Source: Dictyostelium discoideum
Lineage: Eukaryota
Direction: 5' to 3'
DNA: 64,000 bases
Assembly (NCBI GenBank): GCA_000004695.1
Contig: CM000150.2
Span: forward strand, 1,568,001 to 1,632,000
Part shown: positions 1-64,000 of the stretch, piece by piece
How positions within the stretch are numbered: position 1 is the first letter of the stretch
How the letters are laid out: each line of letters starts with the position of its first letter
Position numbers and translations under genes: made by a program
The notes under the pieces: generated by a model
Seen by the model: only the letters and a program-made list of their open reading frames with translations
The model's database searches: none
What the model was told of the DNA's origin: nothing

Positions 1-1010
1 ATACAATACCAACATTGGTCGATAAAGAAAGGGGTAAATTAATTCAAAGAAAAACTAGACTCTTAATTAAATCTTGGTTAGAATTGGAAACTACAAAAAA
101 TCGTGAAGAAGTTATAACTTTATTAGTTCAAAATATGCCTGCTCAATCGATTGAAGATGATGGTTTAAAAGAGTTGACCGAACTATTTGTAGATTTATCA
201 ACAAAATCTTACTCTTCAATACTTCCAATTGTAATTGGTGAATTACCAAAATGTAAAATCCCAAAAATCATTGACTCCTATGTAACATTTGCCGATATGG
301 ATGAGATTGAAATAGCAAGACAATTATCACTCCTCACATTCCCTTTATATTCTAGAATTGAAACTTCGGAACTTTTAAATCAACGTTGGTCAAAACCAGG
401 TGGTGGTCCAAATATTATGTCTGTCGTTGGTTTATTTAATAAAATTTCAAATTGGGTTTCATTTACAATTGTTAATCAACCAAAACTTAGAGATAGAGCC
501 GTTGTCTATGGTAAAATGGTTAAAATTGCCAATGCTTTCTATGAACTTCGTAATTATCATCTCTTAATGGCAATTATTTCCGGTTTAAATGCTTCTCCTG
601 TACTTAGATTAAAATATACCAAAGGTAAACTTTCAAAAAATCTTAAAGATAATCTTGATACCTTGGAAGAGTTAATGTCAACTCAATCCTCAATGAAAAA
701 TTATAGAGCAGATTTAGCTGCTGCTAGTCCTCCAGCAATTCCATTTATGGGCTTTCATTTATCTGATCTAGTTTTCATCGATGAAGGTAATCAACAATTA
801 TGTGACTCTAGAATTAATTTCAAAAAATTGGAAATGTATAAAAAAACAATTGCAACACTTCAAAATTTCTCACTTTTCCCTTATCAATTCACTCCTGTTC
901 CAATCATTCAAAATTACTTTTTAGATTATAAAATTGTTGCTGATAAACCGATTTATGAAATGAGTTTATCTGCTGAACCAAGAAATGCTGAAAGATATGA
1001 TATTCAATAA
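1..1010 (+). CDS. RasGEF (Cdc25-homology catalytic domain) protein, C-terminal part; the CDS enters the window from upstream (frame open from nt 3)
   Basis: Translation carries canonical RasGEF motifs (IARQLSLLTFPLYSRIETSELL; PAIPFMGFHLSDLVFIDEGN). There is no stop between the window start and 1010. The listed M at 15 is a TTG. Confidence 0.85.
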   Translation, partial: TIPTLVDKERGKLIQRKTRLLIKSWLELETTKNREEVITLLVQNMPAQSIEDDGLKELTELFVDLSTKSYSSILPIVIGELPKCKIPKIIDSYVTFADMDEIEIARQLSLLTFPLYSRIETSELLNQRWSKPGGGPNIMSVVGLFNKISNWVSFTIVNQPKLRDRAVVYGKMVKIANAFYELRNYHLLMAIISGLNASPVLRLKYTKGKLSKNLKDNLDTLEELMSTQSSMKNYRADLAAASPPAIPFMGFHLSDLVFIDEGNQQLCDSRINFKKLEMYKKTIATLQNFSLFPYQFTPVPIIQNYFLDYKIVADKPIYEMSLSAEPRNAERYDIQ

Positions 1011-1278
1011 ATAAATTTTTTTTAAAAAGAAAAAAAAAAAAAAAAACCTATTACATATGTAAAGTGTATAAATTACAAATTCCAAAAGAAAAAAAAAAAA
1101 ATTAAATAAAAAATAAAGTGTACAAATTTTAAAAAAAAAAAAATTATATGTTTATATTTTATTTTTTTTAAAAATTATTACAATATTTATTTTTAACAAA
1201 TTAATCAATTAATCTTTTTTTTTTTTTTTTTTTTTTTAATTTAATAATGAAAACTATAAATTTTAAATATTTAAAATT

Positions 1279-2190
1279 TTAATGAGAAGTAACTTTTGAA
1301 TATCTTTTAGTGGTAGCAGACGAATAACTATCCTGAGAACGAACTTTAGCTGGTGGTCTACCATCGATTGGGACATAGTTTCTAAACCATTCACCTTTGT
1401 AAACTTGACGTGGACGATAGATTTTAGTTTCTGGATCTTCTAAATGTTCTACCCAATGAGCTAACCAACCAACGGCACGTGGAATAGTGAATAAAACTGG
1501 GAACATATCAGTTGGGAAACCCATTGCTTTATAGATGAGACCAGAGTAGAAATCAACATTTGGATAAAGTTTTCTGCTTACAAAGTATTCATCTTCCAAG
1601 GCTTGTTTCTCCAACTCAGTGGCTACTTCAATCAATGGTTCTTTACCTAAACTTTCGAAAACTTCATAAGCTACTCTACGAATGATCTTGGCTCTTGGAT
1701 CATAGTTTTTGTAGATTCTATGACCGAAACCCATTAATTTCTTCTTTTTGCTCTTTACATCTGAAATGAATTGTGGAATATTCTCTTTGGAACCGATATG
1801 AATTAACATATCCAATACGGCCTCATTGGCACCACCATGAGATGGACCATATAATGCACCAGCGGCACCAGCAACACTTGTGTATGGATCGGTACCTGAT
1901 GATGAAATATGTCTCATTGCAGCGGTTGAACAATTTAATTCATGATCTGCATGAAGAATGAATAAAATTTCCAATGCACGACATAAAACTGGATTTGGTT
2001 TATAGTCTGGTTCTGATAATTTATCCAACATATACAAGAAATTCTCTGTATAACCTAAATGATTCACTGGTGTATTATATGGACGACCAATACGATGTCT
2101 CCATGCACATGCTGCAATTGTTGGTAATTTACCAACAATTCTATAAATTTGTTTATTTCTAACATTTTCACTTTTAAAAATATCTCCACC
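1279..2190 (-). CDS. cshA: citrate synthase, peroxisomal type, exon 4 (last; stop at 1279-1281)
   Basis: Citrate synthase motifs ([47 protein letters not shown]). Acceptor TTTAAAG|GGT at 2191-2192, phase 0. Confidence 0.9.
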
Positions 2191-2292
2191 CTTTAAAAAA
2201 AAAAAAAAACAATAATAATAATAATAAATTAATAATTAGAATCTTTTAAATAAAATAATTATTTTTCTTTTTAATTTTGTATTAATACATAC

Positions 2293-2632
2293 AGCTAAAG
2301 CAGGATTTGCTTCTGGATAAAAAGTACCTAAAGCTGCAACAGTACTAATTAACATACCCATTGGATGAGCATCATATCTAAATGTTTTCATAAGACCAAC
2401 CAAATTTTCATGAAGAAAAGTATGAGTCATAATTTTATTACTCCAACCATCTAATTGTGATTTATTTGGTAAGTTACCATTGATTAAAAGATAAGCAACC
2501 TCTAAAAAGTTTGATCTTTCTGCTAATTCTTCAATTGGATAACCTCTGTATCTTAAAATTCCTTTATCACCATCAATATATGTAATGTATGATGTTACAA
2601 CTGCTGTATTTTGGAAACCTGGATCATAAATC
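2293..2632 (-). CDS. cshA: citrate synthase exon 3
   Basis: Continues the CS N-terminal domain (IYDPGFQNTAVVTSYITYIDGDKGILRYRGYPIEELAE...HPMGMLISTVAALGTFYPEANPALA). Donor GTATGT at 2292-2287. Confidence 0.85.
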
Positions 2633-2740
2633 CTTTAAAAAAAAAAATAAATAAAAAAAAATAAAAAATAAAAAATAAAATAATTAGTAACTTGAATCTA
2701 AAGTAATATTTGAAAAAGAGAAAAAAAAAAAAAAACTTAC

Positions 2741-2866
2741 ATTAAACCACCATCACCTTTGGCTAATTGTAATTCTTTAAAGTTTAAAGCATTAATAGTG
2801 TCATTTTTAATTTTGAAATCATAGCTTTTACCATTTCTATTATCTGTAACTGTAACTGTCTCTTTT
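2741..2866 (-). CDS. cshA: citrate synthase exon 2
   Basis: KKETVTVTDNRNGKSYDFKIKNDTINALNFKELQLAKGDGGLM. Acceptor AAAG at 2868-2867. Donor GTAAGT at 2740-2735. Phases consistent. Confidence 0.8.
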
Positions 2867-2869
2867 CTT

Positions 2870-2913
<44 letters not shown>

Positions 2914-2999
2914 GGAATAATCAATAATATAATTGATAAAATGTTAGTATATATGAAATTAAATAAAAATTATATAATTAAATTTTAATATGAACTTAC

Positions 3000-3100
3000 T
3001 TTTTATCAGCAGAAACTGGTGAAGTTAATAATTCATTTTCTTCTTCTTCTTCCTTTGAAAGATGATTGGCAAGTATATTAATACGATCAATATGTGCCAT
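3000..3100 (-). CDS. cshA: citrate synthase exon 1 (start ATG at 3100-3098) encoding an N-terminal PTS2-like signal
   Basis: MAHIDRINILANHLSKEEEEENELLTSPVSADKK. RINILANHL fits the PTS2 consensus R[LI]x5HL. Donor GTAAGT at 2999-2994. Total CDS 1476 nt = 491 aa. Confidence 0.8.
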
Positions 3101-3701
3101 ATTAAAAATATATATTTATAAAATAATAAATATAAATTATGTATTCAAATATATAAAATTATAAATAAAATAATAAAATAAAAAAATAAAATAGATTGAA
3201 GAAAAAAAAAAAAAAAAAAATAAATAATTGAAAAAAAAAATTAAAAAAAAATAATAAAAAAAATTTAAATTGTATACACAGGGGTGAATTTATTTTTTTT
3301 TTGTTTTTTTTTTTTTTTTCATATTTTTTTTTTTTAATAAAAATTAATTTTTATTCAATTTAATTGAAAATTTCAAAAAACCATAATGTCATAAATCTCC
3401 ATTTTTGGTTGATGCTATGGACATAAATGAATTGTTTTTAATTTTTTTAAGTAAATCATAGTGTTATGAAATTTCATATTAAGATAAATAGAGAAAGATT
3501 TTTATGATTTTAAATTAAAAAAAGTAAAATTTACAATGGAATGATTTTGGTGATTAAATTTTATTTTTTAGAAAAAAAAAAATAAAAAATAAAAAAAAAA
3601 AATAAAAATAAAAAAAAAAGAATAAAAAAATCAATGTTTCTATTGGTATCCAGATTTTTCTTTTTTTCTTTTTTTTTTTTATTATTTTTTTTTATTTTCC
3701 C

Positions 3702-3732
<31 letters not shown>

Positions 3733-4844
3733 TTGTAAAAGGTTTATAAAGATAAAAATGGGAAATAAAGATAGGTTTGGGATTAGGAAATTTTATTTGG
3801 AATTTTGGTAAAAGGAAGAATTTGAAATAAAAAAAAATAAAAAAAAAAAATAAAAAAATTATTTCTGATCCAAAAAAAAAAAAAAAATAATAAAAAAAAA
3901 AAAATTAAAATATTAATATTTTAAAAAAATACATAAATAAATTTATTGGGGTTTGGGAAAAAGATATTTTTTTTTTGGGATTTTGGTAAAAGAAAAAAAA
4001 AAAATTTTAAAAATAAAATATAATTTTTTTTTTTTTTTTTTTTTAATTTTATTATCCTATTATTTTATTTTTTTTTTTTATGATTATTTGATCTTACCTT
4101 TGGTGAATGATTTTGGTATTATTTGAATATTATTAAATATTACAAATTCAAAAAAAAAAAAAAAGACTGTGTTTCACCTTTTAAAACTTGTGCTAAAATT
4201 AGAACATATGGAAATGAAATTCAATTTTTGGTTATTATTTATTCTTAAAATTTTTTTTAAGAATTTAATTTTCATAAGGATTACCAAACACCAATTTTTT
4301 TTGATTTGTTTTTTTTTTTTTTTTCTTTTCTTTTAATTTTATTTTTTTTTTTTATTGGTATTTGGAACAATAATATTATTATTAATGCCTTTTCGTTTTT
4401 TTTTTTATTTTTTTTAATTTTTTGTTTTTTTTTTTTTTTTTTGTGATTATTTTTCGAGCCGTTTTTTAAAAGAATCTTGGTGTGTCATAGTGAAATAATA
4501 TGAGGAGCCAATGTGTGCCCCAGATGATGATGGAAAAGTCGACTTCTTTTTTTTTTTATTTTTTTTTTAATTTTTGGAATTATAGAAATTATTTAACCGG
4601 TATGCCGAATGAGTTTTATATTTTTTATTGTGTAATGGCATCATAATTTTTTTATTTTTGAATAGAATTGATTTGAAAGATCATGCAAATGAAATTAAAA
4701 GGCGAGAAAAAAAAACTTTTTTAAAAAAAAAAAAAAAAACAATGTTTTGCATACCCCCCAACCCCTTATAATCGGTCATGAGACTAATTTTAATCCACCA
4801 ATTATCAATTTTATTTTTATAATTATTAAAATAAAAAATAAAAA

Positions 4845-4878
<34 letters not shown>

Positions 4879-5088
4879 ATATTTGTTTCTATAACCTTTT
4901 GCTAGCAAATTATAATTGTTTTTTTTTTTCTTTTTTTTATTTTTTTTTTTTATTTTATTTTTTAAATTTTTTAGATATATACAATAATTTGCATTGCAGC
5001 ACATTATTTTATTTTTAATATTATTTTTATTCATTTTTATACCATTGCATATTAAAATTAAATTATTTGTTTTTTTTTTTTATTTTAC

Positions 5089-5139
<51 letters not shown>

Positions 5140-6563
5140 CGAAAAAGAATAAACAAATATCTCTTTTTCTGTTTTTTTTTTTTTTTTTTTAATCACAAAC
5201 CTTTATATATACTCACAACGTTGTTAAAGTTAGAAACGAAAAACTCAAGCAAAAGCTCGTCTCACCTCTCGACTCCACTTGTTGGATTAGACTGCCTGAA
5301 GAAGAGTCTTTTTAAAAAGAAAGTCCTAGTTAGTTAGTCCTTAAGATTTGGATTATCCTTCTGCTGTGAAATTATTTGAAGGATATCTTGCTTATTATAA
5401 TTAACTTTCAAATTCCAACCTTTTTTTTTTTTTTACTGGATTAAATCAAACCCCAATCCAAGAAAAAAAAAAAAAAAAAAAAAATAATAATTATTTTTAA
5501 AAAAAAAGGAGGGAAAAGAAATCATCATCATTTCTTTGATCCATTACATCTTTAATTTTAAATATATATATATTTTTTTTTCAAAAATATATTAATCATC
5601 ACATTCAGTCTCAATTGATTGTGTTGTATTATCATTTTCAATTTTAATTATCAAATTAAAAATTGTATCAATTTAAACAAAAATACACACACACAATTCA
5701 TTGACTTTTTTTGTGTTTGATTAAATATCAATTTGGCCACTCCCCACCCCCTCAATTAGCCAATTCAAATTTATTCAGTTTTACTCATTAATTAATTGTG
5801 TGTAGTAGCTGCTTATAATTTTTGGGTATAATTTACACTTATACACTTAATTTACAACAATGCTATTTATGGCATTCAAATAATTAACTCTGTAACCCTT
5901 TTTTTTTTTTTTTTACTATTTATTTATAATTATTATTATTATCATTTTTTTTTTTTCATTTCCATTTTACACTTTTTTTTTTCTTCTCAAATTTTTTTTT
6001 TTTTTTTCTTCTATTTATAATTAATATAATTAAACATTTATTATATTAATTTTTTCTTTTTTTTTTTTTTTTATACAACGGATAGATTTCCCACCTCCTT
6101 TTTTTCATTTTTATAAATTCATTCACACATTCTAATTCACACACCTTTACATCTCACACACTAAATTCACACATTCACCCCCACCACCATTATATTCATA
6201 GACATATTTTGTTTTGTTTTTTTTTTTTTTTCTTTTTTCATTTAAATCACAATTGTTTTTTCGTAAAATATTTATAATTTACTCACATCACCCACACAGT
6301 TTTTGTATTATTTACAAATATTTCATTATTTTTTGTTTTTAATTACACATTTTGTTTTTTTTTTGTTTTTGTTTTTTTTTTTTTTTTAATTTATTTTAAA
6401 ATCAATTATATACCCTTTTAAATATATTTATTTATTTTTTATCAATTTATTTGCAATTGTATTGCGCCTATTTATTATTTTTTTTAAATCCATTTTTTTT
6501 TATTATTTTTTTTTTTTTTTTTTTTAAATTTTTATTCATACCAAATTAGTATTTTAAATCAAA

Positions 6564-6614
6564 ATGCAAGATACATTAATTACCGCTACAGTAAACAATT
6601 GCAACATTAACAAC

Positions 6615-6654
<40 letters not shown>

Positions 6655-6746
6655 GTAAAAATAGTAAAAATTTCAATACATCTGATTTATATAACTCTGT
6701 TTCAGATTATAAAGTTGAATCAATCACCGAATTTCAAATTAATCAA
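6564..6746 (+). CDS. PHD-finger protein exon 1
   Basis: ATG at 6564. Donor GTATGT at 6747. In phase with exon 2. Confidence 0.55.
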
Positions 6747-6906
6747 GTATGTATAATTTATTAATTTTTTTTTTTTTTTCTATTTTTAAATATTAATAAT
6801 ATTAATTTTTTTTTTTTTCTTTTTCTTTTATTTTAATTTATTATTATTTATTATTATTATTTATTTATTATTATTTTTTATTATTATTTTTTTTTTTTTT
6901 AAATAG

Positions 6907-7086
6907 ATAAATATGGAACAACAATCAACTAAGAAACGAAGTGCATCTACACTATCAGCACCACCATCAACATCTTCATCAGGAGAAGAAGACAATATTA
7001 TAAATAAAAATAATAAAAATAATAATAATAATAATAATAGTACTAATAATAATAATTCATCAAAAAAGAAGAAAAGAATTTCAAAT
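6907..7086 (+). CDS. PHD-finger protein exon 2 (basic NLS-like KKKKR)
   Basis: Acceptor AATAG at 6905-6906. Donor GTAATT at 7087. Phase 0. Confidence 0.6.
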
Positions 7087-7200
7087 GTAATTATTTAAAA
7101 TTTATAAATAATCAAATATTATAATTTTATTAATCAACATGTTTTTTTTTTTTTTTTATTTTTATTTTTTTTTATTTTATTTTATTTTTTTTTTACATAG

Positions 7201-7986
7201 GAAACAAATGATGATGATAAACCAAAAAGACCAAGAAAGAATGAAGCAGTTTGTACTTTTTGTGAAAAGCCAGGTGAATTATTAATGTGTGATGGGTTAT
7301 GTTTAAGATCATTTCATATTAGTTGTTTAAAAGCCAGAAACTTATATAACCCAAGTTCATCATCAATATCACCAGTTACAACAATTGATGGAACAGTTCG
7401 TTGGGAGTGTAATGATTGTGTTAGTTCTCAAAATTCATGTTTTTCATGTAAAAAGAGAGGTATAATTGGAATTGATTTGATGAAATGTAAAGTTCACCAA
7501 TGTGGTAAATTTTATCATTATAAATGTGTTGCAGATTATAAACTTGCCAAACTTATTAATACTAAAACCCCACGTTTTAATTGTCCACTTCATTATTGCT
7601 CAGTTTGTGAAGTGTCTGGTGATGGTAAACAATCAGTACACTGTTTTAGATGTCCAACTGCCTATCACGTAATTTGTATGCAACCTGGTGTTAAAATGCT
7701 AACTAAAACTAGAGAAACTCGTAAAACTGGTTTAGTCTTATGTCCGAAACATATTGGTGAACAAAATCCACATGATCATGATCAAATCCATAATCATACC
7801 CACACCCACACCCATACCAGTCAATCAAATATCTCATCAACCTCATCTTCATCAGTACCTTCATTAATTATCTCATCAACTTCTGCCATTGGTAGTATAA
7901 ATACAAGTGGTGAAATTTTCCAATCATCACCACCATCATCATTAACTAGAAAATCATCAATTCCAACTAGTATTATCACGAAATCA

Positions 7987-8040
<54 letters not shown>

Positions 8041-8272
8041 TTAAATATTAATAATAATTTAAATATTAATAATAATAACAATAATAATAATAATTTTAAA
8101 CCAATTCAGAATAATATTGAATCAAATATTAATCCATTACATTATTTAATGTATTCAACATCACCAATCACATCACCAACAACTTTATCAATTCCAACAT
8201 CACCATTATCCTCACCATCATATTCACCAAATTATACAGCAAACTTTAAACCAAATTCTTTTGATGTTAATC

Positions 8273-8304
<32 letters not shown>

Positions 8305-8904
8305 CCAATCAAAATACCAAAATATATTAATAATTTTAATGCTATTAAAAATCAACAAAAATTATTAAATACCAATAATAATACCAATAATAATATTTAT
8401 AATAATATTAATAATAGTTATAATAGAAATAACCAAAATAACAATTTAAATATTAATAATATTAATAATAATAATAATAATAATAATGATGGTGAATATG
8501 ATGATTTATATGATGATATTTCTCAATATGCATCAAGTTTAATGTCAATTAAAGATCAAACAGTTTCAGTTTCCTCATTCTCATCACCATCCTCATCCTC
8601 ATCCTCATCAAGTAGAGAAAATTCATTCTCATCAAATATTAATAATATTAATAACAAAACTGATGAATCCACAATCATAATACCAGAATCATTTGAAAAA
8701 ATGCATAATAGTGATAGAGTAGCTTGCCTTAAGAAATCATTACAACAACAAATGCAGCAGCAACAACAACAACAACAACAAGAACAACTTGTTGTTCAAC
8801 CAAAAAAATTAGATGAAGGTAAATTAATTGAACAATTCTTTCAATTTTCCAAATCCAAAAACTTCCATAGCCAAAATTGTAAAAATTCTTTCACCCCATA
8901 TTAA
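7201..8904 (+). CDS. PHD-finger protein exon 3: PHD zinc finger plus second extended PHD/Cys-rich finger; poly-N, poly-Q, poly-S tails
   Basis: Acceptor TTACATAG|[39 protein letters not shown]...WECNDC fits the C4HC3 PHD spacing. Second finger CFSCKKRG...[11 protein letters not shown]...CPLHYCSVC. Confidence 0.8.
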
Positions 8905-9149
8905 TTTATAAATTTATAAAAAAAATTAAAAAAATATTTATTTATATATATATATTTAAAAAATAATAATAATATTAATAATAAAAAAAAAAAAAAAAAA
9001 ATAAAGAAATAAAAATAATAAAGATAATCGAATTATGTATAAGAAAAATATAACTATATTTTACAATCTAAAAAAGTTATTTATTTATTTATTTAAATTT
9101 TTATTTGACCTGCTTGTTTGTTTTTCTTTTTTTTTTTTTTTTTGAATTT

Positions 9150-10427
9150 TTAACATTCATTAGTTAATGGCTCATTAAATAATTTTTTATGTGGGTTATG
9201 ATTATTTTTAATTTTTGAATCTGGTAAAATACTATTGCAAACTATATAAAAGTTTTCATTATATTCATTATTATTATTATTATTATTTAAATTATTAAAA
9301 ATTAAATTATTATTTCCATCATTATCATTATCATTATCTTCATTATCATTCATTTTAACTAACCATGCATCAGGTAAAATAAAAAATTGAAAACCTTGTG
9401 ATGCCATAGAAAAAGTGAATGAAATTTTATCATAATCGTTGGTGGTGGTGGATGATGATAATGTTGATGATGATGGGTACTCTTTGAAAATACGTTCATC
9501 ATAAAATTCTAATAATTGAGATTTATTATATAATAAGTATGGATCATACATCCAACTATATTCAATTTTATAAGGTGATGGATTTGTTGTATCAATTAAT
9601 GAAAACCATTTATTATAATTTGTTGGTGATTGACATTTTAAACATGACTTTTTATTTAAAATTTCAATTAATTTATCATCATAAATAAATGTTTGTAATT
9701 GAAATTTAGTTTCTGGTAAATCATATCTGTTAACTTTTTTTAATGGTTTATTTATTTTTGTTGTTATTTTTGTATTTGTTGTTGCAGATGTTGTTGTTGT
9801 TGTTGACATTGTTGTTGACATTGTTGATATTGTTTTATTTTTATTTTCTAATGTTGTCTTTTTGAGTGTTGAAATTGGTGTTGGAGATTGTGTAGATATT
9901 GTGGTTGGTGCTGTTTTTGTTGAGATTGACGTTAATTGAAATGATGGGACTACAAATGATACTAAATCGCTATTTATTAATTTTTTACTTGGTTGAAGTG
10001 ATGTATATAAAGTTCTTTCTAGATATTGATATATACCATAGTTTGGTAAATAATCAATGTCAATTGTTAAAATCCAATCGGTTTTTGAATTTTTTAATGA
10101 TAAATTTCTTAATGAATTAATTGGATAATAATAATAGTTGAGATTATCTTCCTCATTTGTATTAATTTTATTTTTATTTATAATATTATTATTATTATTA
10201 TTAATAATTGAGTCACTATCTTCATTCCAATATAAGAAATGAAAATCAACAAATTCAGATACTGATAAACTATTTCTAATTAATTTATAAACACTGTCTA
10301 TATCATTTTTATTTTTAATTAAAACTGATGCTGAAATAGGTGCCCTCCAAATATCTGCAATCATTGCAATCTTTTCCATATTTTCAATTGGGACATGTGT
10401 TACTATTGAAATTTCGAATCCATCTTC
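9150..10427 (-). CDS. glycosyltransferase family 49 (B4GAT1 / LARGE C-terminal domain-like) exon 2
   Basis: Recalled similarity to human B4GAT1: [28 protein letters not shown] ~ [42 protein letters not shown] ~ [39 protein letters not shown] ~ [21 protein letters not shown]. Acceptor TTTAG at 10429-10428. Confidence 0.7.
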   Translation of the reverse strand, partial: [425 protein letters not shown]

Positions 10428-10506
10428 CTAAATAAATAAATAAATTTAATTAATTTTATTTTTATAATATGTATTAAAAAAAAAAAAAAAAAAAATTAAT
10501 AAGTAC

Positions 10507-10814
10507 ATTTCTTAATGCTTTATATGCAAATGGTTCATATTGAAATGATTTAATTAAGCCTTTTTTATTTTTAAATTGTTTATGATTTTTTGGAATATTA
10601 TTTTTGTTATTCTTATTATTGTTAATTGGTTCATTGATTAAATTGGGTGAGTTTTTTTGATCAATGTTTGAAATTTTATTAATTTTAATGTTTTTATCTT
10701 TTTTTGCTTCCATACTCCAAATCAAAAAAAAACATAAAAAAACTATAAATACTATTGATATGAAAATCTGAAATGGTTTATTTTTTACACCCTTTTCTTT
10801 ATTGTTATTAATTC

Positions 10815-10845
<31 letters not shown>

Positions 10846-10881
10846 ATTATTATTATTATTATATAAGGGTAGGTATGACAT
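10507..10881 (-). CDS. GT49 glycosyltransferase exon 1: short cytoplasmic tail plus signal-anchor TM (type II Golgi topology)
   Basis: MSYLPLYNNNN...KPFQIFISIVFIVFLCFFLIWS hydrophobic anchor. The only in-frame donor is the unusual GTACTT at 10506-10501. Phase 0 on both sides. Confidence 0.55.
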
Positions 10882-11090
10882 TATTTTTTTATTTTTTTTT
10901 GTTTTTTTTATTTTTCTTTAAATTATAAAATGTATATATAATGAAATATTAAATTGTATTTTAATTTAATAAAATGAATTTAATAAAAAAAAAAAAAAAA
11001 AATTAATAATTAAAAAAAAAAAAAAAAAAACAAATCATTTTTTTTAAATAAATTATTTTTTGATTTTATTATTTTTTTTTTTTTTTTTTG

Positions 11091-11213
<123 letters not shown>

Positions 11214-12248
11214 TTTTTACTTTTATTATTATTTTTATTATTTTGGAAAGGGGTTTTCCTTAATTTTATTTTTTTTATCTGCAGATTGATTTGATCTTTA
11301 TTTTTATTTGATTTTTTTTATTTTTTATTTAATTTTTTTTTTTTTGATTTTAATAATTCCTTTTAAACTTTTTCATATTTTTTTTATTTTTTTATTTTTT
11401 ATTTTTTTTATTTTTATTTTTATAAAAAGAAACTTGGAAATCAAAAAAAAAAAGGTTTAAAAAAAAAAAAGGTTTAAAAAAAAAAAAGGTTTAAAAAAAA
11501 AAAAAAAATAGATACTGGAATAATTAAATTAAATATAACACGTTTGCATAAATGATGATATAAATACTATTTTTAGAATTTATTTCACCATTTGAGTACT
11601 TGATATTTTTTTTTTTTTTTTTTTTTTTTTTGATTTCAAATACCGATAATTATAATCGTTCGTTTTTGAATATTTTTATTTTTTTTTTTTTATTTTTTTT
11701 ATTTTTTTATTTTTTTATTTTTAATTTTTTTTTTTTTTTTGAAAAAAAAGATTCTTTTTTAAAGTTTGATTCCAGCCTCTACACTTTTTTTTTAAAATTT
11801 TAATTTCTAGAATAATACATATAGTCTCCATAATTCATATAAAATTATAATTTTATGACTTTATTCCTTTTTTAATATTTTAAACATATTTTAAAATTAA
11901 AATTTTTTTTTTTTTTAATTTTTTAATTTTTTTTTTTTTTTTTTTTTTTATTTTTTCATCCTTTTTTTTTTTTTTTTTTTTTTTTCATTAATAACTAAAA
12001 AAAAAAAAAAATTGTGGGTTACCCCCTCACAAATAGTATCAATATTAATAGTAATAATAAAATTAATAACAGTAACAATAACCAATCATAAATATTCAAT
12101 ACTATAGTTTTTTTTTTTTTTTTATAAATTTTTAAAAATAGGTATAATAAAAATATAAGAAATCAAATAAAAATAAAATAAAATAAAAAAATAAACAAAA
12201 TTCTTCTTTATCTCTTAATCTCACAAAATAAAACAATGTATATAGAAT

Positions 12249-12284
<36 letters not shown>

Positions 12285-12520
12285 ACACAGGAAAAAAAAA
12301 AAAAAAAAAAAAAAACACAAACTTAAATTTAATAAATAAAATAAATTAATTTAAATTTTAAAATTAATATTTTGTATTGTATCGATAGAACATAAAACCT
12401 TAAAAAAATAAGAAATAAATAATATTTTTTGTATAATAATTAAAAAGTTTTTTTTTTTTTTTTTTTATTTTTTTGTTTGGAATAAATTAAAGAAAAAAAA
12501 AAAAAAAAACAAAACAAAAA

Positions 12521-13951
<1,431 letters not shown>

Positions 13952-14310
13952 TAATAATTATAATATTGGTATCTTAATGGGCGCTTTAGGTAGTAATAAT
14001 TAATAATAAAAAATCAAAATCAAAATCAACAAAACAACTAGAAACAAAAGAAAAAAAAAAAAAAAAAAAAAAAACACATTGGTAGATTATATATAATTTA
14101 TACATTCACTATTTATAAAGAAAAAAAATATCTTTTCTTTATTTTTTTATCATTTATTATTTTTTTTTCCAATATCTAAAATCTAAAACAAACAAATAAA
14201 TATAAATAAAATTGTACATATCTTTTTTTTTTTTTTTTTTTCCAATTAAAAAATATCTATTAAATAAACACTATTTTTTAGTTTTTTTAAACCAAAAAAA
14301 AAGAATTAAT

Positions 14311-15171
14311 TTAATCATCAAATTCTCTCTTTTTTTTATTTATTGGTAATCTTGGAGGATAAGGTATTGGTTTTGAAAAAGCATTTGGTAATGGTAATGG
14401 TAATTCTTTAAAATAAGGATGATCTAAAGCTTCAGATGCAGTTATTCTTTTTGAGGGATCATATAGGATCATTTTTGAGAGTAAATCATAGGCTTGACTA
14501 TTTTCATCGATACCAACACATTTTGCTAATGAATTTGGAAAAGCTTCCATACTTGATAACCTTTTCCATTCTGGTAAATGTTTAATATCTGGCCACATAT
14601 CTAAAGTTGGTTTACCTAATACTCTAATTATCTTTTCAACTTGATCATCTTGAAATAGTGATGGAATCTTTGGATCTTTCTCTTTGCCAGGGAATAAAGG
14701 TTTGGTTGTAATTAGTTCAGCGAAAATACAACCAATCGCCCAAATATCCACAGCCCTCGTATAATGCTTTGAGCCTAGTAATAGTTCGGGCGACCTATAC
14801 CAAATGGTCACAACTACACCATTCTCGTTCAATGGTTTCAATGGTGATTGAAATATTCTTGCAAGCCCAAAATCACCAATTTTCACAGTACCACATTCTT
14901 TTCCTTCTCCCATCACTAAAATATTCGATGGCTTTAAATCCCTATGTATTACCCAATTACTATGTAGATAATGTATACCATTCAATACTTGCCATATTAA
15001 TGATTTAATTGTTGCGTCTGAAAAATGACTTCCATTCTCTCTATGATACTTTATAATTCCAAATAAATCAAATTCTGCATAATCAAATATTAAATATAAT
15101 AACTTATCTTTTGGATTTAAACAAACATCTAATAATTTAACTATATTTTCATTTGATAATTCTTTTAATAA
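14311..15171 (-). CDS. cdk8: cyclin-dependent kinase 8 (Mediator kinase) exon 2, through the stop
   Basis: Near-identity to human CDK8 over the catalytic core ([10 protein letters not shown]..., [75 protein letters not shown]). Acceptor AAAAG at 15173-15172. Confidence 0.9.
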
Positions 15172-15248
15172 CTTTTATAATAATTAGTTAGTATGTAATA
15201 GTTTATTATATATTTATTATTTATTATTTATTATTTATATATACTTAC

Positions 15249-15530
15249 ACCAATTTCTCTATATGCAGTTAAAGATAAACCTTCACCTTCTTTTGTACTT
15301 CTAAATTTTTTAACGGCCACTTTATTGTTTGGCCTTTTTTTATCATCTGCTTTATAAACCATACCGTATGTACCTGAACCAATTTCATAACTAAATGTAT
15401 ATTTCTCTTGAACGTCTAATCTATATGTTGATGTTAAAACTATTGGTGAAAATGTTGATGACCCACCACCACCACCACCACCGCCACTACCACCACCATT
15501 TTGATTACTACTTTGATTATGTGTGTTCAT
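15249..15530 (-). CDS. cdk8: cdk8 exon 1 (ATG at 15530; Gly-rich N-terminus; ATP-binding loop GSGTYGMVYKA and AVKK)
   Basis: Donor GTAAGT at 15248-15243 directly after ...AYREIG, which joins to LLKELSN as in human REIALLRELKH. Confidence 0.85.
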
Positions 15531-16254
15531 TTTTATTTATATTTATATTTATATTTATATTTATATTTTAATTTGTATGTTTATGAGAGAGCGTGTGTGT
15601 GTATGTATGTATATATATATATTTTAAATTTAATACTTGTTTAAATTTTAACTACACAAATAATTTTTTTTCAAATTATAATCTTTAATTTTTTTTTTTT
15701 TATTTTATTAATTTTTTTTTATTCTTGATAAAATTTAATTTCTTTTTTTATTTTTATTTTTTTTTATTAATTAAAAATATATTTTTTTTTTTTTTCATTT
15801 TTTTTTTTTTCATTTTTTTTTTTTTTTTTTTCATTTTTTTTTTTTCATTTTTTTTTTTTTTTTTTATTTATTTATACAATCATTTCCATAACAATACAAC
15901 AACGGCTTTAAAGCTGTATTAAAATGCTTTTTTTCTTTTAAAAATAATTGTTATTTAAAAAAATAGTGTTTTTAATAATAAAAAAAAAAAAAAAAAACCA
16001 TATATATATTTATAAATAGTTCAATTTTTAATAAAAGAGACTTTTTTTTTTTTCTTTTTTTTTAAAAATTTTGTTGAAATTTAAAAATAAAAAAAAAAAA
16101 AAAAAAAAAAAAAATTTAAAAAAACATTTGTTAAATTTAATAACACACACCCCACTCTCAAAACATTCACATAAATAAATACTATATATAAAAAAAAAAA
16201 AAAAAAAAAAAAAGTTAAAAAATAGATAGAATTAATAATAAGCATAAACAAAGG

Positions 16255-18243
<1,989 letters not shown>

Positions 18244-18254
18244 ATTTATCATTT

Positions 18255-18290
<36 letters not shown>

Positions 18291-18564
18291 CCAATTTATT
18301 TTTAATATAAAAAAAGAAAAGAAATAAAAATTGTTATTAAAAATAAAAATATTAATAAAAAGAAACAATATCTTATACAAAATTTTTTAAATTACAACTT
18401 TTTCCACTTTTTTTTTTCATTATTTTTTTTATTTTTTTCACTTTTTTTCTATTTTTGTCACTTTTTTTTTCTACTCACTTTTTTTTTTTCTTTTTTTCTT
18501 TTTTTCTTTTTTTTTATATTTTTTTCACTTTTTTTTTTTTTTCTTTTCACTTTTTTTTATTAAA

Positions 18565-18946
18565 ATGTCAATACTAGAATCAATACCAAAATTAAATATT
18601 TATTTACAAAGATTAATATTAACACAATGTTGGAATCATAAATTTATAGAAATTGAAAGAAATAATAATGGAAGATTGATTAGTTGGAAGATTGATTTGT
18701 GCTTTGTTTCAAAAAGTTGGTTCAATTTTATCCAAAGTGTACTTTATGATTCATATATTATAATAAAACCGTTTGAAATGATTTTAAACTTTAAATCCAA
18801 ATTTTCAATATTTCAAACTCCACCTTCGAAATTAGAAATTTCTTCAAATTCATATATTCAATTATTATCACATTTAACAAATGAAGAGTTAAGATATAAT
18901 TTCTTTTCAAATTTAAAAATTTTAATTTTTTCATATAATAGTGGTA
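18565..18946 (+). CDS. hypothetical protein, probable exon 1
   Basis: ORF from ATG 18565. Candidate phase-1 donors GTAGTA at 18944 or GTAGGT at 18947. Joins in frame to the exon starting at 19055. Confidence 0.3.
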
Positions 18947-19054
18947 GTAGGTTATTAATTTATTTATTATTATTATTTATTATTTATTATTAATTATTTT
19001 ATTTACTAATCCTTTTTTATTTATTTCTAATTAAAAAAAAAAAAAAAAATAAAG

Positions 19055-19695
19055 ATGATTTAAACTTGGATTCATTTAAATATTTATTTTTTAATAGTAA
19101 ACAATTTAAATCAATTAAAATCAATTTCCTTTTATTTAATGAAGTTAATGTAAGTAGAAAAACAAAAACAGGTATATTGGAGGGTTTATATAAATCATTA
19201 ATTGATTTAAATGATGGTGATGGTAATTGTTTAATTGAAAATTTGGAACTAAATTCATTTTGTTATGAAAATGAATTTAAGAATTATTTTGAAAATTTAT
19301 TAAAAATTATTGGATCAAATTTAAAGAGATTAGTAATAAACAATTGCCCAACAAAAGAAATGATTGAAACTATTGTTAATGAATGTAATCAATATAAATT
19401 GGAAGAGTTAATAATACCATCGATGTTTGAATCATTGGATGATACTGTTGGTACAATAGAATTATTAAAACAAAGTGTACTTTCCAAATCTTTAAAATCT
19501 TTCTCAACTTCAATGCTTTCACAAGAAGAACTTCATCCATACGATTTCGATCATCAAGTTTATCAATTATTTAAAGAATTTTTAATTTCGATGTCTGGAA
19601 ATTTAAAACGTTTATCAATTGCATTATTAAATGGACTTGATAAAAAAGGTGGTGATGGTGGTAGATTTAAAGTTAATAATAATACTAGTAATAAC

Positions 19696-19774
<79 letters not shown>

Positions 19775-20451
19775 GTGGTAGTGGTGGTGATAGTACTAAA
19801 TTATTTGAATTAATAAAATATATTTTACTTGATAGTTCAATAGAATCAATAGAAGGTGATTTTATTTTTTCAAATTATTTTTTACCTTTAAAAGAGATAA
19901 CAATAAAAAAGGATTTAAAAATTTTAGGTGTCAATAGTAATGATAATAATGAAGAATTGATTAATCAGATATCAACATCAGAATTTAATAAAAATGAACC
20001 AGTTAAAATTTATATTGGATTTCCATCAATCTCAACATTGTTTTTACAATTTTTAAAATGTGAATCAATTTTAATCGATATTTTTCAACATAACAATTTA
20101 AATATTAATCAATTAATTGACTCAATTAAAAGGAATTGTTATTTTAAATTTGTAGAGATTAATTTCGCTGTATTTTCAAATTTAAAGAATCCAATATCAC
20201 CATTACTTTTAAATCAGTCCATTGAAATCTTAGATTCAAAGAGTAATAATATCAATCATTTAATATTATCATTACATTCAGTTAAAGATGTTCAATCAAT
20301 TTTAAAGAAATTTAATGATTTAAAATTACAAAATATTAATTCCATTTTAATGTGGTGTGAATCAACATTTATTAAATATGAAAATAAGAAATCTATTAAT
20401 AGAGATTTAAAATTTTATTTTGAAAATAAATTTAAATTAATAAATAATTAA
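19055..20451 (+). CDS. hypothetical protein, probable exon 2 (Leu/Ile/Asn-rich, poly-N insert)
   Basis: Acceptor ATAAAG at 19053-19054. Open frame upstream of the listed TTG start to the acceptor. No recognisable domain. Confidence 0.4.
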
Positions 20452-20544
20452 GTCCTTTTTATTTTATTTTTTCTTTTAAAATAAACCACAATTTAAAAAT
20501 TTCTAAATCTTATTTCATTTCATTTTATTTTATTTTATTTTATT

Positions 20545-20709
20545 TTATTTTCTAAAGAAATACCATAATAAAAATACAATTATTAAAACTATAACCATAC
20601 CACTATATACAATAACTTTATCTTGATGTTGTCTTCTTTTAATCCTTTGAATGACTGAACGAGATAAACCCAATGTATTTGCAATATCATATATTTTTTT
20701 ATTTACACC
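20545..20709 (-). CDS. Golgi SNAP receptor complex member 1 (GS28/GOS28-type Qb-SNARE) exon 3: SNARE motif end plus C-terminal TM anchor
   Basis: VIQRIKRRQHQDKVIVYSGMVIVLIIVFLL ~ human GS28 LIQRINLRKRRDSLILGGVIGICTILLLL. Acceptor TATAG at 20711-20710. Stop at 20547-20545. Confidence 0.75.
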   Translation of the reverse strand, partial: GVNKKIYDIANTLGLSRSVIQRIKRRQHQDKVIVYSGMVIVLIIVFLLWYFFRK

Positions 20710-20821
20710 CTATAAATTATAATATAAAAATTAAAAAATGGTTATTATTATTATTATTATTATTACTATTAATTTCCAAAATAATTGATTTTTTTAAAAA
20801 AAATATAATAATAATAATTAC

Positions 20822-21083
20822 TTTTAATTTTGAATTTTGACCAACTAAATTATAAATTATGCTATTACCCATTTCTGTGAGTGAATCTAAAGTTGAATTA
20901 CCATCATTTAAATGTTTATTCTCTTTCATTAAATTACCAATTGCTGAACTTTCACCAGCTTTTCTTCTACCCATTAATTTATTTTTTTCTTCTTCTTCCA
21001 TTTGTTTCTTATATTTAGTTTGTAAAAACATATCTAATGATTTTCTTAATGATTTACTTTCTTCAACTAATTGTTTTACTTTT
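20822..21083 (-). CDS. GS28/GOSR1 exon 2
   Basis: EEEKNKLMGRRK ~ human ERENLMGSVRK. Acceptor TTTTAG at 21085-21084. Donor GTAATT at 20821-20816. Confidence 0.7.
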
Positions 21084-21187
21084 CTAAAATTTTTTAATTT
21101 TTTTATTATTATTAATAATCTTTATTTTTTATTTTTTTTTTTTTTATAATTATTATTAGTAGAAAAATAATAATAATAATTATTTAC

Positions 21188-21537
21188 ATTCTCCATATTT
21201 CTCTTTTTGCAATTGGTTCGTTTGAAACCATACCATCAATTTGGTCTGATAATCTAGAAAGTTGGTTTATATTTGTTGATAGTTTGCTTTGAATGATAAC
21301 TGAAGTATCAGTTCCAGTTTCAAGTGTTTCTAAATCATTTCTAATTGAAAATAATAATTTATTGGCTTGTTTGTATAAATCGTCTAATCCACTACCACTG
21401 CTACTACCACTTCCATTATCACGATTCGAAGTATCACGATGTTGAAGATTACTTATTGAACTTATATTATTACTACTGCTGCTGCTGTTTGTTGAATATC
21501 CATATCCATATCCATTTCCACTATCGTTACTGTACAT
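21188..21537 (-). CDS. GS28/GOSR1 exon 1 (ATG 21537)
   Basis: LDDLYKQANKLLFSIRNDLE resembles the GS28 N-terminal WEDLRKQARQLENELD. Donor GTAAAT at 21187-21182. Confidence 0.7.
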
Positions 21538-22744
21538 TTTTATTTTATTTTTTTTAATTTAGACCCCATGCAAAAATGAAATTCTAATTAATTTTTTTTT
21601 TTTTTAAAAAAAAAAAAATAAAAATTAAAAAAAAAAAAAAAAAAAATAAATAAAAAAAAAAAAAAATAAATAAAAAAAAAAATAAAAAAAAAAAATAAAT
21701 AAAAAAAAAAAAAAATAAAAACAGAAATTATTATTTACATGTTATTTTTTATTAAACCCTCTTTTAATTTTGAAAAAATAATAAAAAAAATTTTTATTTA
21801 AAAAAAAAAAAAAAAAAATTTAGGATTTTAAAATTAATTTTGTTTAAATAAAGAAAATATCAAGTTATAATAATAAAAAAAAAATACTTTAAAATAATTA
21901 ATAAAACTATTTATAATATTAAAGAATTTTGAATTTTTTTTAGATTTTAAATAATTACTTGTGAGATCTAAATCTAGATCTTAAGTAATAATAGAAGTTA
22001 GTATTGTATATAATTTTTTAAATTGATACTTAAAACTAATAGTTAATTTTATTATATAATTTATGGGAACCTTAAATTTTAATTTTGTATTAATTTGATT
22101 CTTCGAAATTATCTTTAAATTATGAAAACCAATTTTGGAGAATTAATTAATTTTTAAAAATGTCGTGTGATATTTGTAGGAAAATTAAAATTTTTTGTTA
22201 ACCAATATTGAATCGATTAACCTTTATCTATAATTATCAAAATTAAGATTAAAAATGAGTTTGGTATTGGTCCTAAATTTTTTATTTTTTATTTAATTTT
22301 AATTTTTTTTTAAAAAATCATTTCCATTTCTTTTTTAAAAATTGTTTATAGATTTAAAAGCTTGAAGTCAACTTAGGTATTATTTTTTATAAACTGGTTA
22401 ACGTGATTTAATTTTTCTATAATTAATAATAAAAAATAAGATTCTAAACAAAAACATAAAATCTTCTTTTAATTAAAAAAACAAAAAAATTAAAAAAAGA
22501 AAAAAAATTTCCTTTTTTGGGTATTTTTTTTTTAAAATAGTAATTTTTTTATTTTTTTTATTTAAATTCCATTTTTTTTTTATTTTTCATTTTTGGTTTT
22601 GTTTTTTTTTTTTTTTTTTAATATAAAAACAAGACAAAACAAAACAAAAAAATAAATAAAAAAAATCAAATAATTAAAAAAAATCAAATTAAATCAAATA
22701 AAATCAAATTAAATCAAATAAAATCAAACAAAATAAAATAAAAA

Positions 22745-23284
22745 ATGTTAATTAATAAAGATAAATTCAACGAAGAATATTGGATTAAAAAATTAGATTT
22801 AGAACCTCATGTTGAAGGAGGAAGATTTAAAGAAGTATTGAGAAGTGTTGAAATTGATAATCAAGGTATGGAAATATGTAATTTTACATCAATTTATTAT
22901 TTATTAAATGGAGAGTCAAAATCACATTTCCACAGACTCGCAAATTCAGATGAAGTTTGGTATTATCATTTTGGTGGAACATTAACAATACATTGTATTT
23001 ACCCAAATGGAACTTATGAAAAGGTACTACTAGGTCCGAATGAAGGTGAGATTTTACAATTCAATGTTACCAAAAATACAATCTTTAGTGCATCATATGA
23101 TAATGAAAATAATAATCAATCATCAAATTATAATTATTGTTTAGTTGGTTGTATGGTTTGTCCAGGTTTTCAATATAGTAATTTTGAATTTTTAAAAAAA
23201 TCAGATCTATTAAATTTATACCCACAACATTCAAAATTAATTAAAACATTCGCATTTGATACTTTACCAGAAATGCCAATGTAG
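22745..23284 (+). CDS. DUF985 / cupin_5 family protein
   Basis: LEPHVEGGRFKEVLRS near the N-terminus is the signature of the DUF985 cupin family. Single exon. Confidence 0.7.
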   Translation: MLINKDKFNEEYWIKKLDLEPHVEGGRFKEVLRSVEIDNQGMEICNFTSIYYLLNGESKSHFHRLANSDEVWYYHFGGTLTIHCIYPNGTYEKVLLGPNEGEILQFNVTKNTIFSASYDNENNNQSSNYNYCLVGCMVCPGFQYSNFEFLKKSDLLNLYPQHSKLIKTFAFDTLPEMPM

Positions 23285-23384
23285 GGGTGGGGAAGAGGGA
23301 TAGGGAGAGGGGGATCAATGTAATTAATAAATATGTATCTTTTTTTATTACACATTAATTATTTATTTATTTATTTATTTATTA

Positions 23385-25040
23385 TTAATAACCAATTGAA
23401 AAACCTGAAATTATATGAGCTTGTTTTAAACCACCAGTTGAAGCAGTCATACCAATGAAACAAGATTTATTTTCATGTAAATTTAATAATTTTTGGATAT
23501 TTGCTTTTATTTTATATAAAACTTGATATTTATCTAACCAAACATCAATTGTACTATCACCATCATCACCATTTGAAGTTGAATATTTAATAAAACATTC
23601 ATGTTCAATACCATCATTCATTGGTTTATTATTTTTTGGATTACCATAACCTAAAGAGAATCTATGATGAGAAGAATTTGGTTCTAATGATCTAGTATGA
23701 ATTGAAATATGATTACCATCTGGGTCTTTACAATGATCTTTTGTTGGATAAGTATCAAATTCTATTGCAATTGAATTTCTAATACCTTGATAACCTAAAC
23801 CACAACCACCAATACCAAGTGAATTGATTGAATCATTTTGAATTACAAATGCCATACCATCAGCACCATTAGTTTTAATTAAAAATTTAAATTTACAAAT
23901 GAAACCACCATTTGAAATGATATCAATTCTTTCCTTTATCCAAAATCCACCAACTCTATCATTTTCATCAGGTGTTAAACAAATACCATTCTTTGTAATA
24001 TCACAATTACCAACCAATTTCAATGATTCTCTTGCTTTTGAAATTGAATCTAAAGAATAAATTGGTTTTAAAATTATTGGTATTTCACTTTGTTGTTGTT
24101 GTTGTTGTTGCTGTTGTTGATTATTATTACCAGATTCACCTCTATTATTTCTCCATTCTGATGAACCAGAAATTCTACCAGTTAAATCACTACTATAAGT
24201 TCTTTGATGATAGGATTGTTTTTCATTATCTTCTAAGAATTCTCTATTTAAAATTGAACGTAATTCATCAAATGGTAATGTTGAACGAATTTGATGATTT
24301 AAATGATTTAAATAATTGGTTAGATCAGATTCACTAATTAAATATCGATTGAGATGAGGTAACTTTATTGAGTATCTAGAGGTGACATCGTAGATACCAT
24401 TGAATTCGAATGCAAATACGTAGGACAATTGTTTACCCCAACCACCTTCATAAGTTAGTGGACTGTCATAGGTTGCTTCACAACTATCGACATGTATCCA
24501 TCGACCATCAATGTAAACTTCATTCCAAACATGGTCGGTGAAATCCAAGATGTATCTAGTTGTAAAACCCAATGCAATAGAAAACAGAGTGAATGCATTC
24601 GCCCATTCACCACATCTTCCACATTTAGTTGATAGTAGTTTCTCGACAGAGTTGTATCTTGGGAATCTTGTTACGTGATTACTTGCACATCGGTATACCT
24701 CAACTATTGATACTTGATGTGACTGTTCTTCAAATGTTGGTCTATCACTACCAACTGAACTAGTCGATGGTGTACCACATTTAATATCTGAACATTCAGG
24801 TGAATTTGTCCATGTGAAATATTCATTCTTAAACCAATCCAATAACATTAACATCTTTCTCTTTAAATCTTTCTCTTTCTTTATCTCCAACGGTACTTGA
24901 TCTAATGCCATCTGTTGTAATCTATCAGAGTTATAGCTAATCATATTTCTATACATTCCTTCAATTTTATTCTTTAATCCATTTTCAATTTTAATTGGTA
25001 ATTTAAATGATTTTAAATTTGATAATAAAATTTTTTGATT
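23385..25040 (-). CDS. peptide:N-glycanase (PNGase) exon 2: Zn-binding Cys cluster, transglutaminase-like core and C-terminal legume (L-type) lectin-like domain
   Basis: PNGase core CGRCGEWANAFTLFSIALGFTTRYILDFTDHVWNEVYIDGRWIHVDSCE. C-terminal ADGMAFVIQN, AIEFDTY, DPDGNHISIH, VWLDKYQVLYK and FIGMTASTGG..QAHIISGF match the legume-lectin fold signature. Confidence 0.85.
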   Translation of the reverse strand, partial: NQKILLSNLKSFKLPIKIENGLKNKIEGMYRNMISYNSDRLQQMALDQVPLEIKKEKDLKRKMLMLLDWFKNEYFTWTNSPECSDIKCGTPSTSSVGSDRPTFEEQSHQVSIVEVYRCASNHVTRFPRYNSVEKLLSTKCGRCGEWANAFTLFSIALGFTTRYILDFTDHVWNEVYIDGRWIHVDSCEATYDSPLTYEGGWGKQLSYVFAFEFNGIYDVTSRYSIKLPHLNRYLISESDLTNYLNHLNHQIRSTLPFDELRSILNREFLEDNEKQSYHQRTYSSDLTGRISGSSEWRNNRGESGNNNQQQQQQQQQQSEIPIILKPIYSLDSISKARESLKLVGNCDITKNGICLTPDENDRVGGFWIKERIDIISNGGFICKFKFLIKTNGADGMAFVIQNDSINSLGIGGCGLGYQGIRNSIAIEFDTYPTKDHCKDPDGNHISIHTRSLEPNSSHHRFSLGYGNPKNNKPMNDGIEHECFIKYSTSNGDDGDSTIDVWLDKYQVLYKIKANIQKLLNLHENKSCFIGMTASTGGLKQAHIISGFSIGY

Positions 25041-25141
25041 CTAAATTTTTTTTTTTTTTTTTTTTTTTTATATTATTAGAGAAATTTGATATATTATACA
25101 ATAATATATAAAGTTTTATTATTATTTTTATTTTTATTTAC

Positions 25142-25342
25142 ATTTAAAACAATAATTTTTTCAGTTGGCGAAGGATCTCTTAATTTTGAATTTGATAAAT
25201 AATAAAATCTTTGAAATGTTGGATCAACATCTGTAACTGAAAAAACTAATATTTGAAAATCTTCATATGTGCATTCATTTTCAACTTCTACTAAATATTC
25301 TTTATCATTATATATTAAATTTATAGTTTTAGATTGATTCAT
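25142..25342 (-). CDS. PNGase exon 1 (ATG 25342): small beta-grasp / ubiquitin-like-looking N-terminal module
   Basis: Donor GTAAAT at 25141-25136 after ...IIVLN. Acceptor ATTTAG at 25042-25041. Frame runs open into exon 2 (NQKILLSNLKSFKLPIKIENGLKNKIEGMYRNM...). Confidence 0.6.
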
Positions 25343-25659
25343 TCTTGAAAAAAAAAAAAAAATTAAATATATTAAAATTTTTTTTTTTTAATATAACACT
25401 ATAAAAACTCAAAAAAAAAAAAATTAAAAAAAAAAAAAAAAAAATTAAATTAAATTGAATTAAATTAATTTTATCTGGACTTATTATTTAGGTATGATTA
25501 TCTCATATTCAAATAAAAATAAAAATAAAAATAAAAATAAAAATCATATTTGGTAAAGATAGATTATTTATTGACACAAAATAATGTAATATCACACAGT
25601 CAGTAGGTAGGGGTGTGGGGAATATTCAATTATAATAATAATAATAATAATATAATGTT

Positions 25660-25919
25660 TTAATTACAACCACATGAACCAGAATAATAACCATAGCTAT
25701 AACTATAACTGTAAGTTGATCCTGATGCAGTTGTATATGAACCTGCATTAGAATCAATGTTAGTATAATCAGAAGGTAATCTTTTTCTACCATTACCACC
25801 ATTACTACCACATGAACCACATGCAATTGAATTAGAACCCATTGATAAACTTGATCCACCACCATTTGCAACACTTGATTTGCTTGATTTCATTGGGTTT
25901 GAAATTGAAATTAATGATG
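25660..25919 (-). CDS. hssA/B-like (hssA/2C/7E family) small Gly/Ser/Tyr/Cys-rich protein, copy A exon 2
   Basis: [27 protein letters not shown]...SCGCN. Acceptor TTTTTAG at 25921-25920. Confidence 0.7.
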
Positions 25920-26006
25920 CTAAAAACAATTTATAATAATTGTTAAAATTAGTTTTTTTTTTTTTTTTTTTTTTTTTTTATTTTAAATATGTATTTTAAA
26001 ATTTAC

Positions 26007-26019
26007 ATAAAATGCTCAT
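26007..26019 (-). CDS. hssA/B-like copy A exon 1 (13-nt micro-exon ATGAGCATTTTAT = MSIL+1)
   Basis: Donor GTAAAT at 26006-26001. Joins exon 2 in phase 1. Confidence 0.6.
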
Positions 26020-26681
26020 TTTTGGAAATTTAATTGATTGTTTTTAAAATTTGATTTAGAATATAGGATATAATTTTATTTTATTTTTTTTATTTTATAG
26101 TTTTATTTTTTTTTTTAATTTTTTACATTTTTTTTTTTTTTTTTTTTTTTTTTTTGATTTTATTTAAAATAATTTTATTTTTATTATTTATCTGTACATA
26201 TCAAACAACAATAAAAATTGCATATCTATAACCAAAAATATCATATGATTTTTTAAAAATTATTTAAAAAATATTTAAAAAAACAGATTGTTCAAATTAA
26301 TTTTTTAATAAAAAAAATATATTTATAAATGTGGTTATTCAATCCCTATAATATTATTCAGATTTTTCTAAATTTAGGAAGTTAAAATAAATTTGTAAAC
26401 TAAGTTTTTCAATTTTCCATACAAATAATAATAATTTTATTTAAAATTTTCTTAAAAATAAAAAAAAAACTAATTTTATATATGTATCATTTTTTTTTTT
26501 TTTTTTTTTTATTTTTAAGAAAATTAATTTAGAAATTAATAAAAATAATAATAATAAAAATACATTTTAATTTCTATATTTTCACAATTTCTTTATCCCA
26601 ATTTAATAAAAATTGAAAAAAAAAAATTACAATGAGGTGTGAATAAAAATTAATTTATTTATCTTTGTATTTTTGTTTTTT

Positions 26682-26914
26682 TTAAAAATTATAACCACAT
26701 GAACTATATCCGTAACTATAACTATAACTATACCCATATCCAGTTGGTGAATATGCACGAGTATTTGATGATTTAGGTGAAGTATAAGAAATTGTTTTTA
26801 TATGACTACTTGCAATTGTAATACCTTCCATTGAAACTGCTGAATAATAATTATTATTTGATGATACAGTACTATTTTTTGATGGAGAAGAAATTGATAT
26901 TGAAATTAATGATG
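26682..26914 (-). CDS. hssA/B-like copy B exon 2 (divergent: lacks the CGSCGG and terminal CGC[NH] motifs, ends SCGYNF)
   Basis: Same position and frame logic as the other copies. Acceptor AATAG at 26916-26915. Confidence 0.45.
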
Positions 26915-26934
26915 CTATTAAATTTTATATAAAA

Positions 26935-26970
<36 letters not shown>

Positions 26971-27010
26971 GTATATCACAAAAAATTATAAAAATACTAA
27001 TTAATATTAC

Positions 27011-27023
27011 ATAATATACTCAT
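27011..27023 (-). CDS. hssA/B-like copy B exon 1 (ATGAGTATATTAT)
   Basis: Donor GTAATA at 27010-27005. Confidence 0.45.
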
Positions 27024-27072
27024 TTTGGTGTTATTTTTTTAATTTTAATTTTAATTTTTAAAATTTTTTTTT

Positions 27073-27106
<34 letters not shown>

Positions 27107-27347
27107 TGTATAAAAATAAAAAAAATAATTTTAAATTATAAATTTAAAATTTTTTTTTTTTATTTCAATCCTTATCTGGTTAAATAAAAAATTTTTACAA
27201 ATGATTGATTTATAATAATATTAAAAAAAAGATTTTTTTTTTTTTTTTTTTTTTTCTTTTTTTTTTTTTGGGTTATTTCAGATTAATTTTGAAAAGACAA
27301 TAACGTACATGTTTTAATTTTACAAAAAAGTTTATGAACTTTTTCAA

Positions 27348-27378
<31 letters not shown>

Positions 27379-27914
27379 ATGAATAGTAGAAAAAAAATAT
27401 TTAATTAATAGGAAATAGTCAGATTTTTTTTTTGTTTATTTACCATATAAAGAGTAATAACACTAGATTTTAAAATAATAAACTCTTTGTATAAACATAA
27501 AAAAATGAAATTGAATGAAAGGGAATTTCCACCTTGGTTAACACAAGATTTTTAAATAATTGAATTTTTTATTTTCAATTTGAAATTGAATAAATTTTAC
27601 CAATTGAAACCTTTCTATAAAATTTTAGTGTTATTATATTTTAGTTATCAAATAAAAAAAATTATAAAATAACCTTTAATTTTGATAATAAAAAAAAAAA
27701 TTAAAACAATTCTAAAATAATAATAATTATTATAGTAATTATTTTTTCATTTTTAAAATAAAATTTTTAAAAATGATAATAAATGATATAAAAAATAAGT
27801 AGACAAAATTTTAATTTTTAGGGGTAGGGGGGAATGATGAATAAATTTTATTTTATTTATTTTACAATATATTATTACAACAAATGTAATGTAATTGTTA
27901 TAGAAACAATTGTT

Positions 27915-28168
27915 TTAATTACAGCCACATGATGATGATGAAAAGGATGAACCGTAACTATATGTGTAACCATATTGATAAGTTGGTGAAGTGTAGGTGT
28001 AATAGGTTGTTTGAGAACCATCAGAATTATTAATTATACCAGATGATGAATTACCACCACCACATGAACCACATGCTACTGAATTGGCACCCATTGATAA
28101 TTTACTACCACCATTTGCAACATTTGAATTGCTTGATTTCATTGGGTTTGAAATTGATGTTAATGCAG
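27915..28168 (-). CDS. hssA/B-like copy C exon 2
   Basis: [21 protein letters not shown]...SCGCN. Acceptor AATTAG at 28170-28169. Confidence 0.7.
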
Positions 28169-28170
28169 CT

Positions 28171-28231
<61 letters not shown>

Positions 28232-28297
28232 TTTTAAAAATTTAAATATTAATTTATAAATGTTTTTTTATTAAATTTTAAAAAAATTATTTCTTAC

Positions 28298-28310
28298 ATA
28301 AGATACTCAT
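28298..28310 (-). CDS. hssA/B-like copy C exon 1 (ATGAGTATCTTAT)
   Basis: Donor GTAAGA at 28297-28292. Confidence 0.6.
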
Positions 28311-28374
28311 TTTTAGTTTTTGTTTTAAATAATATTTTGATTTAATGGCTTTATGGTTTTTTTTTTTTCTTTTA

Positions 28375-28406
<32 letters not shown>

Positions 28407-28760
28407 GGAATTTTAGTTATATTTATTTTTTTTATGACAAATAGATTCATTCTTTTTAAAATCTTTAAAACCTTTCATAAACAATACATTATATAATATA
28501 AATCTTTTATTTTTTTAAGATTTAACGATTTTATAAAAATAGTAGATTTTAAAAATAAAAAAAAATTCAATAAATTAAAATGAAAAATTTTGAAATAGAT
28601 CATAGGTTCCAAAGGTGAGAAAAAAGTTAAATAATAATTTTAAATCAAAGAAAAAAAAAATTATAATTTTAACTGGGTATAAGTGAATTAAATTAATTTA
28701 TTAATTTTACAATTTATTTTTACAAAAAATGTATTGCAGTAGTTATTGAAAAACACTTAT

Positions 28761-29011
28761 TTAATGACAACCACATGATGATGAACCTGATGAACTATAG
28801 CTATAACTATAATTGTATGTGTAAACTGGTGAAGTGTAAGAGTAATAAGTTGTTTGAGAACCATCAGCATTATTAATTGTACCAGATGATGAGTTACCTC
28901 CACCACATGAACCACATGCGACTGAATTGGTACCCATTGATAATCTACCACCACCATTTGCAACACTTGATTTAGTTGATTTCATTGGGTTTGAAATTGA
29001 AGTTAATGCAG
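28761..29011 (-). CDS. hssA/B-like copy D exon 2 (ends SCGCH)
   Basis: Acceptor CTTAG at 29013-29012. Confidence 0.7.
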
Positions 29012-29109
29012 CTAAGTTAAATGAAAAAAAAAAAAAAAAAAAAAAGTTTTAAAAATTAATATATCAATTTATAAATGTTTTTATTATATATAAAAAAATG
29101 AATTCTTAC

Positions 29110-29122
29110 ATAATATGCTCAT
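29110..29122 (-). CDS. hssA/B-like copy D exon 1 (ATGAGCATATTAT)
   Basis: Donor GTAAGA at 29109-29104. Confidence 0.6.
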
Positions 29123-29181
29123 TTTGTTTTTAAATAATATTTTGATTTAATGGTTTTATAATTTTTTTTTTTTTTCTTTTA

Positions 29182-29221
<40 letters not shown>

Positions 29222-29569
29222 GCATTTTGGTTATAATCATTTTTTAATATTTTTCTAAAATAAATTGATTCATCATTTTTAAAATCTAAAAACTTTTTAT
29301 ACAAAACATAATAATATATAAAATCTTTTATTTTTAATAGATTAAACGATTATATAAAAATAGTTGTTTTTAAAAAAAAAAATTCTATAACTCTATAATG
29401 AAAATTTTCAAAAGTAAAAAAAAAAAAGTTAAATAATAATTTTAAAATCAAATAAATAAATTAATAATTAAAAAAAAATAATAATTAGAGGGGAAAAGTG
29501 AATTAATTTAATTTATTAATTTTACAAATTATTTTTACAAAAAAATGTAATGTAGTAGTTAACAATTTT

Positions 29570-29820
29570 TTAATGACATCCACATGATGATGAACCAGAT
29601 GAACTATAGCTATAACTATAATTGTATGTGTAAACTGGTGAAGTGTAAGAGTAATAAGTTGTTTGAGAACCATCAGCATTATTAATTGTACCAGATGATG
29701 AGTTACCACCTCCACATGAACCACATGCGACTGAATTTGAACCCATTGATAATCTACCACCACCATTTGCAACACTTGATTTAGTTGATTTCATTGGGTT
29801 TGAAATTGAAGTTAATGCAG
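29570..29820 (-). CDS. hssA/B-like copy E exon 2
   Basis: Acceptor ATTTAG at 29822-29821. Confidence 0.7.
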
Positions 29821-29905
29821 CTAAATTAAATAAAAAAAGAAAAAATAAAGTTTTAATATTATTTTATAAATATTTTCATATAAAATATAAAAAATGAATT
29901 CTTAC

Positions 29906-29918
29906 ATAAGATACTCAT
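29906..29918 (-). CDS. hssA/B-like copy E exon 1
   Basis: Donor GTAAGA at 29905-29900. Confidence 0.6.
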
Positions 29919-30304
29919 TTTATTTTAGTTTTTGTTTTTAAAAAATATTTTGATTTAATGGTTTTATTGTTTTTTTTTTTTTTCTTTTATACTTTTTTTT
30001 TTTTTATTTTTTTTATTTTTTATTTATTTTTGTTAATACATTTTTAAATTTAGTTAAAATTATTTTTTTGGTTTTTAATAAGATAAATAGATTCATCCTT
30101 TTTAAAATCTATAATAACTTTTCATAAACACAATACATTATAAAAATCTTTTATTTTTAAAAGATTAAACGATTTTATTTAAATAGTGGTTTTTAAAAAA
30201 AAAAAAAAAAAATTCAAAAATAATAATGAAAAATTTAAAAAATAGATCATAGGTTTCAATAAGGTAAAAATATACCTAAAATAATAATTTTAAAATCAAT
30301 CAAA

Positions 30305-30377
<73 letters not shown>

Positions 30378-30475
30378 ATAATTAGGGGGTAAAAGTGAAT
30401 TAATTTAATTTATTAATTTTACAATTTATTATTACAACAAATGTAATGTAGTAGTTATTGAAAGACAACTGTTTT

Positions 30476-30729
30476 TTAATGACAACCACATGATGAAGAT
30501 GAACCTGATGAACTATAGCTATAACTATAATTGTATGTGTAAATTGGAGAAGTGTAAGTGTAATAAGTTGTTTTGGAACCATCAGCATTATTAATTGTAC
30601 CAGATGATGAACTTCCACCACCACATGAACCACATGCGACTGAATTTGAACCCATTGATAATCTACCACCGCCATTTGCAACACTTGATTTGCTTGATTT
30701 CATTGGGTTTGAAATTGAAGTTAATGCAG
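30476..30729 (-). CDS. hssA/B-like copy F exon 2
   Basis: Acceptor AATTAG at 30731-30730. Confidence 0.7.
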
Positions 30730-30877
30730 CTAATTAAAAAATAAAAAATAAAAAATAAAAATATAAATTTTTTAAAAATTAATATTAAAATTCTAATTGT
30801 TTTTTTATTTTTATAATATTTTTTTATTTTTTTTTTAATTTCTTTTATTAAATATAAAAAAGGAAATGAATTCTTAC

Positions 30878-30890
30878 ATAAGATACTCAT
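30878..30890 (-). CDS. hssA/B-like copy F exon 1
   Basis: Donor GTAAGA at 30877-30872. Confidence 0.6.
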
Positions 30891-31583
30891 TTTGTTTGAT
30901 TTTATATTAAATAATGTTTTGATTTGAATAATAAAAAAAAAAAAAAATTTATTTATACTTTTTTTTTTTAAAATGCACATTTATTTAAAAATAAAAATTT
31001 AATTATAAATAATTTTAAAAAATAAATTATAACTTATATTTTCTTTAAATATTTTCATCCACATCTATAATATCTAAAAGGCGCGGTTTTTGAATTAAAA
31101 AAAAAGCAATCTAGATTAATTAATATAAAAAAAAAAAAAAAACCCAAGATATATAAAAAAAAAAAAATAAAAAATAAACCCAAAGACATATAAAAAAAAA
31201 ACCAAAGATAGATAAAAAAAAAAAATCGATTTCTTTTTTAGATGACACTCATATTAAAATTAAAAGTTTTAAAAAAAAATTATAATTTTTCATTATAATT
31301 TATTGTTTTCAATCACAAGTAAAAAAAACCAATATCTTAATTTTTTTAATAGATAAAAATTTTTTAAAAAAAAAATTAAAAAAAAAAAATTTTTTAATAA
31401 AAAAAAAAAAAAAAATTTATTTTTTTATTGTTATGTATTTATATATTTTATTTTATTTTTATATTTGTATATATTTTATTTATTTTATTTATTTTTTTTT
31501 TAAAAAAAAAAAATAATATATCATTATTTTTTTATTTTTTTTTATTTTTTTTTTTTTTCACTTTTTTTTTCTATTCACTCAAA

Positions 31584-32147
31584 TTAGATTTTATCACCCA
31601 AAATAAAAATAATTAAAACTAAAAAACCAAAAATTGCAAAAAAGTTTGGAATATTACTTGTTGAATTATTTTTTTGAGGTTCATTTGTTTTTGGAGGTTT
31701 TGTAGTTTGATTTGGTTCATTTGAATTTAACGATGATGAAGATAAGGATGATGAAGATGTTGTATTTGGGGAAGGTGATGGATTTGAAGAATTTGATGGT
31801 GATGGAGTTTCTTTAAAGATACATTTAACAGAATATGGACCAACTAAAGCAGCATTATCAATTGAACAATTGAATAAATTAATTGTATAATTATTTGTTA
31901 AACATTGTTTATCATCAGTTTCAATATATGATGTAAAATTATAATTATTAACATTATCTTTTGAAGAAGTAATTTTAAAAGAATTTGAACAACCATTATT
32001 ACAAACATCTAATGAAACTTCTAATTGTTTTCCTTTACATGATCCAACTGTTGAATTTACATAAAAATTAATAACACTATCAAGTGGTAATGATTGAATT
32101 AAATTAATAATTGAAATTAATAAAAATAATAAAATTAAATTTTTCAT
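31584..32147 (-). CDS. small secreted, Cys-containing, Ser/Thr/Pro-rich, probably GPI-anchored surface protein (ponticulin-like architecture)
   Basis: N-terminal signal peptide MKNLILLFLLISIINLIQS. Six Cys in the mature part. S/T/P/N stalk. Hydrophobic C-terminus FFAIFGFLVLIIFIL typical of a GPI-attachment signal. Confidence 0.55.
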   Translation of the reverse strand: MKNLILLFLLISIINLIQSLPLDSVINFYVNSTVGSCKGKQLEVSLDVCNNGCSNSFKITSSKDNVNNYNFTSYIETDDKQCLTNNYTINLFNCSIDNAALVGPYSVKCIFKETPSPSNSSNPSPSPNTTSSSSLSSSSLNSNEPNQTTKPPKTNEPQKNNSTSNIPNFFAIFGFLVLIIFILGDKI

Positions 32148-32167
32148 TCTTTTTTTTTCTTAAATAA

Positions 32168-32211
<44 letters not shown>

Positions 32212-32579
32212 TTGATTTAAATAATAATAATAACTTTGAAAAAAAAAAGATTTAAATATTTTTTTTTTTTTCTATTTTAAAATTTTTTATTTTTTATTTT
32301 TTAATTTTTTTTTTTGTTTACACATATTTATTTTTTATCTCCATGACACAAATATAATAATAATAAAAAAAATAATAAAAAAAATAAAAAATAATAAAAA
32401 AAAAAAAAAAAATCAATAAAAAAGATTTTTTAAAAAGATTTGTCATTAAAAAAATCACCCAACAATAAAAAATAAAAAATGATTCCCAATCGGAACTAAT
32501 AATAATTTCTAAAAAATTAAAATTTCTTTGATTAAAAAAAAAAAAAAAAAGTATAACTTTTTTTTTTTTTATTTTATTT

Positions 32580-32685
32580 TATTTTTTTTTATTTCTCTTT
32601 TTTTGGTTCTAAAACTAATGAAGGAATCCAAATATCTGAATAAGAATCCATCTTTTCAAAATATTTTTGATATAATTGTAAAGTT
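32580..32685 (-). CDS. hypothetical protein (P/Q-repeat, acidic), exon 2
   Basis: Acceptor TTTTTTAG at 32687-32686. Continues ...EEKYQ|RTLQLYQKYFEKMDSYSDIWIPSLVLEPKKRNKKK*. Confidence 0.45.
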
Positions 32686-32687
32686 CT

Positions 32688-32718
<31 letters not shown>

Positions 32719-32787
32719 GGATAATATTAGTAAAAAATTTATAATTAAATAAAAAAAAAATAAAATAAAAATAAAGAAAATTCATAC

Positions 32788-34124
32788 CTTTGATATTTTT
32801 CTTCTTTTGTATCTATATCATCATAAAAATTGAAAGGATCAGTGTGAATTTCAACACCTAAAACTTGATGAAACTTTGTATAATTTAAGGAATCTAAAAC
32901 ATGAGTATTCCAAAAATTTTCTAAAAATGGTGGTGGATACAATGATGATGTTCTAAATATCCAACGAATTTTACCACTATATTGATCGAAATATTTAGTT
33001 GGAGTATCTTCTAAAATCTTTAAAATAAAAAATCTAACATATTCTTTTGCAGGTGAAAGTTGTAATAAATTTAATTTTAATCTATTTACTACTGGGTAAA
33101 AATTAAAATTATTCATTATATTTGATTCAAAATCATTAATATTTGATTTAATAATTGTTCTAAATTTTTCAATTTCACTACTATCATCATCACCATCTTG
33201 ATCATCATAATCATCATTATAATAATGTGATGAAATCTTTCTTTTCTTATTTCCCTTTTCAACTTGTACTTGATCCTCTTCTTCTTCTTCCTTTTCTTCT
33301 TCTTCTTCTTCTTCTTCATTATTTTTATAGTCACCACCATCTTTCTCTTGTTCCTCTTCTTTTTCTTTCTTTTCATCTTCTTGATCTTTTGAGGTTTTAA
33401 TAGTTAACCGTTTATTATATAATTTTGAATTTTCAATTGAAGATTGTAGTTGTGGTTGTGGTGGTTGTGGTGGTTGTGGTGGTTGTGGTGGTTGTGGTGG
33501 TTGTGGTTGTGGTTGTGGTGGTGGTGGTGGTGATGGTATTTCTTTTAATGCAGTATAAAAGGAACTAAAATAAACAAAACCATTTGAGAATTGATTTGGA
33601 TTGTTTTTTATAATTGCACCGATTTGAGCGAAAATATCAGTGAGTGATTTAATATATAATAGACCACTATGTGATGATATATACTCTTGAATATCATTAT
33701 AGTTGAAATAATATTTAAGCATTTCTTTATTTACTTGTTTTTTCTCTTGTAATGTATACTTAAATTTCTCTTGTAAATAATCTTGAATCTTAATTAAATT
33801 TAAAAGTGAAAATTTTATAATTTCTTGATATGATGATTTTTTATTTGGTATTTCAATATCATCATTATTATTATTATCATTATTTGTTGTTTTTTCTTCT
33901 TGACAAAGATAACATATACAAGGTATTGTTTTTAAATTTGATTTTGATTGTTTAATTAAATTGATATGGTTACTTTTTATATTGTCTTTAGCTTTTATTT
34001 TAAGCTCTCTAGAGACTTTGCGTATTTCATCAAATGATAATCCATCAAATATCCTTGCATTATAGGTGAACAATATCTTTTCGCTTGATTTAACCTTAAA
34101 TTTATGAAATGAAACTTCACTCAT
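32788..34124 (-). CDS. hypothetical protein with (PQ/PPQ)n tract and poly-E/K acidic region, exon 1
   Basis: ORF from ATG 34124. Donor GTATGA at 32787-32782, phase 2. The ORF-track tail RYEFSLFLFYFFFI is intron read-through. Confidence 0.5.
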
Positions 34125-34466
34125 TATGAAAGTTATGTCTCTATATCATTTCACTTCGTGTATTAAAAAAACTATTTAATATATGATTGTTTTTTTATTT
34201 TTATTTTTATCTATTTATTTTTTATTTTTTAAATATATAATAAGAAATGATGATGTAGATTATAATGAATAATAAAAAATTGAGAAGAAAAAAAAAAAAT
34301 TAAAAAATAAATTAAAAAAAAAAAAATCAAAAGATTCTCTGAAAAGGAAGGAATTCAATGAAGGTTGTTTTTTTTTTTTATTATTATTTTTATTTTAGTT
34401 TTTTTTTTAATTTTTTTTTTTTTATTTATTTATATTGTTTAATAAAAAAAACAATATAAATATAAA

Positions 34467-34773
34467 ATGTTTAATAATACAAATAAAATTATAGAAATTG
34501 AAAGAAATAATAATAAAAATATTGAAAAGGAATTATTCTATAAATATTTAAATGAAAACGAACCTATAATATTCACAAAATTTTCAACAGATTGGGAAGC
34601 ATTATCAAAATGGAATGATCCCAACTATCTCATCAATATTATTGGTAATGATCATATAGTGGATGTTAACAAATGTTCATTTGGTGGTTATTATAAAGAT
34701 ATTATCAAAATTAAATTCTCTGAATTCATATCAAAATCAATAAATAATCAATTTGATAATTTTGATTTAAATG
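34467..34773 (+). CDS. JmjC-domain (cupin_8) protein exon 1
   Basis: Donor GTATTT at 34774, phase 1. Confidence 0.55.
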
Positions 34774-34853
34774 GTATTTATTTTATTTTATTTTATTTTA
34801 TTATAAAAATAAAATTATAATAAAAATAATAAATTTATTTATTATTTAAATAG

Positions 34854-35407
34854 GAAATAAAATTAAAAAAGTAAATAAACCTTATTTAAGGAATTTTGAA
34901 ATGTTTGAAGATTTCCCAATTTTCGAGCAAGATATTAATTGTGATATTATATTTGACAAAGATAAACATAATTTAATTGTAAAGAGAGCATTTATTGGGA
35001 GTGTTGGATCAGCAACAAGTTTTCATATTGATACTGGTGATAATTTAGTTACTGTAATTAAAGGTTGTAAATTCATTGTAATGATATCACCAAATGATTC
35101 GAAATTTTTAGATTTTCAAAAAAGTAGAGAAATAGAAATATCTTTTAATCAAAATGATAATGATGGTATCCCATTAGAATATCATCCAGCTTTTTCAAAT
35201 TGTAAATATATTTATAAAACTTTATTAAGAAAAGGTGAATCATTATTCATACCAAATAATTGGACACATTATGTTCATAATATATCTGATCATGATGATA
35301 ACTTTAATGAAGATAATAATAATAATAATAATTGTAATAATAATAATAATTTAACAATTAGTGTTAGTTGTTGGGGAAAATCAATATATGATTTAGTTGT
35401 TGGATAA
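34854..35407 (+). CDS. JmjC-domain protein exon 2
   Basis: Acceptor AAATAG at 34852-34853. Fe(II)-binding-like HxD...H (SFHIDTGDN ... WTHYVHNI) in a double-stranded beta-helix context. Confidence 0.65.
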
Positions 35408-35472
35408 AAAATAAAAAATAAAAAATTTTTAAAAAAAAGAAAAAGGGTAATATATTTATTTTTTATTTTATT

Positions 35473-36732
35473 TTATTTTTTTATTGGTATAATTGTTCTT
35501 CCAGATCTTGTTTGTAAAAGAGGAGTAGCAGTAGTGGCAGTAGTGGAATTGGTATTGGGTGTAAAAGTTGGTTGATTTCTATTAACTCTTTTTTTGTGAT
35601 TTAAATTAATTACCCAATCTAAATGTTTTAAATCATTTTCATATTTTAATTGATCTTTTTGTTGATTTGTAAGATCTTCATTTGTGATTAATCCAATCTC
35701 CATATAATATTGAAGTGTTTCAAATCTTCTATTTTCAACCATTTTTTCAATGAGGCAACTAGAGAAACCCAAAGATGGTATAAAAGTTCTTAATAATTCA
35801 AATTTACCAATACCATGTCTAATTACTCTAAAAACATCATTTTTAGTTTGAGTTGCAATGTTATCTTTTATCAAGTACTGTTTAATGCTTGGTAAAACGA
35901 TACCATTGGAAAATGTTAAAAAGTATTCCAAAGTTTGATTATCACATTCTGGTGAGAACAAAGATTTAATAATTTTATAACCTGTTAAAAATTCAATTGT
36001 TGAAGGTAATGTTGAATATTCAATATCTTTTACTAATAAAAGATCAACAATATCCAATCTTGATTTTGCAATTGCACATGACAATATCCAATCTTTACAT
36101 TTTTTAACATCTTTACCATACCACATTTTTAAGAGTGGTTGTTGTTCAGATTCATCTTTTGATTCATCAAAATTCTTTATAGTTGTTAAATTTATTAATT
36201 CAATAACATCTTCTAAAGTTATAAATTGAAATAATCTTGAAGTTGTAAGTGGAGGAAATTCAGAAACTGTTTTTGTTGCAACCAATTGTAAATGATTAAA
36301 AGCCAATTGAAATTCACCCTCTTCTATTAAAACTCTAAAATCTTTTGACCCATCAGGATGATAAAATGGATCAGAAGGATTATTATAATAATAACTTCTT
36401 TCCTCTGGGAAATAACTTTTAAATGTAGAATACTTTTCAAGTAAACTAAAATTTTGAAGTTCATAAATTGATTTAAAAATTTGAGATGCTGTATTTGAGT
36501 GTCTTTTTGATCTAATTCTACAAATAGATGAATTTTTTAAGCAAGGTAATCTTGAACTTGAAAATTCATTAAAATTTGAATTACTAAATGATCTAACAAA
36601 TAATTTTGATAATTTTCTATCTAATAAATGAAACCAATAAAATAATACAAAATTTGATACAACATTTTTTAAACTTTCATTATTAATATTACCACTATTA
36701 TTATAAGGTTGATAATTTAAAAGACCATAATA

Positions 36733-36767
<35 letters not shown>

Positions 36768-39291
36768 AATCTAAAATATAATTTGAATGATTTGGTAATA
36801 CACTTGGATAATTAATTTCATGTTCTTCATAAATTTTATTAACTTCAAGTAAATTATTTAATGTTACACCAGTTGATTGTAAGATTGAAATATATAAACT
36901 ATGGTAAATGAAAATCCAATCCTTTGAAGTTGGAAATAAATTTTCATCAATCAATTTCTTTAATATGTCTTTAGCATCAGAGAATTTGATATTTGTACTA
37001 AAATGACCATTGATATCATATTGATAATCTTTTGAACGAACATCATGAAATTCATAAATTCTTTTTTGAAAACTTAATTTATTTTTACAATTATCAATCA
37101 TTTCTAAAATTAATTTTCTATTTAAATTAACTGAATCTAATATAATTGAAAATTTTTTAAAATCAACTATATGAACTAAATGTATTAATAAATCTGATGA
37201 TAATTTAAATATTTTTTCATTAATATTATCTAAATTTGTAGTAGTTGTTGTTGTAGTTGTTGAAGTTGTTGTTGTTGTTGAAATTGGTTTAAAAATTTCT
37301 TGAAATTGTTGATTTGATTTTTCAGTATTTATTAATAATAATAATTCTAAAAGGTAACAAAATATACTTGGTGTAAAAGATTTGAAACCACTTGATTTTA
37401 AATAATTAAATAATTGATCCCTTGAATTTTCATCTTTAGTGAATTTTGAATCTTTAATATCAATATGATTATCTAATTTACCTTGATAATCGTCATATTC
37501 ATCATGTTCATCATATTCACCTTCAGCATAAACATCGGGATGGGATGAAGGTCCAACTTTTTTAAAATCATAAAATTCTGGTGAAATTCCATTTTTAAGT
37601 GGTTGATTCTCTAAAAATGATTTTTGAAATAAAATTTGAAATTTATTATTATTTTGATCACTATCAATTGAAACAACCTTATCAATACTTTCAATAGTTG
37701 AAATATCACAGTCTTTTAAAGCTCTTAAAAATGATAGATAATAAATTTCTTTATTTGAAAAATATTTATTTTTTAATAGAGATTGTAATTCAATAATTTG
37801 TTGTTCTAAATCTTCTTTTTTCTTTAATTGATTACTATTTGATGATGCTTTAGATCTAGTTGAGGAGGCAGTGTTGGTGGATGATGTTGACAATGATTCA
37901 ATTTCTTTATTTATTGATTGAATATTTGAATTTATTTGATTTTCAGATTCTTTTTGGCATTCTAATAATTTTGTATGAAAATAATTAGCAAGTTCAAAAT
38001 TTGAAAATTGTAAGAATCTTTGTCTAACATTTAAATAAATTGTAATATCATCTTTAAATTTAACTATTGAATCTTTTTTATTACTAGTATCATCAACTTT
38101 TTCTTTATTATTATCATCATCATTACCATCAACATCATTATCATCATCATCATCATCTTCTTCTTCACCATCATTGATTGTTGAAGCTGAGAATAAGTTT
38201 GTATTTTCATGTTTCTTTGTAAATTTATGAATTGATGGAACTAAATGATAGAAATCCTTATGTTGAATAATGAAATCTATAAATTCTTTTGATTTAATAA
38301 TCCATGGTATTGTATTGAATCTTTTAAACTCTAATGGATGTAAATGAGGAAGTAATAAATTGGTGATATATTGAATTGTTTCTTCATTAAAATTAAAAAA
38401 ATGTTTATTTGCAGGGAAACTATTGTATAATGTCTCTAGGAAATAATTTTTTTGTTTATATTCATTAATAACACCTGTATTCATTAAAGTTGAAATTTTT
38501 AAAAGTAAAGATGGAATGGTTGAAAATTTTAAATGACCATCTCTATTTTTATTAATAAAAACTGTATGCTCTCCAAGAATTTTTTTATCATATTTTTCAT
38601 TGGGGGTAGTTGTTGTTGTTGTAGTTGTTGATAATTTTTCACTTTCATCTGATGAATATACCTTTCCTTTGAAAATTAATTTAACTATACTACTAAACCA
38701 ACTATCACTAAATTCAATACCATTTTGGTTGAAATAAACTGTTAAGAATTTAAATAAATCATCTTCTTTAATACATTGAACTGTAATTGGTTGACCAATT
38801 AATAAATCTCTACTGATTTTTTTTTTGGGGTCTATTGGTTTTATTCTCTTGTCTTTATCTAAACCTTTGAATTGATCTTTATGTTTAATTATGAAATTTA
38901 GACAATCCAAATTTAATGATTGACTTGCATAATATGCTACCCAATATTTATTTTTTTCACACATAATTGCACCATGAGTGAATTCTATTGGTTGTTTATA
39001 TAAATTTAAATAGTTTAAATAACATCTATCATTTAGATTTGTATCACCTAATTGAATAACAATTGCTCTGATTTTCTTTTCAACAAATTCATGATCGTTT
39101 TTATTATTTAAAATCTCTTTAATTTCATCATTTCTTTTCTTTAATTCTAATTTCTTTGCTGTATTTTCACTATAAATATATGAAATTGCACCTTTAATAT
39201 ACTTTTCAATTTCTAATTCATTTTTGAATATTGGTATTGGTGTACGAATTTTATAATTTGAAAATTCTGGTATTACTTTCATTCTACCCAT
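35473..39291 (-). CDS. large hypothetical protein (1272 aa), no recognised domain; acidic and poly-N inserts
   Basis: Single uninterrupted ORF on the minus strand. Coding-like composition relative to the flanks. Confidence 0.5.
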
Positions 39292-39814
39292 TTTTTAATT
39301 TTTTTTTTTTTTTTAAAAAAAAAAACTTATTTTTTTGATTTTTTTTTTTTTTGATTTTAAATTAAACAAATATAAATAAAAATTAAACAAATAAAAAAAA
39401 TATTTCTATTTAGAATAAAAAAATTTGAAAATAAAAAAAAAAAAAAAAAAAAAATTATTATTATCAAAAAAAAAAAAAAAAAAAATCAAAAAAAAAATTA
39501 AATAAAAAATAAATAAAAATCAAAAAAAAAAAAAAATAATAATCTGGGTCCAAGATATTTTTATTTTTTCTTTGAACAATCAAATTTATTAGTAAAAAAT
39601 TATTTTTTTGAGAATTTTTTAAGATTCTAAAAATAGAAATTTTTTTATTTTATTTTTGATAAATCTATTTTAAAATTTTTTAAAGTGTATAATTAAATTT
39701 ATTTTTATTATTATTGTTATTATAATTATTATTATTATTATTATTTTGAATATTTGTTGTACCACCAATAATTAAATCATTAAATGGTATCCAATTTTGG
39801 TGGTTATCTAATTG

Positions 39815-41376
39815 CTATGTGGTGATTTCATCCAACATTTGGAATGGTACATTAATACTATCCTTTTTATTATTATTTTTGTTTACTTTTGAACCACTAT
39901 TTTGGGATACTCTTGTCTTTATGAAAATTGCAACTAATGCTGCTACAATAATGAATAATACAGTTGGTAATATTATTAATAAATATAATTTTTTATTACC
40001 ACCACCACCACTATTATTATTAGATTTTGAAGAATCTACTGCAGATTTCCCAACACTATCAATTTCACTATCCCCATCATCATTATTTTTATTATTATCA
40101 TCATCAGTTGTTGATGGTTTTGTTGAAATTTTAATTTGGAAATATCCTGAAATCATTTCAATTATTTCATTTGAAACTGTTGAATTTGGTGAATTATTTA
40201 TAAATGATAGCATTGTTGTATTGGTGGTTTTTGGTGATGATAAAGTATGGTATGATTTACTTAATTCACAGATGAATAATGTGTCAGTTGATAATAAAAC
40301 ATTTGAACAATTTCTTTTATTTCCATTTGGTTTTTCAATAATTACAGTAGCGTTATTTAAAAAGTTTTTACCAATTATAGTTATAAGGGTAAGTTTTTTA
40401 TCTTTGTACCCAATTACTTTATCAATTATTGGATTTGCATAGCAATAGGTAAGGTTTGAATTACCGTTGTTGTCAATTGGATTTAATAGATTATCAATGG
40501 TAATAGTGTATCCACAACCGGTGCCATTGGTTAAATAACATCTTATTGAAGTTTGAGATGATGTTAAAGTTTCACAAATTTTATTACCAATTTTAATACT
40601 TGGTTCATAATCATCAGTATAAAAGAAACTACCTTTAAATTCAACAACACCACCAACACTATTTGTTCTTTCAATACTTTTAATTATAGAATTTGGTTGA
40701 AAATGTTTACTTGAACTTTGTCCATTTTTATAAGAAATTGTTATCTTTCCCATTTCAATATCTTCAATATCAGTTATATTAAATTTAATTATATCATAAC
40801 CTTTTGAAACTGATGATGATGGTCTAGTAGGTGTTGGTGTAGGTACTGGTGTTTTAGTTGGTTTTGATGATTTTGTTGGTTTTGGTGTGGTAGTTGGTGG
40901 TGGTATAGTTTGTGATGTTGGAGTTGGTGTTGAGGTTGGAGTTGGTGTTGATGTTGGAGTTGGTGTTGAGGTTGGCTTTGATGTTGGTGAGGTAGTTTGT
41001 GGTGGTACAGTTGGTGATACAGTTGGTGGTATAGTTTGTGATGGTGTTGATGTTGGTGTTGAAGTTGGCTTTGATGTTGGTGTTGGTGTTGGTGTTGGTG
41101 TTTGTTTTGAAAAATCAGAACTATCAGAAACTTCAAATCTATCATCATTTAATTGGTCTGGATTTATTGAAACAGTTGGAATTGGATTATTTTGTGGTTC
41201 ACCTGTAACATTTAAAACTTGTCCTTTTATAAATTCAAAATCATGTATTTTATCACCCAAATATGTTACTGTCAATCCAGTTTTATCAATAGAAAAATGG
41301 CCACTAATTATAATTTCATAATATAATGGTAAATGGTCATTTGAATTAATTTTAACAATTTCTGGTGATTGATCAT
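39815..41376 (-). CDS. mucin-like type I membrane glycoprotein exon 2: PT-repeat stalk, Cys-containing beta-rich ectodomain, single TM and short cytoplasmic tail
   Basis: (PT/TPTS)n tract. Many N-x-S/T sites. TM LYLLIILPTVLFIIVAALVAIFI. Acceptor GAATAG at 41378-41377. Confidence 0.55.
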
Positions 41377-41480
41377 CTATTCATTTTTAAGATTTAAAAA
41401 AAATAAAAAATAAAAAATATTAATATATAAATTTAAATAATAAAATAAAATAAAATAAATAAAAAAATTAAATTTATTAC

Positions 41481-41553
41481 CTTTTTTATTTGATTTTCCC
41501 AATGAATTTGAAACTAATAAAAATAAAAAAACTAATAGAATAAAATTCTTCAT
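41481..41553 (-). CDS. type I membrane glycoprotein exon 1: signal peptide (MKNFILLVFLFLLVSNSLGKSNKK)
   Basis: ATG at 41553. Donor GTAATA at 41480-41475, phase 1. In frame with exon 2. Confidence 0.55.
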
Positions 41554-41760
41554 TTTTTTTTGAGAGTTATTTTTAACTTTTTATTACCCTCTTATTATCT
41601 TTTTTTTTTATTTTTTTTTTTTATCTTTTAAAAATTCTCTATTTTTTTCTAATTTTATTAAAATAAATAATATAAATAGATTGAGTGTGAATAACAATGC
41701 GGTTCAAAAAGTCTATTTAAAAAAAAAAAAAAAAAAAAATTAATATTAATATTAATTATA

Positions 41761-41828
<68 letters not shown>

Positions 41829-41967
41829 TAAAAATAATAAAATTAATGGTTCAAAATAAACCACTCACCTTTCAAATTTTATAAAAACAATAAATAAAGT
41901 GGTGATTAAAAAAAAAAAAAAACTTAAAAAATAAATTTAAACTATTTTTAAATCTCAGTTTCACCAA

Positions 41968-42000
<33 letters not shown>

Positions 42001-42864
42001 CCAAAAAATAACCACACACCCACTAATTTATTGTAAATATGGTTTTAATGAAATAAAAAAAACAAAAATAAAAACAACAATAATAAAAACATTGAATGGG
42101 GTCACAATTTAGAATTTCCACCCAATCATTTTTTTTATTTAAAACATTTTCTTAATTTAGCTACTTTAAAAAAACACAGTAGAAAAAAAAAAAAAAAAAA
42201 AAAAAAAAATAATAAATAAATTTTTAATTAATAATTATATTTCTCAATGTTCATTTGCAAAGATATAATCACCCATTACTCTATCATCACTATCACAAAA
42301 ACCCAACACAACCACTTTTTTTTTTTTTAAATTAAAATCAAAAAACACTTTCTCACCAAAAAATAAAAAACCCACAGTTCTCTAAATTTGCTTTCCAACC
42401 ATTTAATTATTTCTTTAAGAAACAATATTTGATTGCAACTACTCATCATATATATCATTATTAATAATATTATTATTATATTTTATTTTCATTGATTTCT
42501 TTTTATTATTTTTTTCAGTTTTAATTTGCTCATTGCCAATAATAATTTAAAAAAATAAAAATAAAAACAATAATAAAATTTCAAAACAAAAAAAACTTTT
42601 TTAATTATTAATAATAATTAATAATTTTTTTTATTATTTTCACTTTCTGTAAACATTTCTATACTTTTGTTATTATCTTAGATCCACATTGTTATAATGG
42701 TATTTGTTCTACACTTTAAACCTTCTATTGACGTTTTAAAACAGAAATCTAACTATCCTCTATAATTAAATATTTTTTTGTTTCTTCATTTATCTAATTA
42801 TAGTGGTCAACTTTTTTTATCAAAATTTAATTGGATGTGGCTTGCATCCTAAATCAAACAGATA

Positions 42865-42879
42865 GGGAGATCGGTACAC
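42865..42879. repeat. target-site duplication (left copy) GGGAGATCGGTACAC
   Basis: Identical 15-mer at 47405-47419, immediately outside the element's A-tail. Confidence 0.75.
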
Positions 42880-42998
42880 TTTTTTTTTTTTTTTTTTTTA
42901 CCTGTGATCAGACCTTCAAGGAATGTCCTTGTGTCTTTTCGGCGGTGTTTGTTAAACGGTTTTATTTTTATTATTCAATTGTATTAAATTTTTTAAAC

Positions 42999-43077
<79 letters not shown>

Positions 43078-43082
43078 ACTAC

Positions 43083-46000
43083 TTAAATTGGAAGAGGGTT
43101 CGGAGCTGCTGGGGTTTGCCAGGCTTTGTTGAATTTGTATTTGTGAAGATCTTGATTGGTGTTTTTTAGTATTGCTTCGTCGTGTTTGATTTTCTTTAGT
43201 GTGATGAATTTTTCAGTTTCGATGAGATTTAGTAATTCTGTTTCTATGACCTTTTGCTCGAATTTTGGCTCTGGTTTGCTTTCATCAGTGTTGAACAATT
43301 TGTGACAGATTATCTTCCATAATTGGTGTGCTATTATTCCTATGAGATTGGGGAAGATTCTCTCAGTTCTGTTGTATTTTGATATGTCTAAGGTATCCAT
43401 TGACCATCTGTGGATTTTGATGAATGATAATTTGTTAACTGTTGATATGATGGTTTTTTCAATATCTAGGATATCTTGGCATAGAGTGAAGAGGTGAGAA
43501 TAAGGGTCTCTGAATAGGTGGCCACAGATCTTGCATCTGGTGTCTCTTTCGTGGTTGATACCTGGAAGTGATCTTGAGAAGAATCTGAAGAGGGTGTTTC
43601 TACCTTTTTGGTGAGAAATGCTGTTGATGTTTATGAATACTTTGGGTATTTCTGTGTTGTATCTCACCGCCCATAACTTCTGCCATTCTGTTCTTCTTGG
43701 TGTTGGGTGTCTGTCTTTGATCATGAGTTCGTAAATTTCTTTCAGTTTTAGTGGTTCATCATTGTCGTTTCTTATACAGTCTGGAAGTTCATTTATCTTT
43801 GGATGATTTTGGTAAAATTTGACTCTGAATACACCCCAGTGTCTGCACATATCGTTGAGGGTTGAAGTGTGGGCTTTTTTTCTACTTAATTGCTCCATGT
43901 ACCATTCTTGTAAAGTATTGTTGTTGTTGTTGTAGTTGTTATGGAGTAGCCTGTTCATGTACCAGATTTTGAATGCTATATGTCTTAGTTCTATATCCCA
44001 TAATTTTATGCCTCCTTCTTTCCAATCTGCATATGCTCTGTCTATTTTCATCATAGTTTTGTATTTTCTCTCTTCTGTATATGTATTCTTAACTGAGGAG
44101 AATAAGAACCATCTGGTCATGTTATTGATTTCCTCAATTTGTTCTTCATTTAGATTATCCATGTATTGATGGTATGTTAATTTGGATAGAACGTATGTTT
44201 TGAGAATTGTCATCTTTGCCTTCATCGTTATTGCTTGTGATTTCCATTTGATTAGATTGTTTTTCATTTCTTGGATTAAAGTGTTGTATTTTGAATTTAA
44301 ACCTGTTTTGGTGAAATTGAGGCCAAGATATCTTTCTGGGACTGTACTCTCTTGGAATGGTAGATCGTGTGGTTTATCTCCTATTGCTATCATTACTGTT
44401 TTCTCTTTGTTTAACGATGATGATGTTGCTGAGCAGTACTTTTGGATTTTAGTATTAATTTTCATTAGTTCTTCTGTGGAGTTTGTAAAGGTTGCTATGT
44501 CGTCAGCAAATGCAGTGAGTTTTAATGATTTGGAATTTGGTAGAGTGAAGCCTTTGATTGTATTATCATTGATGATATCTATTAGAAGTGGTTCTAAAAC
44601 TAGAGCAAAGATTGTTGGTGATATTGGGTCTCCTTGTTTTGTTCCTCTTCTGATTGTTATTCCATTGACTAAAAAGTCGTTGATCTTTATTTTGTTTTTA
44701 GTATCTTTGAGTAGGTTTAGTAGGATCGCTGTGAATTTTGGGGGGATACCAATATGCTCTAATGTTCTTGTGATACTCTTGTGGCTGATTGAATCGAATG
44801 CTTTGTTAAAATCGTAAAAGGTAATGAGTGTATTGTTCTTTCTTTTGTTACTTATTTCTATTACTTCCTTCATGATCTGAATATTGTCTTGGATGAACCT
44901 GTTTGGAACAAAGCCGTTTTGAAATTTGTTGATAATTTTACTGGTGATATCTAATAATCTACTGTTGAGAATTTTGCTTAAAATTTTGTAATCTGTATTG
45001 AGAAGGGTGATTGGTCTTCTATTTGAAATGTTTAGTTCATCTCCTTTTTTGAATATTGTTGTTATTACTCCTTCTTTGAATTTTGTGGGGATTTCTTTCT
45101 TATTTGTGAGGAGGTCGTTGAAAGCTATAGTCAATATTCTTGCTATTGAGTTGATGTGGTACTTGTAGAATAGTGCATTGATACCGTCTAAACCTGGAGA
45201 TTTGTGGATACTTGAAGTTTTGATTGCTTTGGTCACTTCATGTATTCTTATTGGTCTGTCTATCTCTAGTTTCTTGATTAAATCAACGTCTACTTCCCAT
45301 TTTTCTAATAACTTCTTGTGGGTTTCTTCGTTATCTTCTTTCTCTTCATATTGATCTTGATAGAATTCAACAAATCTTTTTGCTATGTTCTCTTTATCTG
45401 ATATGGGCTTATTATCTTTATCTTTTATTTGGAATATTGATTTATCTTTGGCTCTGGATTTAAGGATACTTGTGAGGTATTTGCTTGGTGTTTCTTGATG
45501 CAGGTGGAGTTTTAATTTGATATCCCATGCTTTTACCTTTCTTTCTTCTTCTAATATTCTACTTATTTCTTCATTGAGTTCTTTTCTCATCTTTGGAATG
45601 ATATCACTATTTTCAAGTAATTTGTGGATTACGTATTTTCTTTTGTTCTTTTCTTTCTTTATTTTGTTTTGTTCTTTTTTTAAATAATCTCTGATGACAT
45701 TATTTTTAAATTTCGTCCATTCCTCCACTGATTTGATCTTATCTTTGTTCTTACTGATTAATTCTGATAACCCATCATGTATATGTTTGTTGTTGAGAAT
45801 TTCTTTACATAATGTCCAAGGGAGTCTTTCTAGTTTGGTTGTTGTTGTTGTTGTTGTTTCTCTGTTGGTTTGTATTGAGATTGTGATGGGAAAGTGATCT
45901 GATTTGTTAAATACTGTGTTGTGGACTACCAATTTTGAATTTTGGTTTAGTAGTGTTGGATGACAGTAGATTCTATCTAGTCTCTTCATTGATCTTGGAA

Positions 46001-46526
46001 ATGTTGGAGTGTTTTCTTCAATACCAGTATCTAGTAGCATGTCTTGGTCTATTATTTTACGTAATTCAGTACCGAAGAAGCTGTTGCAATCGTGGTTGTT
46101 ATTGAAGTCGCCTGCTATTATTTGATGGTTGATTGAATTATATTTTTTAAACAGTGATTTTGAGTTGATTATGAAGGTGTTTCTTTCAGATATAGTCGCT
46201 GGAGCATAGATCAATAATATGTTGATAGAATTAAAGGAATTGTATTTAATTGATAGTATTCTACCATCATCGTCTTTGAAGTTTATTGATATGTGGCCTT
46301 TTCTTGTATCTCTATTTTCTATTGCTATGCCAGTTCCTTTACCTGAACCATGATCTATTCTTTCAAAGTTGAACATTGTTTTGTGGTGGTTGAATCCATT
46401 GAAATTAGTTTCAGTTAGGAGTGCTAATTGAGTGCCAATTCTTTTTATCGTTTCTTCTGTTTTATTCTTAGCGTTGGTTGATTGATTACCTCTGCAGTTC
46501 CATAGTAATAATTTTAATTGTTCCAT
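43083..46526 (-). CDS. retrotransposon ORF2: apurinic-endonuclease-like domain plus reverse transcriptase
   Basis: N-terminal APE-like region (LLLWNCRGN..., SDHFPITI). RT motifs (FYDFNKAFDSISH; LTAFADDIATFT). Confidence 0.85.
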   Translation of the reverse strand: MEQLKLLLWNCRGNQSTNAKNKTEETIKRIGTQLALLTETNFNGFNHHKTMFNFERIDHGSGKGTGIAIENRDTRKGHISINFKDDDGRILSIKYNSFNSINILLIYAPATISERNTFIINSKSLFKKYNSINHQIIAGDFNNNHDCNSFFGTELRKIIDQDMLLDTGIEENTPTFPRSMKRLDRIYCHPTLLNQNSKLVVHNTVFNKSDHFPITISIQTNRETTTTTTTKLERLPWTLCKEILNNKHIHDGLSELISKNKDKIKSVEEWTKFKNNVIRDYLKKEQNKIKKEKNKRKYVIHKLLENSDIIPKMRKELNEEISRILEEERKVKAWDIKLKLHLHQETPSKYLTSILKSRAKDKSIFQIKDKDNKPISDKENIAKRFVEFYQDQYEEKEDNEETHKKLLEKWEVDVDLIKKLEIDRPIRIHEVTKAIKTSSIHKSPGLDGINALFYKYHINSIARILTIAFNDLLTNKKEIPTKFKEGVITTIFKKGDELNISNRRPITLLNTDYKILSKILNSRLLDITSKIINKFQNGFVPNRFIQDNIQIMKEVIEISNKRKNNTLITFYDFNKAFDSISHKSITRTLEHIGIPPKFTAILLNLLKDTKNKIKINDFLVNGITIRRGTKQGDPISPTIFALVLEPLLIDIINDNTIKGFTLPNSKSLKLTAFADDIATFTNSTEELMKINTKIQKYCSATSSSLNKEKTVMIAIGDKPHDLPFQESTVPERYLGLNFTKTGLNSKYNTLIQEMKNNLIKWKSQAITMKAKMTILKTYVLSKLTYHQYMDNLNEEQIEEINNMTRWFLFSSVKNTYTEERKYKTMMKIDRAYADWKEGGIKLWDIELRHIAFKIWYMNRLLHNNYNNNNNTLQEWYMEQLSRKKAHTSTLNDMCRHWGVFRVKFYQNHPKINELPDCIRNDNDEPLKLKEIYELMIKDRHPTPRRTEWQKLWAVRYNTEIPKVFININSISHQKGRNTLFRFFSRSLPGINHERDTRCKICGHLFRDPYSHLFTLCQDILDIEKTIISTVNKLSFIKIHRWSMDTLDISKYNRTERIFPNLIGIIAHQLWKIICHKLFNTDESKPEPKFEQKVIETELLNLIETEKFITLKKIKHDEAILKNTNQDLHKYKFNKAWQTPAAPNPLPI

Positions 46527-47398
46527 TATTTTCTAATACTACTGGCAATTGGAAACTTGGTACCATTGCTTGTAGTAATTTTATTGATAGGTTTTGTAGT
46601 AGTAGTAGTAGTAGTAGTAGTTTTGTTTAGGTTGTAGATTGTTGTATTGCTTGTTGGTAATTGATGTGTGGTTGTTGTTGGTGTGGTTGTTGTTTGTGTG
46701 GTTGTTATTGGTGTGGTTGTTATTGGTGTGGTTGTTGATGTATTAGTTGTTGGTGGAGTTGATGGTATTGATTTAGTTGTATTTGTAGTTGTTGGTTGTT
46801 GGTTTTTATTACTTGTGTTTTTTTTTTTTCTAACATCTCTTATTTCTTTATTGTTATATTCAGAGATGAAGGCTCTTATTGGATGCTTACTACCTTTTAT
46901 AGCATCAATGTTTGTTTTAATGATTGAGATATCATCTTCTTTATTAAATAATAGTATGCATGAATATCTAATCACATCTGGTAGCATTACTATGTTGCAT
47001 TCATCTATTAGTAATGGCTCCAATCCCCAGTTTTCTTTTACCATTTGATTGTTTATTTTTTTTATTATGTTTTTTGTAAATGTGTAAAAGTGGACATAGT
47101 GATATCCTGGGGTGTAAAGTATGAATTTTTGCAGTGGGAAATCTTCATACTTGAAAGTGCTGTAACACTCGTGTAATAATGTGAATTTTTCTTTTAGTAT
47201 TCTACCGAATACTGTTATACCCTTTTGTCTTCTGACAATGTTAAGAGTACCATTAACTATGAAATTATCTATTAATTTTGTTGAATTACTATTTAATTCC
47301 AAGGTATTTGGGTAGAATAACCTTATTTGAATAGTTTTTTTATTTAACTCTTCTTCGCCTAAGTTGAGTTCACCTTTAAGTTTATCGAAAAAATTCAT
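46526..47398 (-). CDS. retrotransposon ORF1 (nucleic-acid-binding protein; Thr/Pro-rich C-terminus)
   Basis: First ATG at 47398-47396. Stop overlaps the ORF2 ATG at 46526. The listed M at 47431 is a non-ATG start in flanking DNA. Confidence 0.7.
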   Translation of the reverse strand: MNFFDKLKGELNLGEEELNKKTIQIRLFYPNTLELNSNSTKLIDNFIVNGTLNIVRRQKGITVFGRILKEKFTLLHECYSTFKYEDFPLQKFILYTPGYHYVHFYTFTKNIIKKINNQMVKENWGLEPLLIDECNIVMLPDVIRYSCILLFNKEDDISIIKTNIDAIKGSKHPIRAFISEYNNKEIRDVRKKKNTSNKNQQPTTTNTTKSIPSTPPTTNTSTTTPITTTPITTTQTTTTPTTTTHQLPTSNTTIYNLNKTTTTTTTTTKPINKITTSNGTKFPIASSIRK

Positions 47399-47404
47399 TT
47401 TTTG

Positions 47405-47419
47405 GGGAGATCGGTACAC
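47405..47419. repeat. target-site duplication (right copy) GGGAGATCGGTACAC
   Basis: See left copy. Lies 6 nt upstream of the ORF1 ATG in element orientation. Confidence 0.75.
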
Positions 47420-47469
47420 GAAGTGGAACACTCTCCATAATTCTGCCCAGATTTACAAATAATTGTAAT

Positions 47470-47484
47470 ATCCGAAGTTCGGAT
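47470..47484. promoter_or_regulatory. palindrome ATCCGAAGTTCGGAT 25 nt downstream of tRNA-Pro: external B-box-like element (GTTCGGAT ~ B-box GGTTCGANTCC)
   Basis: Identical element at identical spacing downstream of the second tRNA copy (50415-50429). Confidence 0.55.
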
Positions 47485-47508
47485 TTTTGAAAATTCGTTA
47501 AAAAAACT

Positions 47509-47579
47509 GGGGAGATCCGAGAATCGAACTCAGGACGCTACCACCCAAAGGTAGCATTATACCACTTAACTAATCTCCC
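47509..47579 (-). tRNA. tRNA-Pro(UGG): tRNA-Pro (anticodon UGG), 71 nt
   Basis: Cloverleaf read from sequence: acceptor GGGAGAU/AUCUCCC, D-arm GUUA..UAAU, anticodon stem CUACC/GGUAG, loop UUUGGGU, T-arm CUGAG-TTCGATT-CUCGG. A- and B-box-like internal sequences. Confidence 0.9.
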
Positions 47580-47734
47580 ATTTTGATATTTTTTTGTGAT
47601 ATATCACCTACAAAAAAATCAAAATTAAAATTTTAAAATTATTATAAACTTTTTTTGATTTTGTAAATAAATTTTAAAATTTGTTAATGTAATTACATTT
47701 AAATTATTAATTTTATTTTATTTTTTCAGTTGAA

Positions 47735-47950
47735 TTAAATTTTATTTAATTTAGCTGGTTTGAGGGCAGCAGCAGCAATTTTAAGATTTGTACGATATCT
47801 TTTAAAAATGATTGATGCTAAAATTACAATTAAAGCAGAACCAACAACTGGGACTATTATTACAACATATAAAAACCATTTTCTTGATGAAGTTGATTCA
47901 CACTCATCACCATTATCAATTGGAGGTGGTGATACTAATACTGAAAAATC
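47735..47950 (-). CDS. EGF-repeat type I membrane protein exon 3: TM helix plus cytoplasmic tail
   Basis: Acceptor ATATAG at 47952-47951. Encodes ...WFLYVVIIVPVVGSALIVILASIIFKRYRTNLK...*. Confidence 0.55.
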   Translation of the reverse strand, partial: DFSVLVSPPPIDNGDECESTSSRKWFLYVVIIVPVVGSALIVILASIIFKRYRTNLKIAAAALKPAKLNKI

Positions 47951-48033
47951 CTATATTTATAAATATTTAATTTAATTTATTAATAAACTATAAATACCAC
48001 TATTATTAACTATTATTAATTATTATTACTTAC

Positions 48034-49597
48034 TGGATCAATTAAACATTCATGAATACAATGAGGCATATTTAAACCAACCATTAATGAAGTTGAATTT
48101 TTATAAATTAAAGAAGTTGATAAATAAGAAATTCTATTATCAGATAACATATTTTTTAAGAATCTACCATAAAATATTTTACTATCTTTTGAAATAGTTA
48201 TAATATTTGATGATAATTCATCGGTGGTTATACCATTTGTACCGATTTCAGTCTCATTTCTTATGGTATTTCCACATGAATCAAATTGAGTTTGATTACC
48301 ATTAACATCTGATAAAATTCGTAATTGTAAAAAATTTAAACCACTTTGATATTTATAATTTGATATTGATACTGTTATTTTTATAGAATGTGGGTCAACT
48401 CTAAAATCTACACCTGCAAATGAGTATCTTACTGGTTGATCTTTAATTTCCTCAATTGTATATCTAATTGTACAATTTCTATCTGAAATAAATTGATTAT
48501 AATTTGTGATTTGTTTATTTGATAATGGTGATTTTGTAATTGATGGTGTTGTTGTAGCTGTTGGTGTTGGTGTAGTTGTTGAATTTGTAATAGTAGTAGT
48601 ATAATTCCAATTATTATATAATATATATTCATTTATAATTATACCATTAATATCATACTCTACTAAACTATAAATATTAATTGAATAAGTTACATTTTGA
48701 TTCGATATGATTGAAGACCCATTATTAGTGACTGAAGTTTCAGTATTATTATTACTATTTAATTGAGCAGAACAATCTAAACCGGAATAACCTTGAAAAC
48801 ATTCACAAACACCTGTTGAACTATCACATTTACCTTGACTGATTTTTGTACAATTATTTAAACATTGGTACACTTTTGGGGTATACTTAAATAGATTAAT
48901 ACCCAAAGTGCTTAACCCATTGTTATCTTGAAATGTTATGTTTTTAACACCACTACCCGCTTCAATTGTACATTGAAGTGTATTCCAGACATTTGGGGGC
49001 CCCGAAATTGGATTTTTACAAAGTTTATCACCAATTAATATCTGAGCATTGTTTGTAATATTGCCAAAGTATCCATAAATATTAATTAACCCACCCGTTT
49101 CTTCAGGTGCACTATCACTTGAACTTATAAATAATTTAGAAGATTCACAACCTAATCCCTCGGTTTGTGAATCACATAAACAATCACCTGTGTATACATT
49201 ACAAATACCATGATTTGAACAATTGTATAAACATTCTCTACAAATTACTTTACTACTAATATAGGTGTTATAGGTACAAATGGGATTCTCTTGAACTTGT
49301 ATCACTTTAAAATCTGTACTTGGGTCACATTTTAAATAAAAATTGGTATGTCTATAATTACCTCCTGCTAAACAATCTGTAATACCAAGTTTTTCAGTTA
49401 CATAACCAATATTTAATTGATTACTAGCATAACTAACTATTTCATTCACTGCAAGTGATCCTGCTTTACTACTATCAATACAGGCTCTTTCATTACCACA
49501 TAAACTTATTGGTACTTTACAAAAATTGAATGAAATTGTAGAAGTTCCTCCTATATTATTTGTAAATGCTTGTGAATATGGTGAATTTGCTGGTCGC
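48034..49597 (-). CDS. EGF-repeat type I membrane protein exon 2: ectodomain with several EGF-like Cys repeats and many N-glycosylation sites
   Basis: CSNHGICNVYTGDCLCDSQTEGLGCE and KCDSSTGVCECFQGYSGLDC EGF-like modules. Acceptor TTAAAG at 49599-49598. Donor GTAAGT at 48033-48028. Confidence 0.65.
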
Positions 49598-49709
49598 CTT
49601 TAATTTGAAAAAAAAAAATTAAAAATTAATGAAAAAAAAAATATTGAAAATAAAAAAAAAAAATTAAAATCTGCACTTTTTAACATAAAAATAATTATTT
49701 ATTACTTAC

Positions 49710-49831
49710 AATATCTTTGTTAAATTATAAATTCCTCCAAATACAGTGTTATTATAAATACAATTATCTTGAGATTTTGAAAATTTAATATTAAATAAAA
49801 TAAATAAAATAAAAAATAAATTCTTTTTCAT
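49710..49831 (-). CDS. EGF-repeat membrane protein exon 1: signal peptide MKKNLFFILFILFNIKFSKS
   Basis: ATG at 49831. Donor GTAAGT at 49709-49704, phase 2. Confidence 0.55.
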
Positions 49832-50414
49832 TCTTTAATACATATTTATTTGTTATTTTCGATAAATATAAAAAAGATAATCTTAAAATAAAAAAATAAA
49901 ATAAAAAATTAAAATAAAGGTAAAAAAATAAAAAATTAAAATAAAAGTTAAAAAAAATCCTCTTTATTTCGAAAAAAACATCATTTTTTTATTATAATAA
50001 AAATAAAAAAAAAATATCAAGATTTTTTTTTTATGTCCTTTCATATGGGAAAAAATTGGTCAAGAATTTTTTTTTTTTTTTTTTTGATATTTTTTTTTTT
50101 TTTTTTTTTTGTGGAAGATTTGTCTGGTATGGATTTTTTCTTTTTTTTTTTTTTTTTTTAAATATTGGTCAGAGTTAAACAATAGTTTTAATTATTAATT
50201 ATAATTTTAAAATGTAGAATCGAGTATGAGAGCTTTCGTCTATAAATGGTTTCATGAACCAATATACAATTGATTACAGAACTTATGAATTATTAATTCC
50301 ATTATGTCTCTATATTCAAAGGTTTTTGAGGTCATTATTTAAAAATTTTTTACCTCATTCAAAATATTCTTTGTGGTCTATGTTAATCTTATTGATTATT
50401 ATTCAATATCTTAA

Positions 50415-50429
50415 ATCCGAAGTTCGGAT
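50415..50429. promoter_or_regulatory. second copy of the ATCCGAAGTTCGGAT palindrome, 25 nt downstream of tRNA-Pro copy 2
   Basis: Exact repeat of 47470-47484. Confidence 0.55.
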
Positions 50430-50453
50430 TTTTCAAAATTCGATAAAAAGAGT

Positions 50454-50524
50454 GGGGAGATCCGAGAATCGAACTCAGGACGCTACCACCCAAAGGTAGC
50501 ATTATACCACTTAACTAATCTCCC
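50454..50524 (-). tRNA. tRNA-Pro(UGG): tRNA-Pro (UGG), second identical copy
   Basis: 71/71 identity with the copy at 47509-47579. Same orientation. About 2.9 kb apart. Confidence 0.9.
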
Positions 50525-50790
50525 ATTTTGATTTTTTTTGATTCAACACCTTTAAAAAAATAATTAAATACAATTTTATAAACTTTTTTTAAACTTGTTT
50601 ATTTTTTTTAAATTTGTAAATAAATTTTTGTTAAATGTAATTTTAATTAATTTATAATAATTGAAATTATAAATAATTGAAAATTGTAATAAAAAAAAAA
50701 TAAAAAAAAATTTTTAATTTCAATTTTTTTTTTTTTTATTTTTTCGTTTATTTTTTTTTTTTTTTTCACAGCAACAACAAAAATAATAAA

Positions 50791-51077
50791 ATGGCATCAA
50801 AACTTGGATTTGTTCATCAAGCTACACAAAATGTTTTATTTAAACAACCACGTTTCTATTTAGAGGCTTCATCAAAAGGTCAATTTGCTGATTCAATTGT
50901 TGATTTGTCAGGTATTCAACGTTGGAATAATGATAGAAGTAAAATAGGTAATCAATTTTCAAATAGATTCGTTAAACCATCACGTGTTAAATTTTTAAGA
51001 AAGAAACAAGTTCAAAAATATAAATGGGATCACTTTGTTTATGATGTTTGTAAAAATTATGAATTTATTAGAGAAAA
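50791..51077 (+). CDS. small basic protein (about 118 aa) exon 1, possibly mitochondrial (N-terminus MASKLGFVHQATQNVLFKQPRFY looks presequence-like)
   Basis: ATG at 50791. Donor GTTTGT at 51078, phase 2. Confidence 0.4.
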
Positions 51078-51215
51078 GTTTGTATTAATTTCATTCATTC
51101 ATATAAAAAATTATATATATATATATATAATATTATATTAAATTTTAATTCATTTAATTTTATCAATATATTACTATTATAATAAATAATTAATTAATTA
51201 ATTAAAATTTTAAAG

Positions 51216-51297
51216 TGCAAGAGAAATTTCAAGAGAACCAAACAGATTAGCAAAAATTGAAAGAGCAAATTCATGGTTAGGTGATTATCATCAATAA
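51216..51297 (+). CDS. small basic protein exon 2
   Basis: Acceptor TTAAAG at 51214-51215. Gives ...NAREISREPNRLAKIERANSWLGDYHQ*. Confidence 0.35.
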
Positions 51298-51581
51298 CCC
51301 AAAAAAAAGAAAAATAAAAAATAAAAAATTTAAAAATAATCAATTAATTTAGTTAAAAAGGAAAAAGAAACAAAAAAAAAAAAAAAAAAAAAAAAAAACA
51401 AAAAAAAACAAAAGAGAAAGTATATATATATATTTCTCATTATTTTATTTTATTTTATTTTTTATTTTTTTATTTTTAAACAAATAAAGAAATAAAGAAA
51501 TAAAGAAATGGAAAAAAAAAAAAAAAGAAAAAAATTGAAAAAAAAAATAGAAAAAAAAAGATAGTCACTATATTATATTTT

Positions 51582-52155
51582 TTAAATTCTTATTTTACGT
51601 TGTTTTTGTAAATATTGTTTTAATTGTTGTTCTTGTTGTTTTTGTTGTTGATGGCGTTGTTGATATTGTTGTGAAAATGATTTCTTATTTTCAATTAAAG
51701 TGATTGATTTCTCTATTGAATCATTTGATAATTGATTAGAGATATCAGTACAACGATTTTTAATTTTTTCATAATTCTCTTTAATTGATAAAATTGAATT
51801 AAATAAATCATCTTTTTTTAAAGTTGATGATTTTAATCCAATACCAATACCCATTGATTCAATCCTTTTAGCCCATGTTGATTGATCAAATGATAATGAA
51901 GTTATAATTGATGGTAGCGATGATTTCAACACTCCAGATATTGAATTCATATTACCACCATATGAAATTGACAATGAACAATACTTATAAATCCATTGAT
52001 AATCATTTTTAAAATTATTAATATTTATAACATTTTCTAAACTAATTTCATTTTGATTATTACCATTACTACCACTACCACTACTATTTAAAATTATCCA
52101 TTTTTGATTATTACCAAATTTTTCAATTGTATATTTTAAAATTGGTATTATTTCT

Positions 52156-52220
<65 letters not shown>

Positions 52221-52608
52221 ATGATGACCATCGTCAGTATTATCAGTGTTATCACTATTTTCATCATAATGAAATTCGAAAATTATTGGTAAATCTTTTT
52301 TATCTTGATATTTTGAATTTGTATCAACAATGATACAACCATTACTAATTGTTTCAATATTTAAAAAATTTAATAATTTTTCACTATTACTATCAATTAT
52401 TCTTGGCTCTTGATTATTAATGAAACCAACCACATTCCATTTATCTAAATAATCATGAGGAATACCATTACCACCTGGTAAAATTAATTGATCAAATGTA
52501 TTAATTATATTAACATTTGGATCAAATAAAATTTTTTCGAAAAAGTTATCTTTTAAACCATCCAATTGCAAATATTCTTTTCTCCATTTATCTACTCTTT
52601 CAATTTCA
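51582..52608 (-). CDS. UDP-glycosyltransferase, GT1 family (sterol-glucosyltransferase/MurG-like), exon 2: C-terminal nucleotide-sugar-binding half; contains a 27-residue poly-His tract
   Basis: GT1 C-terminal signature ISYGGNMNSISGVLKSSLPSIITSLSFDQSTWAKRIESMGIGIGL. Acceptor AAATAG at 52610-52609. Confidence 0.7.
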
Positions 52609-52754
52609 CTATTTATTTAATTAATTTTTTATATTTTTTATATTTTTTAAAAAATACACATACACACATATGTGGTTATATTAATAATTTTTATTTTTTA
52701 ATTTATATCATAATTTTTTATTTTTGAATTAAAAAAAATTAATTTTTTTCTTAC

Positions 52755-64000: not shown

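Follow-up and report, generated by a model that had tools for sequence, protein, structure and literature searches.

A Dictyostelium discoideum cytosolic peptide:N-glycanase with a diverged ubiquitin-like domain and an L-type lectin domain, the latter found also in heterolobosean and early-diverging fungal enzymes

The 64,000 nt stretch of Dictyostelium discoideum DNA analyzed here (contig CM000150.2, positions 1,568,001 to 1,632,000; hereafter the window, in whose numbering all coordinates are given) carries a two-exon gene on the minus strand at 23385-25342. The encoded 618-aa protein matches DDB_G0268168 of D. discoideum AX4 (UniProt Q55FC8) with 100% identity and coverage, and the locus is the single-copy gene for the cytosolic peptide:N-glycanase (PNGase), the ortholog of Png1/NGLY1. 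Peptide:N-glycanase strips sugar chains off misfolded proteins. The coding region is complete, starting with an ATG at 25342. Exon 1 (25142-25342, 67 codons) encodes residues 1-67 and with them the greater part of a ubiquitin-like (UBL) domain. It is followed by a 101 nt AT-rich intron (25041-25141, GTAAAT...TTTAG) with a poly-A/T tract ahead of the acceptor, and by exon 2 (23388-25040), in which the catalytic core and a C-terminal lectin domain are encoded without interruption. The TAA stop codon (23385-23387) lies directly after exon 2.

The combination of UBL, core and lectin in this protein is already known. In the description of Q55FC8 by Gosain et al. (2012, BMC Biochem 13:9; PMC3502110), the core is accompanied by a "beta-lectin legume" domain of 223 aa and, probably, by a UBQ domain at the N-terminus; the triad C210/H237/D252 and the degenerate CXXC motifs of the 618-aa protein, DdPNGase, are given there as well. 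The authors also reported its expression, the poor aggregation of the knockout, and the deglycosylation of denatured ovalbumin by lysates (not purified enzyme) of an overexpressor but not of the knockout. The gene described here is the same one, with no difference in the object itself, and the published Ddpngase primers match the window exactly, at 23387-23419 and 24609-24638. As a database-annotated, published protein it opens no new question on its own. Literature searches on DdPNGase, on lectin-bearing cytoplasmic PNGase and on 7ELV returned nothing on the lectin domain beyond the 2012 paper, and no published measurement of carbohydrate binding by this domain was found in the literature searched. 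Beyond that paper, we find that the lectin fusion is not specific to Dictyostelium, being common to Amoebozoa, Heterolobosea and early-diverging fungi; that the lectin is assigned, by sequence profile, to the bacterial-type PF18483 subfamily; that the fused lectins carry Ser or Thr at the position of the canonical calcium- and sugar-binding Asn; and that predicted structures support both accessory domains at the level of fold.

In a mechanical list of open reading frames, exon 1 appears as a separate ORF (25094-25342), as might be expected if it belonged to a separate upstream gene; the fusion of the lectin could likewise be an artefact of the gene model. We enumerated every in-frame GT...AG pair and found that donor 25141 and acceptor 25041 form the only pair with a GTAAAT-type donor, and that the spliced product is exactly the deposited 618-aa protein. 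The other splice models, none of which combined a GTAAAT donor with reproduction of that protein, were rejected. Eleven amoebozoan orthologs have UBL and core in collinear order. In independent genomes and transcriptomes, this collinearity extends to UBL, core and lectin for more than 10 Amoebozoa, and a core followed by a lectin recurs in more than 40 proteins. A fusion artefact is also hard to reconcile with a core and a lectin that share one uninterrupted exon. In addition, intron-spanning RT-PCR primers have been published and used for DdPNGase (PMC3502110). The idea of a separate gene or an artefactual fusion is effectively refuted and carries a negligible probability; exon 1 is part of the PNGase gene, as an earlier sequence-only reading had supposed.

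That reading had also recognized the PNGase catalytic core, and this is borne out. The core, a transglutaminase-like fold with a putative zinc-binding subdomain, spans residues ~95-352 (24186-24959) on the basis of PDB and Pfam searches. Residues 129-339 match mouse PNGase (2f4m, 9.9e-52) and yeast Png1 (1x3w, 4e-45), and Pfam Transglut_core is matched above its cut-off (2e-15). The catalytic Cys210 (in GRCGEW, 24612-24614), His237 (in DHVW, 24531-24533) and Asp252 (in HVD, 24486-24488) align to the mouse and yeast triads. In the zinc subdomain, two degenerate motifs, C150-x4-C155 (24777-24794) and C185-x3-H189 (24675-24689; residue coordinates from the gene model), take the place of two CxxC pairs. 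Both CxxC pairs are kept in Physarum and Naegleria, and C-x3(-5)-H is found at the second position in all dictyostelids examined. From these residues, a Cys3His zinc site in the D. discoideum core is possible.

The core is followed by a conserved motif, GRISGSSEWRNNRGESG (residues 355-371, 24129-24179; consensus GRISGSxEWRxxRGE), that is common to lectin-tailed, PAW-tailed and plant PNGases. Next comes an Asn3-Gln10 low-complexity linker (residues 372-384, 24090-24128), whose composition and length differ among close Dictyostelium orthologs. A weak Pfam match to PAW, the C-terminal domain of animal PNGases, covers the post-core linker only (profile positions 1-24, 18.7 bits versus a cut-off of 31.4). 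A cryptic PAW remnant was considered and rejected, given that this 24-residue linker is also found in lectin-bearing and plant PNGases and that a profile-profile comparison of lectin and PAW by hhalign gave a probability of 0.13%, with no detectable relationship. The claim that the lectin tail and PAW are non-homologous therefore holds, and PAW is absent from the D. discoideum enzyme. A Pfam search for a PUB domain (E<=10; full protein and residues 1-117) gave no match, while a crinoid PNGase used as a control gave PUB at 3.3e-12.

The C-terminal part of the protein is an L-type (legume-type) lectin domain. Three Pfam families are matched above cut-off: PF18483 Lectin_L-type_dom (1.2e-27, 97.6 bits, cut-off 78.3), PF00139 Lectin_legB (3.7e-16, 59.8 bits, cut-off 26.3) and PF03388 Lectin_leg-like (5.5e-6, 26.4 bits, cut-off 24). 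The AF2 model of the domain (pLDDT 93.4, pTM 0.92) is a legume-lectin beta-sandwich whose top Foldseek matches are a Methanocaldococcus jannaschii legume-lectin domain (7elv, 1e-15), then pea lectin, VIP36 and ERGIC-53, with TM 0.70-0.78 to 7elv, pea lectin and VIP36 and E values of 1e-15 to 1e-11. PF18483 is the best Pfam family, and 7elv is the best match among solved structures by both profile (1.1e-34) and Foldseek. The motifs on which the sequence-only reading based its assignment are all present (ADGMAFVIQ at 459-467, AIEFDTY at 492-498, DPDGNHISIH at 506-515, VWLDKY at 567-572 and FIGMTASTGG..QAHIISGFS at 595-615). The extent given for the domain, ~380-552, needs correction to residues ~395-618 (23388-24059), reaching the C-terminus of the protein.

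The canonical binding site of L-type lectins is largely retained. In an alignment to pea lectin, E494, D496, Y498, D506, H511 and A460-D461 correspond to E119, D121, F123, D129, H136 and A80-D81, such that both the metal-site ligands (Glu494...His511, 23709-23762) and the Ala-Asp cis-peptide sugar ligand (Ala460-Asp461, 23859-23864) are present. In 28 fused lectins drawn from three eukaryotic lineages of supergroup level, the A-D-G cis-peptide loop and the Gly-rich loop are invariant or nearly so, as are E494, D496, D506, P507, N510, H511 and the canonical-site Thr602-Gly-Gly (23430-23438). This pattern of conservation is suggestive of selection on the canonical binding face. The exception is the canonical Asn, which in legume lectins ligates calcium and hydrogen-bonds the sugar (N125 in pea lectin, N14 in ConA). 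The alignment places Thr500 (23742-23744) at this position in D. discoideum. Of 40 PNGase-fused lectins, 27 have Ser here, 10 have Thr and three have Asn, whereas the Asn is retained in 54 of the 71 free relatives, most of which are bacterial. Glycan binding by the fused lectins is therefore a putative property.

The replacement seen in 37 of the 40 fused lectins, like the lack of a published binding measurement, would fit a domain that kept the lectin fold but lost canonical sugar binding and now acts as a protein-protein or structural module. We consider this quite unlikely. Apart from the Asn, every metal- and sugar-site position is invariant or almost so in Amoebozoa, Heterolobosea and Fungi alike, and surface loops this conserved would be difficult to account for if they had no ligand. 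The conserved D502, two residues past Thr500, could compensate for the lost Asn. In animal PNGases, moreover, the very position of the lectin is taken by PAW, which is a proven binder of mannose.

The N-terminus (residues ~1-75, 25017-25342 with the intron included) was predicted to be a beta-grasp or UBL fold, and the comparison with orthologs agrees, though the domain is clearly diverged. The D. discoideum sequence alone gave no Pfam ubiquitin (PF00240) match, and its QKILGL segment has changed to QRFYYL. For 10 of 12 orthologs, PF00240 is matched at E<=1 (best 4.9e-10), with matches above cut-off in Acytostelium and Physarum, and a profile built from the UBL orthologs including D. discoideum finds the UBLs of UBLCP1 (1.5e-11) and USP14 (8.6e-8). 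The AF2 model has moderate confidence (pLDDT 72.9) and a strand-strand-helix...strand layout. Foldseek against the PDB gave three matches at E<=1e-3 (best 6e-4), and almost all of the best 50 matches listed are ubiquitin, UBLs or related beta-grasp folds (UBX), with TM up to 0.67.

This degree of divergence raises the possibility that an ancestral UBL is decaying here and no longer binds a receptor in D. discoideum and closely related species. The missing Pfam match and the moderate model confidence are in line with such decay, as is the identity of only 18-26% to non-group-4 orthologs. The same lineage has also lost a Cys-rich insert found between UBL and core in other Amoebozoa. On the other hand, the aligned Dictyostelium species retain the domain at 78-85% identity, T37, P41, Q44 and L49 and the secondary-structure pattern are invariant in all 12 sequences aligned, and a beta-grasp is still predicted for D. 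discoideum. We therefore regard decay as rather improbable, if deserving of some weight.

The explanation we favor, and consider likely as a whole, is of a PNGase in which the lectin serves as a glycan reader and the UBL as a tether to the degradation machinery. The enzyme would remove N-glycans from misfolded glycoproteins retrotranslocated from the ER. The lectin would bind the glycan of the substrate, probably of the high-mannose type, giving higher affinity or selectivity, and would play the role of the unrelated PAW domain in animal PNGases. We infer that the lectin may be a convergent glycan reader. Through its UBL, the enzyme would be tethered to a UBL receptor, which is most likely on the proteasome, given that the UBLs of UBLCP1 and USP14, the closest solved relatives, bind the proteasome. 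Such a tether would take the place that PUB-p97 binding has in animals and Rad23 binding in yeast, making the UBL a putative substitute for PUB or for Rad23 binding. Points that weigh against this explanation are the replaced canonical Asn, the strong divergence of the UBL, the degenerate CxxC pairs of the zinc site and the use of lysates in the published activity assay.

PNGases from outside the Amoebozoa indicate how widespread this arrangement is. In Naegleria gruberi and other Heterolobosea, in mucoromycetes and in chytrids, core, linker and lectin are ordered as in D. discoideum, and full-length alignments to the heterolobosean and fungal proteins cover 83-90% of the query. The fused lectins of these groups share the derived motifs DPxGNHIS, PNSAHH and TGGLxQxH together with S/T at the Asn position. 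The accessory domains around them vary. Heterolobosean PNGases (Naegleria, Willaertia and Acrasis) have the same lectin without a UBL and with an additional C-terminal PUL domain, and the fungal lectin-bearing PNGases are also without a UBL. The Cys-rich insert of the other Amoebozoa, absent from D. discoideum, matches no Pfam family at E<=0.01.

A possible interpretation of this distribution is that the lectin-bearing PNGase is an old architecture of single origin, with a lectin derived from PF18483 and a clade-specific change of Asn to Ser or Thr. We put this forward tentatively, as a reading somewhat less probable than not. For the core alone, phmmer scores beyond the Dictyostelia all stay at ~190-215 bits, with lectin-bearing and lectin-free proteins interleaved, and so are uninformative as to whether the fusion arose once. 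The literature searched held no measurement or phylogenetic analysis bearing on it. If correct, the L-type lectin could have been an early eukaryotic PNGase glycan reader, which animals and related groups later exchanged for PAW, and glycan specificity or metal dependence might differ from those of the classical legume lectins.

The known members of PF18483 include, besides M. jannaschii 7elv, the lectin module of Staphylococcus aureus SraP and bacterial lectins linked to PEP-CTERM, OmpA or dockerin domains. Free bacterial members are 33-38% identical to the D. discoideum domain and have the motifs GADGxAFVIQN, AVEFDT, DPxGNHIS and GFTAxTG in common with it. These relatives are extracellular or surface proteins, mostly with the canonical Asn, whereas the lectin of PNGase is fused into a cytosolic enzyme and carries Ser or Thr instead. 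ERGIC-53 and VIP36 (PF03388) have the same fold (Foldseek 5e-12 to 1e-11) but a far weaker sequence relationship (5.5e-6 for PF03388 compared to 1.2e-27 for PF18483), and they are lumenal membrane proteins, in contrast to the cytosolic enzyme module of D. discoideum. ERGIC-53 and VIP36 bind high-mannose N-glycans, the expected substrates of cytosolic PNGase.

Among the PNGases themselves, mouse and human NGLY1 are organized as PUB-core-PAW and yeast Png1 consists of the core only, with cores homologous to that of D. discoideum (1e-51 and 4e-45) and a post-core GRxSGSxxWRxxRGE motif common to all. A beta-sandwich module C-terminal to the core is also present in the animal enzymes. Compared to animal NGLY1, the D. 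discoideum protein has a UBL instead of PUB and an L-type lectin instead of PAW, while some protist PNGases have UBL, PAW and PUB together. In humans, deficiency of NGLY1 is a disease, and debate continues over what PAW does. With a different and well-understood lectin fold in place of PAW, a tractable amoeba could offer a useful natural experiment, although the opportunity is a modest one. Across eukaryotes, one core and one post-core motif stay constant while two kinds of accessory module are swapped: the glycan-reading module, as PAW, an L-type lectin or the discoidin-like domains of plants and alveolates, and the adaptor to the degradation machinery, as PUB, PUL, a UBL or Rad23 binding.

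The PNGase gene is located on the minus strand of the window, in DNA of Dictyostelium discoideum AX4. Exon 1 (67 codons) runs from the ATG at 25342 to 25142 and is followed by an AT-rich intron of 101 nt (25141-25041, GTAAAT...TTTAG) and by exon 2, which extends from 25040 to the TAA stop codon at 23387-23385. From end to end, the spliced 618-aa product matches the deposited protein DDB_G0268168 (P0001) at 100% identity, with orthologs in D. cf. discoideum (96% identity), D. citrinum (91%), D. firmibasis (84%) and D. purpureum (62%). Given that two published primers match the window without mismatch (23387-23419, plus strand; 24609-24638, minus strand), the gene is that of DdPNGase (UniProt Q55FC8, 618 aa; Gosain et al., 2012, BMC Biochem 13:9, PMC3502110). 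That study described the core with its Cys210/His237/Asp252 triad, a 223-aa C-terminal "beta-lectin legume" domain "for binding to glycan moiety" and, at residues 1-117, weak likeness to a fungal ubiquitin hydrolase in its UBQ domain. It also noted that the PNGase of Naegleria gruberi has this core and lectin too. The Pfam annotation precomputed for P0001 lists the lectin families as well, and the three-part architecture was thus already known. The sequence-only reading of a UBL-like first exon, a PNGase core and a legume-type lectin tail agrees with it in all three parts; its coordinates were exact and its quoted peptide motifs were all found in place.

For the catalytic core, residues 129-339 aligned to mouse PNGase (2f4m, 9.9e-52) and yeast Png1 (1x3w, 4e-45), and the 618-aa protein matched Pfam Transglut_core (2e-15). 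The triad is encoded on the minus strand at 24612-24614 (Cys210), 24531-24533 (His237) and 24486-24488 (Asp252). In the zinc-binding region (residues 150-189; 24675-24794, minus strand), C150-x4-C155 and C185-x3-H189 take the place of two CxxC pairs, both of which are kept in the Physarum and Naegleria PNGases. The degenerate CXXC motifs and missing cysteines were noted in 2012, while the possible His ligand was apparently not remarked on (PMC3502110). Since every dictyostelid PNGase examined, unlike those of Physarum and Naegleria, has a His a few residues past the third Cys in place of the fourth Cys, a Cys3His zinc site is plausible.

The D. discoideum N-terminal sequence alone gave no significant Pfam match. 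A1, a profile of this region together with 11 amoebozoan orthologs, matched the UBLs of UBLCP1 (1.5e-11) and USP14 (8.6e-8), Dsk2 and ubiquitin itself. Individually, 10 of the 12 A1 members matched the ubiquitin family PF00240 at E<=1, with the Acytostelium and Physarum proteins passing the Pfam cut-off. An AlphaFold model of the N-terminus, of moderate confidence (pLDDT 72.9), has a strand-strand-helix...strand order, and nearly all of the Foldseek PDB matches listed were ubiquitin, UBL or UBX domains. On the basis of these profile and structural matches, we assign the N-terminus as a UBL, as predicted, one that has diverged strongly within the D. discoideum group (QKILGL to QRFYYL; terminal GxKIxxxG to NQKILLSN). 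An origin of exon 1 in another gene is ruled out because UBL and core are collinear in all A1 orthologs and because RT-PCR with intron-spanning primers has been published.

The C-terminal domain passed the Pfam cut-offs for Lectin_L-type_dom (PF18483, 1.2e-27), Lectin_legB (3.7e-16) and Lectin_leg-like (5.5e-6). Using A2, in which 28 PNGase-fused lectin domains are aligned, we obtained a confident AlphaFold model of residues 385-618 (pLDDT 93.4, pTM 0.92), for which the top PDB matches were 7elv, a Methanocaldococcus jannaschii legume-lectin domain (1e-15), followed by pea lectin, VIP36, ERGIC-53 and the SraP lectin module; the A2 profile likewise matched 7elv (1.1e-34) and pea lectin (7e-17). 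A lectin-only profile search found, as nearest relatives outside PNGases, many short, mostly bacterial proteins (33-38% identity) that bear PEP-CTERM, OmpA or dockerin modules, as well as one stand-alone Acytostelium paralog. This places the PNGase lectin, by sequence, in a "bacterial-type" L-lectin subfamily rather than with plant legume lectins or ERGIC-53/VIP36. As had been proposed, the module is, by profile comparison, unrelated to PAW (hhalign probability 0.13%). A weak Pfam PAW match (18.7 bits, profile positions 1-24) was rejected as a PAW remnant, since it covers just the linker motif GRISGSSEWRNNRGESG (residues 355-371), which is common to PAW-bearing animal, plant and lectin-bearing PNGases.

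In a residue-level alignment with pea lectin, the Gly-rich loop is kept, as are the sugar ligand at the Ala-Asp cis peptide (A460-D461) and the metal-ligand positions E494, D496, Y498, D506 and H511, and all are invariant or nearly so in A2. The sole exception is the calcium- and sugar-binding Asn (pea N125), which is Thr500 in D. discoideum. Among the sequences retrieved, this position is Ser/Thr in 37/40 PNGase-fused lectins and Asn in 54/71 free relatives.

The combination of core and L-type lectin is not peculiar to Dictyostelium. It was found in all Dictyostelia sampled, Physarum, Planoprotostelium and Pelomyxa (Amoebozoa), in many Mucoromycota and chytrids, and in the heteroloboseans Naegleria, Willaertia and Acrasis, which have a C-terminal PUL and no UBL. 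The fused lectins have common derived motifs (S/T at the Asn position, xD, DPxGNHIS, PNSAHH, TGGLxQxH), which argues for a single origin of the module; repeated capture from bacteria is the alternative, and core-only similarity scores were saturated and uninformative on this point. Elsewhere, two unplaced protist transcriptome proteins have the order UBL-core-PAW-PUB, and the Asparagus PNGase P0087 has an N-terminus that is UBL-like by eye, with no Pfam ubiquitin match at E<=0.01. Amoebozoan lectin-bearing PNGases usually carry the UBL and, between it and the core, a Cys-rich insert of ~100 aa (P0009, P0010, P0011, P0012, P0018, P0026; residues ~120-235 of P0010). The insert (W..ECSRIY...QP.F....C..C..TC......F.C.C......CLF) had no Pfam match at E<=0.01 and looks like an undescribed zinc-finger-like module. 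It is missing from window positions 24960-25040, having been lost in D. discoideum and close relatives as well as in Polysphondylium violaceum.

Short G-rich islands flank the gene in very AT-rich intergenic DNA, TAGGGGTGGGGAAGAGGGATAGGGAGAGGGGGA ~70-100 nt downstream of the stop codon (23283-23315) and TAGGGGTGTGGGGAA ~265-280 nt upstream of the ATG (25606-25622). Another such island is at 5742-5750, and GGGGTGKGG occurs three times in the 64-kb window (0.04 expected). The islands may be akin to the 'G-box' sites, rich in G/T, that are known from post-aggregative promoters in Dictyostelium; such a role would be in keeping with the published maximum of expression during aggregation. A Cupin_5 (DUF985) ORF (22745-23284, plus strand; 179 aa, single exon, Pfam 8.3e-40) converges on the gene, the stop codons being ~100 nt apart, and a Ser/Gly/Cys-rich ORF of 89 aa (25660-25929, minus strand; PF05710 'Coiled', 3.1e-17) lies directly upstream on the same strand. 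Also near the gene are a large ORF with TPR repeats (16255-18243, plus strand; TPR_17 4.9e-18) and large ORFs at 19066-20451 (plus), 31584-32147 (minus) and 32745-34124 (minus) with no Pfam match at E<=0.001.

While enzyme identity and domain folds come from the present analysis, activity and phenotype are published: denatured ovalbumin was deglycosylated by lysates of DdPNGase overexpressors and not by knockout lysates, expression was maximal at aggregation by intron-spanning RT-PCR, and the knockout aggregated poorly (PMC3502110). We suggest that the lectin would bind the N-glycan of retrotranslocated misfolded glycoproteins, raising substrate affinity, and that the UBL would dock the enzyme to a UBL receptor. 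The UBLs of UBLCP1 and USP14, its nearest solved relatives, bind the proteasome, which would thus be the likeliest receptor. The main uncertainties are that the lectin lacks the canonical Asn and that the UBL is degenerate. PUL domains bind p97/Cdc48, and their presence with an L-type lectin in P0015, P0017, P0019, P0022, P0027 and P0033 (heterolobosean PNGases and two other proteins; PF08324 at 4.8e-22 in N. gruberi) would give PNGases a third link to the degradation machinery besides PUB and Rad23. In DdPNGase, docking through the UBL would stand in for the PUB-p97, PUL-p97 or Rad23 links of other PNGases, and the lectin would be functionally analogous, through an unrelated fold, to the PAW domain of animal PNGases, which have the order PUB-core-PAW.

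What the first reader, a model, noticed from the sequence alone, without database searches (positions are those of the whole stretch)
25660..30890. Tandem array of six hssA/B-like micro-genes with a conserved 13-nt first exon
Six head-to-tail minus-strand copies at about 0.8-1 kb spacing. Each encodes an ~88-aa Ser/Gly/Tyr/Cys-rich peptide of the form MSIL|S(A)L(T/I)[27 protein letters not shown]...SCGC[NH]. Every copy shares the same gene structure: exon 1 is ATGAGYATNTTAT, donor GTAAGA/GTAAAT, a ~90-170-nt intron, and a phase-1 acceptor. The intergenic spacers are also repeated (e.g. ...tgatttaatggttttat...ttttttcttttatacttttttt..., agattaaacgatt, tagatcataggtt) and carry 50-65-nt pure poly(A) runs. 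Several rejected ORF-track entries lie in the wrong frame or strand over these genes, and automatic callers would miss the micro-exon. The array looks like recent unequal-crossover amplification.
Basis: partly seen in the sequence, partly recalled or inferred. Interest (0 to 1): 0.55.

Follow-up and report, generated by a model that had tools for sequence, protein, structure and literature searches.

The report
Six known Dictyostelium hssA-like small genes
This stretch holds six already annotated Dictyostelium discoideum genes (hssl4 to hssl9) of the roughly 100-member hssA/2C/7E (sigN) family of small developmental proteins, and their 13-base first exon is a published family hallmark, so the finding is correct but ordinary.

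Summary
There are exactly six minus-strand two-exon genes at 25660-30890. Each has a 13-nt first coding exon, an intron of 85-148 nt and a phase-1 acceptor, and encodes an 81-90 aa Ser/Gly/Tyr-rich product.

Five of the six spliced products are residue-for-residue identical to D. discoideum AX4 chromosome 1 proteins HssA/B-like 9, 8, 7, 5 and 4. The sixth (g4) matches the dimensions of the published model sigN136. The window is AX4 chr1 1,568,001-1,632,000. The 13-nt exon is a published family hallmark (Vicente 2008; Kin 2018). Novelty is therefore "already known".

New details from this work:
- The array is old. D. citrinum and D. firmibasis each carry four genes at the syntenic site, covering the same three subtypes.
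- Only hssl7, hssl8 and hssl9 arose within D. discoideum (dS 0.12-0.20). The "recent amplification" claim therefore holds for half of the array.
- dN/dS is 0.04-0.48, which argues for selection on the protein.
- The 5' halves of the coding regions look homogenised by gene conversion.
- hssl5 is a divergent subtype that has lost most cysteines, misses Pfam, and is nearly silent in published RNA-seq, yet is conserved.
- Automated annotations of newer assemblies do miss most of these genes.

The molecular function of the family remains unknown. Interest is low.

The parts
30476..30890 (-). g1 = hssl9 (HSL9_DICDI, Q55FC2; sigN127 in Vicente 2008). Exon 1 30890-30878, intron 30877-30730 (148 nt, GTAAGA...TTAG), exon 2 30729-30476 including the stop; 88 aa.
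   Evidence: The spliced product is an exact match to EAL73682.2/XP_647611.2. Pfam PF05710 scores 70.5 bits. The older 118-aa model with a 103-nt exon 1 (P0005; sigN127 103//253) has been superseded.
29570..29918 (-). g2 = hssl8 (HSL8_DICDI, Q55FC3; sigN131). Exon 1 29918-29906, intron 29905-29821 (85 nt), exon 2 29820-29570; 87 aa.
   Evidence: Exact match to EAL73540.1. Pfam scores 68.3 bits. Vicente's additional file lists 13//250 with intron 84 on chromosome 1; their intron counts are one less than mine.
28761..29122 (-). g3 = hssl7 (HSL7_DICDI, Q55FC4; sigN135). Exon 1 29122-29110, intron 29109-29012 (98 nt), exon 2 29011-28761; 87 aa.
   Evidence: Exact match to EAL73539.1. Pfam scores 66.5 bits. 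It differs from g2 by one residue; exon 2 is 98% identical, with dS 0.12 and dN 0.005.
27915..28310 (-). g4 = probably hssl6 (sigN136, DDB0202240). Exon 1 28310-28298, intron 28297-28169 (129 nt, containing a 54-nt homopolymer), exon 2 28168-27915; 88 aa.
   Evidence: Pfam scores 65.9 bits. The exact product is not in the protein collection. The dimensions match sigN136, 13//253 with intron 128 and 88 aa, on chromosome 1. The same protein is encoded in the second D. discoideum assembly, L001, at 11596 with a 104-nt intron. The name hssl6 is inferred from the gap in the numbering.
26682..27023 (-). g5 = hssl5 (HSL5_DICDI, Q55FC6, DDB_G0268454). Exon 1 27023-27011, intron 27010-26915 (96 nt, donor GTAATA), exon 2 26914-26682; 81 aa. 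A divergent subtype with a single Cys.
   Evidence: Exact match to EAL73680.1. Its published chromosome 1 coordinates, 1594682-1595023, fix the window offset. There is no Pfam hit at E<=1. A profile of the three orthologues matches independent family members at hhalign probability 91.8%, E 7e-7, over the N-terminal 41 columns. Orthologues lie in L002 at 11119 and L003 at 11713.
25660..26019 (-). g6 = hssl4 (HSL4_DICDI, Q55FC7; sigN157). Exon 1 26019-26007, intron 26006-25920 (87 nt, donor GTAAAT), exon 2 25919-25660; 90 aa.
   Evidence: Exact match to EAL73538.1. Pfam scores 69.1 bits. Vicente lists 13//259 with intron 86 and 90 aa. Orthologues lie in L002 at 11990 and L003 at 12575.
28338..28406 (-). 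Core promoter module of g4: oligo(A), GTATAAAAG (TATA box), oligo(A), then CCATTAAATCAAAAT, read on the gene strand.
Evidence: It is shared by g2, g3 and g4 and by Dc_b (with a looser version in Df_b) in the other species. Promoter function is inferred from the position and the TATA consensus and was not tested.
29143..29218 (-). Core promoter module of g3 (same architecture as for g4).
29951..30010 (-). Core promoter module of g2 (same architecture as for g4).
30409..30424 (-). Conserved 3'UTR block TTGTAAAATTAATAAA (polyadenylation-signal region) of g1, followed by TTCAC and a C-rich patch. Equivalent blocks for g2 and g3 start at 29512 and 28697.
   Evidence: The block is nearly invariant (one variable position) in the eight A-type genes of three species; for positions. 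It has no supported RNA structure (consensus energy -0.38 kcal/mol). A role in 3'-end formation is inferred.
30308..30375 (.). 68-nt homopolymer (A on the plus strand, T on the gene strand) in the g1-g2 spacer. A 54-nt run at 28175-28228 lies inside the g4 intron.
   Evidence: The g4 intron is 129 nt here and 104 nt in L001. The alignment to L001 has 7 gap openings in 5.3 kb. These tracts therefore vary in length between strains.

Best explanation
The region is the annotated hssl9-hssl8-hssl7-hssl6-hssl5-hssl4 gene array of Dictyostelium discoideum AX4, on chromosome 1 at about 1,593,660-1,598,890.

**Shown here**
- There are six protein-coding members of the hssA/2C/7E (sigN, Pfam PF05710) family, which is restricted to group-4 dictyostelids.
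- Each gene has its own TATA-containing core promoter module.
- Each has a 13-nt coding exon (M-S-I-L plus one base), one short AT-rich intron, and a second exon of 233-260 nt.
- The products are 81-90 aa, 58-61% Ser/Gly/Tyr/Thr, and have no confidently predicted fold.
- They carry an amphipathic N-terminal MSILSALTSIS segment. Five of the six also have a CGSCG motif and a C-terminal SCGC[NH].
- All have a (Y-S)n tract near the C-terminus.

**From published RNA-seq**
- The family-annotated gene IDs around this position are switched on at about 16-20 h of development and are prestalk- or stalk-enriched.
- hssl5 is essentially silent.

**Inferred**
- The array grew by tandem duplication from an ancestral set of three subtypes. 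It is kept partly homogeneous by gene conversion.
- The proteins act redundantly and by dose. [quoted passage not shown]
- The biochemical function is not established for any of the six.
For: **Identity**
- Five spliced products are exact matches to AX4 proteins on a 4,923,596-bp contig.
- Pfam PF05710 scores 66-70 bits for five of the six.
- The window offset is fixed twice, by the published chromosome 1 coordinates of DDB_G0268454 and of ponK.

**Family hallmark**
[quoted passage not shown] Five of these six genes are listed there as sigN127, 131, 135, 136 and 157.

**Splicing and coding (computational)**
- In all 14 genes from three species, the exon-2 frame has no in-frame ATG upstream of conserved codon 5. 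One gene has no internal Met at all.
- Apart from one conservative I-to-L change (Df_4), exon 1 varies only at third codon positions.
- GT...AG is kept in every gene.
- dN/dS is 0.04-0.34 between paralogues and 0.17-0.48 between orthologues.
- The 23-aa block [23 protein letters not shown] of the hssl5 type is invariant across three species despite synonymous changes.

**Array history**
- The syntenic loci hold 6 genes in a second D. discoideum assembly, 4 in D. citrinum and 4 in D. firmibasis.
- The 5' 150 nt are more alike within a species, while the 3' part keeps orthology.

**Expression**
- Kin 2018 supplements, with development data from Parikh 2010: DDB_G0268458 peaks at 138 at 16 h, with prestalk 403 against prespore 17.5. 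DDB_G0268456 reads 20-26 at 16-20 h, with stalk about 25 TPM and cup about 0. DDB_G0268398 and DDB_G0268400 peak at 25-38 at 16 h. DDB_G0268454 is at most about 1 TPM everywhere.
- G0268400 is listed among the prestalk hssA-related genes that respond to mef2A loss.

**Protein properties**
- AlphaFold2 gives mean pLDDT 46 and pTM 0.19.

**Function of relatives**
- SigN proteins are detected as 12-kDa proteins located in vesicles. Anti-group-2 antibodies disaggregate mounds. Deletion of 13 genes gives no phenotype.
- Six single knock-outs of other members give no phenotype.
Against: - No spliced read or EST was examined for these six genes. The splice junctions rest on conservation, exact identity to curated models, and cDNA evidence for the relative sigN1.
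- The exact g4 product is absent from the protein collection, so its annotation status is inferred from a supplementary table and an accession gap.
- Apart from DDB_G0268454, the mapping of DDB_G expression rows to individual copies is inferred from accession order. hssl7 and hssl8 are 98% identical, so read assignment between them is uncertain.
- None of the six proteins has a classical signal peptide-like hydrophobic core (maximum Kyte-Doolittle value over 11 residues is 1.5-2.0). This weakens the secretion idea.
- Over-expression of frame-shifted hssA still rescued a STATa mutant, so at least one family member can act as RNA.
- Knock-outs of relatives show no phenotype, so any functional statement is weak.
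Confidence: 0.95

Rival explanations
1. The transcripts are the active products, not the peptides. The genes would act as small developmental regulatory RNAs and the ORF would be incidental.
For: [quoted passage not shown] The 3'UTR holds a nearly invariant 16-nt block across three species.
Against: - dN/dS is 0.04-0.48 in every comparison, and apart from one conservative I-to-L change the micro-exon varies only at third codon positions.
- SigN relatives are detected as 12-kDa proteins.
- The conserved 3' block is an AATAAA-type signal with no supported structure (-0.38 kcal/mol, one compensatory pair).
- An RNA role could exist alongside a protein role.
Confidence: 0.07
2. Part of the array is dead. 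hssl5 (g5) would be a decaying pseudogene left over from duplication.
For: g5 has no Pfam hit at E<=1. It has lost the CGSCG and CGC motifs and keeps a single Cys. It reads at most about 1 TPM in cup, stalk, spore and vegetative cells and sits in the low-expression sheet. It is not among Vicente's 96 genes.
Against: The ORF, the micro-exon and the GTAATA...ATAG splice sites are intact in D. discoideum, D. citrinum and D. firmibasis. dN/dS is 0.39-0.48. A 23-residue C-terminal block is invariant despite synonymous changes.
Confidence: 0.08
3. The whole six-gene array is a very recent unequal-crossover amplification of one unit.
For: g1-g3 are 94-98% identical in exon 2, and the three spacers after g1, g2 and g3 are 83-85% identical. 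dS among hssl7, hssl8 and hssl9 is 0.12-0.20, below the 0.4-0.6 seen between species.
Against: - D. citrinum and D. firmibasis carry A-type, 5-type and 4-type genes in the same order at the syntenic locus.
- g4, g5 and g6 share only 50-86% exon-2 identity with g1-g3, and their spacers are at background.
- Even the youngest pair has about 15% spacer divergence and is identical in a second strain.
Confidence: 0.03

Closest known systems
hssA/2C/7E (sigN, HssA/B-like; Pfam PF05710 'Coiled') family of Dictyostelium discoideum
   Same: The gene structure is the same: a 13-nt exon-1 ORF, one short intron and a second exon of about 230-260 nt. Size (81-90 aa), Ser/Gly-rich composition, the N-terminal MSILSALTSIS motif, the CGSCG and SCGC[NH] motifs, tandem clustering and induction in mid-to-late development all match. 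These six genes are members; five already carry that name in UniProt/NCBI.
   Different: Nothing differs for five of them. hssl5 is a divergent member that fails the Pfam threshold and has lost three of the four cysteines. The array's A-type and 4-type proteins carry a Tyr/Ser-rich C-terminal half where hssB, hssl3 and hssl62 have a hydrophobic Gly/Ala/Val/Ile segment.
sigN Group 1 and Group 2 clusters on chromosome 2 (Vicente et al. 2008)
   Same: Both are head-to-tail clusters of 6-7 near-identical genes in 7-10 kb with the same exon and intron plan, prestalk expression and induction after about 10 h.
   Different: The chromosome 1 proteins are only 20-26% identical to SigN1 by Vicente's table. 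SrfA dependence, vesicular localisation and the antibody effects were shown only for the chromosome 2 groups.
SRCP1 (serine-rich chaperone protein 1, DDB_G0293362)
   Same: It is an approximately 9-kDa serine-rich D. discoideum protein placed in the same large class of small-protein genes. [quoted passage not shown] The (Y-S)n tract here could behave similarly.
   Different: Anti-aggregation activity has not been tested for any of hssl4-hssl9.
Cup-cell-specific hssA clade (Kin et al. 2018)
   Same: Same family and same gene structure.
   Different: The rows for the gene IDs in this array are in the stalk-specific sheet, with cup TPM of about 0-5. They are not among the very highly expressed cup-specific genes.

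Membership tests
hssA/2C/7E (sigN) family, Pfam PF05710 | Match to the Pfam PF05710 profile above the gathering score (21.4 bits) | tested here: met
   g1, g2, g3, g4 and g6 score 65.9-70.5 bits over the full profile. g5 has no hit at E<=1, so this feature is met for five of the six.
hssA/2C/7E (sigN) family, Pfam PF05710 | Gene structure: 13-nt exon-1 ORF, a single short intron in phase 1, and a second exon carrying the rest of the CDS (89 of 96 members; Vicente 2008) | tested here: met
   All six have it. It is also conserved in the eight orthologues from two other species.
hssA/2C/7E (sigN) family, Pfam PF05710 | Small (<120 aa) Ser/Gly/Cys-rich product with the conserved N-terminal M-[ST]-[IL]-L-S-x-[IL]-x-S-[IL]-S, CG[SG]CG and C-terminal SCGC[NH] motifs | tested here: met
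   See the alignments and the composition. g5 keeps only the N-terminal motif and SCG. A g5-type profile matches independent members at hhalign probability 91.8%, E 7e-7.
hssA/2C/7E (sigN) family, Pfam PF05710 | Developmentally induced expression, mostly in the prestalk or stalk lineage | not testable with these tools
   No expression data could be computed here. Published tables show induction at 16-20 h and prestalk or stalk enrichment for DDB_G0268398, 0268400, 0268456 and 0268458, and near silence for DDB_G0268454. The ID-to-copy mapping is certain only for DDB_G0268454.
hssA/2C/7E (sigN) family, Pfam PF05710 | Restricted to Dictyostelium (group 4 dictyostelids) | tested here: met
   Profile searches against 5.8 billion protein clusters return only D. 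discoideum, D. citrinum, D. firmibasis and D. dimigraforme proteins. The literature calls the family group 4-specific.
Cysteine-knot proteins (old dictyBase label for SigN) | Six cysteines forming three knotted disulphides in a compact fold | tested here: not met
   There are four cysteines in five of the proteins and one in g5. AlphaFold2 gives no confident fold (pLDDT 46, pTM 0.19). Vicente 2008 also notes four cysteines instead of six.
Coiled-coil proteins (the Pfam short name 'Coiled') | Long heptad-repeat alpha-helices | tested here: not met
   The model has one 3-residue helix and two short strands, all at low confidence. The sequence is 58-61% Ser/Gly/Tyr/Thr. The Pfam name appears to be historical.
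SRCP1-like anti-aggregation proteins | C-terminal pseudo-amyloid domain required to suppress polyglutamine aggregation | not tested
   Only the literature description was available. The SRCP1 sequence and any activity assay were out of reach.

The most novel reading that the evidence does not exclude
The hssl5 type may be a distinct, conserved and so far unrecognised subfamily.
- It is present at the same array position in D. discoideum, D. citrinum and D. firmibasis.
- It has lost the family's cysteine motifs but keeps an invariant 23-residue Tyr/Ser/Gly C-terminal block under purifying selection.
- It misses the Pfam model. It has a single protein record in 5.8 billion clusters, and its orthologues are unannotated.
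- It is silent in standard asexual development. This would point to a role in an unsampled condition, such as the sexual macrocyst cycle, stress, or a rare cell type.
- More broadly, the (Y-S)n tails of the array proteins could act as SRCP1-like pseudo-amyloid modules.
Probability: 0.25. Interest if true: 0.3.

Novelty: already known. Interest (0 to 1): 0.1.

Why it matters
It matters little as a discovery. The genes, their family and the 13-nt micro-exon are in UniProt, NCBI, dictyBase and two papers.

It has three modest practical uses:
1. It is a clean test case showing that current automated eukaryotic annotation drops or mis-fuses most members of a family of about 100 genes because of a 13-nt first exon. 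Only 1-2 of the 4-6 genes are called in three recent Dictyostelium assemblies.
2. The three-species comparison gives evidence, from dN/dS and an invariant C-terminal block, that these small ORFs are selected as proteins. This bears on the open question of RNA versus protein action raised by the hssA frame-shift experiment.
3. The array is a compact 5.2-kb target for deleting six paralogues at once, in a family where single and 13-gene knock-outs have shown no phenotype.

Tried and rejected
- **Conserved 3'UTR hairpin (ATTACA...TGTAAT).** RNAalifold on eight 3'UTRs gives -0.38 kcal/mol and does not predict it. The conservation there is a linear AATAAA-type block.
- **C-rich patches after each stop codon as GBF/CAE-type enhancers for the next gene.** This is unlikely. 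The patch also follows the last gene of the array and the D. citrinum type-4 gene, where no hssl gene lies downstream, and it always sits right after AATAAA...TTCAC. It was not tested further.
- **Structure-based annotation.** AlphaFold2 on a 14-sequence alignment gave pLDDT 46 and pTM 0.19. No fold search was run because the matches would be meaningless.
- **Look-up of the AX4 locus through HSL7 (P0004).** This found nothing, so the AX4 gene table could not be read directly. The second D. discoideum assembly was used instead.
- **hssl6 protein record.** It was not found by exact look-up, by single-sequence search or by profile search.
- **Literature on the six genes by name or DDB_G id.** There were no relevant main-text hits.
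- **The SRCP1 primary paper (PMC6091221).** It is not held.
- **Rfam and tRNA scans.** They found nothing in the array.
- **The two extra pattern hits at 2365 and 16270.** Each has 2 mismatches, and neither was picked up by the family tblastn. Both are chance matches.

Full report
**1. What is in the sequence**

The window is about 20% G+C throughout, which is typical of Dictyostelium. On the minus strand between 30890 and 25660 the motif ATGAGYATNTTATGTAA occurs six times exactly. Even with two mismatches allowed, only 0.5 hits are expected by chance.

I joined each 13-nt ATG segment to the first downstream AG|C[TA][GT]CAT acceptor. A tblastn search with the family finds exactly these six exon-2 copies and nothing else in the 64 kb.

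- Intron range is 85-148 nt.
- ATG-to-ATG spacing is 796-1287 nt.
- There is a third donor variant, GTAATA.
- Only two long homopolymers exist, of 54 and 68 nt. The 54-nt run is inside the g4 intron rather than in a spacer.

**2. Identity**

An exact-sequence look-up shows that five of the six conceptual spliced proteins are residue-for-residue identical to D. discoideum AX4 proteins on a 4,923,596-bp contig. These are HssA/B-like protein 9 (Q55FC2), 8 (Q55FC3), 7 (Q55FC4), 5 (Q55FC6, DDB_G0268454) and 4 (Q55FC7).

Published chromosome 1 coordinates place the window at chr1 1,568,001-1,632,000. Those coordinates are DDB_G0268454 at 1594682-1595023 on the minus strand with a CDS of 246, and the neighbouring ponK at 1599584-1600147.

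The product of the fourth gene is not in the protein collection. However, Vicente et al. 2008 list a chromosome 1 model of identical dimensions: sigN136, 13//253, intron 128, 88 aa. Their intron counts are consistently one less than mine. The gaps in three numbering series (hssl4, 5, _, 7, 8, 9; Q55FC7, 6, _, 4, 3, 2; EAL73680, _, 82) point to hssl6. This last step is an inference.

Pfam PF05710 matches five of the six at 66-70 bits against a cut-off of 21.4. hssl5 has no hit.

**3. The micro-exon is a published hallmark**

Vicente et al. 2008 found 96 sigN-like genes. [quoted passage not shown] Their additional file lists five of our six genes as sigN127, 131, 135, 136 and 157. Kin et al. [quoted passage not shown] The finding is therefore already known.

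The hssl9 model was once wrong. The 118-aa form with a 103-nt exon 1 (P0005 = sigN127) was later corrected.

**4. Independent computational support for splicing and coding**

I fetched the syntenic loci from three other assemblies:
- L001, a second D. discoideum assembly (GCA_054883475.1), 98.9-100% identical to the window, with the same six genes.
- L002, D. citrinum, with four genes.
- L003, D. firmibasis, with four genes.

In all 14 genes:
- The exon-2 frame contains no in-frame ATG between the nearest upstream stop and conserved codon 5.
- One gene (Df_5) has no internal methionine at all, so only the micro-exon can supply the start codon.
- Apart from one conservative I-to-L change (Df_4), exon 1 varies only at third codon positions (AGT/AGC; ATC/ATA/ATT).
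- GT...AG is retained.

Nei-Gojobori dN/dS is 0.04-0.34 between paralogues and 0.17-0.48 between orthologues. These are short genes, so individual values carry large errors, but the direction is uniform.

I did not see spliced reads. The direct cDNA evidence in the literature is for sigN1.

**5. History of the array**

The three species share the same order of subtypes:
- A-type genes first. These are hssl9, 8, 7 and 6 in D. discoideum, and two genes in each of the other species.
- Then one hssl5-type gene.
- Then one hssl4-type gene.

In all three, the array is flanked by ponK and a 1270-aa gene on one side and by the PNGase-like, cupin and SNARE genes on the other. The array therefore predates these species.

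Within D. discoideum, hssl7 and hssl8 have dS 0.12, and hssl9 against hssl7/8 has dS 0.18-0.20. Orthologue dS is 0.4-0.7. Only those duplications are lineage-specific. Their spacers are 83-85% identical, whereas all other spacers sit at the 52-62% background.

The 5' 150 nt of the A-type CDSs are more similar within a species (Dd9-Dd6 0.92; Dc_a-Dc_b 0.96) than between orthologues (0.86-0.89). The 3' part instead preserves orthology (Dd9-Dc_a 0.90 and Dd6-Dc_b 0.84, against Dd9-Dd6 0.78). That mosaic pattern is what gene conversion would produce. The site numbers are small.

**6. Non-coding anatomy**

On the gene strand this module reads oligo(A), GTATAAAAG, oligo(A), CCATTAAATCAAAAT. It is present upstream of g2, g3 and g4 and of Dc_b, with a looser version upstream of Df_b.

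The first gene of the array in each species instead has a TATA box followed by an oligo(T) run.

Downstream of the stop codons, a 16-nt block TTGTAAAATTAATAAA is nearly invariant (one variable position) in the eight A-type genes. It is followed by TTCAC and a C-rich patch. RNAalifold gives no structure (-0.38 kcal/mol). I read this block as the polyadenylation signal and cleavage region.

**7. What the products are and how they may work**

The proteins are 58-61% Ser/Gly/Tyr/Thr and slightly basic. They have an N-terminal amphipathic MSILSALTSIS segment, CGSCG and C-terminal SCGC[NH] motifs (four Cys in five of the proteins), and a (Y-S)n tract.

AlphaFold2 on a 14-sequence alignment gives pLDDT 46 and pTM 0.19. 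This suggests an intrinsically disordered protein, although the alignment is shallow. The old 'cysteine-knot' and 'coiled-coil' labels are not supported.

Published RNA-seq puts the family-annotated IDs at this locus in the stalk-specific set. They are induced at 16-20 h and are strongly prestalk-biased for DDB_G0268458 (403 against 17.5). hssl5 is essentially silent. G0268400 responds to loss of Mef2A.

Findings for relatives:
- SigN proteins are 12-kDa polypeptides seen in vesicles.
- Anti-group-2 antibodies dissolve mounds.
- Deleting 13 genes has no phenotype.
- Six further single knock-outs are normal.
- Frame-shifted hssA still rescues a STATa mutant.

My best reading is that these are redundant, dose-driven, self-associating low-complexity polypeptides of the prestalk and stalk lineage. 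The dN/dS values argue that the protein, not only the RNA, is under selection. The biochemical mechanism remains inferred.

**8. hssl5**

This copy fails Pfam, has lost three of the four cysteines, is not in Vicente's list, and is nearly unexpressed. Against that:
- Its ORF and splice sites are intact in three species.
- dN/dS is 0.39-0.48.
- The block [23 protein letters not shown] is invariant despite synonymous changes.
- Its profile still matches independent family members over the N-terminal 41 columns (hhalign 91.8%, E 7e-7).
- It has a single record in the protein collection, and the orthologues are unannotated.

I regard it as a divergent functional member rather than a pseudogene.

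**9. Annotation side-note**

- In L001 only hssl8 is called correctly, and a 163-aa model spans hssl6 to hssl5.
- In L002 one of four genes is called.
- In L003 two of four are called.
- In D. cf. discoideum a 258-aa model fuses ponK to exon 2 of the hssl9 orthologue (P0002).

**10. Verdict**

Novelty is 'already known' and interest is low.

Noticed in passing
L001:9069-14200; L002:9143-12400; L003:10001-12950: Automated annotations of three recent Dictyostelium assemblies call only 1-2 of the 4-6 hssl genes at this locus. In L001 a 163-aa model (11596-13192) starts at the hssl6 micro-exon and runs into hssl5. The hssl5-type orthologues in D. citrinum and D. firmibasis are not annotated at all.
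   Followed up: partly
window 30476-32147 (ponK 31584-32147 plus hssl9): In 'Dictyostelium cf. discoideum' a 258-aa protein record (P0002, KAM9991420.1) fuses the ponticulin-related ponK ORF to exon 2 of the hssl9 orthologue. This is a mis-splice model that skips the 13-nt exon.
   Followed up: partly
window 28169-28297 and 30308-30375: The long homopolymer tracts vary in length between D. discoideum strains. The g4 intron is 129 nt here and 104 nt in L001. The alignment of the two arrays has 7 gap openings but only 6 mismatches in 5.3 kb.
   Followed up: partly
window 47509-47579 and 50454-50524 (minus strand): Two tRNA-Pro(UGG) genes with the same length and Rfam score (71 nt, 57 bits) lie 2.9 kb apart. 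They border or lie within the stretch with the highest G+C in the window (0.28-0.32 at 42-48 kb). In D. discoideum, TRE retrotransposons target tRNA genes, so a mobile element may sit there. This was not examined.
   Followed up: no
window 28697-28712, 29512-29527, 30409-30424 and the orthologous 3'UTRs in L002/L003: A 16-nt 3'UTR block, TTGTAAAATTAATAAA, is nearly invariant (one variable position) in the eight A-type genes of three species, while the surrounding UTR diverges. It is followed by TTCAC and a C-rich patch. It probably marks the poly(A) signal and cleavage site. No RNA structure is supported.
   Followed up: partly
window 27915-30890 versus L002:9143-10344: A-type coding regions show a mosaic pattern. 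The 5' 150 nt are more alike within a species, while the 3' part keeps orthology between species. This suggests gene conversion limited to the 5' half of the CDS.
   Followed up: partly
window 30663-30980 (minus strand): A 105-aa mechanical ORF starts at an upstream ATG, reads through the MSIL micro-exon and continues into the intron. Its first 34 residues are the N-terminus of the superseded 118-aa hssl9 model (P0005; sigN127 with a 103-nt exon 1).
   Followed up: yes
window 25150-25340 (minus strand): Just downstream of hssl4 there is a short coding exon (MNQSKTINLIYNDKEYLVEVENECTYEDFQ...) followed by GTAAAT. It appears to be the first exon of the 618-aa transglutaminase-core/lectin (PNGase-like) gene, whose main ORF is at 23385-24956. 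The same gene follows the array in L001 and L003 (in L002 the corresponding model carries no Pfam hit).
   Followed up: no

Follow-up and report, generated by a model that had tools for sequence, protein, structure and literature searches.

Two long, overlapping open reading frames lie behind one of the two tRNA-Pro genes in a 64-kb stretch of Dictyostelium discoideum DNA (the window), and they raise the question of what kind of element they belong to, how it came to lie there, and whether it could move again. We are confident that the element is a D. discoideum tRNA gene-targeted non-LTR (LINE-type) retrotransposon of the TRE3 group, most probably TRE3-C, and as such it is an ordinary, already known and catalogued TRE3 copy.

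The element spans 4,525 bp between two duplications (42880-47404, minus strand; Table 1) and has the poly(A) tail of a non-LTR retrotransposon; LTRs are absent, as its sequence matches nothing else in the window. The original prediction of a perfect 15-bp target-site duplication present exactly twice, at both element boundaries, was reproduced at the same coordinates: the 15-mer GGGAGATCGGTACAC cannot be extended on either side, and the 64-kb window holds no other match at up to two mismatches (none expected from shuffles), which argues against a common genomic motif. Among the other loci compared, it was present only at the same locus in the assembly L005. TRE3 elements integrate about 100 bp (range, 40 to 150) downstream of tRNA genes and in the same transcriptional orientation. 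The predicted spacing of about 105 bp behind a co-oriented tRNA-Pro(UGG) agrees with our measurements, with both on the minus strand, 105 nt from the 3' end of the tRNA to the first base of the element, 89 nt from the same tRNA end to the duplication, and 110 nt from the start of the internal B box GAGTTCGAT to the duplication. The second, paralogous tRNA-Pro in the window has only ~45 nt of flank in common with the first, and the target sequence is not within it. The palindrome ATCCGAAGTTCGGAT is kept behind both genes while the surrounding flank diverges, and in a divergent strain it is exact behind one of the two tRNA-Pro genes and carries one mismatch behind the other; from this conservation and its likeness to a B box, it is possible that it functions as an external B box.

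Table 1. Features of the element and of its tRNA gene target, in window coordinates.
Feature	Position	Strand	Basis or remark
Target-site duplication, element 3' end (GTGTACCGATCTCCC on minus strand)	42865..42879	-	Adjoins poly(A) tail
Terminal poly(A) tail, 20 A	42880..42899	-	Abuts duplication
3' UTR, 183 nt	42900..43082	-	A-run, then conserved terminal block
ORF2, 1,147 aa	43083..46526	-	Uninterrupted ORF
CCHC zinc-finger-like motif in ORF2, C-X2-C-X12-H-X4-C, aa 998-1016	43479-43535	-	Motif search
Reverse transcriptase in ORF2, aa 493-737	44316-45050	-	Pfam PF00078 RVT_1, E 2.6e-36
APE endonuclease in ORF2, aa 8-211	45894-46505	-	Pfam PF03372 Exo_endo_phos, E 1.2e-09
ORF1 ('Gag'), 290 aa from ATG	46526..47398	-	Uninterrupted ORF
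Residual 5' leader CAAAAA, 6 nt ahead of ORF1 ATG	47399..47404	-	Comparison with other copies
Target-site duplication, element 5' end	47405..47419	-	
Palindrome ATCCGAAGTTCGGAT, 25-39 nt downstream of tRNA-Pro(UGG)	47470..47484	.	B box-like
tRNA-Pro(UGG), targeted RNA polymerase III gene	47509-47579	-	ARAGORN; Rfam RF00005, 57 bits

Both reading frames are uninterrupted at the lengths originally predicted, and the endonuclease and reverse transcriptase assigned to ORF2 were confirmed by Pfam matches above the family cut-offs and by motifs, with FADD at aa 671-674. ORF1 consists of an N-terminal domain of ~190 aa followed by a Thr/Pro-rich tail and matched no family in Pfam. Structure prediction places a ferredoxin/RRM-like beta-alpha-beta-beta-alpha-beta domain in its confident core (aa ~97-180). 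To our knowledge, the literature describes TRE ORF1 proteins as lacking any likeness to known proteins, and such a core, if true, could tie them to the RNA-binding ORF1 proteins of other LINEs. The predicted overlap of the two frames as TAATG was seen at 46526, where the ORF1 stop and the ORF2 ATG have one base in common (AAAATAATGGAA), and ORF2 is in the -1 frame relative to ORF1. A -1 frameshift arrangement has been stated for TRE3-A and TRE5-A in a review (PMC5911963); because ORF2 has its own ATG here, reinitiation is equally possible.

Comparison with other loci, taken from newer D. discoideum assemblies, and with known proteins places the window copy, on sequence similarity, in a young D. 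discoideum family. The family representative P0001 has the same length of 1,147 aa as the ORF2 of the window copy and 99% identity to it; its cluster numbers 55 sequences, several AX4 proteins and others from D. discoideum among them. ORF1 matches the AX4 protein DDB_G0268582 exactly and falls into the same 90% cluster as the D. discoideum GenBank 'Gag' AAD43058.1. Behind other tRNAs, three further copies are each flanked by junction duplications of their own, and coding DNA is 98.7-99.6% identical between copies. Two of these independent copies lie 72 nt behind, and co-oriented with, tRNA-Phe (L001; duplication TTTCACCCACAGTTAAA) and tRNA-Leu(UAA) (L003; duplication CAATCTAAACAAA), 93-94 nt past the tRNA B box. 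With the window copy, this gives three insertions 72-89 nt downstream of tRNAs for Pro, Phe, and Leu, each with its own target-site duplication of 13-17 bp, and it is this downstream position, the orientation, and the duplications in three copies that support the TRE3-type assignment first made. A sister family in D. discoideum (P0005/P0044) has the same architecture, with an ORF2 of 1,149 aa that is 59-60% identical.

The same copies define the two ends of the element. At the 3' end, the terminal tail counts 20 A for this locus in L005 as well and 15-17 A elsewhere in the family. The 3' UTR contains an unusually long internal run of 67 A (43008-43074); the corresponding run is of 25-38 A in other copies, and another assembly has 33 A for this very insertion. 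The block beyond this run is more G+C-rich, ends in ...GATCACAGGT, and is conserved in an alignment of four copies; that it might be a transduced or separate fragment was rejected, since it lies inside the duplications of all four. At the 5' end, two copies (L003 and L007) have in common an A/T-rich leader of ~75-100 nt that closes with an A-run directly ahead of the ORF1 ATG; this leader is missing from the window copy and from L001, so that two of four independent copies end in the A-run abutting the ATG. On this comparison, the remaining CAAAAA is a truncated remnant of the A/T-rich 5' UTR of the family. The caution that the element might be slightly 5'-truncated was therefore right, and its description as intact and full length stands for both ORFs but not for the element as a whole.

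Assignment within the TRE elements draws on ORF2, length, and abundance. ORF2 does not match TRE5 best: in pairwise BLASTP it shows a slight preference for TRE3-A/B-type pol (33-34%, 450-465 bits) over TRE5-type ORF2s (31-32%, 382-411 bits; TRE5-A alone, 32%, 402-411 bits), and its sequence separates the element from TRE5 weakly. This near-equidistance from TRE3-A/B-type pol and TRE5-A fits the published remark that the reverse transcriptase of TRE3-C groups near TRE5 (PMC5006619), and the element conforms to the TRE3 architecture of two ORFs, an APE-RT-zinc finger ORF2, and a poly(A) tail (PMC5006619). Published consensus lengths are 5,229 bp for TRE3-A, 5,279 bp for TRE3-B, 4,734 bp for TRE3-C, and 1,559 bp (partial) for TRE3-D, with 29 copies of TRE3-C (2 full length) and 11 of TRE3-D (none full length) (PMC5006619, Table 1). 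The window copy is ~200 bp below the TRE3-C consensus, of which the missing leader covers only about half. The family of Pol AAD43057.1 (1,275 aa, 33% identical to ORF2) is represented in L004 by a copy of ~4,995 bp lying 49 nt behind tRNA-Asn and is therefore of A/B type; with that type taken, exclusion would point to TRE3-C for our element. We take AF134169-AF134171 (proteins AAD43054-AAD43059) to be TRE3-A, B, and C in that order, and TRE3-C is reportedly covered by Szafranski et al. 1999, Gloeckner et al. 2001, and Spaller et al. 2016. The TRE3-C label, most probably correct, was thus set by element length, relative abundance, and accession order rather than by reference DNA.

Two other identities were weighed against this assignment. 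If the 15-bp repeat had arisen by chance or existed beforehand, and the proximity to the tRNA were a coincidence, the element could be a generic untargeted LINE or a TRE5; GATCTCCC, contained in the 15-mer, does also occur at the 3' end of tRNA-Pro itself, and the identity of ORF2 to TRE5-A is close to that with TRE3-A/B-type pol. We tested this idea and rejected it as extremely improbable on three grounds, namely, that within the 64-kb window the 15-mer is confined to the two junctions, that the further copies carry junction duplications of their own behind other tRNAs, and that the element lies downstream of and co-oriented with its tRNA whereas TRE5 lies upstream and opposite. It is less far-fetched, though still improbable, that the element belongs to another TRE3 subfamily, either TRE3-D or an unnamed sister lineage, given that one of the two D. 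discoideum families with the same architecture must be something other than TRE3-C and that the element falls short of the TRE3-C consensus. However, the abundance of its family (55 members and several full-length copies, against 14 members in the sister family) matches TRE3-C and not TRE3-D, and Gag AAD43058.1 adjoins the A/B-type Pol AAD43057.1 in numbering, as fits the TRE3-A/B/C submission series of 1999. TRE3-D is said to have been described later than those submissions. We therefore retain TRE3-C.

The insertion is common to two near-identical D. discoideum assemblies, being present at the orthologous locus in L005, and is missing only in a lineage ~10-13% diverged. In this divergent isolate (GCA_054859385.1; L006), the two tRNA-Pro genes and the genes to either side are all found at the orthologous locus, whereas the element is absent. 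The comparison of empty sites suggested in the original prediction thus confirmed absence of the element in an assembly, but a single unduplicated target was not seen, with ~58 bp around the target, including the 15-mer, also missing. With about 9 substitutions seen in this copy alone among 4,316 coding nt, private variants lying for instance at position 45407, and with absence just in the ~10-13% diverged lineage, the insertion can be called recent, as had been claimed, in a relative sense only.

What the analysis shows of the element, namely, its structure and boundaries, the duplication, where it lies and how it is oriented with respect to the tRNA, its family membership, and its absence from the diverged isolate, can be joined into a course of events by analogy with other APE-type non-LTR elements, from which we infer both the integration mechanism and a targeting factor. 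We propose that the mRNA of the element, together with its ORF1 and ORF2 proteins, was guided to the transcription complex that RNA polymerase III forms on tRNA-Pro(UGG). Some 90-105 nt behind the tRNA (~110 nt beyond the internal B box), the ORF2 endonuclease would have made a nick, and from this nick the reverse transcriptase would have begun copying at the poly(A) tail by target-primed reverse transcription. Cutting of the second strand at a stagger of 15 bp would account for the 15-bp duplication. The process of reverse transcription or 5' joining may then have stopped within the A-run that directly precedes the ORF1 ATG, and would therefore have left both ORFs open while losing the A/T-rich leader of ~75-100 nt.

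Further transcription and movement of the copy are putative. Its designation as a candidate active element is favored by two open ORFs with catalytic motifs and opposed by the lost 5' leader. We put at somewhat short of an even chance the reading that the copy is coding-intact but dead, a fossil that lost, with its leader, any promoter therein and thereby transcription from a start of its own. Only CAAAAA precedes its ATG, against ~75-100 nt in L003 and L007, and in the related TRE5-A the promoter lies in the A-module of the 5' UTR. The 5' UTR of TRE5-A consists of defined A- and B-modules (PMC5911963). The window copy also has four private amino acid changes (A220T in ORF1; A217S, T374P, and A959E in ORF2). 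None of the four, however, hits the FADD or CCHC motifs, and only A217S comes close to the edge of a domain, shortly after the end of the APE match. In many LINEs promoters are located downstream of the start site, which counts against a dead copy. A/T-rich flanking DNA could also drive transcription, and ORF2 proteins from the window copy could act in trans. Moreover, L001, which arose independently, breaks off at this A-run too, so that RNAs or cDNAs without the UTR may arise regularly. Because two of the four independent copies end in the A-run abutting the ORF1 ATG, one may go further and suppose that TRE3-C regularly makes leaderless, coding-complete RNAs from which UTR-less copies propagate, and that the RRM-like ORF1 links the family to the RNA-binding ORF1s of LINEs; this wider proposal we regard as unlikely.

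As a locus, the insertion illustrates TRE3 targeting cleanly, in textbook fashion; it has little import beyond annotation and raises no new biological question. In the reference strain it may be one of very few TRE3-C copies with both ORFs intact, the literature giving two of full length, and it can serve as a presence/absence marker between D. discoideum lineages. A tagged retrotransposition assay exists for TRE5-A (PMC3159450), and the window copy would be a reasonable template for a tagged TRE3 mobility assay of the same kind.

Among known systems, the closest is TRE3-C of the same host species, with which the element shares its size (4.5 kb here, 4.73 kb in the consensus), two overlapping ORFs with an APE-RT-zinc finger ORF2, a poly(A) tail, a position ~70-105 nt downstream of and co-oriented with tRNA genes, and a reverse transcriptase roughly equidistant from TRE3-A/B and TRE5; the window copy differs in its missing leader of ~75-100 nt and its 67-A internal run, and in nothing essential. 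TRE3-A and TRE3-B (Tdd-3 type; Pol AAD43057.1, L004) have the same target zone, orientation, and domain order, a target-site duplication (12 bp in L004), and a poly(A) tail, but their ORF2 is only 33-34% identical and longer (1,275 aa), the elements are longer (5.0-5.3 kb) with a 5' UTR of ~145 nt that is not A-rich, and the L004 copy is nearer its tRNA (49 nt). TRE5-A (DRE) is likewise an APE-type LINE of the L1 clade with an APE-RT-zinc finger ORF2 that targets RNA polymerase III genes, but its ORF1 of 454 aa is unrelated, its UTRs are modular (A/B/C), and its ORF2 is 32% identical. TRE5 elements insert on the other side of tRNA genes, about 50 bp upstream and oppositely oriented (PMC5911963), as does the TRE5-A copy seen in L001, upstream of its tRNA and opposite to it. 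[quoted passage not shown]

The minus-strand retrotransposon is a real feature, its 4,525 bp enclosed between two copies of a 15-mer that cannot be extended by even one base on either side, in a window whose G+C content outside the element is ~20%. No further match to the 15-mer was found in the 64-kb window with up to two mismatches allowed, where chance would predict none, in agreement with the original prediction of a perfect duplication present only at the two boundaries. Its two uninterrupted reading frames, with endonuclease and reverse transcriptase domains in ORF2, were likewise borne out by coordinates and Pfam; a single base belongs to both the stop codon of ORF1 and the start codon of ORF2 (AAAATAATGGAA). 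As predicted, the element lies behind and is co-oriented with tRNA-Pro(UGG), whose 3' end precedes the duplication by 89 nt and the first base of the element by 105 nt, with the internal B box ~110 nt before the duplication start.

Features of the window copy and of further genomic copies (L001, L003, L007) of its family
Feature	Position	Strand	Details
Target-site duplication GGGAGATCGGTACAC	42865-42879 and 47405-47419		15-mer, both element ends
tRNA-Pro(UGG)	47509-47579	minus	same strand as element
5' remnant		minus	CAAAAA before ORF1 ATG
ORF1	ATG at 47398	minus	290 aa
ORF2	46526-43083	minus	1,147 aa
APE-type endonuclease	ORF2 aa 8-211		Pfam
Reverse transcriptase	ORF2 aa 493-737		Pfam
FADD in reverse transcriptase	ORF2 aa 671-674
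Zinc-finger-like motif CKICGHLFRDPYSHLFTLC	ORF2 aa 998-1016
3' UTR		minus	183 nt, 3' of ORF2
Poly(A) tail		minus	20 A, adjoins duplication
Leader before ORF1 ATG	L003 2903-3000; L007 ~2395-2500
L001 copy			behind tRNA-Phe(GAA); duplication TTTCACCCACAGTTAAA; internal deletion ~1.9 kb
L003 copy			behind tRNA-Leu(UAA); duplication CAATCTAAACAAA; both ORFs open
L007 copy			within transposable-element cluster

The closest relatives of ORF2 are Dictyostelium proteins throughout, and its 90%-identity cluster holds 55 sequences, including DDB_G0281455, DDB_G0289107 and others from AX4 and many from other D. discoideum assemblies. ORF1 is identical at every residue to AX4 protein DDB_G0268582, encoded on a 4.92-Mb chromosome record. 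We compared the window copy with three further genomic copies and found coding DNA identities of 98.7-99.6% among them; the L001 and L003 duplications each follow a tRNA gene, co-oriented with the element, at a distance of 72 nt, or of 93-94 nt when measured from its B box. TRE3 elements are defined by a position ~100 bp (range 40-150 bp) behind a co-oriented tRNA gene, and by two ORFs, an APE-RT-ZF arrangement and an oligo(A) tail (PMC5006619; PMC5911963). The family matches this definition in position, orientation and architecture, supporting the original prediction of a TRE3-type element as accurate; the element is an ordinary one, belonging to a family first described in 1999 and present in the reference genome annotation. 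In L007, the poly(A) tail is followed by the 14-nt CACCGCTTTTAGGT and a second poly(A) (6962-7012), resembling what a second, tandem insertion would leave if only its extreme 3' end remained.

Homologues of ORF1 are confined to the D. discoideum species group, and a Pfam search of the protein matched no family. An AlphaFold2 model built on a seven-sequence alignment was confident only at residues ~97-180, where a beta-alpha-beta-beta-alpha-beta unit is predicted.

The slight 5' truncation that had been suspected proved correct. L003 and L007, which are independent insertions, share an A/T-rich leader of roughly 75-100 nt (...ATATTTTTATATAAACACATAATTAAAAAAAAAATAATAAAAATAATAT-A(n)-ATG), absent from the window copy and from L001 (0-3 A), both of which stop in the A-run directly before the ATG; comparison of these ends suggests that termination there is recurrent. 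The chances that the leaderless window copy, coding-intact as it is, is transcriptionally inert may be put slightly below even. Across 4,316 coding nt it departs from the majority of the other copies at ~9 private sites; the substitutions at four of these alter amino acids (ORF1 A220T; ORF2 A217S, T374P and A959E) and leave the FADD and CCHC motifs untouched. The 3' UTR is common to all four copies, down to the G+C-richer end (...GATCACAGGT).

The same locus in assembly GCA_054883475.1 (L005), retrieved via the flanking 1,272-aa gene, is 99.9% identical in the large blocks that align beside and across the element, with the same insertion and duplication. The window accordingly belongs to the reference (NC4/AX4-like) lineage of D. 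discoideum. Two differences stand out. The internal 3'-UTR A-run has 67 A in the window (43008-43074) versus 33 in L005 and 25-38 in other copies, reflecting homopolymer instability, a strain difference, or assembly or sequencing error; and, by a single substitution (45407), ORF2 residue 374 is Pro in the window versus Thr in every other copy, L005 included, reflecting either a strain difference or such an error. In the diverged D. discoideum isolate GCA_054859385.1 (L006), reached via a homologue of the flanking gene, flanks are 87-90% identical and both tRNA-Pro genes and the same neighboring genes are kept, but window positions 42833-47431 have no counterpart, and the element is absent. A pristine single-copy target was not seen at this orthologous site (~6470) because ~58 bp around it, including the 15-mer, are also missing. 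The insertion is younger than the split of these two lineages and older than that of the two near-identical assemblies; calling it recent is fair in evolutionary terms, though these comparisons date it no more finely than that.

On the model of APE-type LINEs and TRE5-A, the polymerase III complex on the tRNA gene would attract the ribonucleoprotein, the endonuclease would nick ~90-105 nt downstream, reverse transcription would be primed from the poly(A) tail, and a second, staggered cut would yield the 15-bp duplication. The target lies inside a relatively G+C-rich block of ~58 bp (~42822-42879 plus 47420-47431), which reads GTGTTCCACTTC, GTGTACCGATCTCCC and TATCTG...GGATGCAAGCCACATCC in order, is unique within the window and lacks a counterpart at the element-free site of L006. 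A second, identical tRNA-Pro(UGG) lies 2.9 kb off (50454-50524, minus strand) without a retroelement behind it. The palindrome ATCCGAAGTTCGGAT occurs 25-39 nt downstream of each (47470-47484 and 50415-50429); in the diverged isolate one tRNA-Pro gene is followed by an intact copy and the other by a copy with a single mismatch, in surroundings where the adjoining bases diverge. The palindrome may represent an external B box. Elsewhere in the window, five minus-strand tandem genes (25660-25929, 27915-28142, 28761-28985, 29570-29794 and 30476-30703), with repeat units 82-90% identical, encode small Gly/Ser/Cys-rich products of 74-89 aa (...SSCGCH).

In AX4, TRE3-A (consensus 5,229 bp), TRE3-B (5,279 bp) and TRE3-C (4,734 bp) number 67, 43 and 29 copies, of which 13, 9 and 2 are full length, and TRE3-D has a partial consensus of 1,559 bp and 11 copies, none full length (PMC5006619 Table 1). 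Elements of the window family measure 4.5-4.6 kb, and their 290-aa ORF1 clusters with the GenBank "Gag" AAD43058.1. We take the 1999 GenBank series AF134169-AF134171 to be TRE3-A, B and C, on which reading AAD43058 would be the Gag encoded by the last of the three, and use this as a lead only. Judged by element length and Gag cluster, the family is probably TRE3-C, a label short of proof. A second D. discoideum family, holding the GenBank "Pol" AAD43057.1 (1,275 aa, 33% identical to the window ORF2), belongs to the TRE3-A/B length class: its copy in L004 measures ~4,995 bp and begins 62 nt behind tRNA-Asn with a 12-bp duplication. A rarer sister family (P0005/P0044; ORF2 of 1,149 aa, 59-60% identical to the window ORF2) may be TRE3-D, in which case it would allow the 1,559-bp consensus to be made almost complete. 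Its lineage (AX4 DDB_G0269266 and Logan contigs) has the same architecture, with ORF2 nearly complete in AX4.

The cluster of protein P0008 is TRE5-A, which differs in lying upstream of its tRNA gene in opposite orientation, with a 454-aa ORF1, as at L001 (~1500-7790, minus strand), where tRNA-Phe (7838-7911, plus strand) is doubly occupied, with the TRE3 copy downstream. Compared with the window ORF2, A/B-type pol scores 33-34% identity and 450-465 bits, and TRE5-A 32% and 402-411 bits, a slim margin in favor of the A/B type that mirrors the published tendency of the TRE3-C reverse transcriptase to group with TRE5 (PMC5006619).
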